A stretch of DNA of 63,767 nucleotides, counting the filler, from Octopus bimaculoides (taxonomy: Eukaryota): the NCBI RefSeq assembly GCF_001194135.2. It is 8 parts of 8 records of this genome, joined end to end, with 100 filler letters (N's around TTAATTAATTAA, not from the genome) between each part and the next. Parts side by side here need not be neighbours in the genome. Positions count along the whole stretch, not along the records: positions 18,340 to 44,416 come from NC_068982.1; 7 more parts are not named here. The stretch is one strand, 5' to 3'. The notes beneath the pieces were generated by a model. It had not been told where the DNA came from. It was given only the letters and a program-made list of their open reading frames with translations, and searched no databases. Shown here piece by piece: positions 1 through 63,767 of this stretch. Position numbers and translations under genes: made by a program. Within the stretch, counting starts at the first letter, position 1. Every line of letters starts with the position of its first letter.

Positions 1-132
<132 letters not shown>

Positions 133-589
133 GCCTTGCTTTAATGACTGGAAGAAAATGGCACTCAGAAACATTTCAATAATTTCACTATAGACGCAGG
201 TATGACTGTGTGGATGCGTGTTCGAATCCCACCAAACGCTCATTCTTAATAACAAACATACGAATGGATTTTCAACTCTGTGGCAATTGTTTTGCTGAAA
301 ATCTTTATGAATCTGATAGATATACAGGGCCGGATTTATAGGGTGGTGAAGGGGGCAATTGCCTCGGGCTTTCTCTAGATATTGGAGAAGGATCCCGGCT
401 AGCACTCAATACAGGGAGGCCCACCTCACATCAATCAGGCATGAAGAGGCTCTCTTTCAATATGGAAAGGTATCTTGATTTCTTTAAAAATGTAAAGGAT
501 TCTGTTTTATGATAAATAATCATAGATATTGCTACCTTAGAGACACCAATTAATTCAATTTAAAAGAAAAAACTCTCACCAGAAAAAAG

Positions 590-985
590 AGTCGGTGGGA
601 ACATAATCCTGCCAAAGTAGCGGAAAATAAAAGCATCGCTGCGCTTTGGGGCTTTGATAGTCAAGTTGCTGCAGTTACTCAGACTAACAGACCAGATATT
701 GTGGTGAAAGATCATCTTCACGAAACAAATTGCTTGTGAATATGTTGATCTCAGCAGACAACAACACCTCGATGAAAACAGTTGATAAGTTATATAAATG
801 CAAGGACTTTACAATAGAGGTCTCCAAATGTGACGCCAAAGAGCAACAACTGTATTTGTGATCTCTGGAGCTTTAATATCAAATGGTGTTCTTAAATACT
901 GCGATCAAATACCAGGAAACCCCATAGCATGAAAATTGCAAAAAAAAAAATTGTTCTCATGGGTGCAGCCCACATTCTAAGAATT
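590..985 (+). mobile_element. Degraded 3' end of an R4/Dong-type non-LTR retrotransposon (restriction-like endonuclease domain)
   Basis: Manual translation across frameshifts gives HNPAKVAENKSIAALWGF...TNRPDIVVKDH...ISADNNTSMKTVDKLYKCKDFTIEVSK...VISGAL...QIPGNP...IVLMGAAHILR, matching the RPD-type RLE C-terminus of R4-clade elements. Confidence 0.75.
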
Positions 986-1210
986 TGAGTGTTTTCAAAT
1001 CTTTCAAAATTCCAAATAATACAACCTTNNNNNNNNNNNNNNNNNNNNNNNNNNNNNNNNNNNNNNNNNNNNNNNNNNNNNNNNNNNNNNNNNNNNNNNG
1101 TTACTCATAAACAAAACCCACAGAAAAAAAGTCCAACTTGCTTTTTCTTTAAGTCACTGAGTTAGACTTGGGACAACTCTTATAAAACAAAACAACACTA
1201 ACAACGGGAA

Positions 1211-1297
<87 letters not shown>
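1211..1297. repeat. (AAT)n microsatellite
   Basis: Pure AAT array; explains the poly-Ile ORF. Confidence 0.97.
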
Positions 1298-1298
<1 letters not shown>

Positions 1299-1928
1299 GC
1301 AATAACAACAAGAATAATAATAATAGTGAGAAGGATAACGGTAGTAATAATTAAGCGATGGCGCATTGTAAACAAGACAATGAGGTTTTCTTTTAGCGCC
1401 AGAACGTGTGAATAAATCAAGTGAGATATTATTTCTATGATAGACTGTGTCATAAATCTTTCTTCACTGAACTAACATTACAATAACAACAATAACAACC
1501 ACAATGACACCGACAATAACAACGACATAGTCGATGCAACAACTTTTGACAACAGTTACTGCTTCAAGAACCAAAGCAACGATAGCGATAACTTTAACGA
1601 CGGCGGAAGACAGCTACAACAACGACAACAACAACAACTAAAATGAGGAAACCGTGACTGATGTTCATGATGATGATGATGATGATGACGATGATGATAA
1701 GGAAGCTCGTGATGATTATGAAGACAACGAAGAGAACGATGGTTGTGTCGGTGGTGGTGGGGGGGGGAGGATGACGACGACGGCGACGATGACAATGACC
1801 GTGGTGAGAGTAAGGACGAGGCAGCTGCTGTTGATGACGGTGGCGATGACAACGACGGTGACGACGACATTGGTTACCATGGTGGCAATGATGAAAATGG
1901 CGATGATTATTATTATTATTTTATTTGA

Positions 1929-2117
1929 GGCGGCGAGCTGGCGAAATGCTTAGCGATATTTCATCTGCCGCTACGAGCTGAGTTCAAATTCCGCCGAGAT
2001 TGACTTTGCCTTTCATTCTTCCGGGGTCGATAAATTAGATACCAGTCATGTACTAGGGCCGATGTAATTCACTCATCCCCTCCCCAAAATGGCTGCCTTT
2101 GGGCAAATTTTGAAGCT
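1929..2117 (+). mobile_element. tRNA-headed SINE, group A (tail type 2), internally deleted
   Basis: GGCGGCGAGCTGGC head, GAGTTCAAATTCC B-box, GACTTTGCCTTTCAT..GGGGTCGATAAA body; flanked by (ATT)n. Confidence 0.85.
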
Positions 2118-2121
2118 ATTA

Positions 2122-2159
<38 letters not shown>

Positions 2160-2160
2160 G

Positions 2161-2220
2161 AGGCGAGCTAGCAGAATCGTTAGCACGCCGGGCGAAACGC
2201 TTAGTGGTTTTTCGTCTGAC
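2161..2220 (+). mobile_element. SINE group A, 5' fragment
   Basis: GGCGAGCTAGCAGAATCGTTAGCACGCCGGGCGAAA head directly after the (ATT)n tail of the previous copy. Confidence 0.8.
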
Positions 2221-2294
2221 AAGATTGAGGAAAGACACCCTTCTCTTCAGTCAAGCTCTCATCAATTTTTCAAGTTCTACTTAGAAAGGAAAGT

Positions 2295-2610
2295 AACGGT
2301 GGAGGCGTTACGAATGTTCCAGCGGATCCGATCAACAGAACAGCCTGCTCGTGAAATTAACATGCAAGTGGCTGAGTGCTCCACAGACATGCGTACCCTT
2401 AACGTAGTTCTCATAAAGACTGAACGTGACAAAGAAAATGAAAAGGTCGACACTTTCAAATACAGGTGCGACTCACTTTTGCCAGTTGAATGGACTGGAG
2501 TAACGTGAAATAAAATATCTTGCTCAAGGATAAATAGCGATGCTGGGAATCGAACTCATGACCTTACGACCGCGAGCCGAATACTTAAGCCACTAAGCCA
2601 TGAACATTCA
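2295..2610 (-). mobile_element. SINE group B1 (tRNA-like head, CORE-like body)
   Basis: Reverse complement of the B1 copies at 13918 and 45582. Confidence 0.85.
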
Positions 2611-2831
2611 CATTCAGTAAGCATATGCTTGAGAAAAAAAGTGTTAATCGAGTACAGAGCGTAATAAGGGACAGTGTGAGTGACTAGGGAACAAGAAATT
2701 ATGGAATGGACTTCATTACATTACTAATGAGGAATCTGTAATTTGTATTTTGCACTTAATAATTACAAACAAACAAAAATGGGGAATTTGAAAAATTCTG
2801 CATTTACAGACATAAATATTCCTAGGTTCAA

Positions 2832-3246
2832 GAGTGGCTGTGTGATAAAAGGTTTGCGTACAAACCACATAGTTCCGGGTTCAGTCCCACTGAGTGGCAT
2901 CTTGCGCAAGTGTCTTCTACTATAACCTCGGGCCGACTAAAGCCTTGTCAGTGGATTCGGTAGACGGAAACTGAAAGAAGCCCGTCGTATAGTATATATA
3001 TGTGTGTGTGTGTGTGTACTTTTGTGTCTCTTCCCCCCCCCCACACACACACACACATACACTATTGCTTGACAACCAATGTTGATATATTTATGTCCCT
3101 GAAACTTAGCGGTTCGGCAAAAGAGACCGATAGGATAAGTACTAGGCTTACAGAGAATAAGTTCTGAGGTCAATTTGTTCGACTAACGGTGGTGCTCCAG
3201 CATGGCCGCCGTCAAAAGACTGAAACTAGTAAAAGCGTAAAAGAGT
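2832..3246 (+). mobile_element. SINE group C, full length with internal (TG)n/(CA)n
   Basis: GTGGCTGTGTG head, GGTTCAGTCCC B-box-like, GTAGACGGAAACTGAAAGAAGCCCGTCG core, 3' CCAGCATGGCC...GACTGAAAC..TAAAAGAG. Confidence 0.88.
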
Positions 3247-5814
3247 GTGTCTGTTTAAACAGAAAACACATAAATAATGTTCTGTTGTGTCTGGGGAGAG
3301 TCATTCTCTCTTAGAGCCAGTTTAACACACTCAGCGGTAACATTTCGACATTTCTTTTCTATAAAAAATATAAAAAATTTTAAAAATTAAAAATTAAAAA
3401 ATAAAGAAAGAAAGAAAAAATAGAATAAAAAGAAACAAATTTGAAAAAACAAAAAATTTAAAAAATAAGTGGAAATTTGAATATTACTTGCAAATTTTAT
3501 AACACTGAAACCCTTCCAAACGAAACTACAACATGAACGTATATTGGGTGCGGTAAAACCCCTCCGACATTTTACGGGTTGTCAAACGTCTCAACAGTAA
3601 ATGCAAGACGTGGTTTCAAATTATGGCAGAAAGCCAGTCGACTACACCAACCGCAGTCAGTACTTATTTTATTGACTCCGAAAGAACGGAAGGCTAAGTC
3701 TACCTCAGGACGGCATGTTAACAGTTCTGTAAACTTGCCGTCCTAAAATAGCAAATTATAAGATATATGAAGACAGTTAGCACGTGCTGAACTCCACTAG
3801 TTGATATTTATAGGATCAACGAGAGGGAAGGTTTTTCTGTCTCACTCTGTAACAACCGGAGATAACATTGCCCTAGTTTAAATGAAAATTTAATTTCCAA
3901 CGTGGTAACTATTTTACGAAGGGATAGTCTGAAAACTGAAATAATACCAGGGTTCGAAAACAGAAGTTAAAACATGAACAAAACAATGAACAAAAATCTC
4001 GCAACAAAAGTATATACAAGAAAAACCAGGTTAAAAACATTGTGAAAATAAACTTTAAAAAATAGACGTTATACNNNNNNNNNNNNNNNNNNNNNNNNNN
4101 NNNNNNNNNNNNNNNNNNNNNNNNNNNNNNNNNNNNNNNNNNNNNNNNNNNNNNNNNNNNNNNNNNNNNNNNNNNNNNNNNNNNNNNNNNNNNNNTTTAT
4201 AGGATCAACGAGAGGGAAGGTTTTTCTGTCTCACTCTGTAACAACCGGAGATAACATTGCCCTAGTTTAAATGAAAATTTAATTTCCAACGTGGTAACTA
4301 TTTTACGAAGGGATAGTCTGAAAACTGAAATAATACCAGGGTTCGAAAACAGAAGTTAAAACATGAACAAAACAATGAACAAAAATCTCGCAACAAAAGT
4401 ATATACAAGAAAAACCAGGTTAAAAACATTGTGAAAATAAACTTTAAAAAATAGACGTTATACAAGCAAAACAAACTAGTATAATTAATGAGACTGAACC
4501 GAATGAATCCTTAGCGAGCCCGAAGGATGTAGACCAACGAAAGTGAAACAAGAACTGAACAGACAAAAATCTGAGTAAAATAAAAACAGTAAGTTTTCAA
4601 GATTGAAACTAGGAATATAGAACGAATCTAAAGTTGGAAATAATTAAATAAATCTAATCAGTCGAGGATCTTTCTATGAACCAGTGAAGGACCTGCTCAG
4701 TGATCACATTTGACAAGGGCTTTTAGTAAATTCACTCCTGATTTTGTAGATTTGGTGAAATCAGATACAAAAGTAAATAACTTCAGGATAAGACAAATAT
4801 TATTTGCTAAAACCGCAGTGGTTACCAAAGATAGTGGCTTCTGTCACAGAACTGTCTCAAGAGTTGCACATGTAAGGAAATATCAAATTTTAAACGAATA
4901 ACATTGGATTTAAAGCTGGAGAGAAAACATTTAAAATCGAAAATAATAATAAAAAAACAGAAAGATATTTCAATCTTTAAGGAAATCAATAACGAAAGGG
5001 GAGACTTAAAAACAGGGGAAATAAATAGGATCGAAATATAATATAAGCATCGTTGCTACGACAGGAAGTGTTCAGCTGAACTTCCTCTCTTCGTTCCTTG
5101 TGGCTTTGTGCCATTTTGCCTGACTTGAAACTCAGTGTCTTCATTCAAATGCTGTTGTTCTTCCACGAATATGGAAGTCTTTCCACAGTCATAGTTTTTC
5201 CCCACCTCGATCTCTTCCATCTCATTGTTTTCCCCCCCTTTATATGGCCAGCACTCTTTCCAATCTAAAGTAAATTCATTCCTTCCATTTTAATTTCTCC
5301 TTCTTCGTAATTTTCTCTACTCTTTGATTGGGACTTTCAATTAGAAAAACAAAAAGACTTAACCAACACCTAATGACGCTTCAAATAATTGATCCTTACC
5401 AAGTGACAATGAATTTGTCGTTATGAAAAGTAACAACGATTCGATGACCCCAAATAAATCGGAGAAAACAATTTTGTCAAAAGTTGGTGAAAACAGAATA
5501 AAAATCAGAGACAAATCAGCAGCAGGAGAAGCAAAACAATTTTATGGCGGGAAATGGATAAAGAGGATGTTCGAACTTACAATATCATTGGGTGATGGAC
5601 AAGGATCTAACTGATTAATAAGAAAGAAGATCGAGTAAGAGACTGACGTGGGTTGATTACTGGAAGGTTCTTATTCGGGGATTTTGAGCAGCAATATCAG
5701 GTAGGCTAACCAGACGTGATGCGGAAAATGTCGAACAATTCTACAGATACGATGATGAAAGGAAATCAGAAGAATCAATATCCACCTTTAGCAAATGGAG
5801 AATATTGCTAGAAA

Positions 5815-6175
5815 TTTTTTTTTTTATTTCCCACAAAGGAAGAACACAGAGGGGACAACACAATCTGATATGGGGTCAGATACAACAAATGATTAAACAT
5901 AATTATGAGATTAAACATTTTTACAAATATATTAAAAAGTTCGAATGATGAGATATACAAGAGACATTACAAATGGTGTGGGGAGACGGGTTCAATTCGG
6001 ACCCCACGAGCCCCGCCTCACCACTGATTCTTTGAGTTCGTTCTGCGTTGCACTCATGCGGTCCCATCCATACGCAACATTCGTGCGACATTCTTCCATC
6101 GATTTTGAAACATTTTTGCAGACAGGCATTTTCTCTCTAGCCCTATTTTCCTTTTCAGGTGGAAGGTGAAGAAAT
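5815..6175 (-). mobile_element. 3' terminus of an L1/Tx1-like LINE with poly(A) tail
   Basis: Minus strand reads FTFHLKRKIGLERKCLSAKMFQNRWKNVARMLRMDGTA* (L1/Tx1 ORF2-like end), then a 3' UTR ending TTTGTGGGAAATAAAAAAAAAAA. Confidence 0.6.
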
Positions 6176-6621
6176 TAGAATATTGTTAGAAATACTTCCC
6201 CTCTCTGTTCATTTTATGTTTGTGATTATCATTTTTCGCCAATACGTGAAACTATAATGGACCAACAGAAAAATAGTATTGATAAACAATCAATAATATT
6301 TTGCATATGGACCATGGAGATAGGAATACATTAAAGAAAAAGTGCCATTTTTACTTCTGGGGAGGGACAGTCCATATTCGCCTGGCCTTTGTCTTTGACT
6401 TATCCAGCATAAAAGATTCTATCAGGAGCTGGCAAAGCTCTCAGAGACATTGAAGCATACAAGTCACCACATCACAGTAAGGACTAGACTTTATATGGTT
6501 TTCCTCCACATGGCATTGTACATTGTTTTAACAGCAGCATCATATGGAAATGGGAAGTGATAGTCGAACGATAGTTTTGAATAGCTGATGTCTTCATGTG
6601 TAATAACATACATAGAGTTCA

Positions 6622-6836
6622 GGCGGCGAGCTGGCAGAAACGTTAGCACGCCGGGTGAAACGCGCTTAGCAGTATTTCGTGTCTTTACGTTCTGAGTTCA
6701 AATTCCGCCAAGGTCGACTTGGCCTTTCATCTTTGTGGTGTCGACAAATTAAGTACCAGTTACGCACTGGGGTCGACCTAATCGACTGGCTTTCTCTCCA
6801 AAATTTCGGACCTTGTGCCTAGAGCAGAAAAAAATA
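6622..6836 (+). mobile_element. SINE group A (tail type 1) with target-site duplication
   Basis: Full head, body and tail; flanking AATAACAT(A/G)CATAGAG direct repeat. Confidence 0.9.
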
Positions 6837-7908
6837 ACATGCATAGAGGTGTGACATTTTTGGTCGCATTTTATGTATTCCAGGACTTTGCTGCTTGTTT
6901 TGTTCATCGAGAATTCTTTAACTATCATCTGTTCGCATATAGCAAAAAAGTATGAACTTCAGGAGAACCACTCTACCTAAAGAGCAAATCCGTTTCCCGC
7001 AATACAAGCAAATTCCTCTCAGTGAACATATAGAAAAATATGCAGGTAACATCAAACTAAATTTCACAGTCTTCCCCTTCTACCAGTGCAAAAACACAAT
7101 CTCTCCACAAGAATGTTTAAATAAAGAAACTTTTTTCATTGAAAAATACAGAACACGTCTTAATATGCACGCATAACCAACTTTTAACTTTTTACATATT
7201 TCAATTCACGATTACATCACTGTACATAAATCCCCTCACTAAACAAGTGTCCCGAAATCCTTTTTTTTTTTTGTGTACATATATATTCCCTTCCCCTTAC
7301 CGAAAGCTGAACAGTTATCTCCCTTGCCCAGAACAACAACAATAATAACGATAACCAATTACTTCCCCTTATTTTTCTACTTGTGAAGTTATTCACTCGT
7401 AAATATTATCACACACAACATGNNNNNNNNNNNNNNNNNNNNNNNNNNNNNNNNNNNNNNNNNNNNNNNNNNNNNNNNNNNNNNNNNNNNNNNNNNNNNN
7501 NNNNNNNNNNNNNNNNNNNNNNNNNNNNNNNNNNNNNNNNNNNNNNNNNNNNNNNNNNNNNNNNNNNNNNNNNNNNNNNNNNNNNNNNNNNNNNNNNNNN
7601 NNNNNNNNNNNNNNNNNNNNNNNNNNNNNNNNNNNNNNNNNNNNNNNNNNNNNNNNNNNNNNNNNNNNNNNNNNNNNNNNNNNNNNNNNNNNNNNNNNNN
7701 NNNNNNNNNNNNNNNNNNNNNNNNNNNNNNNNNNNNNNNNNNNNNNNNNNNNNNNNNNNNNNNNNNNNNNNNNNNNNNNNNNNNNNNNNNNNNNNNNNNN
7801 NNNNNNNNNNNNNNNNNNNNNNNNNNNNNNNNNNNNNNNNNNNNNNNNNNNNNNNNNNNNNNNNNNNNNNNNNNNNNNNNNNNNNNNNNNNNNNNNNNNN
7901 NNNNNNNN

Positions 7909-7973
<65 letters not shown>

Positions 7974-8199
7974 GTATTTGTATATAGCATTGAAAGATTC
8001 ACTTTAATCAGAGTAAATATCGAAAAGTGAACAACTTTAGAATTTCTCAGACGATAAGATAATTCATTATAATCATCATTAAAATTTAAAATGACTTAAT
8101 CCCTTCCTCTAATCTCAGCTTTTCATCAAGAAATCTGTTAAATGCCACTAATGTACTTAAATTATACATCTAACATCATAAATCCTCTTCTCTCTTTCT

Positions 8200-8505
8200 T
8201 CGTCTTAATTTTGTTGCTGTTGTTGTTAGTGAGGTGGTTAAATGATGTGCGTTTGCGGTCAGTACTAGTGTTGTTGTTCTTGTCGTTGTTGTCGTTGCTT
8301 TTGTTGTATATGTTGTTGCTGCTGCTGCGTCTGCCGCTGCTGCTGCTGATGTTGTTGTTGTTGTTTTTGCTGTTGTGGTTGTTTTTCTCGTTGTCCTTGT
8401 TGCTAATGTTTGTGACAAGTAGCCTTTCGTTCTTGCTCATTTTGTGTTATTTCTACCACTACTACTACTTCCACTACTACTACTAATAATAATAATAATA
8501 ATATT
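8200..8505. repeat. Compound trinucleotide microsatellite (GTT/GCT/ACT/AAT)
   Basis: Visible successive triplet arrays. Confidence 0.9.
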
Positions 8506-8622
8506 ATCAGTCCCATTATTATAAGCGTATAAACCCCTTTAAGAAGTATCATATAATTGGAGAGAGTATCATATATTCGTGTGTACGAGTGTATGTGTAT
8601 GTGTGCGTGTATGTACACACAT

Positions 8623-8706
<84 letters not shown>

Positions 8707-9166
8707 GCACACACATATACAGAGACTGTGAGGAGAGGAGGGATAGGAGGGATAGTGAGGGAAGGAGGGATAGAGAGGTAATGTGTATACATACTTACAT
8801 ACACACACACACAACACACACACGTACACACACACACACACATGCATATATATACACACACTGTTTGGATGAGACAAGCTGACACGGTGACACAGACAGA
8901 CAGATAACACGAGAAACACATTAAAGAAAAGAAATATGACATTTCGATACTGTTGGTACCTTAATGGTACTGAATCCATAACTTCAGACAGTACCCCAAC
9001 TCTGAAATGTACCCACTTCTATAGCTGCAATACCCATGGCATCACAACGTTATATAGTACTGCAGTTCTATTAATAACATGGCCATATTTAATAAAGATA
9101 ATAGACACTCTACAAGTATAGCTACAGCTACGTCACCACCGACGCCACACCTATTTATATAGTCCG

Positions 9167-9378
9167 TTCTACTCTAGGCACAAGGCCTGAAATTTGAGGG
9201 ACAGGGGACTAGTACATTACATCGACCCCTGTGCGTAACTGGTACTTAATTTATCGACCCCGAAAGGATGAAAGGCAAAATCGACCTGGGCGGAATTTGA
9301 ACTCAGAAAGTAGCGACGGGCGTAATACTGCTAAGCATCTCGTCCAGCTTGCTAACGGTTCTGCCAGCTCGCCGCCTT
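9167..9378 (-). mobile_element. SINE group A (tail type 1)
   Basis: Ends TTCTGCCAGCTCGCCGCC (reverse complement of head); body CGACCCCGAAAGGATGAAAGGCAAA. Confidence 0.9.
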
Positions 9379-9401
9379 AATTTCCCACTTATATAGTCGT
9401 C

Positions 9402-9761
9402 GCACTCCGTCGGTTATGACGACGAGGGGTTCTGGTTGAACCGATCAACGGTACAGCCTGTTCGTGAAATTATCGTGCAAGTGGCTGAGCACTCCACAGT
9501 TACGTGTATCCTTAACGTAGTTCTCGGGGAGATTCAGCGTGACACAGAGTGCGACATGGCTGGCCCCTTTGAAATACAGGTACAACAGAAACAGGAAGAA
9601 AGTGAGTGAGAGAAAGTTGTGGTGAAAGACTACACTAGGGTTCACCACCACCCCCTGCCGGAGCCTCGTGGAGCTTCGGGTGTTTTCGCTCAATCAACAC
9701 TCACAACGCCCAGTCTGGGAATCGAAACCGCGAGTCCGCTACCCTAACCATTGCGCCTCCA
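9402..9761 (-). mobile_element. SINE group B2 (long body, B-type tail)
   Basis: GCACTCCGTCGG tail end; AAGAAAGTGAGTGAGAGAAAGTTGTGGTGAAAGA body; CCCTAACCATTGCGCCTCCAC head end. Confidence 0.88.
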
Positions 9762-9889
9762 CTATTTATATTGTACTACAGCACTAACGTTAGAACCTAT
9801 ACAATTAAGAGTCATTAATAGAAAGTTGAAGTTTGTTAGAATTAGTAGTCAAATGACCCTCAAATCACAATATACTCACTTGGAAAAAT

Positions 9890-10088
9890 GGCGGCGAGCT
9901 GGTAGAATCGTTAGCACGCCGGGCGAAATACCTAGCGGTACGTTCTGAGTTCAAATTCTACCGAGGTCGATTTTGCCTTTCATCCTTCCAAGGTCGATAA
10001 ACTAAGTACCAGTTGCGTACTGGAGTCGATCTAATCGACTGCCACCCTCCGCCCAAATTTCAGGCCTTGTGCCTTGAATAGAAAATAA
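9890..10088 (+). mobile_element. SINE group A (tail type 1) with 14-bp TSD
   Basis: TACTCACTTGGAAA at 9873-9886 and 10091-10104. Confidence 0.92.
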
Positions 10089-10586
10089 TTTACTCACTTG
10101 GAAAGTAAATGGATCTAAATGATAGTGTATACCTCGATAGACGTAAACGAAGAAATATGCACTAAAAACACTACCTCACTCACCACACCACCTTGAATAC
10201 TACTTATACCACTTCAAAAGGCAATATACTGTTACAAACACCACCACCACCACTACAAGGAACGGCACTAAACTGTAAACACTATTCTCCACCACTACAA
10301 AGACCATCACAAGACTATCGCACTTCTACGTTGCCAGCACACCGATAGAAACCTACCACAACACCGTTTGAAACAATTCCACCCAGCTTGCAACCCTACC
10401 ACACTATTTTAAATAGAACCACTCTATACACTGCCTCAGCACTGCAAACAGCTCTACAGTGTTCTTAAGACCACCATATTTCTAGAAATGGCGCCACGCC
10501 ACGGCAAACACAGCTCCACTCTTGTTTAAATCTTACCACATCATTTAAACACTATTATGTTACTACGTACACACCATCGCTTAGTG

Positions 10587-10756
10587 CAGTGGTTCCCAAC
10601 TTGGGGTCAGCGGATGCTTGGTGGTCGGCAAAGATAGTCTTGGGCGTCAGTGAACTAAATTCAAAATTTCATATATAAATATATATATATATGTGTATAT
10701 AAGGATAGGGATATTAAAAGTGGTCCCTGTGAAAATAAAAGGGTTGGGAACCACTG
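10587..10756. mobile_element. hAT (Charlie-like) MITE, 170 bp
   Basis: Perfect 14-bp TIR CAGTGGTTCCCAAC / GTTGGGAACCACTG; 8-bp TSD not recognisable. Confidence 0.75.
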
Positions 10757-10771
10757 TAAAATGGTTGGAAA

Positions 10772-11089
10772 CCACTTGTTTAGTGGTTAGCGCATTCGAC
10801 TCACGATCGTAAGATCGTGGGTTCAATTCCCGGCGACGCGTTGTGTCCTTGAGCAAGACACTTTATTTCACGTTGCTCCAGTCCACTCAGCTGGCAAAAA
10901 TGAATTGTGCCTGTAATTCAAAGGGGGCTAGCCTTGTCAGACTGTGTGTCATGCTGAATCTCCTTGAGACCTACGTTAAGGGGACGCGTGTCTGTGGAGT
11001 GCTCAGCCATTTGCACGTTAATTTCACGAGCAGGCTGTTCCGTTGATCGAATCAGCTGGAACCCTCGTCATCGTAGCCGACGGAGTACC
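10772..11089 (+). mobile_element. SINE group B1
   Basis: GGTTCAATTCCC B-box, GTGTCCTTGAGCAAGACAC CORE-like motif, B tail. Confidence 0.9.
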
Positions 11090-12611
11090 ATTTTATAACA
11101 CCAACCTGCTGCTACATTTAACTACAACCACTACAACACCGCAACAAATAGAATCATCTCTAGAAATACGAACCCACAACTAGAAGCACCACCACACGGC
11201 ACTATAGCTGTTACCTCTACACTTCTATAAACATCAACACACCACTGGGAGGACTAGTACGTTATAATTACCACCACAGCACTATTACATTACCACTCCA
11301 CTTTAAACACCACTAAAAATACCACCGCACCTTTAAAAACTGCTCCACTCCACTGCAACAACATCAGCCTATCTTAAACACCGCCACACTATTACAAACT
11401 CCCCACACGACACCAAACACGAGCATATCTCTACATCACCACCGCCACCACTTTATAAATATCACCACACCTTTACAAACTCCCCCTCACCCCTACATAC
11501 GCCACCGCTACATCTACATCTTCCCCCACTACACACACTGCCCCACACCACTGCAAACACCAGTACGCCATGGCTACCCCCACCACTTCGAACGCCACCA
11601 CCACCACCACACCTTNNNNNNNNNNNNNNNNNNNNNNNNNNNNNNNNNNNNNNNNNNNNNNNNNNNNNNNNNNNNNNNNNNNNNNNNNNNNNNNNNNNNN
11701 NNNNNNNNNNNNNNNNNNNNNNNNNNNNNNNNNNNNNNNNNNNNNNNNNNNNNNNNNNNNNNNNNNNNNNNNNNNNNNNNNNNNNNNNNNNNNNNNNNNN
11801 NNNNNNNNNNNNNNNNNNNNNNNNNNNNNNNNNNNNNNNNNNNNNNNNCCTTAGAAATCCGTTCTAGAAACTTCTCCAGTCTTAATTTCTCTTTCTAATT
11901 AGCGTACTAATGAAGGTGTAGCCTTATACAAGAAATTTGTTTTCTGTTTTTTGTTTTTCATTCTTTTTTGTTTACTTTTCAGGTGTTAAATGAAACCCCA
12001 AATAAAGGTGAACGCTCTCCTCTTATCATGTTTTATCCGCAGAAAGAACTTCGTCTATATATCGCGAGATAATTGATAAATCTTAAAAGACACAAGATTA
12101 ACTGCAAAATAAAAATGTAACGAAACAAACTTGGTCATAAGTTAAAACTGAAAACATTTTGGCATCTTGCTTCTGTAATTTTGACCATTTAAAAATGGCG
12201 ATTTCAAGTTTGCTAATTAAATTATTTTTTTCAATAGGTAATTATATCAAAATCTTTCTTTTTACAGCTGTGACCCGATCATTAATTCTTCATCTTCTTT
12301 CTATCGTCTTCATCATTTTAATTATATTATTAGAGTTAATCTTATTAAGGAAGGTAAAAGTTTTGATAAGCTTGGTAAGAAAACAAACGGAGACAAAAAG
12401 TAAATATTTAATGTTGGAATGTAGAAAGAAAGTAATTGGAACATGGCGATGGAATGGATGGAGGTGGGGGGGACATTGATATTTCACTCCGTTCCAGACC
12501 ATTGTGATTGACGAGCTAAAGCAATCCTACAACTTGGAGATAACGAGTTCGTGCCCTCTCCACAGCAGAATGAGCTTATTATTAAAAAAAGAAAAAAACA
12601 TTGTGAAGTTT

Positions 12612-12685
12612 TCTATAGTGCCGACCAATGCCTTGTGAATGGATTTGGTAGACGGAAACTTTGAGGAAGCCTGTCGTATAAATGT

Positions 12686-12781
<96 letters not shown>

Positions 12782-13280
12782 GTGTGTAAATGTGTTTGTG
12801 CTTGTGTGAAGGCGCGAGTCTCACAATCGTGAGGTGGTGAGTTCGATCCCCGACCTCGTGTTGTGTCCTTGAACAAGACACTTTATTTCTCATTGCTCCG
12901 TCGACTCAGCTCGCAAAACATGAGTAGGGCCTGTATTTCCAAGGGGCCAGCCTTGTGACACTTCAGATGTCTGTGGAGTGCTCAGCCACTTGCACGTCGA
13001 TTTCCGGAGCTGGCTGTTCCATTGACTGGATCATTTGGAACCCTCGTCGTCGTAACCGACGGAATGTGCTAACTTTTGCGTTTGTCCTCAATCACCGCTT
13101 GATAACCGGTGTTGGTTGGTTTGTTTACGTCTGCGGAACTTAAAGATTCGGCAAAAGACATCTGATTCAATAAGTAACAGTTTTAAAATGAGTGCTGGGG
13201 TTGATTTGTTTGACTATACTTTTCAGGGTGGCGCCCCAGCATGGCCGTTATCCAATGACTGAAACAGGTAAATCAAAGGA
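12612..13280 (+). mobile_element. SINE group C (5' truncated), split by a nested B1 copy
   Basis: C core at 12612-12680, (TG)n, resumes after 13066 with the C 3' half ending GACTGAAACAGGTAAA. Confidence 0.8.
12808..13066 (+). mobile_element. SINE group B1 nested in the (TG)n of a group C copy
   Basis: GAAGGCGCG head to CGTAACCGACGG tail, with internal deletions. Confidence 0.85.
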
Positions 13281-13344
13281 ACAACAAAAGATAAAGTTGA
13301 ATAAGGAACAAAAGGGTTCAAGATTCTTTGTAGAACCCCTCGGT

Positions 13345-13800
13345 GGAGGTGAGAGAGAGAGGGGGGAAGGGACAGAGAGGAAGGGAGAAAGGAGGGGAGA
13401 GAGGGAGGGGAGACGAGAGGAAAGAGAAGGAGAAAAAGAGGGAGAGAGGGGGAAGAAGACAGGGAGAGGGGAGAGAGAAAGAGGGGGGATAGAGAGGGGG
13501 AGAGAGCGAGAAGTAGAGAGAGAAGTAGAGAGAGAGGGAGAGAGAAAGAGAGAGAGAAGCAGAAAGAAAGGGAGAGAGAGGGAGAGAGAAAGGAGGGGAG
13601 AGATAGAGAGGAAGGGGAGAGATAGAGAGGGAGGGGAGAGATAGAGAGGAAGGGGAGAGATGCAGAGAGAGGGAGAGGAGAGGAAAGAGAAGGAGTAAAA
13701 GAGGGAGAGAGAAGGGAGAAAGAGAGGGAGAGAGAGGGAGGGAGGGAGAAAGAGAGGGAAAGAAAGAAGTAGAGAGAGAGGGAGAGATAGACAGAGATGA
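13345..13800. repeat. Polypurine (GA/GGA-rich) tract
   Basis: About 450 bp almost only A/G on the + strand. Confidence 0.9.
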
Positions 13801-13917
13801 AATGTCCACTGAAAACGCTTTCTCGTTCCTTCGTTGTTTCGACGTCCTTTATTGTTTCTTCGTTGCAAACTAATTTATTCTAACTTGTAAATATTTTCTA
13901 TTTACTATTTACCAATG

Positions 13918-14236
13918 TGAAGGCACGTGGCTCAGTGGTTGGGGCATTCGGCTCATGATCGTAAAGTCGTGAGTTCAATTCCCGGCGACGTGTTCAGTCC
14001 TTGAGCAAGACACTCTATTTCCCGTTGCTCCGGTCCACTCAGCTGGCAAAAATGAGTAGGACCTGTAATTCAAAGCCTTGTCACTGTCTGTGTCACGCCG
14101 AATCTCTCCGAGAACTATGTTAAGGCGTACACGTGTCTGTGGAGTGCTCAGCCACTTGCACGTTAATTTCACGAGCAGGCTGTTCCGTTGATCGGATCAG
14201 CTGGGACCCTCGTCGTCGTAACCGACGGAGTGCTCC
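13918..14236 (+). mobile_element. SINE group B1, near full length
   Basis: TGGCTCAGTGG A-box, GAGTTCAATTCC B-box, CORE-like body, tail GACGGAGTGCTCC. Confidence 0.92.
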
Positions 14237-15377
14237 TTAATTTAACAACACAGATAGTTACTACTTTTCTAAATTCATATTTGATACTAGTAATGATTAA
14301 TTTGTATTAGATGATTGCAATTATGATTACCTGAACAGGTAGATATATCAAACTACCTGTTTGTAAAAAGTATTCTATCACATACTGTATCGCTAATTTG
14401 CTGAAGATGTTGAGGACCATGCTGTTGGTGATCATCATCATCATCAGCATCATAATGGCATGTTGGCCTAGGTCTACCTTTGGTACCAGAGTTGTCGATT
14501 AGACGACAAGGCATGATCAAAAGACCACCGTATCTCTATTCTTAGTATTGTTTAGCCCCAGGTCATATCAGTCGTACGTGAATTGTCGGATAAACTACAA
14601 GACACGATCTATCGTTGTTGTGTTATCCCTGAGTCATAGTAATGTCACGGGGATAGCTAATAAATCGACAAGGTACGATTTTGTTTCATCGTTCGACCAA
14701 TGTCCCTGCTGTGAAGTTCCCGTTTCATTATCAAACATGTGGTAGCTTAGAACCACATGATTACAAGTCGAGAGTTCGATAGTGTGATTAGCTGGTCGCT
14801 CAGTGACACATGTATACATGTAAATCTACATGTTACATTGACACAACGTGGTACAAAGGTAGCACATCCTTCCTCTCATCCACTAGACTTCTTTAAAACA
14901 AGATGGCCGACTTTACCCTCATGTAACTCTGTCAAGTCCGGAGCTAAGCTTTTTCTATATTATATTATATTATATTATATTATATTATATTATATTATAC
15001 ACACACACACACATACATGTATGTATGTACGTATGTATGTATTATGCGGTAGTATTAATTTTAGTAGATCATGCAGCCATCTGTCTGCGTAATATTTCAA
15101 AGTTGGTTGAGTGCTACTTGAAGGATATTTAACTCTTATTTTTACCAGATCACGTCATTTAATGCTAACTTCCTCGTTAGATTCTGTAAATAAGGACATA
15201 TGAACTGAAGCAAACTCTTGGATTATGGGGACGATCCATAAGTGAATATAAGCGTAGTGCCGTCCCAGGTGACAAAATATTAAATTACCATTTTCGGAGA
15301 AATATAAAAATAACCAAAATATGTCACAAATTGCGAAGGGTTAATATTGCTTTTCCTCACCGCATCATTTTGAAAAT

Positions 15378-15756
15378 CTTTTGCTTGTTTCAGTCATTAG
15401 ACTGCGGCTAGGCTGGAGCACTGCTTTGAAGAATTTTAGTCAAGTACCTTTTTTTTCCGTTTTGCCGAACTGCTAAGATGCGGGACGTAAACAAACCAAC
15501 ACCGGTTGTCAAGCGGTGGTGGGTGACAAGCAGAGGCACAAAGACATACGCACGCTCACGTACACACACACACACACACACACACATACATACATACATG
15601 ACAGGCTTCATTGTTTCCGTCTACCAAATCCACTCACAATGTTTTGGTTGGCCTAAGGCTATCACAGAAGACACTAGCCTAATGTGCCACGCAGTGGAAC
15701 TGAACCCGTAACCATGTGGTTGAGAAACACAACTTCTTACCACACAGCCATGCCTT
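15378..15756 (-). mobile_element. SINE group C
   Basis: TTTCCGTCTACCAAATCCACTCACAA core and CTTCTTACCACACAGCCATGCC head end. Confidence 0.87.
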
Positions 15757-16229
15757 CACCTATCTAATTATTTCTAATTAACATCTTTCATATTCCCAAC
15801 CTTATATATATAATAATACTTAACTCGTTATTCAAATAATTTAGTTAAGATTTGAAACCCATGGAATAAAAGCAAGACTAAATATTAAGTTAGTGAAAGG
15901 CCTGACATGTTGAAATTACAGTTCCATAGCGACGTCGTTTCACTGACCAGCTTGACCAGTTTGCTCTTATCTTACTTTAAGAAATTATTTCCCAGCTCAG
16001 AGGTTAGCAGTACTCGATCCCAAATTGATATACGTTCGCTACAAAGTCTCTGTAGTAATTAACTTCAGAATCATGCTTCTCGATAATTGCACAAAGATAA
16101 GACAAACCAGAAAACAATAGGAAAGAAACCAACAACGTTCCTTGTATGTTTATCTTAGATTAGATTGTTTTAAGTATGTAATGAGATTATTGTTGTTCAT
16201 TTTTCTCTATCTGATCGTATTTCTAGTAG

Positions 16230-16410
16230 CTGGTGAACTGGCGGACTCGTTAGCACCACGTATAAAAACGCTGAGTGGAATTTCTTCCGGATCTTAACAT
16301 TCAAATCCTACCGACGTCAGATTTACCTTTCGTTTTTTTTTTTCAGAGTCTACAGAATAATCTACTAGCCAAGAAGTGGAGTCAATTTAATCGACTGCCC
16401 TTCCCCTCAA
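16230..16410 (+). mobile_element. Old, diverged SINE group A
   Basis: Degenerate head GAACTGGCGGACTCGTTAGCAC and AATCGACTGCCCTTCCCCTCAAAA tail. Confidence 0.55.
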
Positions 16411-16619
16411 AACTGTTCTCTTTCAACTCTGTTACTGACCGGCCGGCCGGCCGGCTTTCCATCCAGGATTATGCTGTGATCCTGGTCGCGTATAACCGCC
16501 CTTATGAAAGTGTGACCATGCTGGAGCATCGTCAGTGTAATCACCTTTTCAAAGATCGATCTTGTGTGATTGGTTTTTGGTGAAGGAGGAAATTCATCAG
16601 TTGTTTCAACACCCAGACA

Positions 16620-17290
16620 TAATGCAGCAAAAAGCTGTGTAAGGCAACTTCTTTCTAAGCGGATATAATGCTGGGTGTCAGGGAACAAGTCATTATCTTC
16701 CAGGAACGTAATCAGTTTCCTCCTGACAATCAGTTCCATAACTTTGCTGACATGGCAGGATAGAGAGACAGCTCTATAATTTTTATCACCTGCTTTGCTA
16801 CCTCCATTATGGATAGGATAGAATGCCTTCCTTTAACTTTTTGTGAAGTCTCCCAGTTGCGAGAAACTCTGGAAGAGAATCTGTAGTGGTGTTGCTAGAG
16901 CCCCTTTGCATTTCTTGAGGAGGATTTCTGGAAATCCATCGGGGCCTGTGGCTGAGTTTGAAATCATTTCATCAATGGCTGATGTTACATCTGTATTTTT
17001 CTGTTGATTTGGTATTTTCTCTGGAGCAAACTTACTGCAGATGTGCCGTGAATATTGCTTGTTTACCATGTCACTGAATCTCTCAGGTTTTGGTTTATGC
17101 GTTGGGACGTTTTGCGTAGGGTTTAGGACGTTACAAGGCCCCTGATGTTCAACAGGAATACTAGGGTGACATGTAGTGTGTTGGTAGTGATCACTGGTCT
17201 GACAAATGTAGAGGTGTAAGAGGTGACCATCCTGGCTCTTTTGTTGTTTGGGTTGGTCTTGGTTGTCAGAGGATGTTTGTTTAATCATGT
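16620..17290 (-). mobile_element. CR1-group LINE reverse-transcriptase relic
   Basis: SATGPDGFPEILLKKCKGALATPLQILFQ...KNYRAVSL...SKVMELIVRRKLITFLEDNDLFPDTQH...RSCLTQL, RT N-terminal motifs with stops. Confidence 0.85.
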
Positions 17291-17729
17291 ATCCTAGATT
17301 TTGCTATTTACTTACGACTAACATTATTCGCTGGTTTATGTTACCGTATTGTATGACATTATTAACAATGAAATCACAAGTTGTGGTTGCTTTGATATCG
17401 TAGTTTATGCTTAATCTCATATCAATGTCGTGACAAATTCGACTGGTATTTCTCAAATATAATATGTTTGATCGCCAGAACAATATTCTGAAAAAGCGGA
17501 AAGACAACTCGCTGACATCATGGTGAGTTGGTGTGAGAAATATTTCTAGGTGAGAAGTCGAGGGGTCGAATCATGGTTTGTTTTACTGCTACTGTGTTGC
17601 GCTCACGGTCAAACATTCACATACTAGTCTCTCTCTCTCCCTCCCCTCATTCTCTCCCTTCCCCTCTTTCTCCCCTCTCCCTCTCTCTCTCTCTCTAGCT
17701 ATAAATATCAATAGTTAAGAATAACTAAC

Positions 17730-17885
17730 GAGGCGAGCTGACAGAAGCATTAGCACATCGGATGAAATGCAGAGTTGCATTTCTTCCGGCTCTTTGCTTC
17801 CTGAATTCAAGTCTCACCAAGGTCGACTTTACCTTTCATCTCTTAGGGGTCGATAGAATAAAGAACCAGCCAAGAGATGGAGTCA
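17730..17885 (+). mobile_element. Old SINE group A
   Basis: GGCGAGCTGACAGAAGCATTAGCAC head; GGTCGACTTTACCTTTCATC body. Confidence 0.7.
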
Positions 17886-20769
17886 TGTCGGATATTTAAC
17901 CACAACTAACGGCTTCATCGGTTATTTGAATTAATTTATTATTTTAATTCAATCATGAATTTATATTATTATTATTATATCTCTGTACAAAACGATCGTC
18001 TGCAAGAATTAAACTTCTTATAAATTTTAACAACTTGTCTCCTCCATTTTTAACAAAGTTGGTGGGATTCATGGAACTCATGCCATAAATTCATCATACA
18101 TTATATACAAGTACTACTTTCATATCTTCGAAAATTTATACATGTAAACTCCCAGCAAAGTATGAAGAATCAACATTAGAAATATTTTTTGAAAACGTCC
18201 AATTAAAAGATGAATCCACATTCAACTTTTATACACCTANNNNNNNNNNNNNNNNNNNNNNNNNNNNNNNNNNNNNNNNNNNNTTAATTAATTAANNNNN
18301 NNNNNNNNNNNNNNNNNNNNNNNNNNNNNNNNNNNNNNNGTAGGTGCCATCACCACAACATTTGAAAGAGATATACTATGAGAAATCATTATACTTGCAT
18401 ATTTCATATACGAAAGCTGTCGCTTGGTTTTCTGAAGGAAAGCCTGTTTAGACATTTTCATCACACGAAAGCTTGCAGACAAAAGGACATTATAACTTAA
18501 CGGCGGAGTTCCACCTGATATACTGTTTTAATTCACTTCGTCCTTTCTTTCTCTCACTTGTAGTTTATTTGTTGTTTTCCATCCTATAAGTATACCATTT
18601 GTCGTATTGAAATGTCAGCTGTAGACAGTTCATATAAGCTGTATATAGTACTGAACTGGTTACATACACACACACGCAGACACACACACACACTCATACA
18701 CACACACATATATGTGTGTGTGAGACTTTGTCTCTCATATTCCATTTGTCAATTTATCTCTGTATTTATCTCCCATTATTACTTCTTTATATAGCAATTT
18801 CTCTGTTTTAGTAATCTCCCTCTCTTTCTCTTTCTCTCACCCCTATTCTTCTCACACTTGTTCCTTGTATACGTGGGATCACCATATCATCATCATTTAC
18901 ACAAAACATTCAAACACATTCAGATACATTACCATATGATTATATGCATGTGTGTGGGGGAGGGCGTATGTGTGTTTGTGTGTCTGTGTGTTTGAGCGTA
19001 TAATATATTTATCTGAAAGTACATATCGTTACGTAATATATTCGTGTGCATATGTGTACAAAGGCGTGTATTGTTTATAGATCTCCAGTATGTCTTCTCT
19101 ACTTTGTAGTGTAGCCCATTTATACGGTTCCAGAGCTTTGTGGATATGTCTGATTCTTTTGGTAAGTGCTGCCTGGAAAGAGAAAATTTAGAATAATCAT
19201 TAGTTATAGGTATACATATAAAAAAATAAGTAAATATATTTACTCAGAGACTGGAATCTATGGTATTATCTTTAATTCTTTAGTTACTATTGTTTCCATA
19301 CAACATGAAATATGCATTTCATGAATATAAATATGAATATGAATATAATGAATTCATAATATTATAACAATATATCTTTTTTCTCAATGTAAACCATGTG
19401 CATTTTTTCCGACTAAGTCCCAAACAGTAATACATTTAACACTTGCAATATGTTGGTATTCATGGATTTTTACAGTTCAGCAGCAATAGGGAGAGAGGAG
19501 AGAGATAGATGGATAAATAGATAAATATATATATGTGTGTATGTATGTACATATAGAAAGAGAGAGAGAGAGAATAAACCTTACAGTTGGTAACATATAT
19601 GCACACACATTCAGTTACATTTATGAATATATTTGCTGCATCTGTCTGTTAAAAACAGTTATCAATTTGGTTAGTTTTGTTTTCAGTTACAGAGATTCAT
19701 TTTCTTTCGATTTTTGTGAATATATTCACATTTTAGAGAAGATTTTTTAAAATATTGTTCTGAAAGGCAAAATTCATATTAAAATTGCAAGATATGTAAG
19801 CTAGAATCTTAGAGATATATACTTCGTCCCGACAAGTGATTTGATCTGAGATCATGTGTTGAAACTCAAACGATTACAGCCTGAACACACATATTAGCAT
19901 TTCAAAAATACACTGAGACTCAAACCACCTTTATTAAACTTCATTTAAACATTCATTATTTGGTGTCTTTGCAACAACTGTGATTTGATCACTGACATGA
20001 TTCCACTAAATGCAATCACAGAGAATTAAATATAAGTTAATGAATGATGAAAGACTGTATAAACAACAAGAGACATTTCGGAGCCAATAATATTTAGATA
20101 TCGTAGACAGTAAGAATACACACGATAATGTCTAAGATGTTAAAGTAGCCGCTTAAATAATTGTCTCTTAGACAATTATACAAGTGTACAAGTTTACCTA
20201 CTTTTTATTTACATGAGACATATCTCTGTTTCATTTAATATTAATATGGATATCAATGCAGTAACCGATGATAGATGCAATAGCTGAAAGAAAACCTGGC
20301 CTTCTCACAAATTAATCTCTAACATCCATTTGACAATAACAACTATGTTCGCTATTTGAACAGCAAGCCGTAATGTCAACACTTATTCCTTAAATTTTAA
20401 ATAACAAGCTTGATCCTAAGATTTCAAGATTTCTCTTTGATAGATTGTAAAGTCTTCCTTTGAGACAATAATCAGGATTAGACAATGGTAATATACCACG
20501 CCAGACTTTAGACGCTTCTTGTCTTCTGTACATTTACGTGGAGGGTGATACCCAGAGTGTATGCATGTGTGTGTGTGTGTTTAAATGTGTGCGTTAGCTG
20601 AGTGGAAATATAGCTGACACCGTATTTTCTTCAGTATAGTTGCATCATATGTCTGTATATGTGTGCATGAGTCTAAGTGCCAATGTATTTGTATGTATGT
20701 GTGTGTGTGAGTGCTCGTGTGTGCTTAGTTAGTTTGTCGGTTCAAATCTCTTGCTACTTGTGTGTTAGC

Positions 20770-20816
<47 letters not shown>

Positions 20817-22098
20817 GAATTTGCTATGTTGTCGTACAGGGGTATTTCGCTATGTTCGTTCAGATGTGGGTGAAAAGTGATGAGTGATTGAATGTGTGCC
20901 TACACGTAGTTACGTTTGTATATGTGTGTGCATACATATATATATACACACACACATATATATACATATATACATGCCTCACATCTGCCACGGCATGAGC
21001 AGTTTAAAAATATCTTATAAAATACAATACAATTGTGAGTAGGCTTTTAAAGTACTTTGGTTTCTCAGACAATAAAGAAAAACAACAACAAAAAAACTTG
21101 AAATACTTGCTCAAAGAAACAAAGATTATAAGAAGGCTTTTAGAATAAATAGTTGGCGGAAAAACAAGATAATTTTCTCAGTAACGATTTATGATGCAAC
21201 AGAATGCGTGTGTTGAGAAAATAAGCCTCTCTGCGTAACGAACTTGATAAATCTACTAGGAATTGCAGCTTCCAGAGTTGAACAGAAACTTCTTACCATT
21301 TAATGATTCCGCTGAAAGATGGTTAATAATTCTGAGAATTACAAACGATTATTATACAGACGCACACACACACACACACACACGCACGCACGTACGTACA
21401 CGCACGCACACTCCCACACACTCAGACATGCATACATTCGTACATACAGACACTCGCACGCATTTATGTCTCTGTATGTGTATATATGTATATATGAGTG
21501 TGTGTGCGCGCATATGAAAGTATATATGTATTTGTGTATGTATGTGTGTTTGTATACATATATATCTATATATGTATGCACGTGTGTATGTGTATATATA
21601 TATGTGTGTGTGTGAGTGTGTATGTATATGTGTGTTTCAGTGTATATATATATGTGTGTGTGTGAGTGTTTGTATGTATGTATGTAAATTAATATGTATA
21701 TATAAAGAAACACATACGCGTACATGTTACATTGAAATATTTTGTTATTATTGAGGATCTTTGGAGCAACATAGGATGATGGTGAGTTCCAAGCAAGCTG
21801 AATCGGATATCCAGTTTCGATTCCTGGCTCGATATTTTACACTGATTTCTAAGCGTACACAACACTAAGAGTGAGAAAGGCTTCCACCAGATTAGCTGTG
21901 TATGGTAGACTTCATTATTTTAAGAAGTGTATGACGTCCTATATGTGGTAGAGTAGTATACAAAACTTGGAAGTGATAGAGGTGTTATATCTCTGTGTGT
22001 TCATTTAATAAATGTTAAGTAAAATATGCTATTTAAAATAGCAACTTGTCAGTATTTCTTTGAAAAAAAATTCACGTAATAAATATTGCTGCATCGAG

Positions 22099-22330
22099 GG
22101 CGGCGAGCTGTTAGAAACCTTAGCACACCGGATGAAATGCTTAGCGGTATTTCGTCTGCCGTTACGTTCTGGGTTCAAATTCCACCGAGGTCGACTTTTC
22201 ATTTCATCCTTTCGGGGTCGATAAATTAAGTACCAGTTACGCACTGGGGTCAATGTAATCGACTTAATCCCTTTGTCTATCCTTGTTTGTCCCCTCTATG
22301 TTTAGCCCCTTGTGGGCAATAAAGAAACAA
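22099..22330 (+). mobile_element. SINE group A with LINE-like tail (type 3)
   Basis: Well-preserved A head and body, then TTTGTCCCCTCTATGTTTAGCCCCTTGTGGGCAATAAAGAAA. Confidence 0.88.
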
Positions 22331-22837
22331 GAAACGTTAGTACGCCGGGCGAAATGCTTAGCGGTATTTCGTCTGCCGCTACGTGTTCTGAGTNNNNNNN
22401 NNNNNNNNNNNNNNNNNNNNNNNNNNNNNNNNNNNNNNNNNNNNNNNNNNNNNNNNNNNNNNNNNNNNNNNNNNNNNNNNNNNNNNNNNNNNNNNNNNNN
22501 NNNNNNNNNNNNNNNNNNNNNNNNNNNNNNNNNNNNNNNNNNNNNNNNNNNNNNNNNNNNNNNNNNNNNNNNNNNNNNNNNNNNNNNNNNNNNNNNNNNN
22601 NNNNNNNNNNNNNNNNNNNNNNNNNNNNNNNNNNNNNNNNNNNNNNNNNNNNNNNNNNNNNNNNNNNNNNNNNNNNNNNNNNNNNNNNNNNNNNNNNNNN
22701 NNNNNNNNNNNNNNNNNNNNNNNNNNNNNNNNNNNNNNNNNNNNNNNNNNNNNNGTACCAGTTGCGTACTGAGGTCGATCTAATCGACTGACTCCCTCCC
22801 CAAAACTTTCAGGCCATATGGATAGAGTAGAAAAGAA
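22331..22837 (+). mobile_element. Second group A copy head-to-tail, interrupted by an N gap
   Basis: Head at 22331-22393; type-1 tail at 22755-22837; continuity across the gap is assumed. Confidence 0.65.
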
Positions 22838-22944
22838 TAAATATTACTACATCTAACATAGTTTCCTCTTCAGTCGTTCTTTTCCTTTATCATGTGTGTG
22901 TGTGCGCGTGTGTTCGCGTGTGTGTGTGTGTGTAAAATGCATGC

Positions 22945-22981
<37 letters not shown>

Positions 22982-23271
22982 TGACATAGAAAACAGCAGT
23001 CTGTTCCTGCAAGCCAACATACAGTGGGTCAACACACCGTGAGTTACAGTCCATATTTGTGGATGGAACAAACTTTTGGTTTGGTGGAAGGTAACTTGGT
23101 AGTGGACTATAGAAAACCATAAAAGCTAAGGGGCAGGTCTGGAAAGAGTCGAGGAAAGACAGAGAGCAAGGATTGGTGTTAGGTTGCTAGAAGTGATAAG
23201 CGTCAGGGATATCTAGCGAAGAGCGAGAGACGAAGTCGAAAGTAAGAAACTCCAGTATTTATTATTTTAAG

Positions 23272-23505
23272 TTTGGTACTTATTCCATCGGACTCTTATG
23301 CTGAACCACTAAGTTACGTGTACGTTAACACACTACCGCTTAACAACCGGTGGTTGAGGACAAAGACAAACACGCACACATAGAGGTATACATATCTCTA
23401 CGGGGGGCTTCTTTCAGTTACTGTCTATCATATCCACTCACAAGTCTTTCGTCGTCCGGGGGCTATAGTAGAACATACGGTTGAGAAGCAAGTTTCTTAC
23501 TACCC
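23272..23505 (-). mobile_element. Degenerate SINE group C
   Basis: GGGCTTCTTTCAGTT..TCTATCATATCCACTCACAAG core and GCTGAACCACTAAGTTACG. Confidence 0.65.
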
Positions 23506-23742
23506 GAATGAAAATAATCAAGCACTGCATGGAGGACACTGCAGGACTTGAAAGTAGAAGGATGTGTGAGTATATATAGGTGATGAAGGATCAATTCGAG
23601 ATGCTGAGCCCGCGAAGATGAAGGGCTGGGCAACAAGTGGAGAGACGCGGTGTTGAAACAGAGACGACCAGTCTATATCGGCGTATAGAAAAGAATGAAA
23701 ACATGATACCCATGTGTATATATATATATATTCTAACAGTGT

Positions 23743-23785
<43 letters not shown>

Positions 23786-24161
23786 GGAGAGAGAGAGAGA
23801 GAGAGAGAGAAAGAGGAAGAAAGAAATAGTATTGTGCGGGTGTATGGTGTGGGTGGCTGTGGATGTGTNNNNNNNNNNNNNNNNNNNNNNNNNNNNNNNN
23901 NNNNNNNNNNNNNNNNNNNNNNNNNNNNNNNNNNNNNNNNNNNNNNNNNNNNNNNNNNNNNNNNNNNNNNNNNNNNNNNNNNNNNNNNNNNNNNNNNNNN
24001 NNNNNNNNNNNNNNNNNNNNNNNNNNNNNNNNNNNNNNNNNNNNNNNNNNNNNNNNNNNNNNNNNNNNNNNNNNNNNNNNNNNNNNNNNNNNNNNNNNNN
24101 NNNNNNNNNNNNNNNNNNNNNNNNNNNNNNNNNNNNNNNNNNNNNNNNNNNNNNNNNNNNN

Positions 24162-24210
<49 letters not shown>

Positions 24211-24509
24211 GTATGTATATATATAAATATATATATATATTATATAAATATATAATTATATATATACATACATATACTTATTCATATAAATAATTATATA
24301 CATATATATAAATTACATATATATGTGTGTGTGTGTGCATATATTTACATATACATGCATGTATATATGTAATTTTATACATATATATATAATTTTATTT
24401 ATATATATATTATATATATAAGAATTATATATATGTATATGTATAAAATTATATAGATATATGTATATGTAAGTATAAGTTGCACATATAAGTAAAAGTA
24501 AGCATAAAT

Positions 24510-24549
<40 letters not shown>

Positions 24550-25038
24550 NNNNNNNNNNATATATATATATATATGTGTGTGTATTTACAGAAAGAGTGA
24601 CTAACAAAAAGAATAGCTACTGGTGAAAATATATTCAAGTCATGACCACATATACAGAGATATATCACTTTTTGGTTTCATTTGTTAACTTTTCTGTTAA
24701 TATAGAGCCAAGTATGTTTCAGGCTATGTTAAGGAATAGGAACAAGGTGTATATCAAACGTATAACAACTTCTTTGATCATTTCAGAGTAAAAATATCCA
24801 TTAAAATCAGTTACTTTTCTCATGACGAACTGTGGAGTCTCCACCGAGCGCCTACGGTACATTAAAACTCAGAAATCGCGTTTTTTCTTTTTGTTTTTTT
24901 TTTTTCATTCGGCTATTTTCTATTAACATACACATGTTCATGAAACAGACATACACATACACATGCCTCCTATTTGTGCGTGTGCATGCGTGTATGTTTG
25001 TATGTATGTATGTATGTATGTATGTATGTATGTATGTG

Positions 25039-25104
<66 letters not shown>

Positions 25105-25317
25105 CGTATATACATTCATACGCAGAAATGTACAGACACATACATACACGTGCGCGCACACATGATGTATGTATTGATATCTGTGTTGTGTGAAAGCACA
25201 CGTACATATATATACATGCATAGTACATACATACATGCATGCATGCATGCATACATACATACATACATACATACATACATACATACATACATACATACAT
25301 ACATACATACATACATA

Positions 25318-25763
25318 CAGGACTCCACTTTACTTTGGGTAATTCAATTTTTCTATGAAGTATAGTTACTACTTAGATCTCATTCAGAGGTTTAAAACTA
25401 GCTGTTTTACTCATTACGAGATCAGTAACTGTCTGTCACTTACATATTTATATATTGTGAGTAGTGTCGAGTAAGCTGCTGTCTCTGACCGACGGTTGGC
25501 CAGCACCGAGGACTGCAAATTACCCAAAAACCATTGGTCTGTTGGTAATGCTAATGGATAGGAGGGAGTAGTACGCTCGCAGTATATTTCAGACACAGAA
25601 TGTGTGTTGATAACCAACTGGAAAAGAAGTTTTCCTGGGGTTAAAAGGTAGTAACATGGTCCTACGCAGGACTGCCACCTTACGTTGGCAAATAGATTTT
25701 ATTATGAAGTATCATTACTACTTAGATCTCATTCAGAGATTTAAAACTGGCTTTTTTACTCAT
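25318..25763. repeat. Two about 97-bp direct repeats (25318-25414, 25667-25763) around a unique 250-bp core
   Basis: Shared TATGAAGTAT..TTACTACTTAGATCTCATTCAGAG.TTTAAAACT.GCT.TTTTACTCAT. Confidence 0.85.
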
Positions 25764-25888
25764 CATATATATATGTATATATATGTCTGTATGTATGTAT
25801 GTATCTGGCGAGGACCATATACTGCAATAGCTTTGGATCCAAGGGCCCACACCTATTTATCTCCTTGCCATATGCATACATACATACA

Positions 25889-25923
<35 letters not shown>

Positions 25924-25936
25924 TATNNNNNNNNNN

Positions 25937-25983
<47 letters not shown>

Positions 25984-27460
25984 GAAATAGGAAGTGGTCA
26001 GAAGTTTGGATAATTAGTTATTTAGCGCTGTCATCTTTTCATCCTGTTTCAGATTCATCAGGAATGATGAATATATATATATATACACATATATATATAA
26101 TGAATATATATATATATATTGTATACTCAATGTATGTATGTTGTTAAACAATTTTAGGCTCAGTATTTCATTCAAGGAGGTCCCTTTAAAGACGCAGAAT
26201 GTTAACAGAAGCAGTATACTTTACAAAACCAGGCAAAACGAACAATCCCGAAGGTAACTAGGAACGACAGATATCGATAATTGCAGATATTTATGCTCAT
26301 CGAAGCTGTATACTGCTTTTTTGTGTTTTTCCTTGTTTTTTACACTGCACGTCTTAAGGGGGCGCTCTCCAGGGCGAAATATCGCGACCTAAAAGCGTTT
26401 AACAACACACTTAAATGAAGTATGTGACATTGATAATGTTTACATTATCGAACTGCTTCTGACACATAGCGTAAGCGTGGAACGAAGACATGGGGAATCA
26501 TTTGTTCTCTCACACAATATGTTGCAAGGAAATCTGAAATTACCTTTTTAATCATAATTTTTGTAGTTTTTAAAGTTTTCGTATCCTATATATAATTATG
26601 CCATTACAACTTCACAATAATTTTATGAAATATGTAAATTTTCTTTATTCAACACACATCTTCCTGGTCTGAATGGACACCACTCGTTGTTTCAGTTTCG
26701 TGCTGTCTAACGTCATTTTTCTTCATGACCAACAAATATCAAAGGTCAGGTGTGAGGAGGCTATTGCAGTTAGAATGTCTCAACAATAGCATTGTAGTCC
26801 GTGGTCTGTCTGTTGAGGTCAGCAAATGTCCTTTGCATCGAAATAGCTTTGAAATTTATTGGTCAAGCATAATTTACCGGTAGACAGCTCCGAAGCAAGA
26901 AAACAAAAGACATACATATGAATTTTGAAACTATTTTGTTTTTCCAATGAAGATAACTTTCAACAATGTTGGTGTCCAGTGAGTCAATAAATCATCCATA
27001 AAACGGTAGTCAGGCAGCTCAGGAAGTTTATGGCGGTTATCTTTGATTCAGAGAAGACATTCAGACTGTTGAAATTAACAGAGCGACACGACAAAGAGTT
27101 TTAACCTGTTGAATTTGGATGTAGAGATAATTATGTTGTTATCTCAATTTGTCATTAATAATAATCTTCTTAACTGATTTAATTATCATTAATTTTCTTA
27201 GTATCGTTATTACTGTTGTTGTTCAGCCCCAAAGCTTGTAATTTTTTTTTTTTTTTCAGCTTAAACAGTCAGTAACTTCAGCCGTCACTGGTCAGCATGT
27301 ACAGCTTAGTAGCATGTATTATGCTTTTGCTAATTCTTAAGTGTCTATCGAATCTAGACTAGACGCAGATATTCTATACATTAATAATGCTACAATAAAT
27401 AGTAGTATCTGTGGTTCTGTTGAAATTAATAAATTTTGTTTTCAATTTAGTTTTGTCTTA

Positions 27461-28672
27461 CGAGGGTGGGCTGAAAAGTTCATAGGTTGACTATAAAAGG
27501 AGTGTGATGCTAGAGCTGTGAAATCTTGTAAGCATTAATTTCAACCCTTCTTATTAATAAACTGTTTTGGTTTCTGTCCCAGTAAACTAACATCTTACTA
27601 TTCAAAGACTTCAGAAGTAACTAGTTGCGACTTCTCTTGAAAATGGACAAAATTTGGCATCGTGGTGTTATCAGGTACCTATGGAAAAAGGGTTTAGCCC
27701 CCAAGGACATTGATACTGATATAGCTGTTACATTAGAGGATGACGCGCCAGCTTTATCAACAGTGCAAAAGTGGGTAACTGAATGTAGGTATGGAACGGA
27801 GAGTATTGAAGATGATCCAAGATCTGGACATCCTGCAACTGCCATCAGCAAAGCAAATGTTGATCGTGTTCACCACATGCTGATGGATGGCAAGCGATTG
27901 ACTATAAATAAAATAACGATTACTATTAGCATATTGCGTAAGAGAGTTGTCTTCAGGCACCTGATCAAAAGCGCACTAAAGTGATCACATCGGAGGAAAA
28001 TCTGACATGGTTTAAAGCAGATTCAGCTGGTTTCCTTCGACGTTTTCTAAGCTAGGATGAGTTTCGGGCTCATAACTTTGAGCCTGGGACAAAGAGGTAA
28101 TCCATGAGTGGAAACACGCCTCCTCAACTGTTCCAGGGAAGGCCAACGTCGTTTCATCTGCACGAAAGACGATGGCCTCAGGTTTTGGGAAGCAAAGGGC
28201 ATTAGGCATTGTGTTTCAAAAATACCACACAATCAACGGAGAGTACTATGCCAACTTGCTAAGGTAGATACGAAAGGCTATTAAGACCAAAAGCCCATGG
28301 AAACTGACAAAAGACATTTGTTTCATCAGGAAAAGTCTCCAGTACACATGTCCTTGTCTTCAATGGCTGCTGTGTGTGACTGTGGCTTTGAACTAGTTGA
28401 TCAGCCTCCTTATTCTTCTGACTTAGCTCCATCTGACTATCATCTGTTCCTTAAAATGAAAAAAACACTTGACTAGGAACCAGTATCGCAATGACAATGA
28501 TGAGATTTTTGACCAACACGTTAAAAGCTTCTTCACCAAAGGATCCAAGGACTGCATCACCGATGGAAGACGTGTATGGACCACAAGGGGAACTATGTTG
28601 AGAAATTTATCTCATTAGTCACATTCCATGAGAGTATCTTTGTCAGCCTATGAACTCTTCAGCCGACCCTCG
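27461..28672 (+). mobile_element. Mariner (DD34D-type) transposon, both ends intact, transposase pseudogenised
   Basis: TA-flanked TIRs CGAGGGTGGGCTGAAAAGTTCATAGGTTGAC / GTCAGCCTATGAACTCTTCAGCCGACCCTCG; MDKIWHRGVIRYL..., EDDPRSGHP, YSSDLAPSDYHLF; frameshifts and stops. Confidence 0.95.
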
Positions 28673-29049
28673 TATACTCTCTTAGCTTAGTCAGTAAGTA
28701 ACTAGGAAATGAAATACAAATAAAGTGAATTTACTAACAATCTGTTCTTTTATCAATTCATCAGGACTTTGAAAGCATCTACAATGTGAGCGAAAGAAGG
28801 TTGTGTGTGTGGCAGAAATAGCAGACCGGTGGACAAAATGTCACGTGGTGTTTAGCCGAATTTTCCAATCATCATTCCGTTGTCAATAATAAAAAAAAAA
28901 CAGTAACAAGCTTCAATCCAAAAAGCTGAAATTCCTGAGAGTACATGAAACACTTATTTTTAGTCAGTATTATCAAGTAAAACAGTTGTTGTTTAGCTCC
29001 AGATCAACCCGACTCAATTAACAGTAAGAATATATGCAAGATGATTTTC

Positions 29050-29450
29050 TTCAACTGTTTGGGAGGTTTTGTCACTTAGGTAAACTAATTAGCAACGGCG
29101 GCAGGTGATCCGAAAGCATAGTAGTCAAAATAAGAACGGGATGGGAAAATTTCAAGAAGCTATTGCCTTTACTTGTAACAATGTTTCACTCTTAGAGTGA
29201 AGAGCAGATTGTATGATGCTCGCGTACGAGATGAAACGTTACGTGTTAGAGAGATGTAGGCTTTGAGTGTGAAAGATATGCGACGGCTAGAACGATATGA
29301 AGTAAGCAAACGCTGCTTGGTGTGTAATGTTAGTGTGAACGAACAACAGAGTACAAATAGGCTGCGAGAAAACTGCCTTGGTTCGAGCAAATGATGCACA
29401 TGGAGGATGTCAGAAATATCGAGCACAAGAAGTTTATGTGAACTGCAGAA
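29050..29450 (+). mobile_element. RTE-clade LINE relic (ORF C-terminal region)
   Basis: IRTGWENFKKLLPLL...FTLRVKSRLYDARVR...ALSVKDMRRLERYEVSKRCLVCNVSV, typical post-RT region of RTE elements. Confidence 0.72.
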
Positions 29451-30189
29451 CAGATTGTTCCAGGAAAATATGAAATGAAGTAATGAAACTTGATCTCAAG
29501 AAACTGAATGTCACAGAGATGACATTCAAGGCGACAAACATTATATTCCTGTTACGCATCTATTTACAATCTTCTTTAACCACTGTAGCCATGCTGCCTG
29601 CGTGATGAAAAGTGGTGTTTGATCGATTTCTATTCAGTTCCTACACTACCAGCCCTCTTATCACTATAGACTTCTATCACGACATCTGTGTAACGTGAAT
29701 TGGAATTTAATTTGCCCATTTTGATCAACCCCTTCGATTGCCTTTCTCTCCAGCTACCCAGAACTCTCTCTCTCTCTCCCTCTCCTTCTGTCTCTTTCAG
29801 TCTCTGTCCCTGTCTATCTGTCTCCCCCTCTCTCTCTCTTTCTCTTTCTCTCTCTCTCTCTCTCTCTCTGTCTTACCTTCATGTAACCTCACATGGACAT
29901 CTATCAATCTCATTTGCCATCGCCTATTTCTGAGCGCGCCATCCCCATCACTCGCTCTCTCTCTCTTGTTATCACCCTTGTTTGTTGTTGTACCATTGGG
30001 CCACTATATTTATTGCTATACCATCACGTTGCTTATTCTTTTATTCTATTCAATCCCCTTACCTATATGTTGCTATTATTGTCTCTCTCCCACTACTTCA
30101 ACCGCTCACATTTATGGATAATATTTCTCTCATTTCACTTTCCCATAAGGTCATTACTTTCTCTCTCTCTCTCACTCTCTATCTCTCTC

Positions 30190-30228
<39 letters not shown>

Positions 30229-32312
30229 GTCTGTCTATTTATTCCTTGCCTGTTACAAACCATCAACTATGAGGTAAAACTTAGAAATATTTTTTTTTTA
30301 AGAATGCTGGTTTAACCGAAAGTAAATTGATATATAAGAAATAAACTACAAAAATAATCTATTACAGAAAATCAGGAACATTAAATATCAAAATCCCAAA
30401 TTTCCTGACATATTGTCACAATTGACGAATCGTTCTTACAAACAGAACTACGTCTAACTGATCTTCTTTCATAAAAGCTATTGTCTTATTCAATTATTTT
30501 GAGTACAGAACAATAGTCAAATTAATATCTGCGAAAATATAATAATTAAAATTATTTAAAGCATTATATTACATTTTTAAATTTAGTCATATTCGGAGTC
30601 GATATATTTTTACCGACTTTGACTCCGAGAACCCACTAATTGCTTTCGGCTCTAACCTCTTATCACCGATTTGGATCCCACAGACCTGGAAAGAAACCAA
30701 GCCATAAATAGACTGCACGAGCGCAACATAGTCCATCGACTCGCCTCTGTGTGTGTGTGTNNNNNNNNNNNNNNNNNNNNNNNNNNNNNNNNNNNNNNNN
30801 NNNNNNNNNNNNNNNNNNNNNNNNNNNNNNNNNNNNNNNNNNNNNNNNNNNNNNNNNNNNNNNNNNNNNNNNNNNNNNNNNNNNNNNNNNNNNNNNNNNN
30901 NNNNNNNNNNNNNNNNNNNNNNNNNNNNNNNNNNNNNNNNNNNNNNNNNNNNNNNNNNNNNNNNNNNNNNNNNNNNNNNNNNNNNNNNNNNNNNNNNNNN
31001 NNNNNNNNNNNNNNNNNNNNNNNNNNNNNNNNNNNNNNNNNNNNNNNNNNNNNNNNNNNNNNNNNNNNNNNNNNNNNNNNNNNNNNNNNNNNNNNNNNNN
31101 NNNNNNNNNNNNNNNNNNNNNNNNNNNNNNNNNNNNNNNNNNNNNNNNNNNNNNNNNNNNNNNNNNNNNNNNNNNNNNNNNNNNNNNNNNNNNNNNNNNN
31201 NNNNNNNNNNNNNNNNNNNNNNNNNNNNNNNNNNNNNNNNNNNNNNNNNNNNNNNNNNNNNNNNNNNNNNNNNNNNNNNNNNNNNNNNNNNNNNNNNNNN
31301 NNNNNNNNNNNNNNNNNNNNNNNNNNNNNNNNNNNNNNNNNNNNNNNNNNNNNNNNNNNNNNNNNNNNNNNNNNNNNNNNNNNNNNNNNNNNNNNNNNNN
31401 NNNNNNNNNNNNNNNNNNNNNNNNNNNNNNNNNNNNNNNNNNNNNNNNNNNNNNNNNNNNNNNNNNNNNNNNNNNNNNNNNNNNNNNNNNNNNNNNNNNN
31501 NNNNNNNNNNNNNNNNNNNNTATATATATATACACAAATATACTTGTGTGTGTGTGTGTTGCGTGATGTGTAACATGAACTTATAGCTGACTGTATGTAA
31601 AGTCTCTTCTATGCTCTGATGTATATGTCTAGGCGTGTGAGTGTGTGTGTATGTGTGTATAAGGTATGCTTGTGTGAATGCATCTATGTACGCATGTGTG
31701 TGTAAATGCTTGTGTGCATGTATTTATGTATGTATGTATGTATGTGTTTGTGCATATCTCCATACAGGATTAGCTGCTTAAGAAATGGAAATATACATTA
31801 GACACGCATAGTGTACACTTATGTTTTCTTAGACGATATTGAAGCAACTATCGATATAAGAGGACTTGCAGGATATAAACTTGCTTTTTTTTTAACTGTT
31901 TCTTTATTTCTTCAAGTATATTCGATGGCAGTTGAATATAGTCTATAGCTGTTTTTGGTTATTTCTTCCGGAAGAATCCAAAAAAGACAAGCTACTTGAT
32001 ATTTCAACAGATCGGTGAAGTTGTTTTAGTTAACTTATAGTAATAGTTTCTTGTTGACACAGAAGTAGTTTAGCATTGAGGGACTGTAAGATTATTCTAT
32101 ACTTTCGCTTCAGTGCAGTGTGAGATAAAAGTTTTAATTATCCGTGTAGATACTAGGATATAGTTAATGACTACATTGGTTATTTTTGTTATTGTTTAAT
32201 CTCAGATCCTGGGTGAAGTCGATGCATTGATCTTTACCATCAGCATTTCTTTTTTCATTAATAGGCATTTAAAACCAACGCTATAACTTTTAATATCATA
32301 TGTAGCTCACAA

Positions 32313-32760
32313 GGAGGAGATTTGGCAGAATCGTTAGCGCGCTGGGCAAAATACTTAGCGGCATTTCGTCCGAGTTCAAATTCTGTCGTTCTGAGATCAA
32401 ATTCTGTCGAGGTTCACTTTGCCTGTCATCATTCAGGATCGATAAAATTAGTACCAGTCGAGGACTGGGGTCAGTGTAATCGACTTATCCACTTACTTGA
32501 AATTGCTGGCTCTGTGCCAAAATTTCTTATCAGTATCATACATAGCTCATAAGGCGGCGAGCTGGTAGAATCGGTAGCGTGCCGGGCAAAATGTTCAACT
32601 ATTTCATCCATCTGTACGTTCTGAGTTTAAATTCCGTCGAGGTCCACTTTCCTTTCATCCATTCGGGATTGATAAGATCAGTATAAGCTGAACATTGGGG
32701 TCGGTGTAATCAACTTACCCCCTCCCCTGAAACTGCGGGCCGTGTACATAAATTTCTAAC
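32313..32760 (+). mobile_element. Two tandem group A SINEs (tail type 2)
   Basis: Heads at about 32313 and 32553; each unit bounded by (A/G)TAT(C/T)ATAYRTAGCTC. Confidence 0.85.
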
Positions 32761-34215
32761 CAATATTATACGTAGCTCGAGAATAATAGCAATTTAATCA
32801 TTTATGGTAATATAGCAGTCTTTAGCAGCTATACATGGTAACCACATACTTACTGAATTAAATGAATAAATTAGAATCTAATTTGATAAAAGACTTGCAA
32901 CAATGCAACTGGGTACCATGACGTCTCAGTATTTAGCTTATAAAGAGCTGACTTATAATAAAAAGTGACTTTTAAACATAATTTAAAAACTTATAAATTA
33001 ACCACAATTTACATATATCCACATTGGTTCCTATAGATATCTTTCGATATACAATAATTTTTTGAGACAAGGAAACTATGAATATAGACCTGCATGGTTA
33101 GTTTCCCTTGGGATTTGATACGTTTGATCTTAAAATTGAATTTCTGCTGTTTTACTTAGAACTTGCATTGGCGCCGCAATTAGGTATCAACATCTCGTTC
33201 GTCATTAACATTACGAAGCTAAACGCAAACGAAAGTTGTGATATTAAACTGTTAAATCAGGAAGAAAGTTTTACAATCGATTTAGGCAACATTTGAAGCC
33301 TATTTTCAGCGTGGAACAATATTTCTTATGATGTATGATATATTAGCAGTCATTTATAGCCGGATTTCGGCTATTTCCAGTAGCTAACACTAAATGATCG
33401 ATGTTCACAAAAATATTAGTGCAGATTATTGCAACACAGCTTGTAAAAAGTCATGTTAATATAGCATAAGATGCTCTGTCTAAAAGGTTCACCATGATAT
33501 TATTGAACACGGCTAAAAACATTTCTTTATGCTACAAGGCACACCAATTTATTTTTAAAGAAGTGTTTTGATACATAAATAATATTTTATTTTATTTATG
33601 TATATCTTTTTATTTGAAAACAATATTCTCGTTGCACTCCAGAAATGTAACTTACAAAAGTTGTTCTTCCCTTTCACGTTATCTCAATCACTAGCAAACA
33701 TATACAAACGCATTACAGCCTTCACTCAGTAACACCCCACTTTTCATTTCCCATAACGTTACTCCATTTACTTAACAACACGCATCAACATACTATATTC
33801 CTGTCACTCCTCGACTACGCTTCTCCCTCGTCACTACGTTATACCCTTCACTCATTAACAAGACAGCATCTATAAAGTCGATCAACGCACTAAAAAGAGT
33901 AACTAAATCGACTCCAAATCACGCAACTGTTTAAAAAAAAACACCATATTAGAATACAAAAAGACAAGAGAATCAACGTCTCTTGTCTTTTGGTCGTTGA
34001 CAAGGTCACATCATTGATCAAAAAGTCTGCTCAGTCTGAGTTACCTGTAGGTTACTGTTATGTCTCAAGCTACTGCTATCTAGCACCTTCGGATGATCTC
34101 TACTCAACCGCTAAACAACTGCTACTCAACACACCTACCACGGCCAGACTACCTCTATTTATATGTCTTGGGAGATCCTACTTCTTCGCCTGGGGTCGTC
34201 GACACAACAGTTACA

Positions 34216-34301
34216 CAACAACAACAACAACAACAGCAACAACAACAACAACAGCAACAACAACAACAACAGCAACAACAGCAACAACAACAACAATAAC
34301 A
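34216..34301. repeat. (CAA/CAG)n microsatellite
   Basis: Explains the poly-Q, poly-T and poly-N ORFs. Confidence 0.95.
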
Positions 34302-34375
34302 AGTTTCGTACACAAATAAATCATAAGCACTTAATTATCACCACGTTGTCTTTTCTTTGTCGATGGAACGTTTAA

Positions 34376-34575
34376 GGTGGCGAGCTGGCAGAGTCGTTAG
34401 CACACTGGGCAAAATCTTGATTAGCATTTCGTTCGTCTTTACGTTTTGAGTTCAAATTTCACCGGGATCCATTTACTCTTTCATCCTTTCGGGGTCGATA
34501 AAATAAATACCAGTTAAGTACTGAGGTTGATGTGATCGACTTAACCCTTCCCCAGAAATTGCTGACTTTGTTCCA
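34376..34575 (+). mobile_element. SINE group A (tail type 2), about 460 bp upstream of the tubulin ATG
   Basis: GGTGGCGAGCTGGCAGAGTCGTTAGCAC head; CTTTCATCCTTTCGGGGTCGATAAA body. Confidence 0.88.
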
Positions 34576-34873
34576 TTTAGCTTACTGAACTTATATCACC
34601 TTCACCGAAACCAGTAGTATACAACCTTTACTTTAAAATAAACAGAAATTCTGTCCTCTAAATATTTATTATGCCTTATCAGTTGCTGAAATTTTGTTGA
34701 AGACTATTAATATTCATAGGTCGTTAGTAATGAACAATGACTAAATTAAAGTTGTAGGTGGACAATGCTTACGAATTGAAATGGAACTGGTTAAGATAAT
34801 TTTCTCACGCTGAAAGAAGGAAAAATAATGTCGCAAAAATTAGTGTAAAGGATTTTTTTTTTTGGTCTACCAT

Positions 34874-34881
34874 TGACGTCA
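34874..34881. promoter_or_regulatory. Palindromic CRE/ATF site TGACGTCA
   Basis: Exact consensus about 155 nt upstream of the beta-tubulin ATG; function not demonstrated. Confidence 0.35.
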
Positions 34882-34994
34882 TAATGACAACGTAAAACGT
34901 AAGAATTTTATTGGAAAATATTCTAACCATAATTTCTATCACTTCTCTCCAATTTTGTTGTCTCTAAAAATCCAGTCTAAAATAAGATACGGAT

Positions 34995-35029
34995 TTTTTC
35001 CTTTTTTTTTTTTTTCGAACCTTATACAG
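34995..35029 (+). promoter_or_regulatory. Candidate 3' splice site (polypyrimidine tract + CAG) of a 5'-UTR intron
   Basis: TTTTTTCCTTTTTTTTTTTTTTCGAACCTTATACAG|GAATAATATG. Confidence 0.55.
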
Positions 35030-35036
35030 GAATAAT

Positions 35037-36326
35037 ATGAGAGAAATTGTTCATATACAGATCGGACAATGTGGAAACCGCATTGGAGAGAGGTTCTGGG
35101 AATATATTTCGGACGAGCATGGAATTGATCCTCTAGGAAGGTTTAACGGAGATTCAGATCTTCAGATAGAAAGAATCAACGTTTATTTCAATGAGGCACG
35201 AATGGGGAAATACGTACCAAGGGCTATTTTAGTGGATTTAGAGCCTGCAGTATTAGATTCAATAAGAGGATCTCCTTTTGGACAATTATTTCGACCAGAT
35301 AATTTTGTTTTTGGTCAAGGTAGCGCATCAAATAATTGGGCCAAAGGATATTTTACTGAAGGCGCTGAGCTTTGTGATACTGTGTATGATATTGTACGAA
35401 AAGAAGCTGAAGGTTGTGATTGTATTCAAGGATTTCAACTGACTCATTCCATTGGTGGCGGCTCAGGCGGTGGTCTAGGAGCCTTATTAATGAGTAAAAT
35501 AAAAGAAGAATTTTCAGATCGTATTAATCTCAACTTCACTGTTATACCGTCACCGAAGGTCTCCGAAACTGTTGTAGAACCTTACAATGCTGTACTATCG
35601 ATAAACACGCTGGTGGATAATTCTAATGAAACAATGTGCTTTGACAACGAGGCACTTTTTAATATCTGCCATCGCACATTGAAACTGTCGCAACCTAGTT
35701 TAGAAGATCTAAATCACTTAATATCAACGACAATGTCTGGGATGACAACATGTTTTCGATTCCCAGGTCAATTAAACGCTGACCTTCGAAAGCTAGGAGT
35801 TAACATGATCCCATTTCCTCGTCTCCATTTCTTTATTCCGGGGTTCGCTCCTTTAACAGCACGCAGTATACAACCATATCGTGCAATGACAGTCCCAGAA
35901 TTGTCGCAACAAATGTTTGACGCCAAAAATATGATGGTTGCAGCTAACCCGCTAGACGGTCGATATCTATGTGCAGCTTGTATCTTCCGTGGAAGGTTAT
36001 CGATGAAGGAAGTAGATGAGCAGATGTTTAACATTCAAAATAAGAACAGTACATACTTTGTTGAGTGGATTCCGGATAACGTTAAAACTGCTGTGTGTGA
36101 CATACCGCCACGAGGACTTAAGATGTCAGCAACCTTTATTGGTAACTCTACAAGTATTCAAGCCCTTTTTAAGAGAATCATGGAGCAATATGATACAATG
36201 TTACGAAGACGCGCATTCTTGCATTGGTATACTGGAGAAGGAATGGAAGAAATGGAATTCACTGAAGCTGGATCCAATTTGGCTGATCTGATTTCAGAAT
36301 ACCAGCATTATGAGACAGTTCACTAA
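35037..36326 (+). CDS. Divergent intronless beta-tubulin lacking the acidic C-terminal tail (429 aa)
   Basis: Uninterrupted ORF; MREI start, [49 protein letters not shown]; colinear with canonical beta-tubulin numbering; ends EYQHYETVH*. Family certain, orthologue not assignable. Confidence 0.96.
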
Positions 36327-37249
36327 ACTGTACATCCACTGAGAGATTTATCAGACAGAATTTTGTAAATATTGTTGAAAAGAAGGATCTGATGTTAAAT
36401 GGAACGGGCCAGAAAACATGGAGGTTCCTTTGTGTCAGATATTTATTGTGATAAAACCTGATAAATCCTATTAGCTCTCTTCGATAGTTATTCCATTTAT
36501 CGCACTACAGAAATTAGCTAAATATCTTATCAGAGAACTTATTTATTAACATGAGTTTATATTATAATCTCTTTCTCTTTTTTCTTCTCTCCCTCCCTTT
36601 CTCCCTCTCTCTTTCTCTCTCCATAATATATTTCCTCTGCTGGATAAGATATTCATATCTTCATGTTAAACCACCCAACAATTTCTCCCCTTTGTGCTGA
36701 CTACTAAGAGTTTCATGTAGAATGAAATGCTCTTGTTAATTCGTACTCCATAACTCAGGTTCCATTCCTTCTTAAATTACTTCAAAGAAATAGTAATCAA
36801 TGTCCCTAATTTCTTTTCTTCATTCTCTGTCATTCCTGATATTAAATCCAACGTGGACTGGTGAGAGGAAAATATTCTGGTGTATTCTCAAAGAGAAACA
36901 GTGACAGTATCATGATGAGCTGTAGCCAGAAGAGTTTATGTATTTTCAGAGGCAAAGTATAAATGAGTCAAGGAAAGTCAATAAGAGCAAGGAAAGATAG
37001 AACGATACGATGGACCAGCGTCTCGTCCATAAGGGGAATATATGCACCATGGAAACCGGGAAACCGGCTCTTTCAGTCTATGACTCGAGAAGGAACATTA
37101 CTACTTAACTAAAAGCACACGGTGTTAAGTTTACCTCATATCTATATTTATTCTAAACGTGTGAACATATTTTATATACGTGGTATAATACACAAAAACA
37201 TGTACAAAGCCACCAGACAACCGGAAACAAAAGACAATGAGAAAGATAG

Positions 37250-38400
37250 ATACCGTCCTAAATCCCATTTCGGTCACGGAAGCAAATGCAAGCCCGCATC
37301 AGGAAACCTCCACACCCAAACATTAGACCCAACAAGTCCTTGGTACCGTGGAGCCACTAGAAGTTCCTGTCTCCAATGATTGTTGTTGTTGGCACTCCGT
37401 CGCTTACGACGTCGAGTGTTCCAGTTGATCTGATCAACGGAACAGCCTGCTCGTGAAATTAACGTGCAAGTGGCTGAGCACTCCACAGACACGTGTACCC
37501 TTAACGTAATTCTCGGGGATATTCAGCATGACACAATGTGACAAGGCTGACCCTTTGAATTACAGGCACAACAGAAACAGGAAGTAAGAGTGAGAGAAAG
37601 TTGTGGTGAAAGAGTACAGCAGGGTTCGCCAGCATCCCGTGCTGGAGCCTCGTGGAGCTTTTAGGTGTTTTCGCTCAATAAACACTCACAACGCCCGGTC
37701 TGGGAATCGAAACCGCGATCTTATGACCGCGATCCTATGACCGCGATCCTATGACCGCGAGTCTGCTGCCCTAACCACTGGGTCATTGCGCTGTCTCCGA
37801 TGATACCCCAGATATAACAGTCGGGGATGATTGCGTCAGGACCGTGAGGACCAACATGATGCTGGCGCCACATGATCACAAGGCATTTCTGGATCTTGTA
37901 GGCCAGGAACTATCTGCTCCTCACCAAGGAGAACTTGTACCTGATGTGTTTGTGTAAAACGTCTGGTAGCAGTCTTCACCACCTTGAGCTGTTCTGTGAT
38001 GACCCCCATCGATACGTTGCAGTTGTCATTGAGGTTCTGGACTTGCTATGCGGACTCTATCATGCTGAAAGCGTCTGACTTTTGAGAATGTTTCATGCTC
38101 TTGACCACGGATAACACATCTTTGACAGAATATTCCAGCTCTTTCCCAATCCGGAACACAAAGGGCTTGGCCCCTTTCAAGAAGCTGACAAAATCTAAGT
38201 GACTTTGGTGAGCAGCTAGAGAGACACCAAAAATGGCGTGCGACTTCATTTCCAGTAGATTGGAATTTTTTACGTTGATGTCTATCGATAAGCTTAAAAG
38301 AGTAATGCCAAAGTTAAAATTTGGCGGATGATGCGTAAGTTCGGCACTTTTCCATTGATGACCTGCGGAATCTTGCTCACAAATACTTAGCGCATTCTTT
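37250..38400 (-). mobile_element. Degraded coding-like relic, tentatively a non-LTR retrotransposon ORF1, interrupted by a B2 SINE
   Basis: Stop- and frameshift-broken frame ...KELEYSVKDVLSVVKS...MGVITEQLKVVKTATRR...YKIQKCLVIMWRQHHVGPHG..IIPDCYIWG; GC higher than flanks; family assignment is weak. Confidence 0.35.
37392..37790 (-). mobile_element. SINE group B2 with 14-bp TSD
   Basis: CTGTCTCC(A/G)ATGAT at 37367-37380 and 37791-37804; (TTG)n tail. Confidence 0.92.
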
Positions 38401-38461
38401 CTAGCCCCATCTCCCTGTCTCTTTCTATTTCTGTCTCTCTATCTCTGTTTCTGACTGTCTG

Positions 38462-38508
<47 letters not shown>

Positions 38509-39670
38509 ATATATATATATATATATATANNNNNNNNNNNNNNNNNNNNNNNNNNNNNNNNNNNNNNNNNNNNNNNNNNNNNNNNNNNNNNNNNNNNNNN
38601 NNNNNNNNNNNNNNNNNNNNNNNNNNNNNNNNNNNNNNNNNNNNNNNNNNNNNNNNNNNNNNNNNNNNNNNNNNNNNNNNNNNNNNNNNNNNNNNNNNNN
38701 NNNNNNNNNNNNNNNNNNNNNNNNNNNNNNNNNNNNNNNNNNNNNNNNNNNNNNNNNNNNNNNNNNNNNNNNNNNNNNNNNNNNNNNNNNNNNNNNNNNN
38801 NNNNNNNNNNNTCTTCTTCTTCTTCTTCTTCTTCTTCTTCTTCTTCTTCTTCTTCTTCTTCTTCTTCTTCTTCTTCTTCGTCTTCTTATCATTATTTTTT
38901 TTATGTTGCTTGCGATAGACATGTCTTTTAGGAGCTGCGTGTGCTTTGAAAAAATTATCGGATTACTTTTAGAAATGTTTTTTTTTTTTCTGTGTATTGT
39001 GGACCTCTTTATAGTGAGAGGTGAGAAGTTTCTTTTGTGGTTTCTATCAATTTTTTAAAGTCAGACTATTTGAAAAATAAAAAAAAAATGTAAGCATGGC
39101 ATCCACTGTGGAAGCGGCGGGATACGCCACTGTAAGTTTAACACACATCAAAAAATAAGATAAGCAGAAGACAATTAAGCATGCTAACACAGTCATTTAT
39201 ACTTTGAAGAAAAATACGCAGAAAAAACACAATTGCACAACAAATGAATACATTTGTAAACACAGATGCTGGTAATAGCTAAAATTTTCACAACGCAAAC
39301 AGTATCAAGGCAAGCTTTCTATTGTTACTAGCTAGAGAATGGTATTAAACAAGAGCTGTACCTCCAAAAGTAAAGAATCTTGGAAAGGTTGATGATACTA
39401 CCAAAGAAAAGTTAAGAGAGAAATGATGACGGATGATGCATAAATCATTAAATAAGGCAGTTTCCCGTTTATGACTCGCTGAACCTTGCTCACTAATAAA
39501 CACATAGCACATACGTTTGCGTCTCGAAAATTGGGAGGTCTTTCGATATGCTCTTTAGGAAGCTGACAGGTGTAATTTCCATTGACCGCAGATGGTTTTC
39601 AAAACTGGGAATGGGAAAGAAAGCAGGCAGAGTTGATGCGTCACACACCGCTCCAGACTAGTTCTACAAT

Positions 39671-39878
39671 AATGGTTTCAAATGTTGGCACAAGGCCAGT
39701 AATTTTAGAGGAAGGAGTTAAGTCGACTGTATCAACTCCAGTGCTCGACTGATACTTATTTTATCGATCTCGATGTGATGAAGGGCAATGTCGACCACGG
39801 CAGAAATTGAACTCAGAACGTAACGTGAGAAGAAATGCATTTTCTCCGGCACAGTAACGGTTTTGTCAGTTTGTTTCC
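39671..39878 (-). mobile_element. SINE group A (tail type 2), diverged
   Basis: TGGTTTCAAATGTTGGCACAAGGCCAG tail; TGAACTCAGAACGTAACG B-box region. Confidence 0.75.
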
Positions 39879-39889
39879 AGTTATATAAT

Positions 39890-40093
39890 AATCCTTTCTA
39901 CTAAAGGCACAAGGCCTGAAATTTTGGGGAAGAGGACTAGTCGATAACATCGACCCCAGTGTTTCTCTGGTATTTAATTTATCGACCCCAAAAGGATGAA
40001 AGGCAAAGTCGACCATGGTAGAATTTGAATTGAGAACGTAGGAACGGACGAAATGACGCTAAGCATTTTGTCCGGCGCGCTGACGATTCTGCC
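39890..40093 (-). mobile_element. SINE group A (tail type 1)
   Basis: CCTTTCTACTAAAGGCACAAGGCCTGAAATTTTGG tail; CGACCCCAAAAGGATGAAAGGCAAAGTCGAC body. Confidence 0.88.
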
Positions 40094-40345
40094 TTATCCA
40101 GTACAATAATAATGAGCCCATATAATGTGAGGGATAAAGCAAATGACATTGGTGATGGTGTTGACACTTGGCTTGTTGTGACCTGTGTTGCATAATACAG
40201 GCAAGTGGAACGCGTTGAAGCAATTGGTCGAGAAGGCTCTATATACAAGTCGAACTCACGCTGTCTCCAAGAGAATATAGGAACATTCTGGATCTGTACT
40301 TCACTGTGAGTACTAAAGGAAAAGTGATAAGATGTTTTATATATA

Positions 40346-40411
<66 letters not shown>

Positions 40412-41618
40412 NNNNNNNNNNNNNNNNNNNNNNNNNNNNNNNNNNNNNNNNNNNNNNNNNNNNNNNNNNNNNNNNNNNNNNNNNNNNNNNNNNNNNNNNN
40501 NNNNNNNNNNNNNNNNNNNNNNNNNNNNNNNNNNNNNNNNNNNNNNNNNNNNNNNNNNNNNNNNNNNNNNNNNNNNNNNNNNNNNNNNNNNNNNNNNNNN
40601 NNNNNNNNNNNNNNNNNNNNNNNNNNNNNNNNNNNNNNNNNNNNNNNNNNNNNNNNNNNNNNNNNNNNNNNNNNNNNNNNNNNNNNNNNNNNNNNNNNNN
40701 NNNNNNNNNNNNNNNNNNNNNNNNNNNNNNNNNNNNNNNNNNNNNNNNNNNNNNNNNNNNNNNNNNNNNNNNNNNNNNNNNNNNNNNNNNNNNNNNNNNN
40801 NNNNNNNNNNNNNNNNNNNNNNNNNNNNNNNNNNNNNNNNNNNNNNNNNNNNNNNNNNNNNNNNNNNNNNNNNNNNNNNNNNNNNNNNNNNNNNNNNNNN
40901 NNNNNNNNNNNNNNNNNNNNNNNNNNNNNNNNNNNNNNNNNNNNNNNNNNNNNNNNNNNNNNNNNNNNNNNNNNNNNNNNNNNNNNNNNNNNNNNNNNNN
41001 NNNNNNNNNNNNNNNNNNNNNNNNNNNNNNNNNNNNNNNNNNNNNGAGAGAGAGAGAGAAAGTGAGTTATTTTTGGGTTGTGTGTGTGTGTATTTCTGTA
41101 TCTTTCAAGATGTAGACTTTTAAAAAAATACTTTGAACAATTTGTGACAGTATGCCCATGATTAACAAATGTTTTCGCCGGCAGTGTAGCGACGGATGAT
41201 GACCTGGTAATGAGTAAAAAGTAGAAGACGAACAGAGGAAGAAAATTGTTGTAGAGAGTTTGGGAGAGAAGAAAAAGACTTCTTCTGTTTATATAACAAC
41301 CTTTTTTGTTTCCTTCGTCGAGTCATGGCACTTCCTCGAAGAAAACATATACGCGTCTGTGATTATTCAGTGTCTTCTGCATAACTGGAAGACATGATAT
41401 TGGACGGAAGTTATCAATTGCATTTCATTTTAGCGGATTTCTGAACAGCATAAGAAAGCGGGGTCTTTCTCACGTGTCTTCCATGAATGTATTAGTTCTC
41501 TGTTATTTAAGATGATGTATAACTAAAGGAGAACAGTATTACTCTATGACTTTGTTGATATATTTAAATATATACATATATATATATATATGCATGTGCG
41601 TATGTATGTGTGTGTATA

Positions 41619-41770
41619 TGTGTGGTAAGAAGCTTGCTTCCCAACTAGACGGTTCCGGGTTAACTCCCACTGTGTGGCACGTTGGGCCAGTGTCTTCTAC
41701 TATAGCCTTAGGCCGACCAAAGCTTTGTGAGTGGATTTCGTAGACGGAAACTCAAAGAAGCTCATCTTAT
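41619..41770 (+). mobile_element. SINE group C, 5' half
   Basis: GTGTGGTAAGAAGCTTGCTTCCCAAC head; GTGGATTTCGTAGACGGAAACT core. Confidence 0.85.
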
Positions 41771-42409
41771 ATATATATGTATATATATGTATGTATATAT
41801 ATATATATATATNNNNNNNNNNNNNNNNNNNNNNNNNNNNNNNNNNNNNNNNNNNNNNNNNNNNNNNNNNNNNNNNNNNNNNNNNNNNNNNNNNNNNNNN
41901 NNNNNNNNNNNNNNNNNNNNNNNNNNNNNNNNNNNNNNNNNNNNNNNNNNNNNNNNNNNNNNNNNNNNNNNNNNNNNNNNNNNNNNNNNNNNNNNNNNNN
42001 NNNNNNNNNNNNNNNNNNNNNNNNNNNNNNNNNNNNNNNNNNNNNNNNNNNNNNNNNNNNNNNNNNNNNNNNNNNNNNNNNNNNNNNNNNNNNNNNNNNN
42101 NNNNNNNNNNNNNNNNNNNNNNNNNNNNNNNNNNNNNNNNNNNNNNNNNNNNNNNNNNNNNNNNNNNNNNNNNNNNNNNNNNNNNNNNNNNNNNNNNNNN
42201 NNNNNNNNNNNNNNNNNNNNNNNNNNNNNNNNNNNNNNNNNNNNNNNNNNNNNNNNNNNNNNNNNNNNNNNNNNNNNNNNNNNNNNNNNNNNNNNNNNNN
42301 NNNNNNNNNNNNNNNNNNNNNNNNNNNNNNNNNNNNNNNNNNNNNNNNNNNNNNNNNNNNNNNNNNNNNNNNNNNNNNATATATATATATATATATACGC
42401 GTACGCATA

Positions 42410-42541
42410 TATGACGGGCTTTTTTTCAGTCTCCGTCTACTAAATCCGCTCACATGGCATTAGTCAATCGAGGCTATAGTTGCAGAAACTTGCCCAACTA
42501 TAGACTGAGCACGGAACTATGTGGTTGAGACACAAACTTCA
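42410..42541 (-). mobile_element. SINE group C, 5' half, diverged
   Basis: GACGGGCTTTTTTTCAGTCTCCGTCTACTAAATCC. Confidence 0.75.
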
Positions 42542-42850
42542 TGAAGGAGTTGTTCCGATTAGATTCCTGCGAAACTCGAAGAAGTACGGAACCAAATCGA
42601 ACTGTTTTAATTAATGGTACATGTACCTCCTACTAAATGTGTTGAATGCCCTTTTCTTTCGTTTGTCCATTCACTCGTACACACAGACACACATAATCAC
42701 ACGCACACTCACACACACACGCACATACACACACGTGTGTTTATACATCCATGCATACATGCATATATACACACAGCCATAACGTATGTGCATGCATCCA
42801 TAGTATATGTATGTACGTGTGTTGTGTGTGCGCTGTGTTTGTGTGTGTGT

Positions 42851-42917
<67 letters not shown>

Positions 42918-43020
42918 AGCCACTGTGTGTTCGTGCGTGTTGTAGTTGCTTTCGCTGTACCTTGAAAGGATCATTTTACAAGACAAAAGCATTGTTTATA
43001 TTTCACTTACAGTATTATCA

Positions 43021-43257
43021 GTCAGCTAATTAATTAATTGAGTAATTAAGGGCTTGATCAATCGTTTGACTAATCAATCGGTTGACTCGTCTAAAGAAAA
43101 ATTTTAGAAAGGTCATTTTTGTGGCAGAACTAGAGCAGATGAGGGCACGACAGCGATAAAGTCACAGGTTGCGAGGAAAGCACTTTCACAAACCAACCGA
43201 ATGATAGATCAAACAATTGTTAAAACTATTGATTAGTTAATTAGTTAGCTATTTGAC
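43021..43257. repeat. Imperfect inverted repeat (about 70-bp arms), possible old MITE
   Basis: AGCTAATTAATTAA...ATCAATCGTTTGACTAATCAATCGGTTG versus the reverse complement of 43190-43257. Confidence 0.5.
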
Positions 43258-43455
43258 TGAAGATGCTAAAAAGAAATCAAATATTACCAGCTCATCTGCT
43301 TTATTTGTTTTATTTTATTTCGCACAATGAACCATGACCACCACAAGGTACAACGACATGTTTCAACATCCAATTTCTTGAATCTTGTAAAATAGACACA
43401 CACATATGCATATACATATGTGCTTGTGTGCGTATATATATATATNNNNNNNNNN

Positions 43456-43494
<39 letters not shown>

Positions 43495-44124
43495 ATACAA
43501 AACAGAAAAAGCTAAATCGGTGGAATATCTTCGAGTTACACATCACAAAGCTGACAGTTGTTGAAATAAAGACTCCAGGCGACATTTGTGTGACCGAGAG
43601 TGAAGTTTACATCCCAAACGACCAATTTCTAATAATAACACTTTCAATAAAACTGTTGTCTACAAACTAAAAGGCCAACATTGATTTCTTTTATAGATCT
43701 GGTCGTTTTGGTGGTTTTATATCTTTGTTTTAATGCTACAATTGTTGTTATAGCTTAGTTGAGAATGTTGCAAACTGAAAGAAATGTAAAATAAATGAGA
43801 TAGGCAGTAATGATGAAAGAAACTACGTGTGTGGATTTAGACAGACAGACATTATAAATTATTGTTTTCACAAGCCTCTCATGACTGAATACACAAGTGA
43901 AGACCGGCAGGCCTTTGAGGTAAATTTAGAGGAATTTCAGCTGTTTTTGATGGATTTGGGGATATAATTCTAGCGTCAAATTCGTTTCACGTCTGTTTGT
44001 TTCTATATTGTTCGTACAAGATACGTTAGACGTCTTCTTACCAACGATTTCAACATAAAATATCTACCACAATAAAAATGCATGTGTATATACGAATATA
44101 TATATATGCAAACGTGTGTGTGCA

Positions 44125-44186
<62 letters not shown>

Positions 44187-44309
44187 CAAATAATATGTGA
44201 GTATATGCATATATACGTGCATGTATGTACATACCTACATCTATATATACATGTAGATGTATATCTGGGTACAGAACGTTGAAAATATATATATATAAGT
44301 CGTGTAAAC

Positions 44310-44416
44310 AAGAACTAGCAGGACCACTCCGGATACTCTTCTAGAGTTTCCTTGCAAATGGTAAACTTCCCAAAAAGCTGAAGGAAGGCACCATATGTCC
44401 TATCCATAAAGGTGGA
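44310..44416 (+). mobile_element. CR1-group LINE RT fragment (same type as 16620-17290)
   Basis: ELAGPLRILF*SFLANGKLPKKLKEGTICPIHKGG, cut by a gap. Confidence 0.8.
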
Positions 44417-44519
44417 NNNNNNNNNNNNNNNNNNNNNNNNNNNNNNNNNNNNNNNNNNNNTTAATTAATTAANNNNNNNNNNNNNNNNNNNNNNNNNNNN
44501 NNNNNNNNNNNNNNNNGCT

Positions 44520-44680
44520 CATAAATTGGTTTGATAGTTGAGCTCTGATTGGTTGTAGGAAAATGAGTTCACAACTGGGGGTCCAGAACTCTCGTGGGAA
44601 AAAAAATTTCGCGGCCGGGAAGTAAACTTTTCACCACACAACCGCACCTGCGCCTTGTTAATTTGCATGATTCAAACATA
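44520..44680. promoter_or_regulatory. CpG-enriched cluster of transcription-factor consensus motifs
   Basis: ATTGG x2 (44525, 44548), CGTGGGAA (44593), TTTCGCGG (44607), CACCTGC, ATTTGCAT (44661), TTCAAA; no linked gene seen. Confidence 0.3.
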
Positions 44681-45099
44681 AATTAACTAATGTGCGTGTG
44701 TATATGTGTATGTTTTGTGTTTGCGTGTGTTTGTGCGTGTTTGTGCGTGCGTGCGTGTGTGTGTGTGTATACGTGAATGTGTGTGGCATTTATTGGAAAT
44801 TGAATTATGGGAGACTAAACTACGGGAGTGTGTATGAAGTAACGGGATCTGATAAAAGTGGCAGCTGATTCTTCCTCAAAAAAGCACCATGACGTTCTGC
44901 ACAAGGAAAAAGACACATTGGGAAATGTAGAGATACAATTCGTTGAACGTACAGGACAGTGACGTACAGTGACGTAGGAAAAATATTGTTTGATCACAGG
45001 TCTGCTAGATCGTGTCTGACCTAGGGCTAAACTGCAATAACAAGCAGTAAACATCGATTTGGAAAATCTTCCAAAAACAGGCACCTGTTAGTCTGGTTT

Positions 45100-45575
45100 A
45101 TGTATGTATGTATGTATGTATGTATGTATGTATGTGTGTGTGTGTGTATGTATGTATGTGTGTGTATGTATGTATGTATGTATGCATGTATGTATGTATG
45201 TATGTGTGTATGTATGTATGTATGTGTGTGTGTATGTATGTATGTATGTATGTATGTATGCATGCATGTATGTATTTGTGTGTACATGTATGTATACGTA
45301 TGTATTTGCACGTGTATGTTTGCATTTATGTACGTATGTTTGTCTGTGTGTATGTGTGAATGTGTGTGTGTATGCGTGCATGTATGTGTGTATGTATTTG
45401 TGTGTGTGGGCAAGTATGCATATATGTTTGTATTTATGTATGTTTATGTGTGTGATGTATGTATGTATGTATGTATGTATGTGTGTGATGTATCTATGTA
45501 TGTATGTTAGTGTGTGTGCATGTAAGCACGTACGTATTGTATGTATGTGTATGGATGCATGTAACAATGTGTATG
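45100..45575. repeat. (TATG)n/(TG)n compound microsatellite
   Basis: Direct inspection. Confidence 0.95.
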
Positions 45576-45581
45576 TCCTGT

Positions 45582-45900
45582 GAAGGCGCGTGGCTTAGTG
45601 GTTAGGGTACTCGGTTCACGATCATAAGGTCATGAGTTCGATTACTTGCGGTGCGTTGTATCCTTGAACAAGACACTTTATCGCACATTCCTCCTGTCCA
45701 CTCAGCTGGTAAAAATGAGAAGTACCTATATTTCAAAGGACCGGCCTTGTCACATCCTGTGTCACGCTGAATTTCCCCGAGAACTACGTTAAGGGCACGC
45801 ATGTCTGTGGAGTGCTGGACCACATCCACGTTAATTTCACGTGCAGGCTGTTCCGTTGACTGGATCAACTGGAACACTCGTCACCGTAACTGACAGGGTG
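45582..45900 (+). mobile_element. SINE group B1
   Basis: GAAGGCGCGTGGCTTAGTGGTTAGG head, CORE-like body, B tail. Confidence 0.9.
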
Positions 45901-46239
45901 TCTGTGTATGTTCGATCTTTAATTAATTGAAATCTTCTTGTAAGGGAGGCGCTAGTTTCTGACAAATGGCACAAAGCTCCGTTGTGGAAATGTATCAGGT
46001 GGATCACATTGCTATCACTTCTCTTTTATATTTCTGATTATGTAGCACTCAATACGAACACCTCGCTAACCACAATCTAAGATTTTAAGACACTTATTTT
46101 AAGTCCAACTGGTTCCGGAATTTCCAGTAGTTATCACTAGTATAATTTATGCGTAAGTATTGGGTAAGATAATATCAAACAAACTTTATTGAAAAAATGT
46201 TACTTATATTCAACCAATGCTATATTGATATCTTCATTT

Positions 46240-46635
46240 CCTAGACGATCCTGATAAGTTTCAACGTAACCAGTCTCTACACTAATAATCTCATTGGATT
46301 AGGATTAGCAGCAGTAAGACAAATATCCACAAAGAATTCAGGAGAGATTTCCAAAAGAATTTATACTTGAAGGACAACGATCGGTACATGAAATCAACTA
46401 CTTCTTTGATAGCCAATATTACCAACAAATACAAGGCACGATAATGGGAACGAAAGTCACACCAACGTTTGCGACACTAGTAATGGAATTCCTAGAAAAA
46501 AAAGAAAACATTTATACCGTGCCTGGAATTACTTTTGATCAACATTTCCAATCATATTTTATAGGAAACTGGCAAGGATTCTTGGATGAATGCATCATAT
46601 TTTGGAACAAATGTAAGGAGGACTTTACAAGATTC
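46240..46635 (+). mobile_element. Penelope-like element reverse-transcriptase relic
   Basis: ISFNVTSLYT...NYFFDSQYYQQIQGTIMGTKVTPTFATLVMEFLE...WQGFLDECIIFW corresponds to the PLE motifs SFDVxSLYT, QGxAMGxxxAP and RF/YLDD. Confidence 0.85.
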
Positions 46636-47330
46636 CCTAAATTAATAATTAGCACTAATGCTTTGAATTCGTCACCTGTAGTTCGAAACCATTCAGCATT
46701 ATGTCCGGGCGTTGCATTCTGAGGAGACTATAGTCATCGGTTTCATCGGCCATGTTTCCAAACTTTTCCTCCGTCGTGAATTCCAACGGCGAAAAGTGAT
46801 TTCAAAGGCGACATTCATACCAGGCGTGCCAGAAAAACCGTACCGTTGCAGAAAATTGTCTATCGCTCGCCACACCGCATTCTGTTGGCCAGGGCTATGG
46901 GCTGTTGCCCTCCTGTCCCTTTGACGTAATGGATACTCGTTATTGCTACCGAAATTGGAATCACCCGATCTGCTGAGCAAATAATCATTCTCGGTGTCTG
47001 AATAGTCCTAACTAGAATCAACCTACTGAGGACTCGCCACGTGATGTTTAAGTTTGGCGTTGATGAATGCGACGACAGACGCGATGAGGAGCATAAATTC
47101 AACGTAGTTGGATGCGAAGACGAACGCAAAACTGGCTTAACTGGACGTGAAGACGAACGCGATGCTGGTTTAGCTGGACGTGAAGACGAACGCGAGGACC
47201 GTAAATTCAACGAAACTGGCGTAGCTGGACGCGTTGACGACATTAAAATCTGTGAAGGACCAGAAGAATTAGCTGAATATATAGGAAGTCATAGTGGAAA
47301 TGGTGGCGTAACCGCCAAAGCTGCAATTTT
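46636..47330 (-). mobile_element. piggyBac-like (PGBD-type) transposase N-terminal relic
   Basis: Ser/Arg/Pro-rich then acidic N-terminus (DYSDTENDYLLSRSGDSNFGS), then W..FSGTPGMNV..SPLEF..MADET..AEWFRTTGDEFKALVLIINLG across frameshifts; possible TTAA-CCCTG end at 48035. Confidence 0.75.
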
Positions 47331-48710
47331 TTTTTTTTTTTCTATTATTGTGATGAAACCTGAAATTGAGTTGGAAATATTTATACGAAGATTCTAATAA
47401 ACCTATCGGATTCTTTGAATTTGCTCGCTGGCCTCTATTATCGAATCCGTCAGTGATAACAGATATTTACGTAAACTGGTACAGAAACAGGTACAAAATA
47501 AGGCTGTGTACACCATCCGATTTTAAGCATACTTATATTTACATCAACCGATGTCATGGGGGTAGAAAAAGGAAAATAAGTATTGGGTTCGATTCGTTTG
47601 ACTAAAAAATTCCTCGAGGTGGAGCTCCAGTATGACTGCGGTCTAATGCCTGAAACAAGTAAAATGTATAAGGTAACGGTTTATTTTCTTTTTCGAAATT
47701 TGAAAAAGAACTTTGAGTGACCAACAAATAATATTCTAATCGTAAACGTATACGTTTCAACCTAACAGGTCTTATCAGTGCAATTTCGAATGTTAAACTT
47801 TATTACTGACATTTTTGTGTAGTTACGGAAATCAATAACTTGAAAGTGATCGGGTGATTAAAAAAGTGATGTTTGTAATCTCAATGTAGTTATAGTAAAA
47901 AAAAGCAGGTCTGTTTAAAAGTGAATGAAATTGTAGAAAAATCAATCGATTGATCACGTGTGGCGGTGTTTACAGCCAAATTAGAACATAATTAAGTGGC
48001 TTATGTACAACATAGAAGTACATTTCTCCGCAGGGTTAAACTCGAAAAACAAGGTAAAATAAAATAAAAGTGAGATAACTACAGAGAAAGAAGTTTAATA
48101 CATGGATATACCGATGAAATGTCATACCTTCTGGGCAAAATAAGAACAAAAATGTATGCATTTTTTAATAATTTTATTCTACTCTAAACCAGTCTGCGTT
48201 CTATTTCTAAGACTACAAAGAAATTTTGTTTAATTGAACCATTAAAACTTAGCAGATTTCTGTGGCAACACAAATATAACTCAAATCAAGTTTGAAATTC
48301 AAAATAGCACTGATGAAACCAGTGAGGTTGAAACGCATATACAATTAGATTACAATTTAATTTTAAAAAATAAAAAAGAATACGTTAACTATGTCATTAT
48401 TTGTCTGTAATTCAAATTATTTTTTTGTTGTTTCCGAAAGAAAAAAAAATAGTTGGAAAAAGGAAATTAGCATCATTAAAAATAAATAAATAAAAGCTAA
48501 TAACAGAACCGGATAGAAGAAAGAACGTTTAGCTTTGATACGAAACACATTATTGATGTGCCGTGTCCGCAGCCGTATTAGAACATACATGGACAGCTTA
48601 CGTTTAGCATAAAACTTCATTTCTTCGAGAAGTAAATCTAAAAAAAAGGCAGCATCTACTTTGTTTCAATTCTAATACATACACAAGTAGCATACATCTT
48701 ATTATATTAA

Positions 48711-48925
48711 GGCGGCAAGCTGGCAGAATCATTAGTACACCAGGCGAAATGCTTAGCAGCATTTCGTCTGCCGTTGCGTTCTGAGTTCAAATTCCACCGA
48801 GGTCGACTTTGTCTTTCATCCTTTCAGAGTCGGTAAAAATTAGTACCAGTTACGCACTGAGGTCGATGTAATCGACTTAATCCCTTCTCCCAAATTTGAG
48901 GCCTTGTGTCTCCAGTAGAAAGGAT
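48711..48925 (+). mobile_element. SINE group A (tail type 1)
   Basis: Full head, body and tail, followed by an ATT-rich tail. Confidence 0.92.
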
Positions 48926-48947
48926 TATCATTATTATTATCATTATT

Positions 48948-49150
48948 GCTGGCAGAATCGTTAGCACGCCCGACTAAATGCATAGCGGTATTTCGTTCGT
49001 CGCTACGGTCTGAGTTCAAATTCCGCCGATGTTGACTTTGCCTTTCACCCTTTCGGAGTAGATAAAATAAGTACCAGTTGAACACTGAGATTGATGTAAT
49101 CGATTCATCCCCTTCTCCAAAATTGCTGCCCTTGTGGCAAAATTTGAAAG
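48948..49150 (+). mobile_element. SINE group A (tail type 2), head-to-tail with the previous copy
   Basis: GCTGGCAGAATCGTTAGCACG...AAAATTGCTGCCCTTGTGGCAAAATTTGAAA. Confidence 0.9.
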
Positions 49151-50039
49151 ATGATTATTATTTTATATTTTTTCCAGAGTGTTTCATGGTAAAGACGGCA
49201 TTTCTCTTAACTTTCATTTCCCCTTACACTCGTACCCGCCTTCCTCACACACACTCAATACGATTATGCCCACATACCTATCTCCCACACCCCACTATCA
49301 CTTTCATTACACTCCTTCACTTGCACATTTATACATACCTATACCTTACCCTCCCCCCCCCCAAAAAAAACCACCTCCCTCTCGACTAACTCAATAAACC
49401 GATACACTGCTATACGGCGTACTCACAATCATCCAACTTTTCTCTTCCTAACTCCCCCTTATAGAACTACATTCCCACNNNNNNNNNNNNNNNNNNNNNN
49501 NNNNNNNNNNNNNNNNNNNNNNNNNNNNNNNNNNNNNNNNNNNNNNNNNNNNNNNNNNNNNNNNNNNNNNNNNNNNNNNNNNNNNNNNNNNNNNNNNNNN
49601 NNNNNNNNNNNNNNNNNNNNNNNNNNNNNNNNNNNNNNNNNNNNNNNNNNNNNNNNNNNNNNNNNNNNNNNNNNNNNNNNNNNNNNNNNNNNNNNNNNNN
49701 NNNNNNNNNNNNNNNNNNNNNNNNNNNNNNNNNNNNNNNNNNNNNNNNNNNNNNNNNNNNNNNNNNNNNNNNNNNNNNNNNNNNNNNNNNNNNNNNNNNN
49801 NNNNNNNNNNNNNNNNNNNNNNNNNNNNNNNNNNNNNNNNNNNNNNNNNNNNNNNNNNNNNNNNNNNNNNNNNNNNNNNNNNNNNNNNNNNNNNNNNNNN
49901 NNNNNNNNNNNNNNNNNNNNNNNNNNNNNNNNNNNNNNNNNNNNNNNNNNNNNNNNNNNNNNNNNNNNNNNNNNNNNNNNNNNNNNNNNNNNNNNNNNNN
50001 NNNNNNNNNNNNNNNNTGTATATATATATATGTATGTGT

Positions 50040-50256
50040 GTATGTGTTTGTATGTCTGTGTTTGTCCCCCCAACATCGCTTGACAACCGATGCTGGTGTG
50101 TTTATGTCCCCGTAACTTAGCGGTTCGGCAAAAGAGACCGAAAGAATAAGTACTAGGCTTCCAAAGAATAAGTCCTGGGGTCGATTTGCTCGACTAAAGG
50201 CGGTGCTCCAGCATGGCCACAGTCAAAAGACTGAAACAAATAAAAGAGTAAAAGAG
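50040..50256 (+). mobile_element. SINE group C, 3' half, well preserved
   Basis: CATCGCTTGACAACCGATGCTGG...CCAGCATGGCC...TAAAAGAGTAAAAGAG. Confidence 0.9.
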
Positions 50257-50337
50257 TAAGTAAATATCTGCAGGATCGTCAGCGTAAGTCTGTCGACGAC
50301 AGACTTTTACGCTGACGATCCTGCAGATACTTACTTA
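50257..50337. repeat. 81-bp near-perfect palindrome
   Basis: TAAGTAAATATCTGCAGGATCGTCAGCGTAAGTCTGTCG-A-CGACAGACTTTTACGCTGACGATCCTGCAGATACTTACTTA. Confidence 0.95.
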
Positions 50338-50662
50338 TGTAAGTTTTAACAGGGGAAACCATGGTACGTAGGTTAATCGTTTTTTAATTTAGTAGTTTTT
50401 CATTTGTCTTGCCCGTTTACAGTCTGTTGTGTTGCTAAATTTTTTTACTGAGAACATATTATTTCGTGGTTGGATGATTCGGCATCTATTTCTAGCATAT
50501 AGGAATCCACATTTACTGGTCATTCCTCTTATTTTTGTATGTAATATAATTTTAATCCTCGGATTTTTTATAATATGCCAGACCACTGGTTTTAATTGAT
50601 TAATATCAATTTCTACCCTCATTAATAAATATATATCTATCTATCTCTCTCTCTCTCTCTCT

Positions 50663-50703
<41 letters not shown>

Positions 50704-63767: not shown

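What the first reader, a model, noticed from the sequence alone, without database searches (positions are those of the whole stretch)
35037..36326. Intact beta-tubulin that naturally lacks the acidic C-terminal tail
Seen: a 429-aa ORF without indels relative to canonical beta-tubulin ends ...[10 protein letters not shown], where canonical proteins continue DATAEEEGEF.... No acidic tail appears after the stop in any of the three frames. Known: the E-hook carries polyglutamylation and polyglycylation and is read by kinesins, dynein, MAPs and the severing enzymes spastin and katanin. Helix H12 residues E410, D417 and E421, needed for motor docking, are retained here, as is the MREI autoregulatory N-terminus. 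Inference: this may be a specialised isotype that builds microtubules with no beta-tail code, like a genetically encoded subtilisin-clipped tubulin. It could serve sperm, cilia or neurons.
Basis: partly seen in the sequence, partly recalled or inferred. Interest (0 to 1): 0.85.

Follow-up and report, generated by a model that had tools for sequence, protein, structure and literature searches.

The report
Conserved tail-less beta-tubulin of coleoid cephalopods
This octopus gene encodes a working beta-tubulin that ends where the folded protein ends, without the acidic tail that motors and modifying enzymes read; octopuses and cuttlefish have kept it under strong selection, so it is a natural test of what that tail is for.

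Summary
Window 35037-36326 (+) is an intact, intronless 429-codon beta-tubulin ORF in Octopus bimaculoides. It aligns without gaps to solved beta-tubulins over residues 1-426 and stops at TAA after ...YETVH. No acidic exon follows in the next 8 kb.

It is a functional gene, not a pseudogene. O. sinensis, a third octopod and Argonauta hians have 429-codon orthologues with the same stop position. dN/dS is 0.06-0.08, with synonymous sites saturated against Argonauta. Cuttlefish orthologues (432 aa) end in a glutamate-free stub, DATVDD, so the lineage probably predates the octopus-cuttlefish split.

Tyr222, which latches the T5 loop in GDP-tubulin, is Leu. The T3 loop GAG is SAS and the T2 loop GTM is AVL. 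In octopods the signature GGGTGSG is GGGSGGG.

A perfect CRE (TGACGTCA) upstream is conserved across the octopods, and CRE-like sites sit upstream in the decapodiform genes.

Best reading: a specialised lattice subunit whose beta surface cannot be glutamylated or glycylated, probably with an altered GTP switch. Tissue and biochemistry are untested. I found no paper describing this isotype; the gene models carry only generic names.

The parts
35037..36326 (+). Intronless coding sequence of the tail-less beta-tubulin (429 codons plus TAA)
   Evidence: identical protein P0013 in O. bimaculoides GCA_001194135.2
36324..36326 (+). TAA stop codon directly after helix H12; same position in four octopods, and TAA in all eight coleoid genes read
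   Evidence: AF2 model has H12 as helix 405-427
35247..35255 (+). Codons A71-V72-L73 (T2 loop; canonical G-T-M), shared by the whole clade
35322..35330 (+). Codons S96-A97-S98 (T3 loop, which senses the gamma-phosphate; canonical G-A-G), shared by the whole clade
   Evidence: G98 in 253 of 253 other beta-tubulins, G96 in 249 of 253
35454..35474 (+). Codons 140-146, GGGSGGG in place of the tubulin signature GGGTGSG (octopods only; cuttlefish keep GGGTGSG)
35700..35705 (+). Codons L222-E223 (canonical Y222-G223): loss of the Tyr that latches the T5 loop in GDP-tubulin, shared by the whole clade
   Evidence: role of Tyr222 from PMC7491153
34872..34885 (.). Invariant 14-mer ATTGACGTCATAAT holding a perfect palindromic CRE (TGACGTCA, 34874-34881), 163 nt upstream of the ATG
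   Evidence: the only TGACGTCA in 23 kb of non-N sequence; conserved in O. sinensis, a third octopod and Argonauta; a full CRE or half-sites about 100 nt upstream in decapodiform genes
34965..34992 (+). Proximal upstream block TAAAAATCCAGTCTAAAATAAGATACGG conserved between Octopus and Argonauta (candidate core promoter or 5' UTR)
36390..36457 (+). Conserved 3' UTR block
   Evidence: 74% identity to Argonauta against 52-59% in the flanks; no covariation support for an RNA structure

Best explanation
This is a functional, single-copy, intronless beta-tubulin paralogue found so far only in coleoid cephalopods (octopods and cuttlefish-like decapodiforms). Shown: it keeps the whole tubulin fold and the residues for motor docking on H12 (E410, D417, E421), the lateral-contact Tyr281, Lys252, the Ser172 site and the MREI N-terminus. 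It ends within two residues of helix H12. No clade member has a glutamate beyond H12, so polyglutamylation and polyglycylation of a beta tail are impossible. Inferred: it pairs with an alpha-tubulin and co-assembles into microtubules. Wherever it is incorporated, the lattice has no beta E-hook, so it should be poorly read by factors that depend on the tail, such as beta-tail glutamylases and glycylases, spastin and katanin, and motors whose landing and processivity the tail assists. Also inferred: the nucleotide switch is altered. In the published model, GDP-tubulin holds its T5 loop 'in' through an Asp177-Tyr222(OH) bond, and GTP releases it by moving the T3 loop. Here Tyr222 is Leu, T3 is SAS instead of GAG, T2 is AVL instead of GTM, and in octopods the phosphate loop is GGGSGGG. 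The subunit is therefore probably less dependent on nucleotide state and gives less dynamic polymer. A conserved CRE suggests transcription driven by a CREB/ATF/CREM-type factor in a particular cell type that is not yet identified.
For: Intact ORF and domains. Ungapped match to solved beta-tubulins. AF2 model pTM 0.83, with TM 0.93 to 3jak_B and H12 as helix 405-427. Orthologues of 429 aa in O. sinensis, a third octopod and Argonauta hians, and of 432 aa in cuttlefish. dN/dS is 0.078, 0.081 and 0.064 in octopod pairs and 0.014 in decapodiforms. Identity by codon position against Argonauta is 87/95/59%. There are 20 clade-wide derived residues, and none of 253 other beta-tubulins shares more than 4 of them; NJ bootstrap for the clade is 100%. 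All eight genes stop at TAA, with tails ETV(H/R/Q) or DAT(V/I)DD. There is one uninterrupted tblastn match in each of four genomic loci. Human betaIII truncated at Thr429 still incorporates into microtubules (PMC6070155; Joe et al. 2009 as described in PMC9048481). The Tyr222-Asp177 latch model, and Tyr222 being conserved in animals, come from PMC7491153. The CRE is conserved.
Against: No expression, dimerisation or polymerisation data could be obtained here. Joe et al. (as cited in PMC9048481) found that removing residues 428-429 of mammalian beta-tubulin abolishes assembly. The octopod C-terminus (V428-H429, or a 2-residue deletion if aligned to cuttlefish DATV) sits right at that limit. The pocket changes (T2, T3, T4, Y222) might impair GTP binding or polymerisation rather than tune it. 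In Tetrahymena, deleting the beta tail is not tolerated when it is the only beta-tubulin (PMC9294176), so this isotype probably cannot act alone. Only three 90%-identity clusters of this clade turned up in a database of 5.8 billion proteins. No squid or nautilus orthologue was seen, so the age and spread of the clade rest on few taxa.
Confidence: 0.72

Rival explanations
1. The protein is tubulin-like but is not a normal lattice subunit. Because its exchangeable-site loops and the Tyr222 latch are changed, it could act as a regulator instead: capping or poisoning the plus end, templating nucleation, or working as a non-polymerising tubulin with some other role.
For: Positions that are nearly invariant elsewhere are substituted on the plus-end, nucleotide-facing surface: G96S, G98S, G71A/T72V/M73L, Y222L, and T143S/S145G in octopods. 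The C-terminus lies at the minimum length reported for assembly. The octopod lineage evolves about five times faster than the decapodiform one.
Against: Lateral and longitudinal contact residues and the H12 motor-docking residues are conserved under strong purifying selection. The fold matches lattice beta-tubulin at TM 0.93. Thr143 to Ser keeps the hydroxyl, and cuttlefish keep the canonical GGGTGSG.
Confidence: 0.15
2. It is a dead processed pseudogene (retrocopy) whose reading frame has survived by chance.
For: It is intronless and isolated, with no other called gene within 10 kb in three octopod genomes. It is about 25% diverged from canonical beta-tubulin.
Against: dN/dS is 0.06-0.08 with dS up to 1.3. 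The 429-codon frame is intact in four octopods, and a 432-codon frame is intact in the cuttlefish-like (decapodiform) genes read. Upstream and 3' UTR blocks are conserved.
Confidence: 0.02
3. The acidic tail exists but lies in a downstream exon, or the stop is an assembly or annotation artefact.
For: None found, apart from the many N gaps in this assembly.
Against: The TAA is conserved at the same codon in independent assemblies and read sets. There is no donor consensus near the end of the ORF and no acidic ORF stretch in the 8 kb downstream. A conserved 3' UTR block (36390-36457) begins 64 nt after the stop.
Confidence: 0.03
4. It is the axonemal (sperm-flagellum or ciliary) beta-tubulin of cephalopods.
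For: Intronless, fast-evolving paralogues with CRE promoters are often expressed in testis (general knowledge; the CRE is).
Against: It lacks the C-terminal EGEF-type axoneme motif and every tail glutamate that would be needed for glycylation or glutamylation; motile 9+2 axonemes depend on these (general knowledge; Tetrahymena data in PMC9294176). In Tetrahymena, the tail-motif-less BLT isotypes are excluded from cilia. A role in a non-axonemal spermatid array such as the manchette is not excluded.
Confidence: 0.05

Closest known systems
Canonical metazoan beta-tubulin isotypes (Pfam PF00091 + PF03953; e.g. PDB 3jak_B, 1jff_B)
   Same: Same fold and length up to residue 426 with no indels and about 75% identity. 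MREI, Lys252, Ser172, Tyr281 and E410/D417/E421 are all present.
   Different: No acidic C-terminal tail. GGGSGGG instead of GGGTGSG (octopods). Y222L, G96S, G98S, GTM to AVL, K392R, E412G, and Q15R/K in octopods. It evolves much faster than canonical isotypes.
Engineered or proteolytic tail-less tubulin: betaIII/betaI truncated at Thr429 (Joe et al. 2009; Parker et al. 2018, PMC6070155) and subtilisin-clipped tubulin
   Same: The protein ends at residue 429, the point at which truncated human beta-tubulin still incorporates into microtubules.
   Different: Encoded in the genome, conserved across coleoids, and accompanied by a changed nucleotide pocket. The last residues are ETVH rather than QDAT.
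Tetrahymena beta-like tubulins BLT1/BLT4 (Pucciarelli et al. 2012, reviewed in PMC9294176)
   Same: Divergent beta isotypes whose tails lack the polyglutamylation and polyglycylation motifs, used for particular arrays (nuclear spindles) and absent from cilia.
   Different: An independent origin in a ciliate. The BLTs still have tails; the octopus protein has none.
C. elegans alpha-tubulin TBA-7 and human TUBAL3 (PMC5638583)
   Same: Natural isotypes with short tails lacking glutamylation sites, proposed to tune microtubule stability.
   Different: They are alpha-tubulins and they keep a short tail.
Human TUBB Y222F (skin-creases syndrome) and the natural Phe222 of plant and protist beta-tubulins (PMC7491153)
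   Same: The same position is changed, removing the hydroxyl that binds Asp177 of the T5 loop in GDP-tubulin.
   Different: Here the residue is Leu, so the aromatic ring is lost as well, and the change is fixed in a whole clade together with T2 and T3 changes.

Membership tests
beta-tubulin (eukaryotic tubulin/FtsZ superfamily) | Tubulin GTPase domain plus Tubulin C-terminal domain | tested here: met
   PF00091 205 bits, PF03953 131 bits, both far above their cut-offs
beta-tubulin (eukaryotic tubulin/FtsZ superfamily) | Collinear with solved beta-tubulin chains and same fold | tested here: met
   Ungapped 1-426 to 1-426; AF2 model TM 0.92-0.93 to beta chains
beta-tubulin (eukaryotic tubulin/FtsZ superfamily) | Tubulin signature [SAG]-G-G-T-G-[SA]-G in the T4 loop (PROSITE pattern, recalled from memory) | tested here: not met
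   The window and all four octopods have GGGSGGG. Of 253 other beta-tubulins, 251 have T143, and 219 have S145 and 33 have A145. The cuttlefish orthologues keep GGGTGSG.
beta-tubulin (eukaryotic tubulin/FtsZ superfamily) | Beta-specific N-terminus MREI and Lys (not the alpha catalytic Glu) at position 252 | tested here: met
   M1-R2-E3-I4 and K252 are invariant in the alignment
beta-tubulin (eukaryotic tubulin/FtsZ superfamily) | Acidic, glutamate-rich C-terminal tail beyond H12 | tested here: not met
   The protein ends YETVH*; decapodiform orthologues end DAT(V/I)DD*; there is no Glu beyond H12 in any member
beta-tubulin (eukaryotic tubulin/FtsZ superfamily) | Forms a heterodimer with alpha-tubulin, binds exchangeable GTP and polymerises | not testable with these tools
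   Needs biochemistry; the pocket residues Y222, G96, G98 and T143 are substituted
Axonemal beta-tubulin | C-terminal EGEF-type axoneme motif and tail glutamates for glycylation and glutamylation (motif recalled from memory) | tested here: not met
   No tail at all
Processed retrogene | Intronless copy of a parent gene that contains introns | tested here: inconclusive
   One uninterrupted coding match in O. bimaculoides, O. sinensis, Argonauta and a decapodiform contig. The intron structure of the canonical cephalopod genes could not be examined. No poly(A) remnant or target-site duplication was looked for, nor would one be expected at this age.
CRE-regulated (CREB/ATF/CREM) promoter | Palindromic TGACGTCA close upstream of the gene and conserved | tested here: met
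   34874-34881, the only copy in 23 kb; conserved in four octopods; a full site or half-sites in decapodiforms. Factor binding is not testable here.

The most novel reading that the evidence does not exclude
Coleoid cephalopods carry an ancient (probably more than 250 million years old) beta-tubulin that has lost both regulatory handles of canonical tubulin. It has lost the tail, and with it all glutamylation, glycylation and tail-dependent severing and motor tuning; octopods have also lost the Gln15 polyamination site. It has also lost the Tyr222-Asp177 latch that ties assembly competence to GTP. On this reading it builds 'code-free', intrinsically stable microtubules for one particular cellular structure, and offers a natural system for separating the tail's functions from the body's.
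Probability: 0.3. Interest if true: 0.8.

Novelty: new variant of a known kind. Interest (0 to 1): 0.6.

Why it matters
The beta-tubulin tail is the main substrate of the 'tubulin code'. Its roles have been studied mostly with proteolysed or engineered tubulin. A tail-less beta-tubulin that selection has kept across octopods and cuttlefish shows that animals can use microtubule lattice that is blind to this code. It also gives a ready-made protein, with orthologues in species where genome editing is possible, for asking which motors, MAPs and severing enzymes really need the tail. The accompanying loss of Tyr222 and the changed T2, T3 and T4 loops touch a second open question: how GTP activates tubulin.

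Tried and rejected
1. AF2 with a 7-sequence alignment failed (pLDDT 31.8). It was repeated with 75 sequences.

2. The third database search, with a profile of residues 60-260, returned only fragmentary canonical tubulins and not even the query clade. It says nothing about more distant clade members.

3. Searching papers for the run accessions identified only ERR12945500, as Acanthosepion esculentum. The species and library type of SRR11869390/391/394 and ERR3431203 stay unknown, so the Logan contigs cannot be used as evidence of expression. They carry no poly(A) and include promoter sequence, so they may be genomic.

4. The conserved 3' UTR block was tested for RNA structure and showed no covariation.

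5. There are no tRNA or Rfam hits in the piece.

6. Joe et al. 2009 could not be read; it is cited only through PMC9048481.

7. A squid mantle proteome lists the O. sinensis accession A0A6P7TE58. Only one of its tryptic peptides that could match a squid is specific to the clade, and no peptide table is held. This was rejected as proof of expression.

8. An ovary-biased 'tubulin beta chain-like' gene in O. sinensis could not be linked to this gene.

9. The pseudogene and hidden-exon explanations were rejected (see the rival explanations).

Full report
**Observation.** The ORF is at the stated coordinates: 35037..36326 on the + strand, 429 codons, from ATG to TAA, ending ...[13 protein letters not shown]. 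It carries both tubulin Pfam domains, far above threshold. It aligns to solved beta-tubulin chains as one ungapped stretch, residues 1-426 to 1-426, at about 75% identity. MREI, E410, D417 and E421 are present. Translating the three forward frames after the stop gives no acidic peptide. Scanning all + frames to the end of the piece (44416) finds nothing like a tubulin tail. The last 90 nt of the ORF contain no splice-donor consensus. tblastn finds a single, uninterrupted copy in the piece.

**Source and relatives.** The identical protein is encoded on chromosome CM046602.1 of assembly GCA_001194135.2, at about 179.6 Mb. I recognise that assembly from memory as Octopus bimaculoides.

- The 90%-identity cluster also holds O. 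sinensis XP_029649444.1 ('tubulin beta-2 chain-like', 429 aa). It also holds a 429-aa protein assembled from three read sets of a third octopod, 91% identical at the DNA level.
- Argonauta hians has a 429-aa orthologue at 85% identity, ending YETVQ*.
- A second cluster of 432-aa proteins ends YQDATVDD* or YQDATIDD*. One member comes from reads that a Sepia genome paper identifies as Acanthosepion esculentum. This cluster is therefore from cuttlefish or close decapodiform relatives.
- In a profile search of 5.8 billion proteins, only these three clusters stand above the canonical single-domain beta-tubulins: 944-972 bits against 834 or less.

**Is it one lineage?** All seven clade sequences share twenty derived residues that are rare or absent in 42 full-length canonical beta-tubulins. 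None of 253 other beta-tubulins retrieved shares more than 4 of the 20. Neighbour-joining groups the clade in 500 of 500 bootstrap replicates. The background set holds no canonical cephalopod sequences, so the branching point within molluscs is unknown. Octopus, cuttlefish and canonical sequences are about equally distant, roughly 25% each. That means a short shared stem and long separate branches.

**Selection.** Nei-Gojobori dN/dS values:

| Comparison | dN/dS | dS |
|---|---|---|
| O. bimaculoides vs O. sinensis | 0.078 | 0.10 |
| O. bimaculoides vs third octopod | 0.081 | 0.22 |
| O. bimaculoides vs Argonauta | 0.064 | 1.3 |
| Between the two decapodiform genes | 0.014 | 1.1 |

Identity against Argonauta by codon position is 87%, 95% and 59%. 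All eight genes stop with TAA. The four octopods stop at codon 430 with a variable, non-acidic last residue (H, H, R, Q). The decapodiform genes stop three codons later. The coding region is one uninterrupted match in four genomic loci from three lineages, so the gene is intronless throughout. This excludes a pseudogene and makes a hidden tail exon very unlikely.

**What the C-terminus means.** With a 75-sequence alignment, AF2 gives a tubulin fold (pTM 0.83; TM 0.93 to 3jak_B). H12 is modelled as helix 405-427, so only two residues follow it. Modelled beta chains in solved structures are typically 421-443 residues long, so this protein amounts to the ordered core alone. Neither tail version, ETV(H/R/Q) or DAT(V/I)DD, has a glutamate beyond H12. 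Polyglutamylation and polyglycylation branch from tail glutamates (established knowledge), so neither can occur on this subunit. Human betaIII truncated at Thr429 still enters the microtubule network and does not change the polymer fraction (PMC6070155). According to Ludueña's account of Joe et al. 2009, removing one or two more residues abolishes assembly (PMC9048481). The octopod protein ends at residue 429, right at that limit. If its end is instead aligned to the cuttlefish DATV, it has lost two residues inside QDA.

Several positions that are close to invariant in beta-tubulins are substituted.

- Across the whole clade: G96S and G98S in the T3 loop (G98 in 253 of 253 others), and G71A/T72V/M73L in the T2 loop. 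Y222L also holds across the clade (others: Y in 227, F in 24, L in 2), as do K392R and E412G.
- In octopods only: T143S and S145G, turning the signature GGGTGSG into GGGSGGG, and Q15R/K. Gln15 is the polyamination site named in PMC8987236.
- D177E occurs in Octopus and cuttlefish but not in Argonauta.

Knossow and colleagues propose the following (PMC7491153). In GDP-tubulin the T5 loop is held 'in' by Asp177 bonding the hydroxyl of Tyr222. GTP moves T3 (Asn99), which pushes T5 'out' and makes the plus-end surface competent for elongation. They note that Tyr222 is conserved in animals, that Y222F causes a human disorder with altered microtubule dynamics, and that plants and protists carry Phe. 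A Leu at 222, next to a changed T3 loop, cannot form that latch. My inference is that the subunit depends less on nucleotide state and gives less dynamic polymer. This step is not shown. From memory, V72 and a non-Gly at 98 resemble alpha-tubulin (TVI; AAN). That is a lead only.

**Regulatory flanks.** Synonymous sites between Octopus and Argonauta are saturated, yet three non-coding blocks survive.

- A 14-mer, ATTGACGTCATAAT (34872-34885), contains a perfect CRE. It is the only TGACGTCA in 23 kb of non-N sequence.
- A proximal block lies at 34965-34992.
- A 3' UTR block lies at 36390-36457, with 74% identity against 52-59% in the flanks.

Decapodiform genes carry a full CRE or two ACGTCA half-sites about 100 nt upstream of the ATG. 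This points to control by a CREB/ATF/CREM-type factor. It does not identify the tissue. The 3' UTR block shows no covariation.

**Expression.** I could not establish it. The Logan contigs may be genomic. The O. sinensis accession appears as a separately quantified protein in a jumbo-squid mantle proteome (PMC11070823). Only three of its tryptic peptides could match a squid, and only one, [10 protein letters not shown], is specific to the clade. This is a weak hint at best. A paper on cephalopod beta-tubulin isotypes lists only acidic tails and does not mention this gene (PMC9048481). My literature searches found no description of a naturally tail-less animal beta-tubulin. They covered open-access text only.

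**Comparison with what is known.** It is a beta-tubulin by fold, collinearity, MREI and Lys252. It fails two textbook features: the acidic tail and, in octopods, the signature motif. In function it resembles engineered Thr429-truncated or subtilisin-clipped tubulin. In concept it resembles isotypes that lack tail modification sites: Tetrahymena BLT1/4, which build nuclear spindles and are absent from cilia (PMC9294176), and C. elegans TBA-7 and human TUBAL3 (PMC5638583). It goes further than any of these by having no tail at all on the beta subunit and by also changing the GTP switch. In Tetrahymena a tail-less beta-tubulin is not tolerated as the only beta-tubulin, so this isotype probably works alongside canonical ones.

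**Verdict.** The core of the interpretation (a specialised, selected, tail-less isotype) is supported. The tissue guesses are open, and a ciliary role is unlikely. It is a new variant of a known kind. The gene models are already public but carry only generic names. Interest is moderate to high, because it offers a natural, testable case for two open questions in tubulin biology.

Noticed in passing
window 34872-34885 (CRE at 34874-34881): A perfect palindromic cAMP-response element, the only one in the 23 kb of real sequence. It is invariant in four octopods and matched by CRE-like sites upstream of the decapodiform orthologues.
   Followed up: partly
window 36390-36457: A 3' UTR block conserved between Octopus and Argonauta although synonymous sites are saturated. 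There is no canonical AATAAA nearby and no covariation support for an RNA fold.
   Followed up: partly
window 35079-35081 (codon 15): Gln15, the beta-tubulin polyamination site, is Arg in Octopus and Lys in Argonauta but Gln in cuttlefish. This is a second modification site lost in octopods.
   Followed up: partly
L005 vs L007 (decapodiform orthologues) compared with the octopod genes: The decapodiform gene evolves about five times more slowly (dN/dS 0.014 against 0.06-0.08) and keeps GGGTGSG and a 6-residue stub. The octopod lineage went further in both respects.
   Followed up: partly
L008-L012 about 195 nt upstream of the ATG, against L005/L013: The Acanthosepion esculentum contigs have a TATATAAG box upstream. 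Contigs of the other cuttlefish diverge completely upstream of AAATAATTGTG. This could be an indel, a transposon or a spliced 5' exon; it was not resolved.
   Followed up: no
window 34215-34302: An (ACA)n microsatellite of about 29 copies, roughly 735 nt upstream of the tubulin start. It produces the poly-Q, poly-N and poly-T pseudo-ORFs listed there.
   Followed up: yes
window 27625-27984 (+): A short ORF with weak, sub-threshold similarity to the HTH domain of Mos1/mariner transposase; probably a decayed transposon fragment.
   Followed up: partly
window 18340-44416 generally: No other gene is apparent. There are many N gaps bordered by TA, CA and GA microsatellites. No gene is called within 10 kb of the tubulin in O. 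bimaculoides, O. sinensis or Argonauta, so the gene is isolated.
   Followed up: partly
literature: PMC11070823, PMC11202624: The O. sinensis orthologue's UniProt accession is listed in a Dosidicus gigas mantle proteome (ambiguous cross-species match). An unrelated-looking 'tubulin beta chain-like' gene is strongly ovary-biased in O. sinensis. Neither could be tied to this gene.
   Followed up: partly

What the first reader, a model, noticed from the sequence alone, without database searches (positions are those of the whole stretch)
35061..35710. Clustered substitutions around the exchangeable GTP site of this tubulin
Seen, using canonical beta numbering: Q15R, G71A/T72V, the T3 loop GQSGAGNN changed to GQGSASNN (G98S), the signature GGGTGSG changed to GGGSGGG (T143S, S145G), D177E in the T5 loop, and Y222L. 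Known: these loops contact the phosphates and ribose, Y222 stacks on the guanine base, and GGGTGSG is nearly invariant across tubulins. Q11, C12, N99, N204 and N226 are kept, so the pocket looks remodelled rather than destroyed. Inference: nucleotide affinity, exchange or hydrolysis may be altered, giving unusual dynamics or a structural or capping subunit.
Basis: partly seen in the sequence, partly recalled or inferred. Interest (0 to 1): 0.75.

Follow-up and report, generated by a model that had tools for sequence, protein, structure and literature searches.

The report
Tail-less cephalopod beta-tubulin, rewired GTP pocket
This is an intact, strongly conserved, intron-free beta-tubulin gene found only in octopuses and cuttlefish, which lacks the usual acidic tail and has changed the residues that normally tell tubulin whether it holds GTP or GDP, much like odd beta-tubulins already described in a ciliate.

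Summary
Raw clustering is not supported. Pocket loops are changed at 23%, the rest at 24%, and changes are spread evenly along the protein. The pocket has, however, lost its usual protection. It takes 10.8% of this protein's departures from consensus, against 3.4% in other divergent beta-tubulins. Five of the 14 states fixed across the whole clade lie in it.

The gene is not decaying. Intronless orthologues exist in three Octopus species, Argonauta and cuttlefish-group genomes. dN/dS is 0.014-0.08, and the flanks and a TGACGTCA promoter box are conserved.

Q11, N99, N204, N226, E181 and K252 are kept, so nucleotide binding is probably retained. The T3 loop, D177 and Y222, which relay the GTP signal, are all altered. 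Published Y222F tubulin nucleates about 1000 times faster, has a roughly 25-fold lower critical concentration and assembles even with GDP.

My best reading is a non-axonemal, modification-free beta isotype that builds stable microtubules only weakly coupled to nucleotide state.

Tetrahymena BLT1/BLT4 carry changes at the same positions, so this is a new variant of a known kind. Expression and biochemistry were not tested.

The parts
35037..36326 (+). Single-exon coding sequence of a 429-aa noncanonical beta-tubulin (stop codon included)
   Evidence: ORF. Pfam Tubulin 2.3e-60 and Tubulin_C 3e-38. Gapless 1-426 match to solved beta-tubulins, E = 5e-233. AF2 model pLDDT 85, TM 0.92 to beta chains. 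omega 0.06-0.08 against other octopods.
35064..35081 (+). T1 loop, codons 10-15, GQCGNR (Q15R; K in Argonauta, Q in cuttlefish)
35235..35255 (+). T2 loop, codons 67-73, DLEPAVL (G71A, T72V, M73L), shared by all clade members. V72 and the aliphatic residue at 73 resemble alpha-tubulin DLEPTVI.
35313..35336 (+). T3 loop (gamma-phosphate sensor), codons 93-100, GQGSASNN (S95G, G96S, G98S). S96 and S98 are shared by all clade members and have frequency 0 in the panel.
35454..35474 (+). T4 tubulin signature, codons 140-146, GGGSGGG (T143S, S145G). Octopod-specific; cuttlefish keep GGGTGSG.
35547..35579 (+). T5 loop, codons 171-181, [11 protein letters not shown] (D177E). Argonauta has D177 with T178A.
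   Evidence: role of D177
35700..35714 (+). Start of helix H7, codons 222-226, LEDLN (Y222L, G223E; N226 kept). L222 is shared by all clade members.
   Evidence: role of Y222
36309..36326 (+). C-terminus ...YETVH plus stop. The protein ends at residue 429 with no acidic tail (3 residues after position 426, none acidic).
   Evidence: Truncation boundary YQDAT, from Joe et al. 2009 as quoted in PMC9048481.
34872..34885 (+). Conserved CRE-like box ATTGACGTCATAAT, 163 nt upstream of the ATG; candidate promoter element
   Evidence: Identical 14-mer at -155 to -182 in Octopus sp. 3 and Argonauta. Related GACGTCA boxes at -93 to -106 in cuttlefish. It is the only TGACGTCA in the window.
34837..35036 (+). 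Conserved 5' flank (promoter / 5' UTR candidate)
   Evidence: 70% identity to Argonauta over -200..-1, against 59% at third codon positions. No alignment further upstream.
36327..36476 (+). Conserved 3' flank (3' UTR candidate)
   Evidence: 74% identity to Argonauta over +1..+150. No alignment beyond that.

Best explanation
The window carries a functional beta-tubulin paralogue specific to coleoid cephalopods. It is intronless, so it probably arose by retroposition.

Shown:
- It folds as a beta-tubulin.
- It keeps the MREI N-terminus, K252, and the residues that recognise guanine and the phosphates.
- It has been under strong purifying selection since before octopods and cuttlefish diverged.

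Inferred mechanism:
- It still binds GTP, but the relay that couples nucleotide state to assembly competence is rewired.
- In canonical beta-tubulin the gamma-phosphate pushes the T3 loop. That breaks the D177-Y222(OH) hydrogen bond and flips T5 'out', which makes the plus-end surface ready to assemble.
- Here Y222 is Leu, so there is no hydroxyl and weaker stacking on guanine. T3 has Ser in place of Gly96 and Gly98. T2 is alpha-like (AVL). D177 is Glu, or T178 is Ala in Argonauta.
- Octopods add T143S, S145G and Q15R/K.
- The latch that holds GDP-tubulin in the inactive 'in' state should therefore be missing.
- Expected result: low critical concentration, fast nucleation, few catastrophes, weak dependence on GTP, and probably faster nucleotide exchange.

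Tail loss:
- The protein also lacks the acidic C-terminal tail, the EGEF axoneme motif and Gly56.
- It would then be excluded from axonemes, escape polyglutamylation and glycylation, and interact differently with tail-dependent partners.
- Together these features point to stable, specialised non-axonemal microtubule arrays in a restricted cell type. Germline or spindle arrays are the leading guess, by analogy with Tetrahymena BLT1/BLT4.
For: Gene is real and constrained:
- Intact 429-432-aa single-ORF orthologues exist in three Octopus species, Argonauta hians, two close sepiids (one is Acanthosepion esculentum) and a more distant relative.
- The clade is monophyletic (NJ bootstrap 94.5%).
- omega is 0.077 and 0.062 in octopods and 0.014-0.038 in the cuttlefish group.
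- Flanks and a CRE-like box are conserved.
- The AF2 model has pLDDT 85 and TM 0.92 to beta chains.

Pocket:
- A71, V72, S96, S98 and L222 are fixed in all members.
- Essentials are retained, and N204/N226 are invariant even in 40 very divergent beta-like tubulins.

Mechanistic analogy from experiments:
- The D177-Y222 bond holds T5 'in' in GDP-tubulin, and T3 movement on GTP binding releases it.
- Y222F Drosophila tubulin has a critical concentration of 0.19 uM against 4.7 uM.
- Its nucleation is about 1000 times faster and it has fewer catastrophes.
- It assembles with GDP.

Tail:
- The protein ends exactly at the ...YQDAT-equivalent residue.
- This is reported as the shortest betaIII truncation that still assembles.

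Precedent:
- Tetrahymena BLT1/BLT4 have G71A, T72V/L, G96P, G98E, Y222L, G223K, C12A, T178K and A254S.
- They lack axoneme and polymodification motifs.
- They go to nuclear and spindle microtubules, not cilia.
Against: - No expression evidence was obtainable. The short public contigs that carry the gene look genomic.
- No biochemistry was done.
- Leu is not Phe. Loss of aromatic stacking could lower nucleotide affinity enough to destabilise the dimer rather than stabilise the polymer.
- Several changes are mild or seen in ordinary isotypes: T143S keeps the hydroxyl, S145A occurs in 6% of the panel and D177E in 12%.
- G96S and G98S lie on the longitudinal interface and could hinder, not help, dimer addition.
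- In raw density the pocket is no more substituted than the rest of the protein.
- Retroposition is inferred only from the lack of introns. No poly(A) remnant was seen in the sequence read, target-site duplications were not searched for, and the parent gene structure was not examined.
Confidence: 0.55

Rival explanations
1. An ordinary, if divergent, beta-tubulin isotype whose pocket substitutions are functionally near-neutral. Microtubule dynamics are normal, and any specialisation lies in the missing tail or in expression pattern only.
For: - Substitutions are spread evenly.
- T143S and D177E are conservative.
- S145A, D177E, G71A and T72V occur at low frequency in ordinary beta-tubulins.
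- The same positions vary freely in many divergent beta-like tubulins.
Against: - S96, S98 and L222 have frequency 0 in the 48-protein panel, yet have been fixed across the clade since before octopods and cuttlefish split.
- Even the milder Y222F has large measured effects and causes human disease.
- The pocket's share of changes is three times that of other divergent isotypes.
Confidence: 0.25
2. A poorly polymerising or chain-terminating beta-tubulin. It would act as a plus-end cap, an alpha-tubulin sink or a regulatory subunit, because its plus-end surface (T3, T5) and nucleotide site no longer support addition of the next dimer or GTP hydrolysis.
For: - G96S and G98S put side chains into the glycine-rich T3 loop at the inter-dimer interface.
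- Y222L removes base stacking.
- The T2 and T3 loops drift towards alpha-like sequences: alpha has DLEPTVI and EDAANN.
- There is no tail for the usual partners.
Against: - Most of the remaining sequence is kept: the T7 loop (residues 241-252) is unchanged apart from the clade-wide A254G just after it, Y281 in the M-loop is kept, and H11 and H12 differ only at K392R, E412G, M415L and N416A.
- The Y222F analogue enhances assembly.
- Tetrahymena BLTs with harsher changes at the same sites do incorporate into microtubules.
- The protein ends just at the minimum length compatible with assembly.
Confidence: 0.1
3. A decaying processed pseudogene whose substitutions simply reflect relaxed constraint.
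For: - The gene is intronless.
- Substitutions are spread evenly over the protein.
- The conserved tail is lost.
Against: - The ORF is intact, 429 aa in the four octopod sequences and 432 aa in the cuttlefish group.
- Synonymous divergence is saturated between octopods and cuttlefish (pS 0.86-0.89), yet dN is only 0.16-0.20.
- omega is 0.014-0.08 within each lineage.
- Non-coding flanks and a promoter box are conserved.
Confidence: 0.02

Closest known systems
Tetrahymena thermophila noncanonical beta-like tubulins BLT1 and BLT4 (Pucciarelli et al. 2012, PMC3382179)
   Same: - Substitutions at the same pocket and interface positions: G71A, T72V/L, G96, G98, Y222L, G223, C12, T178, A254.
- Loss of the EGEF axoneme motif, the Gly56 motif and the poly-Glu modification sites.
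- Interpreted as altering the GTP cycle.
- Used for a subset of non-ciliary microtubules.
   Different: - Independent origin: a ciliate, not an animal.
- BLTs are 56-65% identical to the canonical isotype and keep GGGTGSG and a long, non-acidic-motif C-terminus.
- The cephalopod protein is 75% identical to canonical beta, has essentially no tail, and in octopods changes the signature to GGGSGGG.
- Localisation of the cephalopod protein is unknown.
Y222F beta-tubulin: engineered Drosophila beta1 (Ayukawa et al., bioRxiv 10.1101/2020.03.05.979989; PDB 6TIU), human TUBB Y222F (CSC-KT), and natural Phe222 of plants and protists
   Same: The Tyr222 hydroxyl that latches D177 and T5 in the GDP state is lost. 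Measured consequences are faster nucleation, lower critical concentration, fewer catastrophes and GDP-dependent assembly.
   Different: - Here the residue is Leu, so aromatic stacking on guanine is also lost.
- The change comes with changes in T2, T3, T4 and T5 and with tail loss.
- Effects here are predicted, not measured.
Ordinary metazoan beta-tubulin isotypes (e.g. Mactra antiquata beta-4B-like, bovine beta-2B)
   Same: - Same fold and length up to residue 426, without indels.
- MREI start, K252 and N204/N226.
- The T7 loop, Y281 of the M-loop and most of H12.
   Different: - About 25% of residues differ.
- GGGSGGG, S96/S98 and L222.
- No acidic tail.
- No introns.
Alpha-tubulin N-site loops
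   Same: - T2 has Val72 and an aliphatic residue at 73: alpha DLEPTVI, clade DLEPAVL.
- T3 lacks the two glycines: alpha EDAANN, clade GSASNN.
- Argonauta T178A matches alpha VSTAV.
   Different: - The protein is unambiguously beta (K252, best hits, tree).
- The resemblance is limited to a few loop residues.
- It does not by itself imply a non-exchangeable or non-hydrolysed nucleotide.

Membership tests
Beta-tubulin (eukaryotic tubulin/FtsZ superfamily) | Tubulin GTPase domain plus tubulin C-terminal domain, with the whole fold | tested here: met
   Pfam PF00091 2.3e-60 and PF03953 3e-38. AF2 model pLDDT 85, TM 0.92 to solved beta chains.
Beta-tubulin (eukaryotic tubulin/FtsZ superfamily) | Closer to beta than to alpha or gamma; Lys252 in T7 where alpha has the catalytic Glu; MREI N-terminus | tested here: met
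   Best PDB hits are all beta, at 75% identity with no gaps. K252 is present. Alpha shows ...DLTEFQ... at that place. The protein starts MREIVH.
Beta-tubulin (eukaryotic tubulin/FtsZ superfamily) | Signature motif GGGTGSG | tested here: not met
   GGGSGGG at codons 140-146 in all four octopod sequences. Cuttlefish orthologues keep GGGTGSG.
Beta-tubulin (eukaryotic tubulin/FtsZ superfamily) | Nucleotide-contact residues Q11, N99, E181, N204, N226 | tested here: met
   All are present. N204 and N226 are invariant in 40 divergent beta-like representatives.
Beta-tubulin (eukaryotic tubulin/FtsZ superfamily) | Tyr222 (conserved in animal beta-tubulins; Phe in plants and protists) | tested here: not met
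   Leu222 in every clade member. Tyr in 48/48 panel sequences. The statement on conservation is from PMC7491153.
Beta-tubulin (eukaryotic tubulin/FtsZ superfamily) | Acidic, Glu-rich C-terminal tail that carries polyglutamylation and glycylation sites | tested here: not met
   Three residues (TVH) follow position 426, none acidic. A canonical example has 21 residues with 12 acidic.
Axonemal beta-tubulin | EGEF-type axoneme motif in the tail and Gly56 in the (S/T)G(G/A) motif | tested here: not met
   There is no tail. Residues 55-57 are RMG. The motifs are as defined in PMC3382179.
Noncanonical beta-like tubulins (Tetrahymena BLT type) | Substituted GTP-pocket positions 12/71/72/96/98/222 together with loss of axoneme and polymodification motifs | tested here: met
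   Compared position by position with Table 1 of PMC3382179.
Noncanonical beta-like tubulins (Tetrahymena BLT type) | Common descent with the ciliate BLT genes | not tested
   BLT sequences were not in hand. The cephalopod clade sits at 75% identity to metazoan canonical beta, and no members outside coleoids were found, so convergence is the likely relation.
Noncanonical beta-like tubulins (Tetrahymena BLT type) | Restricted incorporation into non-ciliary (nuclear or spindle) microtubules | not testable with these tools
   This needs localisation or expression data.
Processed retrogene | Uninterrupted coding sequence in genomic DNA | tested here: met
   A single ORF in the window, on the Argonauta chromosome-scale contig and on a 53-kb ENA contig of the cuttlefish-group orthologue.
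Processed retrogene | Intron-containing parent gene, poly(A) remnant, target-site duplications | tested here: inconclusive
   No A-run follows the stop codon in the sequence read. Target-site duplications were not searched for. Such marks would be eroded at this age. The attempt to fetch a canonical octopus beta-tubulin locus failed.
Pseudogene | Frame disruptions or dN/dS near 1 | tested here: not met
   ORFs are intact in all species, and omega is 0.014-0.08.

The most novel reading that the evidence does not exclude
Coleoid cephalopods have kept, since before octopods and cuttlefish diverged, a natural beta-tubulin whose assembly is largely uncoupled from the GTP/GDP switch (no Y222-D177 latch, altered T3 sensor) and which carries no modifiable tail. 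The same residue set was hit independently in ciliate BLTs. That would define a recurrent alternative state of the exchangeable site, used to build non-dynamic, modification-free microtubule arrays.
Probability: 0.3. Interest if true: 0.7.

Novelty: new variant of a known kind. Interest (0 to 1): 0.45.

Why it matters
Dynamic instability depends on a small relay (T3 loop, D177 in T5, Y222) that has so far been probed mainly with engineered or disease point mutants. This gene is a natural experiment.

- It is an animal beta-tubulin that is 75% canonical elsewhere.
- It has changed every element of that relay and lost the tail.
- It has still been kept under strong selection in two deeply diverged cephalopod lineages.
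- The same positions changed convergently in Tetrahymena BLTs.

If the predicted behaviour holds, it would give the field a ready-made variant. That behaviour is easy nucleation, rare catastrophe, assembly with GDP, and no polyglutamylation. Such a variant could be used to separate nucleotide sensing from polymerisation and to study what tail-free microtubules do in vivo.

If the behaviour is normal, it would show that these near-invariant residues are more replaceable than assumed.

Tried and rejected
1. Expression evidence.
- Short public contigs carry the Octopus sp. 3 and cuttlefish genes. They share end points across runs but have no poly(A) tail or signal at the ends.
- One run, ERR12945500, is described only as 'short reads' used for a chromosome coverage analysis.
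- I treat these contigs as genomic, not as transcripts.
- Run accessions SRR11869390/91 and ERR3431203 are not in the literature library.
- No paper mentions 'tubulin beta-2 chain-like' in octopus.
- The O. sinensis gonad study reports a female-biased 'tubulin beta chain-like' gene, which cannot be equated with this one.

2. More clade members. A profile search found none beyond Octopus, Argonauta and the cuttlefish cluster.

3. Canonical octopus beta-tubulin locus (to test for parental introns). A search with the published octopus tail peptide returned only last-exon fragments from a short-intron, nematode-like genome. This was a dead end.

4. Structure.
- The first AF2 run, on a shallow 34-sequence alignment, gave pLDDT 54 and was discarded.
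- The second, with 79 sequences, gave pLDDT 85.
- No ligand can be modelled and no coordinates are returned, so 3D distances to the nucleotide could not be computed.

5. Literature on signature-motif mutants (T143G) is not in the library. From memory, yeast tub2-T143G lowers GTPase activity and dynamics. I did not use this as evidence.

6. A Biopython bootstrap run timed out. I replaced it with a faster numpy implementation.

7. The 50%-identity representative library gave many fused or fragmentary models. Only 40 near-full-length divergent beta-like sequences were used.
Full report
**What is there.** Window 35037..36326 (+) is one uninterrupted ORF of 429 codons.
- It scores as a Tubulin GTPase domain plus a Tubulin C-terminal domain.
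- It aligns without a single gap to solved beta-tubulin chains over residues 1-426, at about 75% identity and E = 5e-233.
- An AlphaFold2 model built on a 79-sequence alignment is confident (pLDDT 85, pTM 0.88). It superposes on solved beta chains at TM 0.92.
- The protein starts MREIVH and has Lys252, where alpha-tubulin has the catalytic Glu. It is therefore a beta-tubulin.
- It stops at ...EYQHYETVH. Three residues follow position 426, none of them acidic. A canonical beta has about 21, of which 12 are acidic.

**Checking the observation.** I compared the protein with the consensus of 48 ordinary full-length beta-tubulins.
- Four changes were not named: M73L, S95G, G96S and G223E.
- Q11, C12, N99, N204 and N226 are kept.
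- R15, S96, S98, S143, G145 and L222 never occur in the panel.
- A71 (2%), V72 (4%) and especially E177 (12%) do occur, and S145 is Ala in 6%.
- A bivalve beta-tubulin (Mactra antiquata) is canonical at all of these sites. The changes are therefore not an ordinary mollusc trait, although only this one mollusc sequence was checked.

**Is it clustered?** Not in raw density.
- 102 of 426 core residues differ from consensus. The rate is 11/47 (23%) in the nucleotide loops T1-T6 plus the start of H7, and 91/379 (24%) elsewhere.
- Among conserved columns the odds ratio is 1.4-1.9, p about 0.3.
- Changes are uniform along the chain (p = 0.64).

The pattern is still unusual in two ways.
- Other divergent beta-tubulins spare the pocket, and this one does not. 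The pocket takes 11/102 of its changes, against 26/775 pooled for the 15 most divergent ordinary beta-tubulins (OR 3.5, p = 0.002; those sequences are not phylogenetically independent).
- The oldest fixed changes favour the pocket. Of 14 derived states shared by all clade members, five are pocket-loop positions (A71, V72, S96, S98, L222; p = 0.012). Among columns at least 95% conserved it is five of nine (p = 0.004).
- The loop boundaries are mine, and the second result weakens if T2 positions 71-72 are excluded.

**Not decay: a conserved cephalopod gene family.**
- The identical protein clusters with O. sinensis XP_029649444.1 (98% identity) and with a third Octopus-like species (96.5%).
- Argonauta hians has a 429-aa orthologue (85%), also a single ORF on a 57-Mb contig.
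- A 432-aa relative (75%) occurs in runs that a cuttlefish genome paper identifies as Acanthosepion esculentum, in a near-identical sepiid, and on a 53-kb ENA contig of a more distant relative. It is intronless there too.
- The seven sequences form one clade (NJ bootstrap 94.5%). Long-branch attraction cannot be fully excluded. However, the shared derived residues, the short tail, the lack of introns and a related promoter box all agree with a single origin.
- Nei-Gojobori dN/dS is 0.077 (Octopus vs sp. 3), 0.062 (Octopus vs Argonauta, dS 1.3) and 0.014-0.038 within the cuttlefish group.
- Between octopods and cuttlefish, synonymous sites are saturated (pS 0.86-0.89) while dN is only 0.16-0.20.
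- About 200 nt upstream and 150 nt downstream of the ORF still align between Octopus and Argonauta, at 70-74% identity. Third codon positions are only 59% identical, and nothing aligns further out.
- No further members were found outside coleoids.
- The window is probably Octopus bimaculoides. This is an inference: the exact protein is in EukProt and differs from the O. sinensis sequence.

**Which changes are old and which are octopod-specific.**
- Clade-wide: Y23, F36, A71, V72, S96, S98, N190, F202, L222, T231, G254, V301, R392, G412, and the short tail.
- Octopod-only: S143 and G145 (the GGGSGGG signature), R/K15, and R19, F106, N197, F208, N304 and others.
- C12 is not held in the clade. 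It is Ser in Argonauta and Gly in cuttlefish.

**How it probably works.**
- Crystal structures show that in GDP-tubulin the T5 loop is held 'in' by a hydrogen bond between Asp177 and the hydroxyl of Tyr222.
- When GTP binds, its gamma-phosphate displaces the T3 loop (the Asn99 amide).
- The new T3 position is incompatible with T5 'in', so T5 flips 'out' and the plus-end surface becomes ready for the next dimer.
- Y222 also stacks on guanine and bonds the ribose.
- Removing only the hydroxyl (Y222F, Drosophila tubulin) lowers the critical concentration from 4.7 to 0.19 uM.
- It raises nucleation about 1000-fold and reduces catastrophes.
- It also lets GDP-tubulin nucleate and elongate.
- Human TUBB Y222F is pathogenic, and Tyr222 is otherwise conserved in animals.

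In the cephalopod protein every element of this relay is altered.
- L222 has no hydroxyl and no aromatic ring.
- S96 and S98 replace the T3 glycines.
- D177 is Glu, or T178 is Ala in Argonauta.
- T2 is AVL.
- Octopods add T143S, S145G and a basic residue at position 15.

The residues that actually hold the nucleotide are intact. I therefore infer a beta-tubulin that binds GTP but lacks the GDP-state latch. It should assemble easily, rarely undergo catastrophe and be weakly nucleotide-dependent, probably with faster exchange.

The missing tail points the same way.
- The protein ends exactly at the position equivalent to ...YQDAT. That is reported as the shortest betaIII truncation that still assembles normally (Joe et al. 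2009, quoted in PMC9048481).
- Without the tail, the EGEF motif or Gly56, it should be excluded from axonemes and cannot be polyglutamylated or glycylated.

All of this is inference. No expression or biochemical data were obtainable.

**Comparison with what is known.** The closest precedent is Tetrahymena BLT1/BLT4.
- Their published substitution table lists G71A, T72V/L, G96P, G98E, Y222L, G223K, C12A, T178K and A254S. These are the same positions.
- They have also lost the axoneme and polymodification motifs.
- GFP fusions go to macronuclear and micronuclear spindle microtubules, not to cilia.
- In 40 unnamed, very divergent beta-like tubulins from the 50%-identity library, the same second-tier positions vary repeatedly: R/K15, S96, L/I/F222, S143, G145. 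N204 and N226 never vary. One of these proteins (P0216) even has R15 plus GGGSGGG.
- Remodelled E-sites in noncanonical beta-tubulins are therefore a known kind.
- What is new here: an animal lineage, much higher overall conservation (75%), essentially complete tail loss, the lack of introns, an altered signature motif in octopods, and demonstrable long-term purifying selection.
- The gene is annotated only as 'tubulin beta-2 chain-like'. It is not discussed in a survey of cephalopod beta-tubulins or elsewhere in the searched library.

**Rivals.**
- A near-neutral ordinary isotype remains possible (0.25). Several changes are mild and the spread is even.
- A capping or non-polymerising subunit (0.1) has only the T3 interface changes in its favour.
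- A pseudogene is excluded.

**Verdict.** The sequence observation is right. The 'clustering' is real only relative to normal beta-tubulin constraint. This is a new variant of a known kind and is moderately interesting.

Noticed in passing
window 34872-34885 (also L001 about 5846-5859; L003 about 101-114; L002/L007/L006 at -93 to -106 from the ATG): A perfect CRE-type palindrome within ATTGACGTCATAAT lies 155-182 nt upstream of the ATG in all three octopod sequences. Related GACGTCA(C/T)AA boxes lie about 100 nt upstream in the cuttlefish-group genes. It is the only TGACGTCA in the piece. This is a candidate bZIP (CREB/ATF/CREM-type) promoter element. A tissue cannot be inferred from it.
   Followed up: partly
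window 34837-35036 and 36327-36476: Non-coding flanks next to the ORF align between Octopus and Argonauta at 70-74% identity, higher than third codon positions (59%). Sequence further out does not align. This suggests constrained UTR or promoter sequence. No AATAAA or ATTAAA occurs within about 500 nt after the stop in octopods (first ATTAAA at +515 in Octopus, +474 in Argonauta).
   Followed up: partly
window 36309-36326: The protein ends exactly at the residue equivalent to the last T of ...YQDAT. This is the shortest C-terminal truncation of betaIII reported to assemble normally. Cuttlefish orthologues extend only three residues further (…DATVDD).
   Followed up: partly
P0216 (unnamed 436-aa protein from the 50%-identity library): A very divergent beta-like tubulin (46% identity) independently carries R15, GQSGSANN and the same GGGSGGG signature as the octopod protein. 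Its source organism is unknown.
   Followed up: no
codon 12 (window 35070-35072) and its orthologues: Cys12, usually conserved at the E-site, is kept in Octopus but is Ser in Argonauta and Gly in the cuttlefish group. Tetrahymena BLT4 has Ala here.
   Followed up: no
L006 (ENA ERZ21867824 ctg91465l) 7124-8422: This genomic copy is 97-98% identical in protein to the sepiid sequences but only about 84% identical in DNA (dS about 1.05-1.09, omega 0.014-0.017). It therefore comes from a clearly different, unidentified species. The public gene call (491 aa) starts 59 codons too early.
   Followed up: partly
window 27625-27984 (+): A 119-aa ORF has weak, below-threshold matches to the Mos1 transposase HTH and a homeodomain-like HTH. 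It is probably a mariner-type transposon remnant.
   Followed up: partly
window 34215-34302; 38410-38505; 38812-38887; 37712-37760: Microsatellites flank the gene: (ACA)x29 about 740 nt upstream, a TC-rich array, (TCT)x25, and a 14-nt unit repeated 3.5 times downstream. The piece also holds nine runs of N (10-760 nt), for example 30761-31520 and 38530-38811, so the surroundings are incompletely assembled.
   Followed up: no
PMC11202624 (O. sinensis gonad transcriptome): A 'tubulin beta chain-like' gene (EVM0022450) is reported as strongly ovary-biased (FPKM 3211 against 85). Whether it is this locus or a canonical isotype could not be determined.
   Followed up: no
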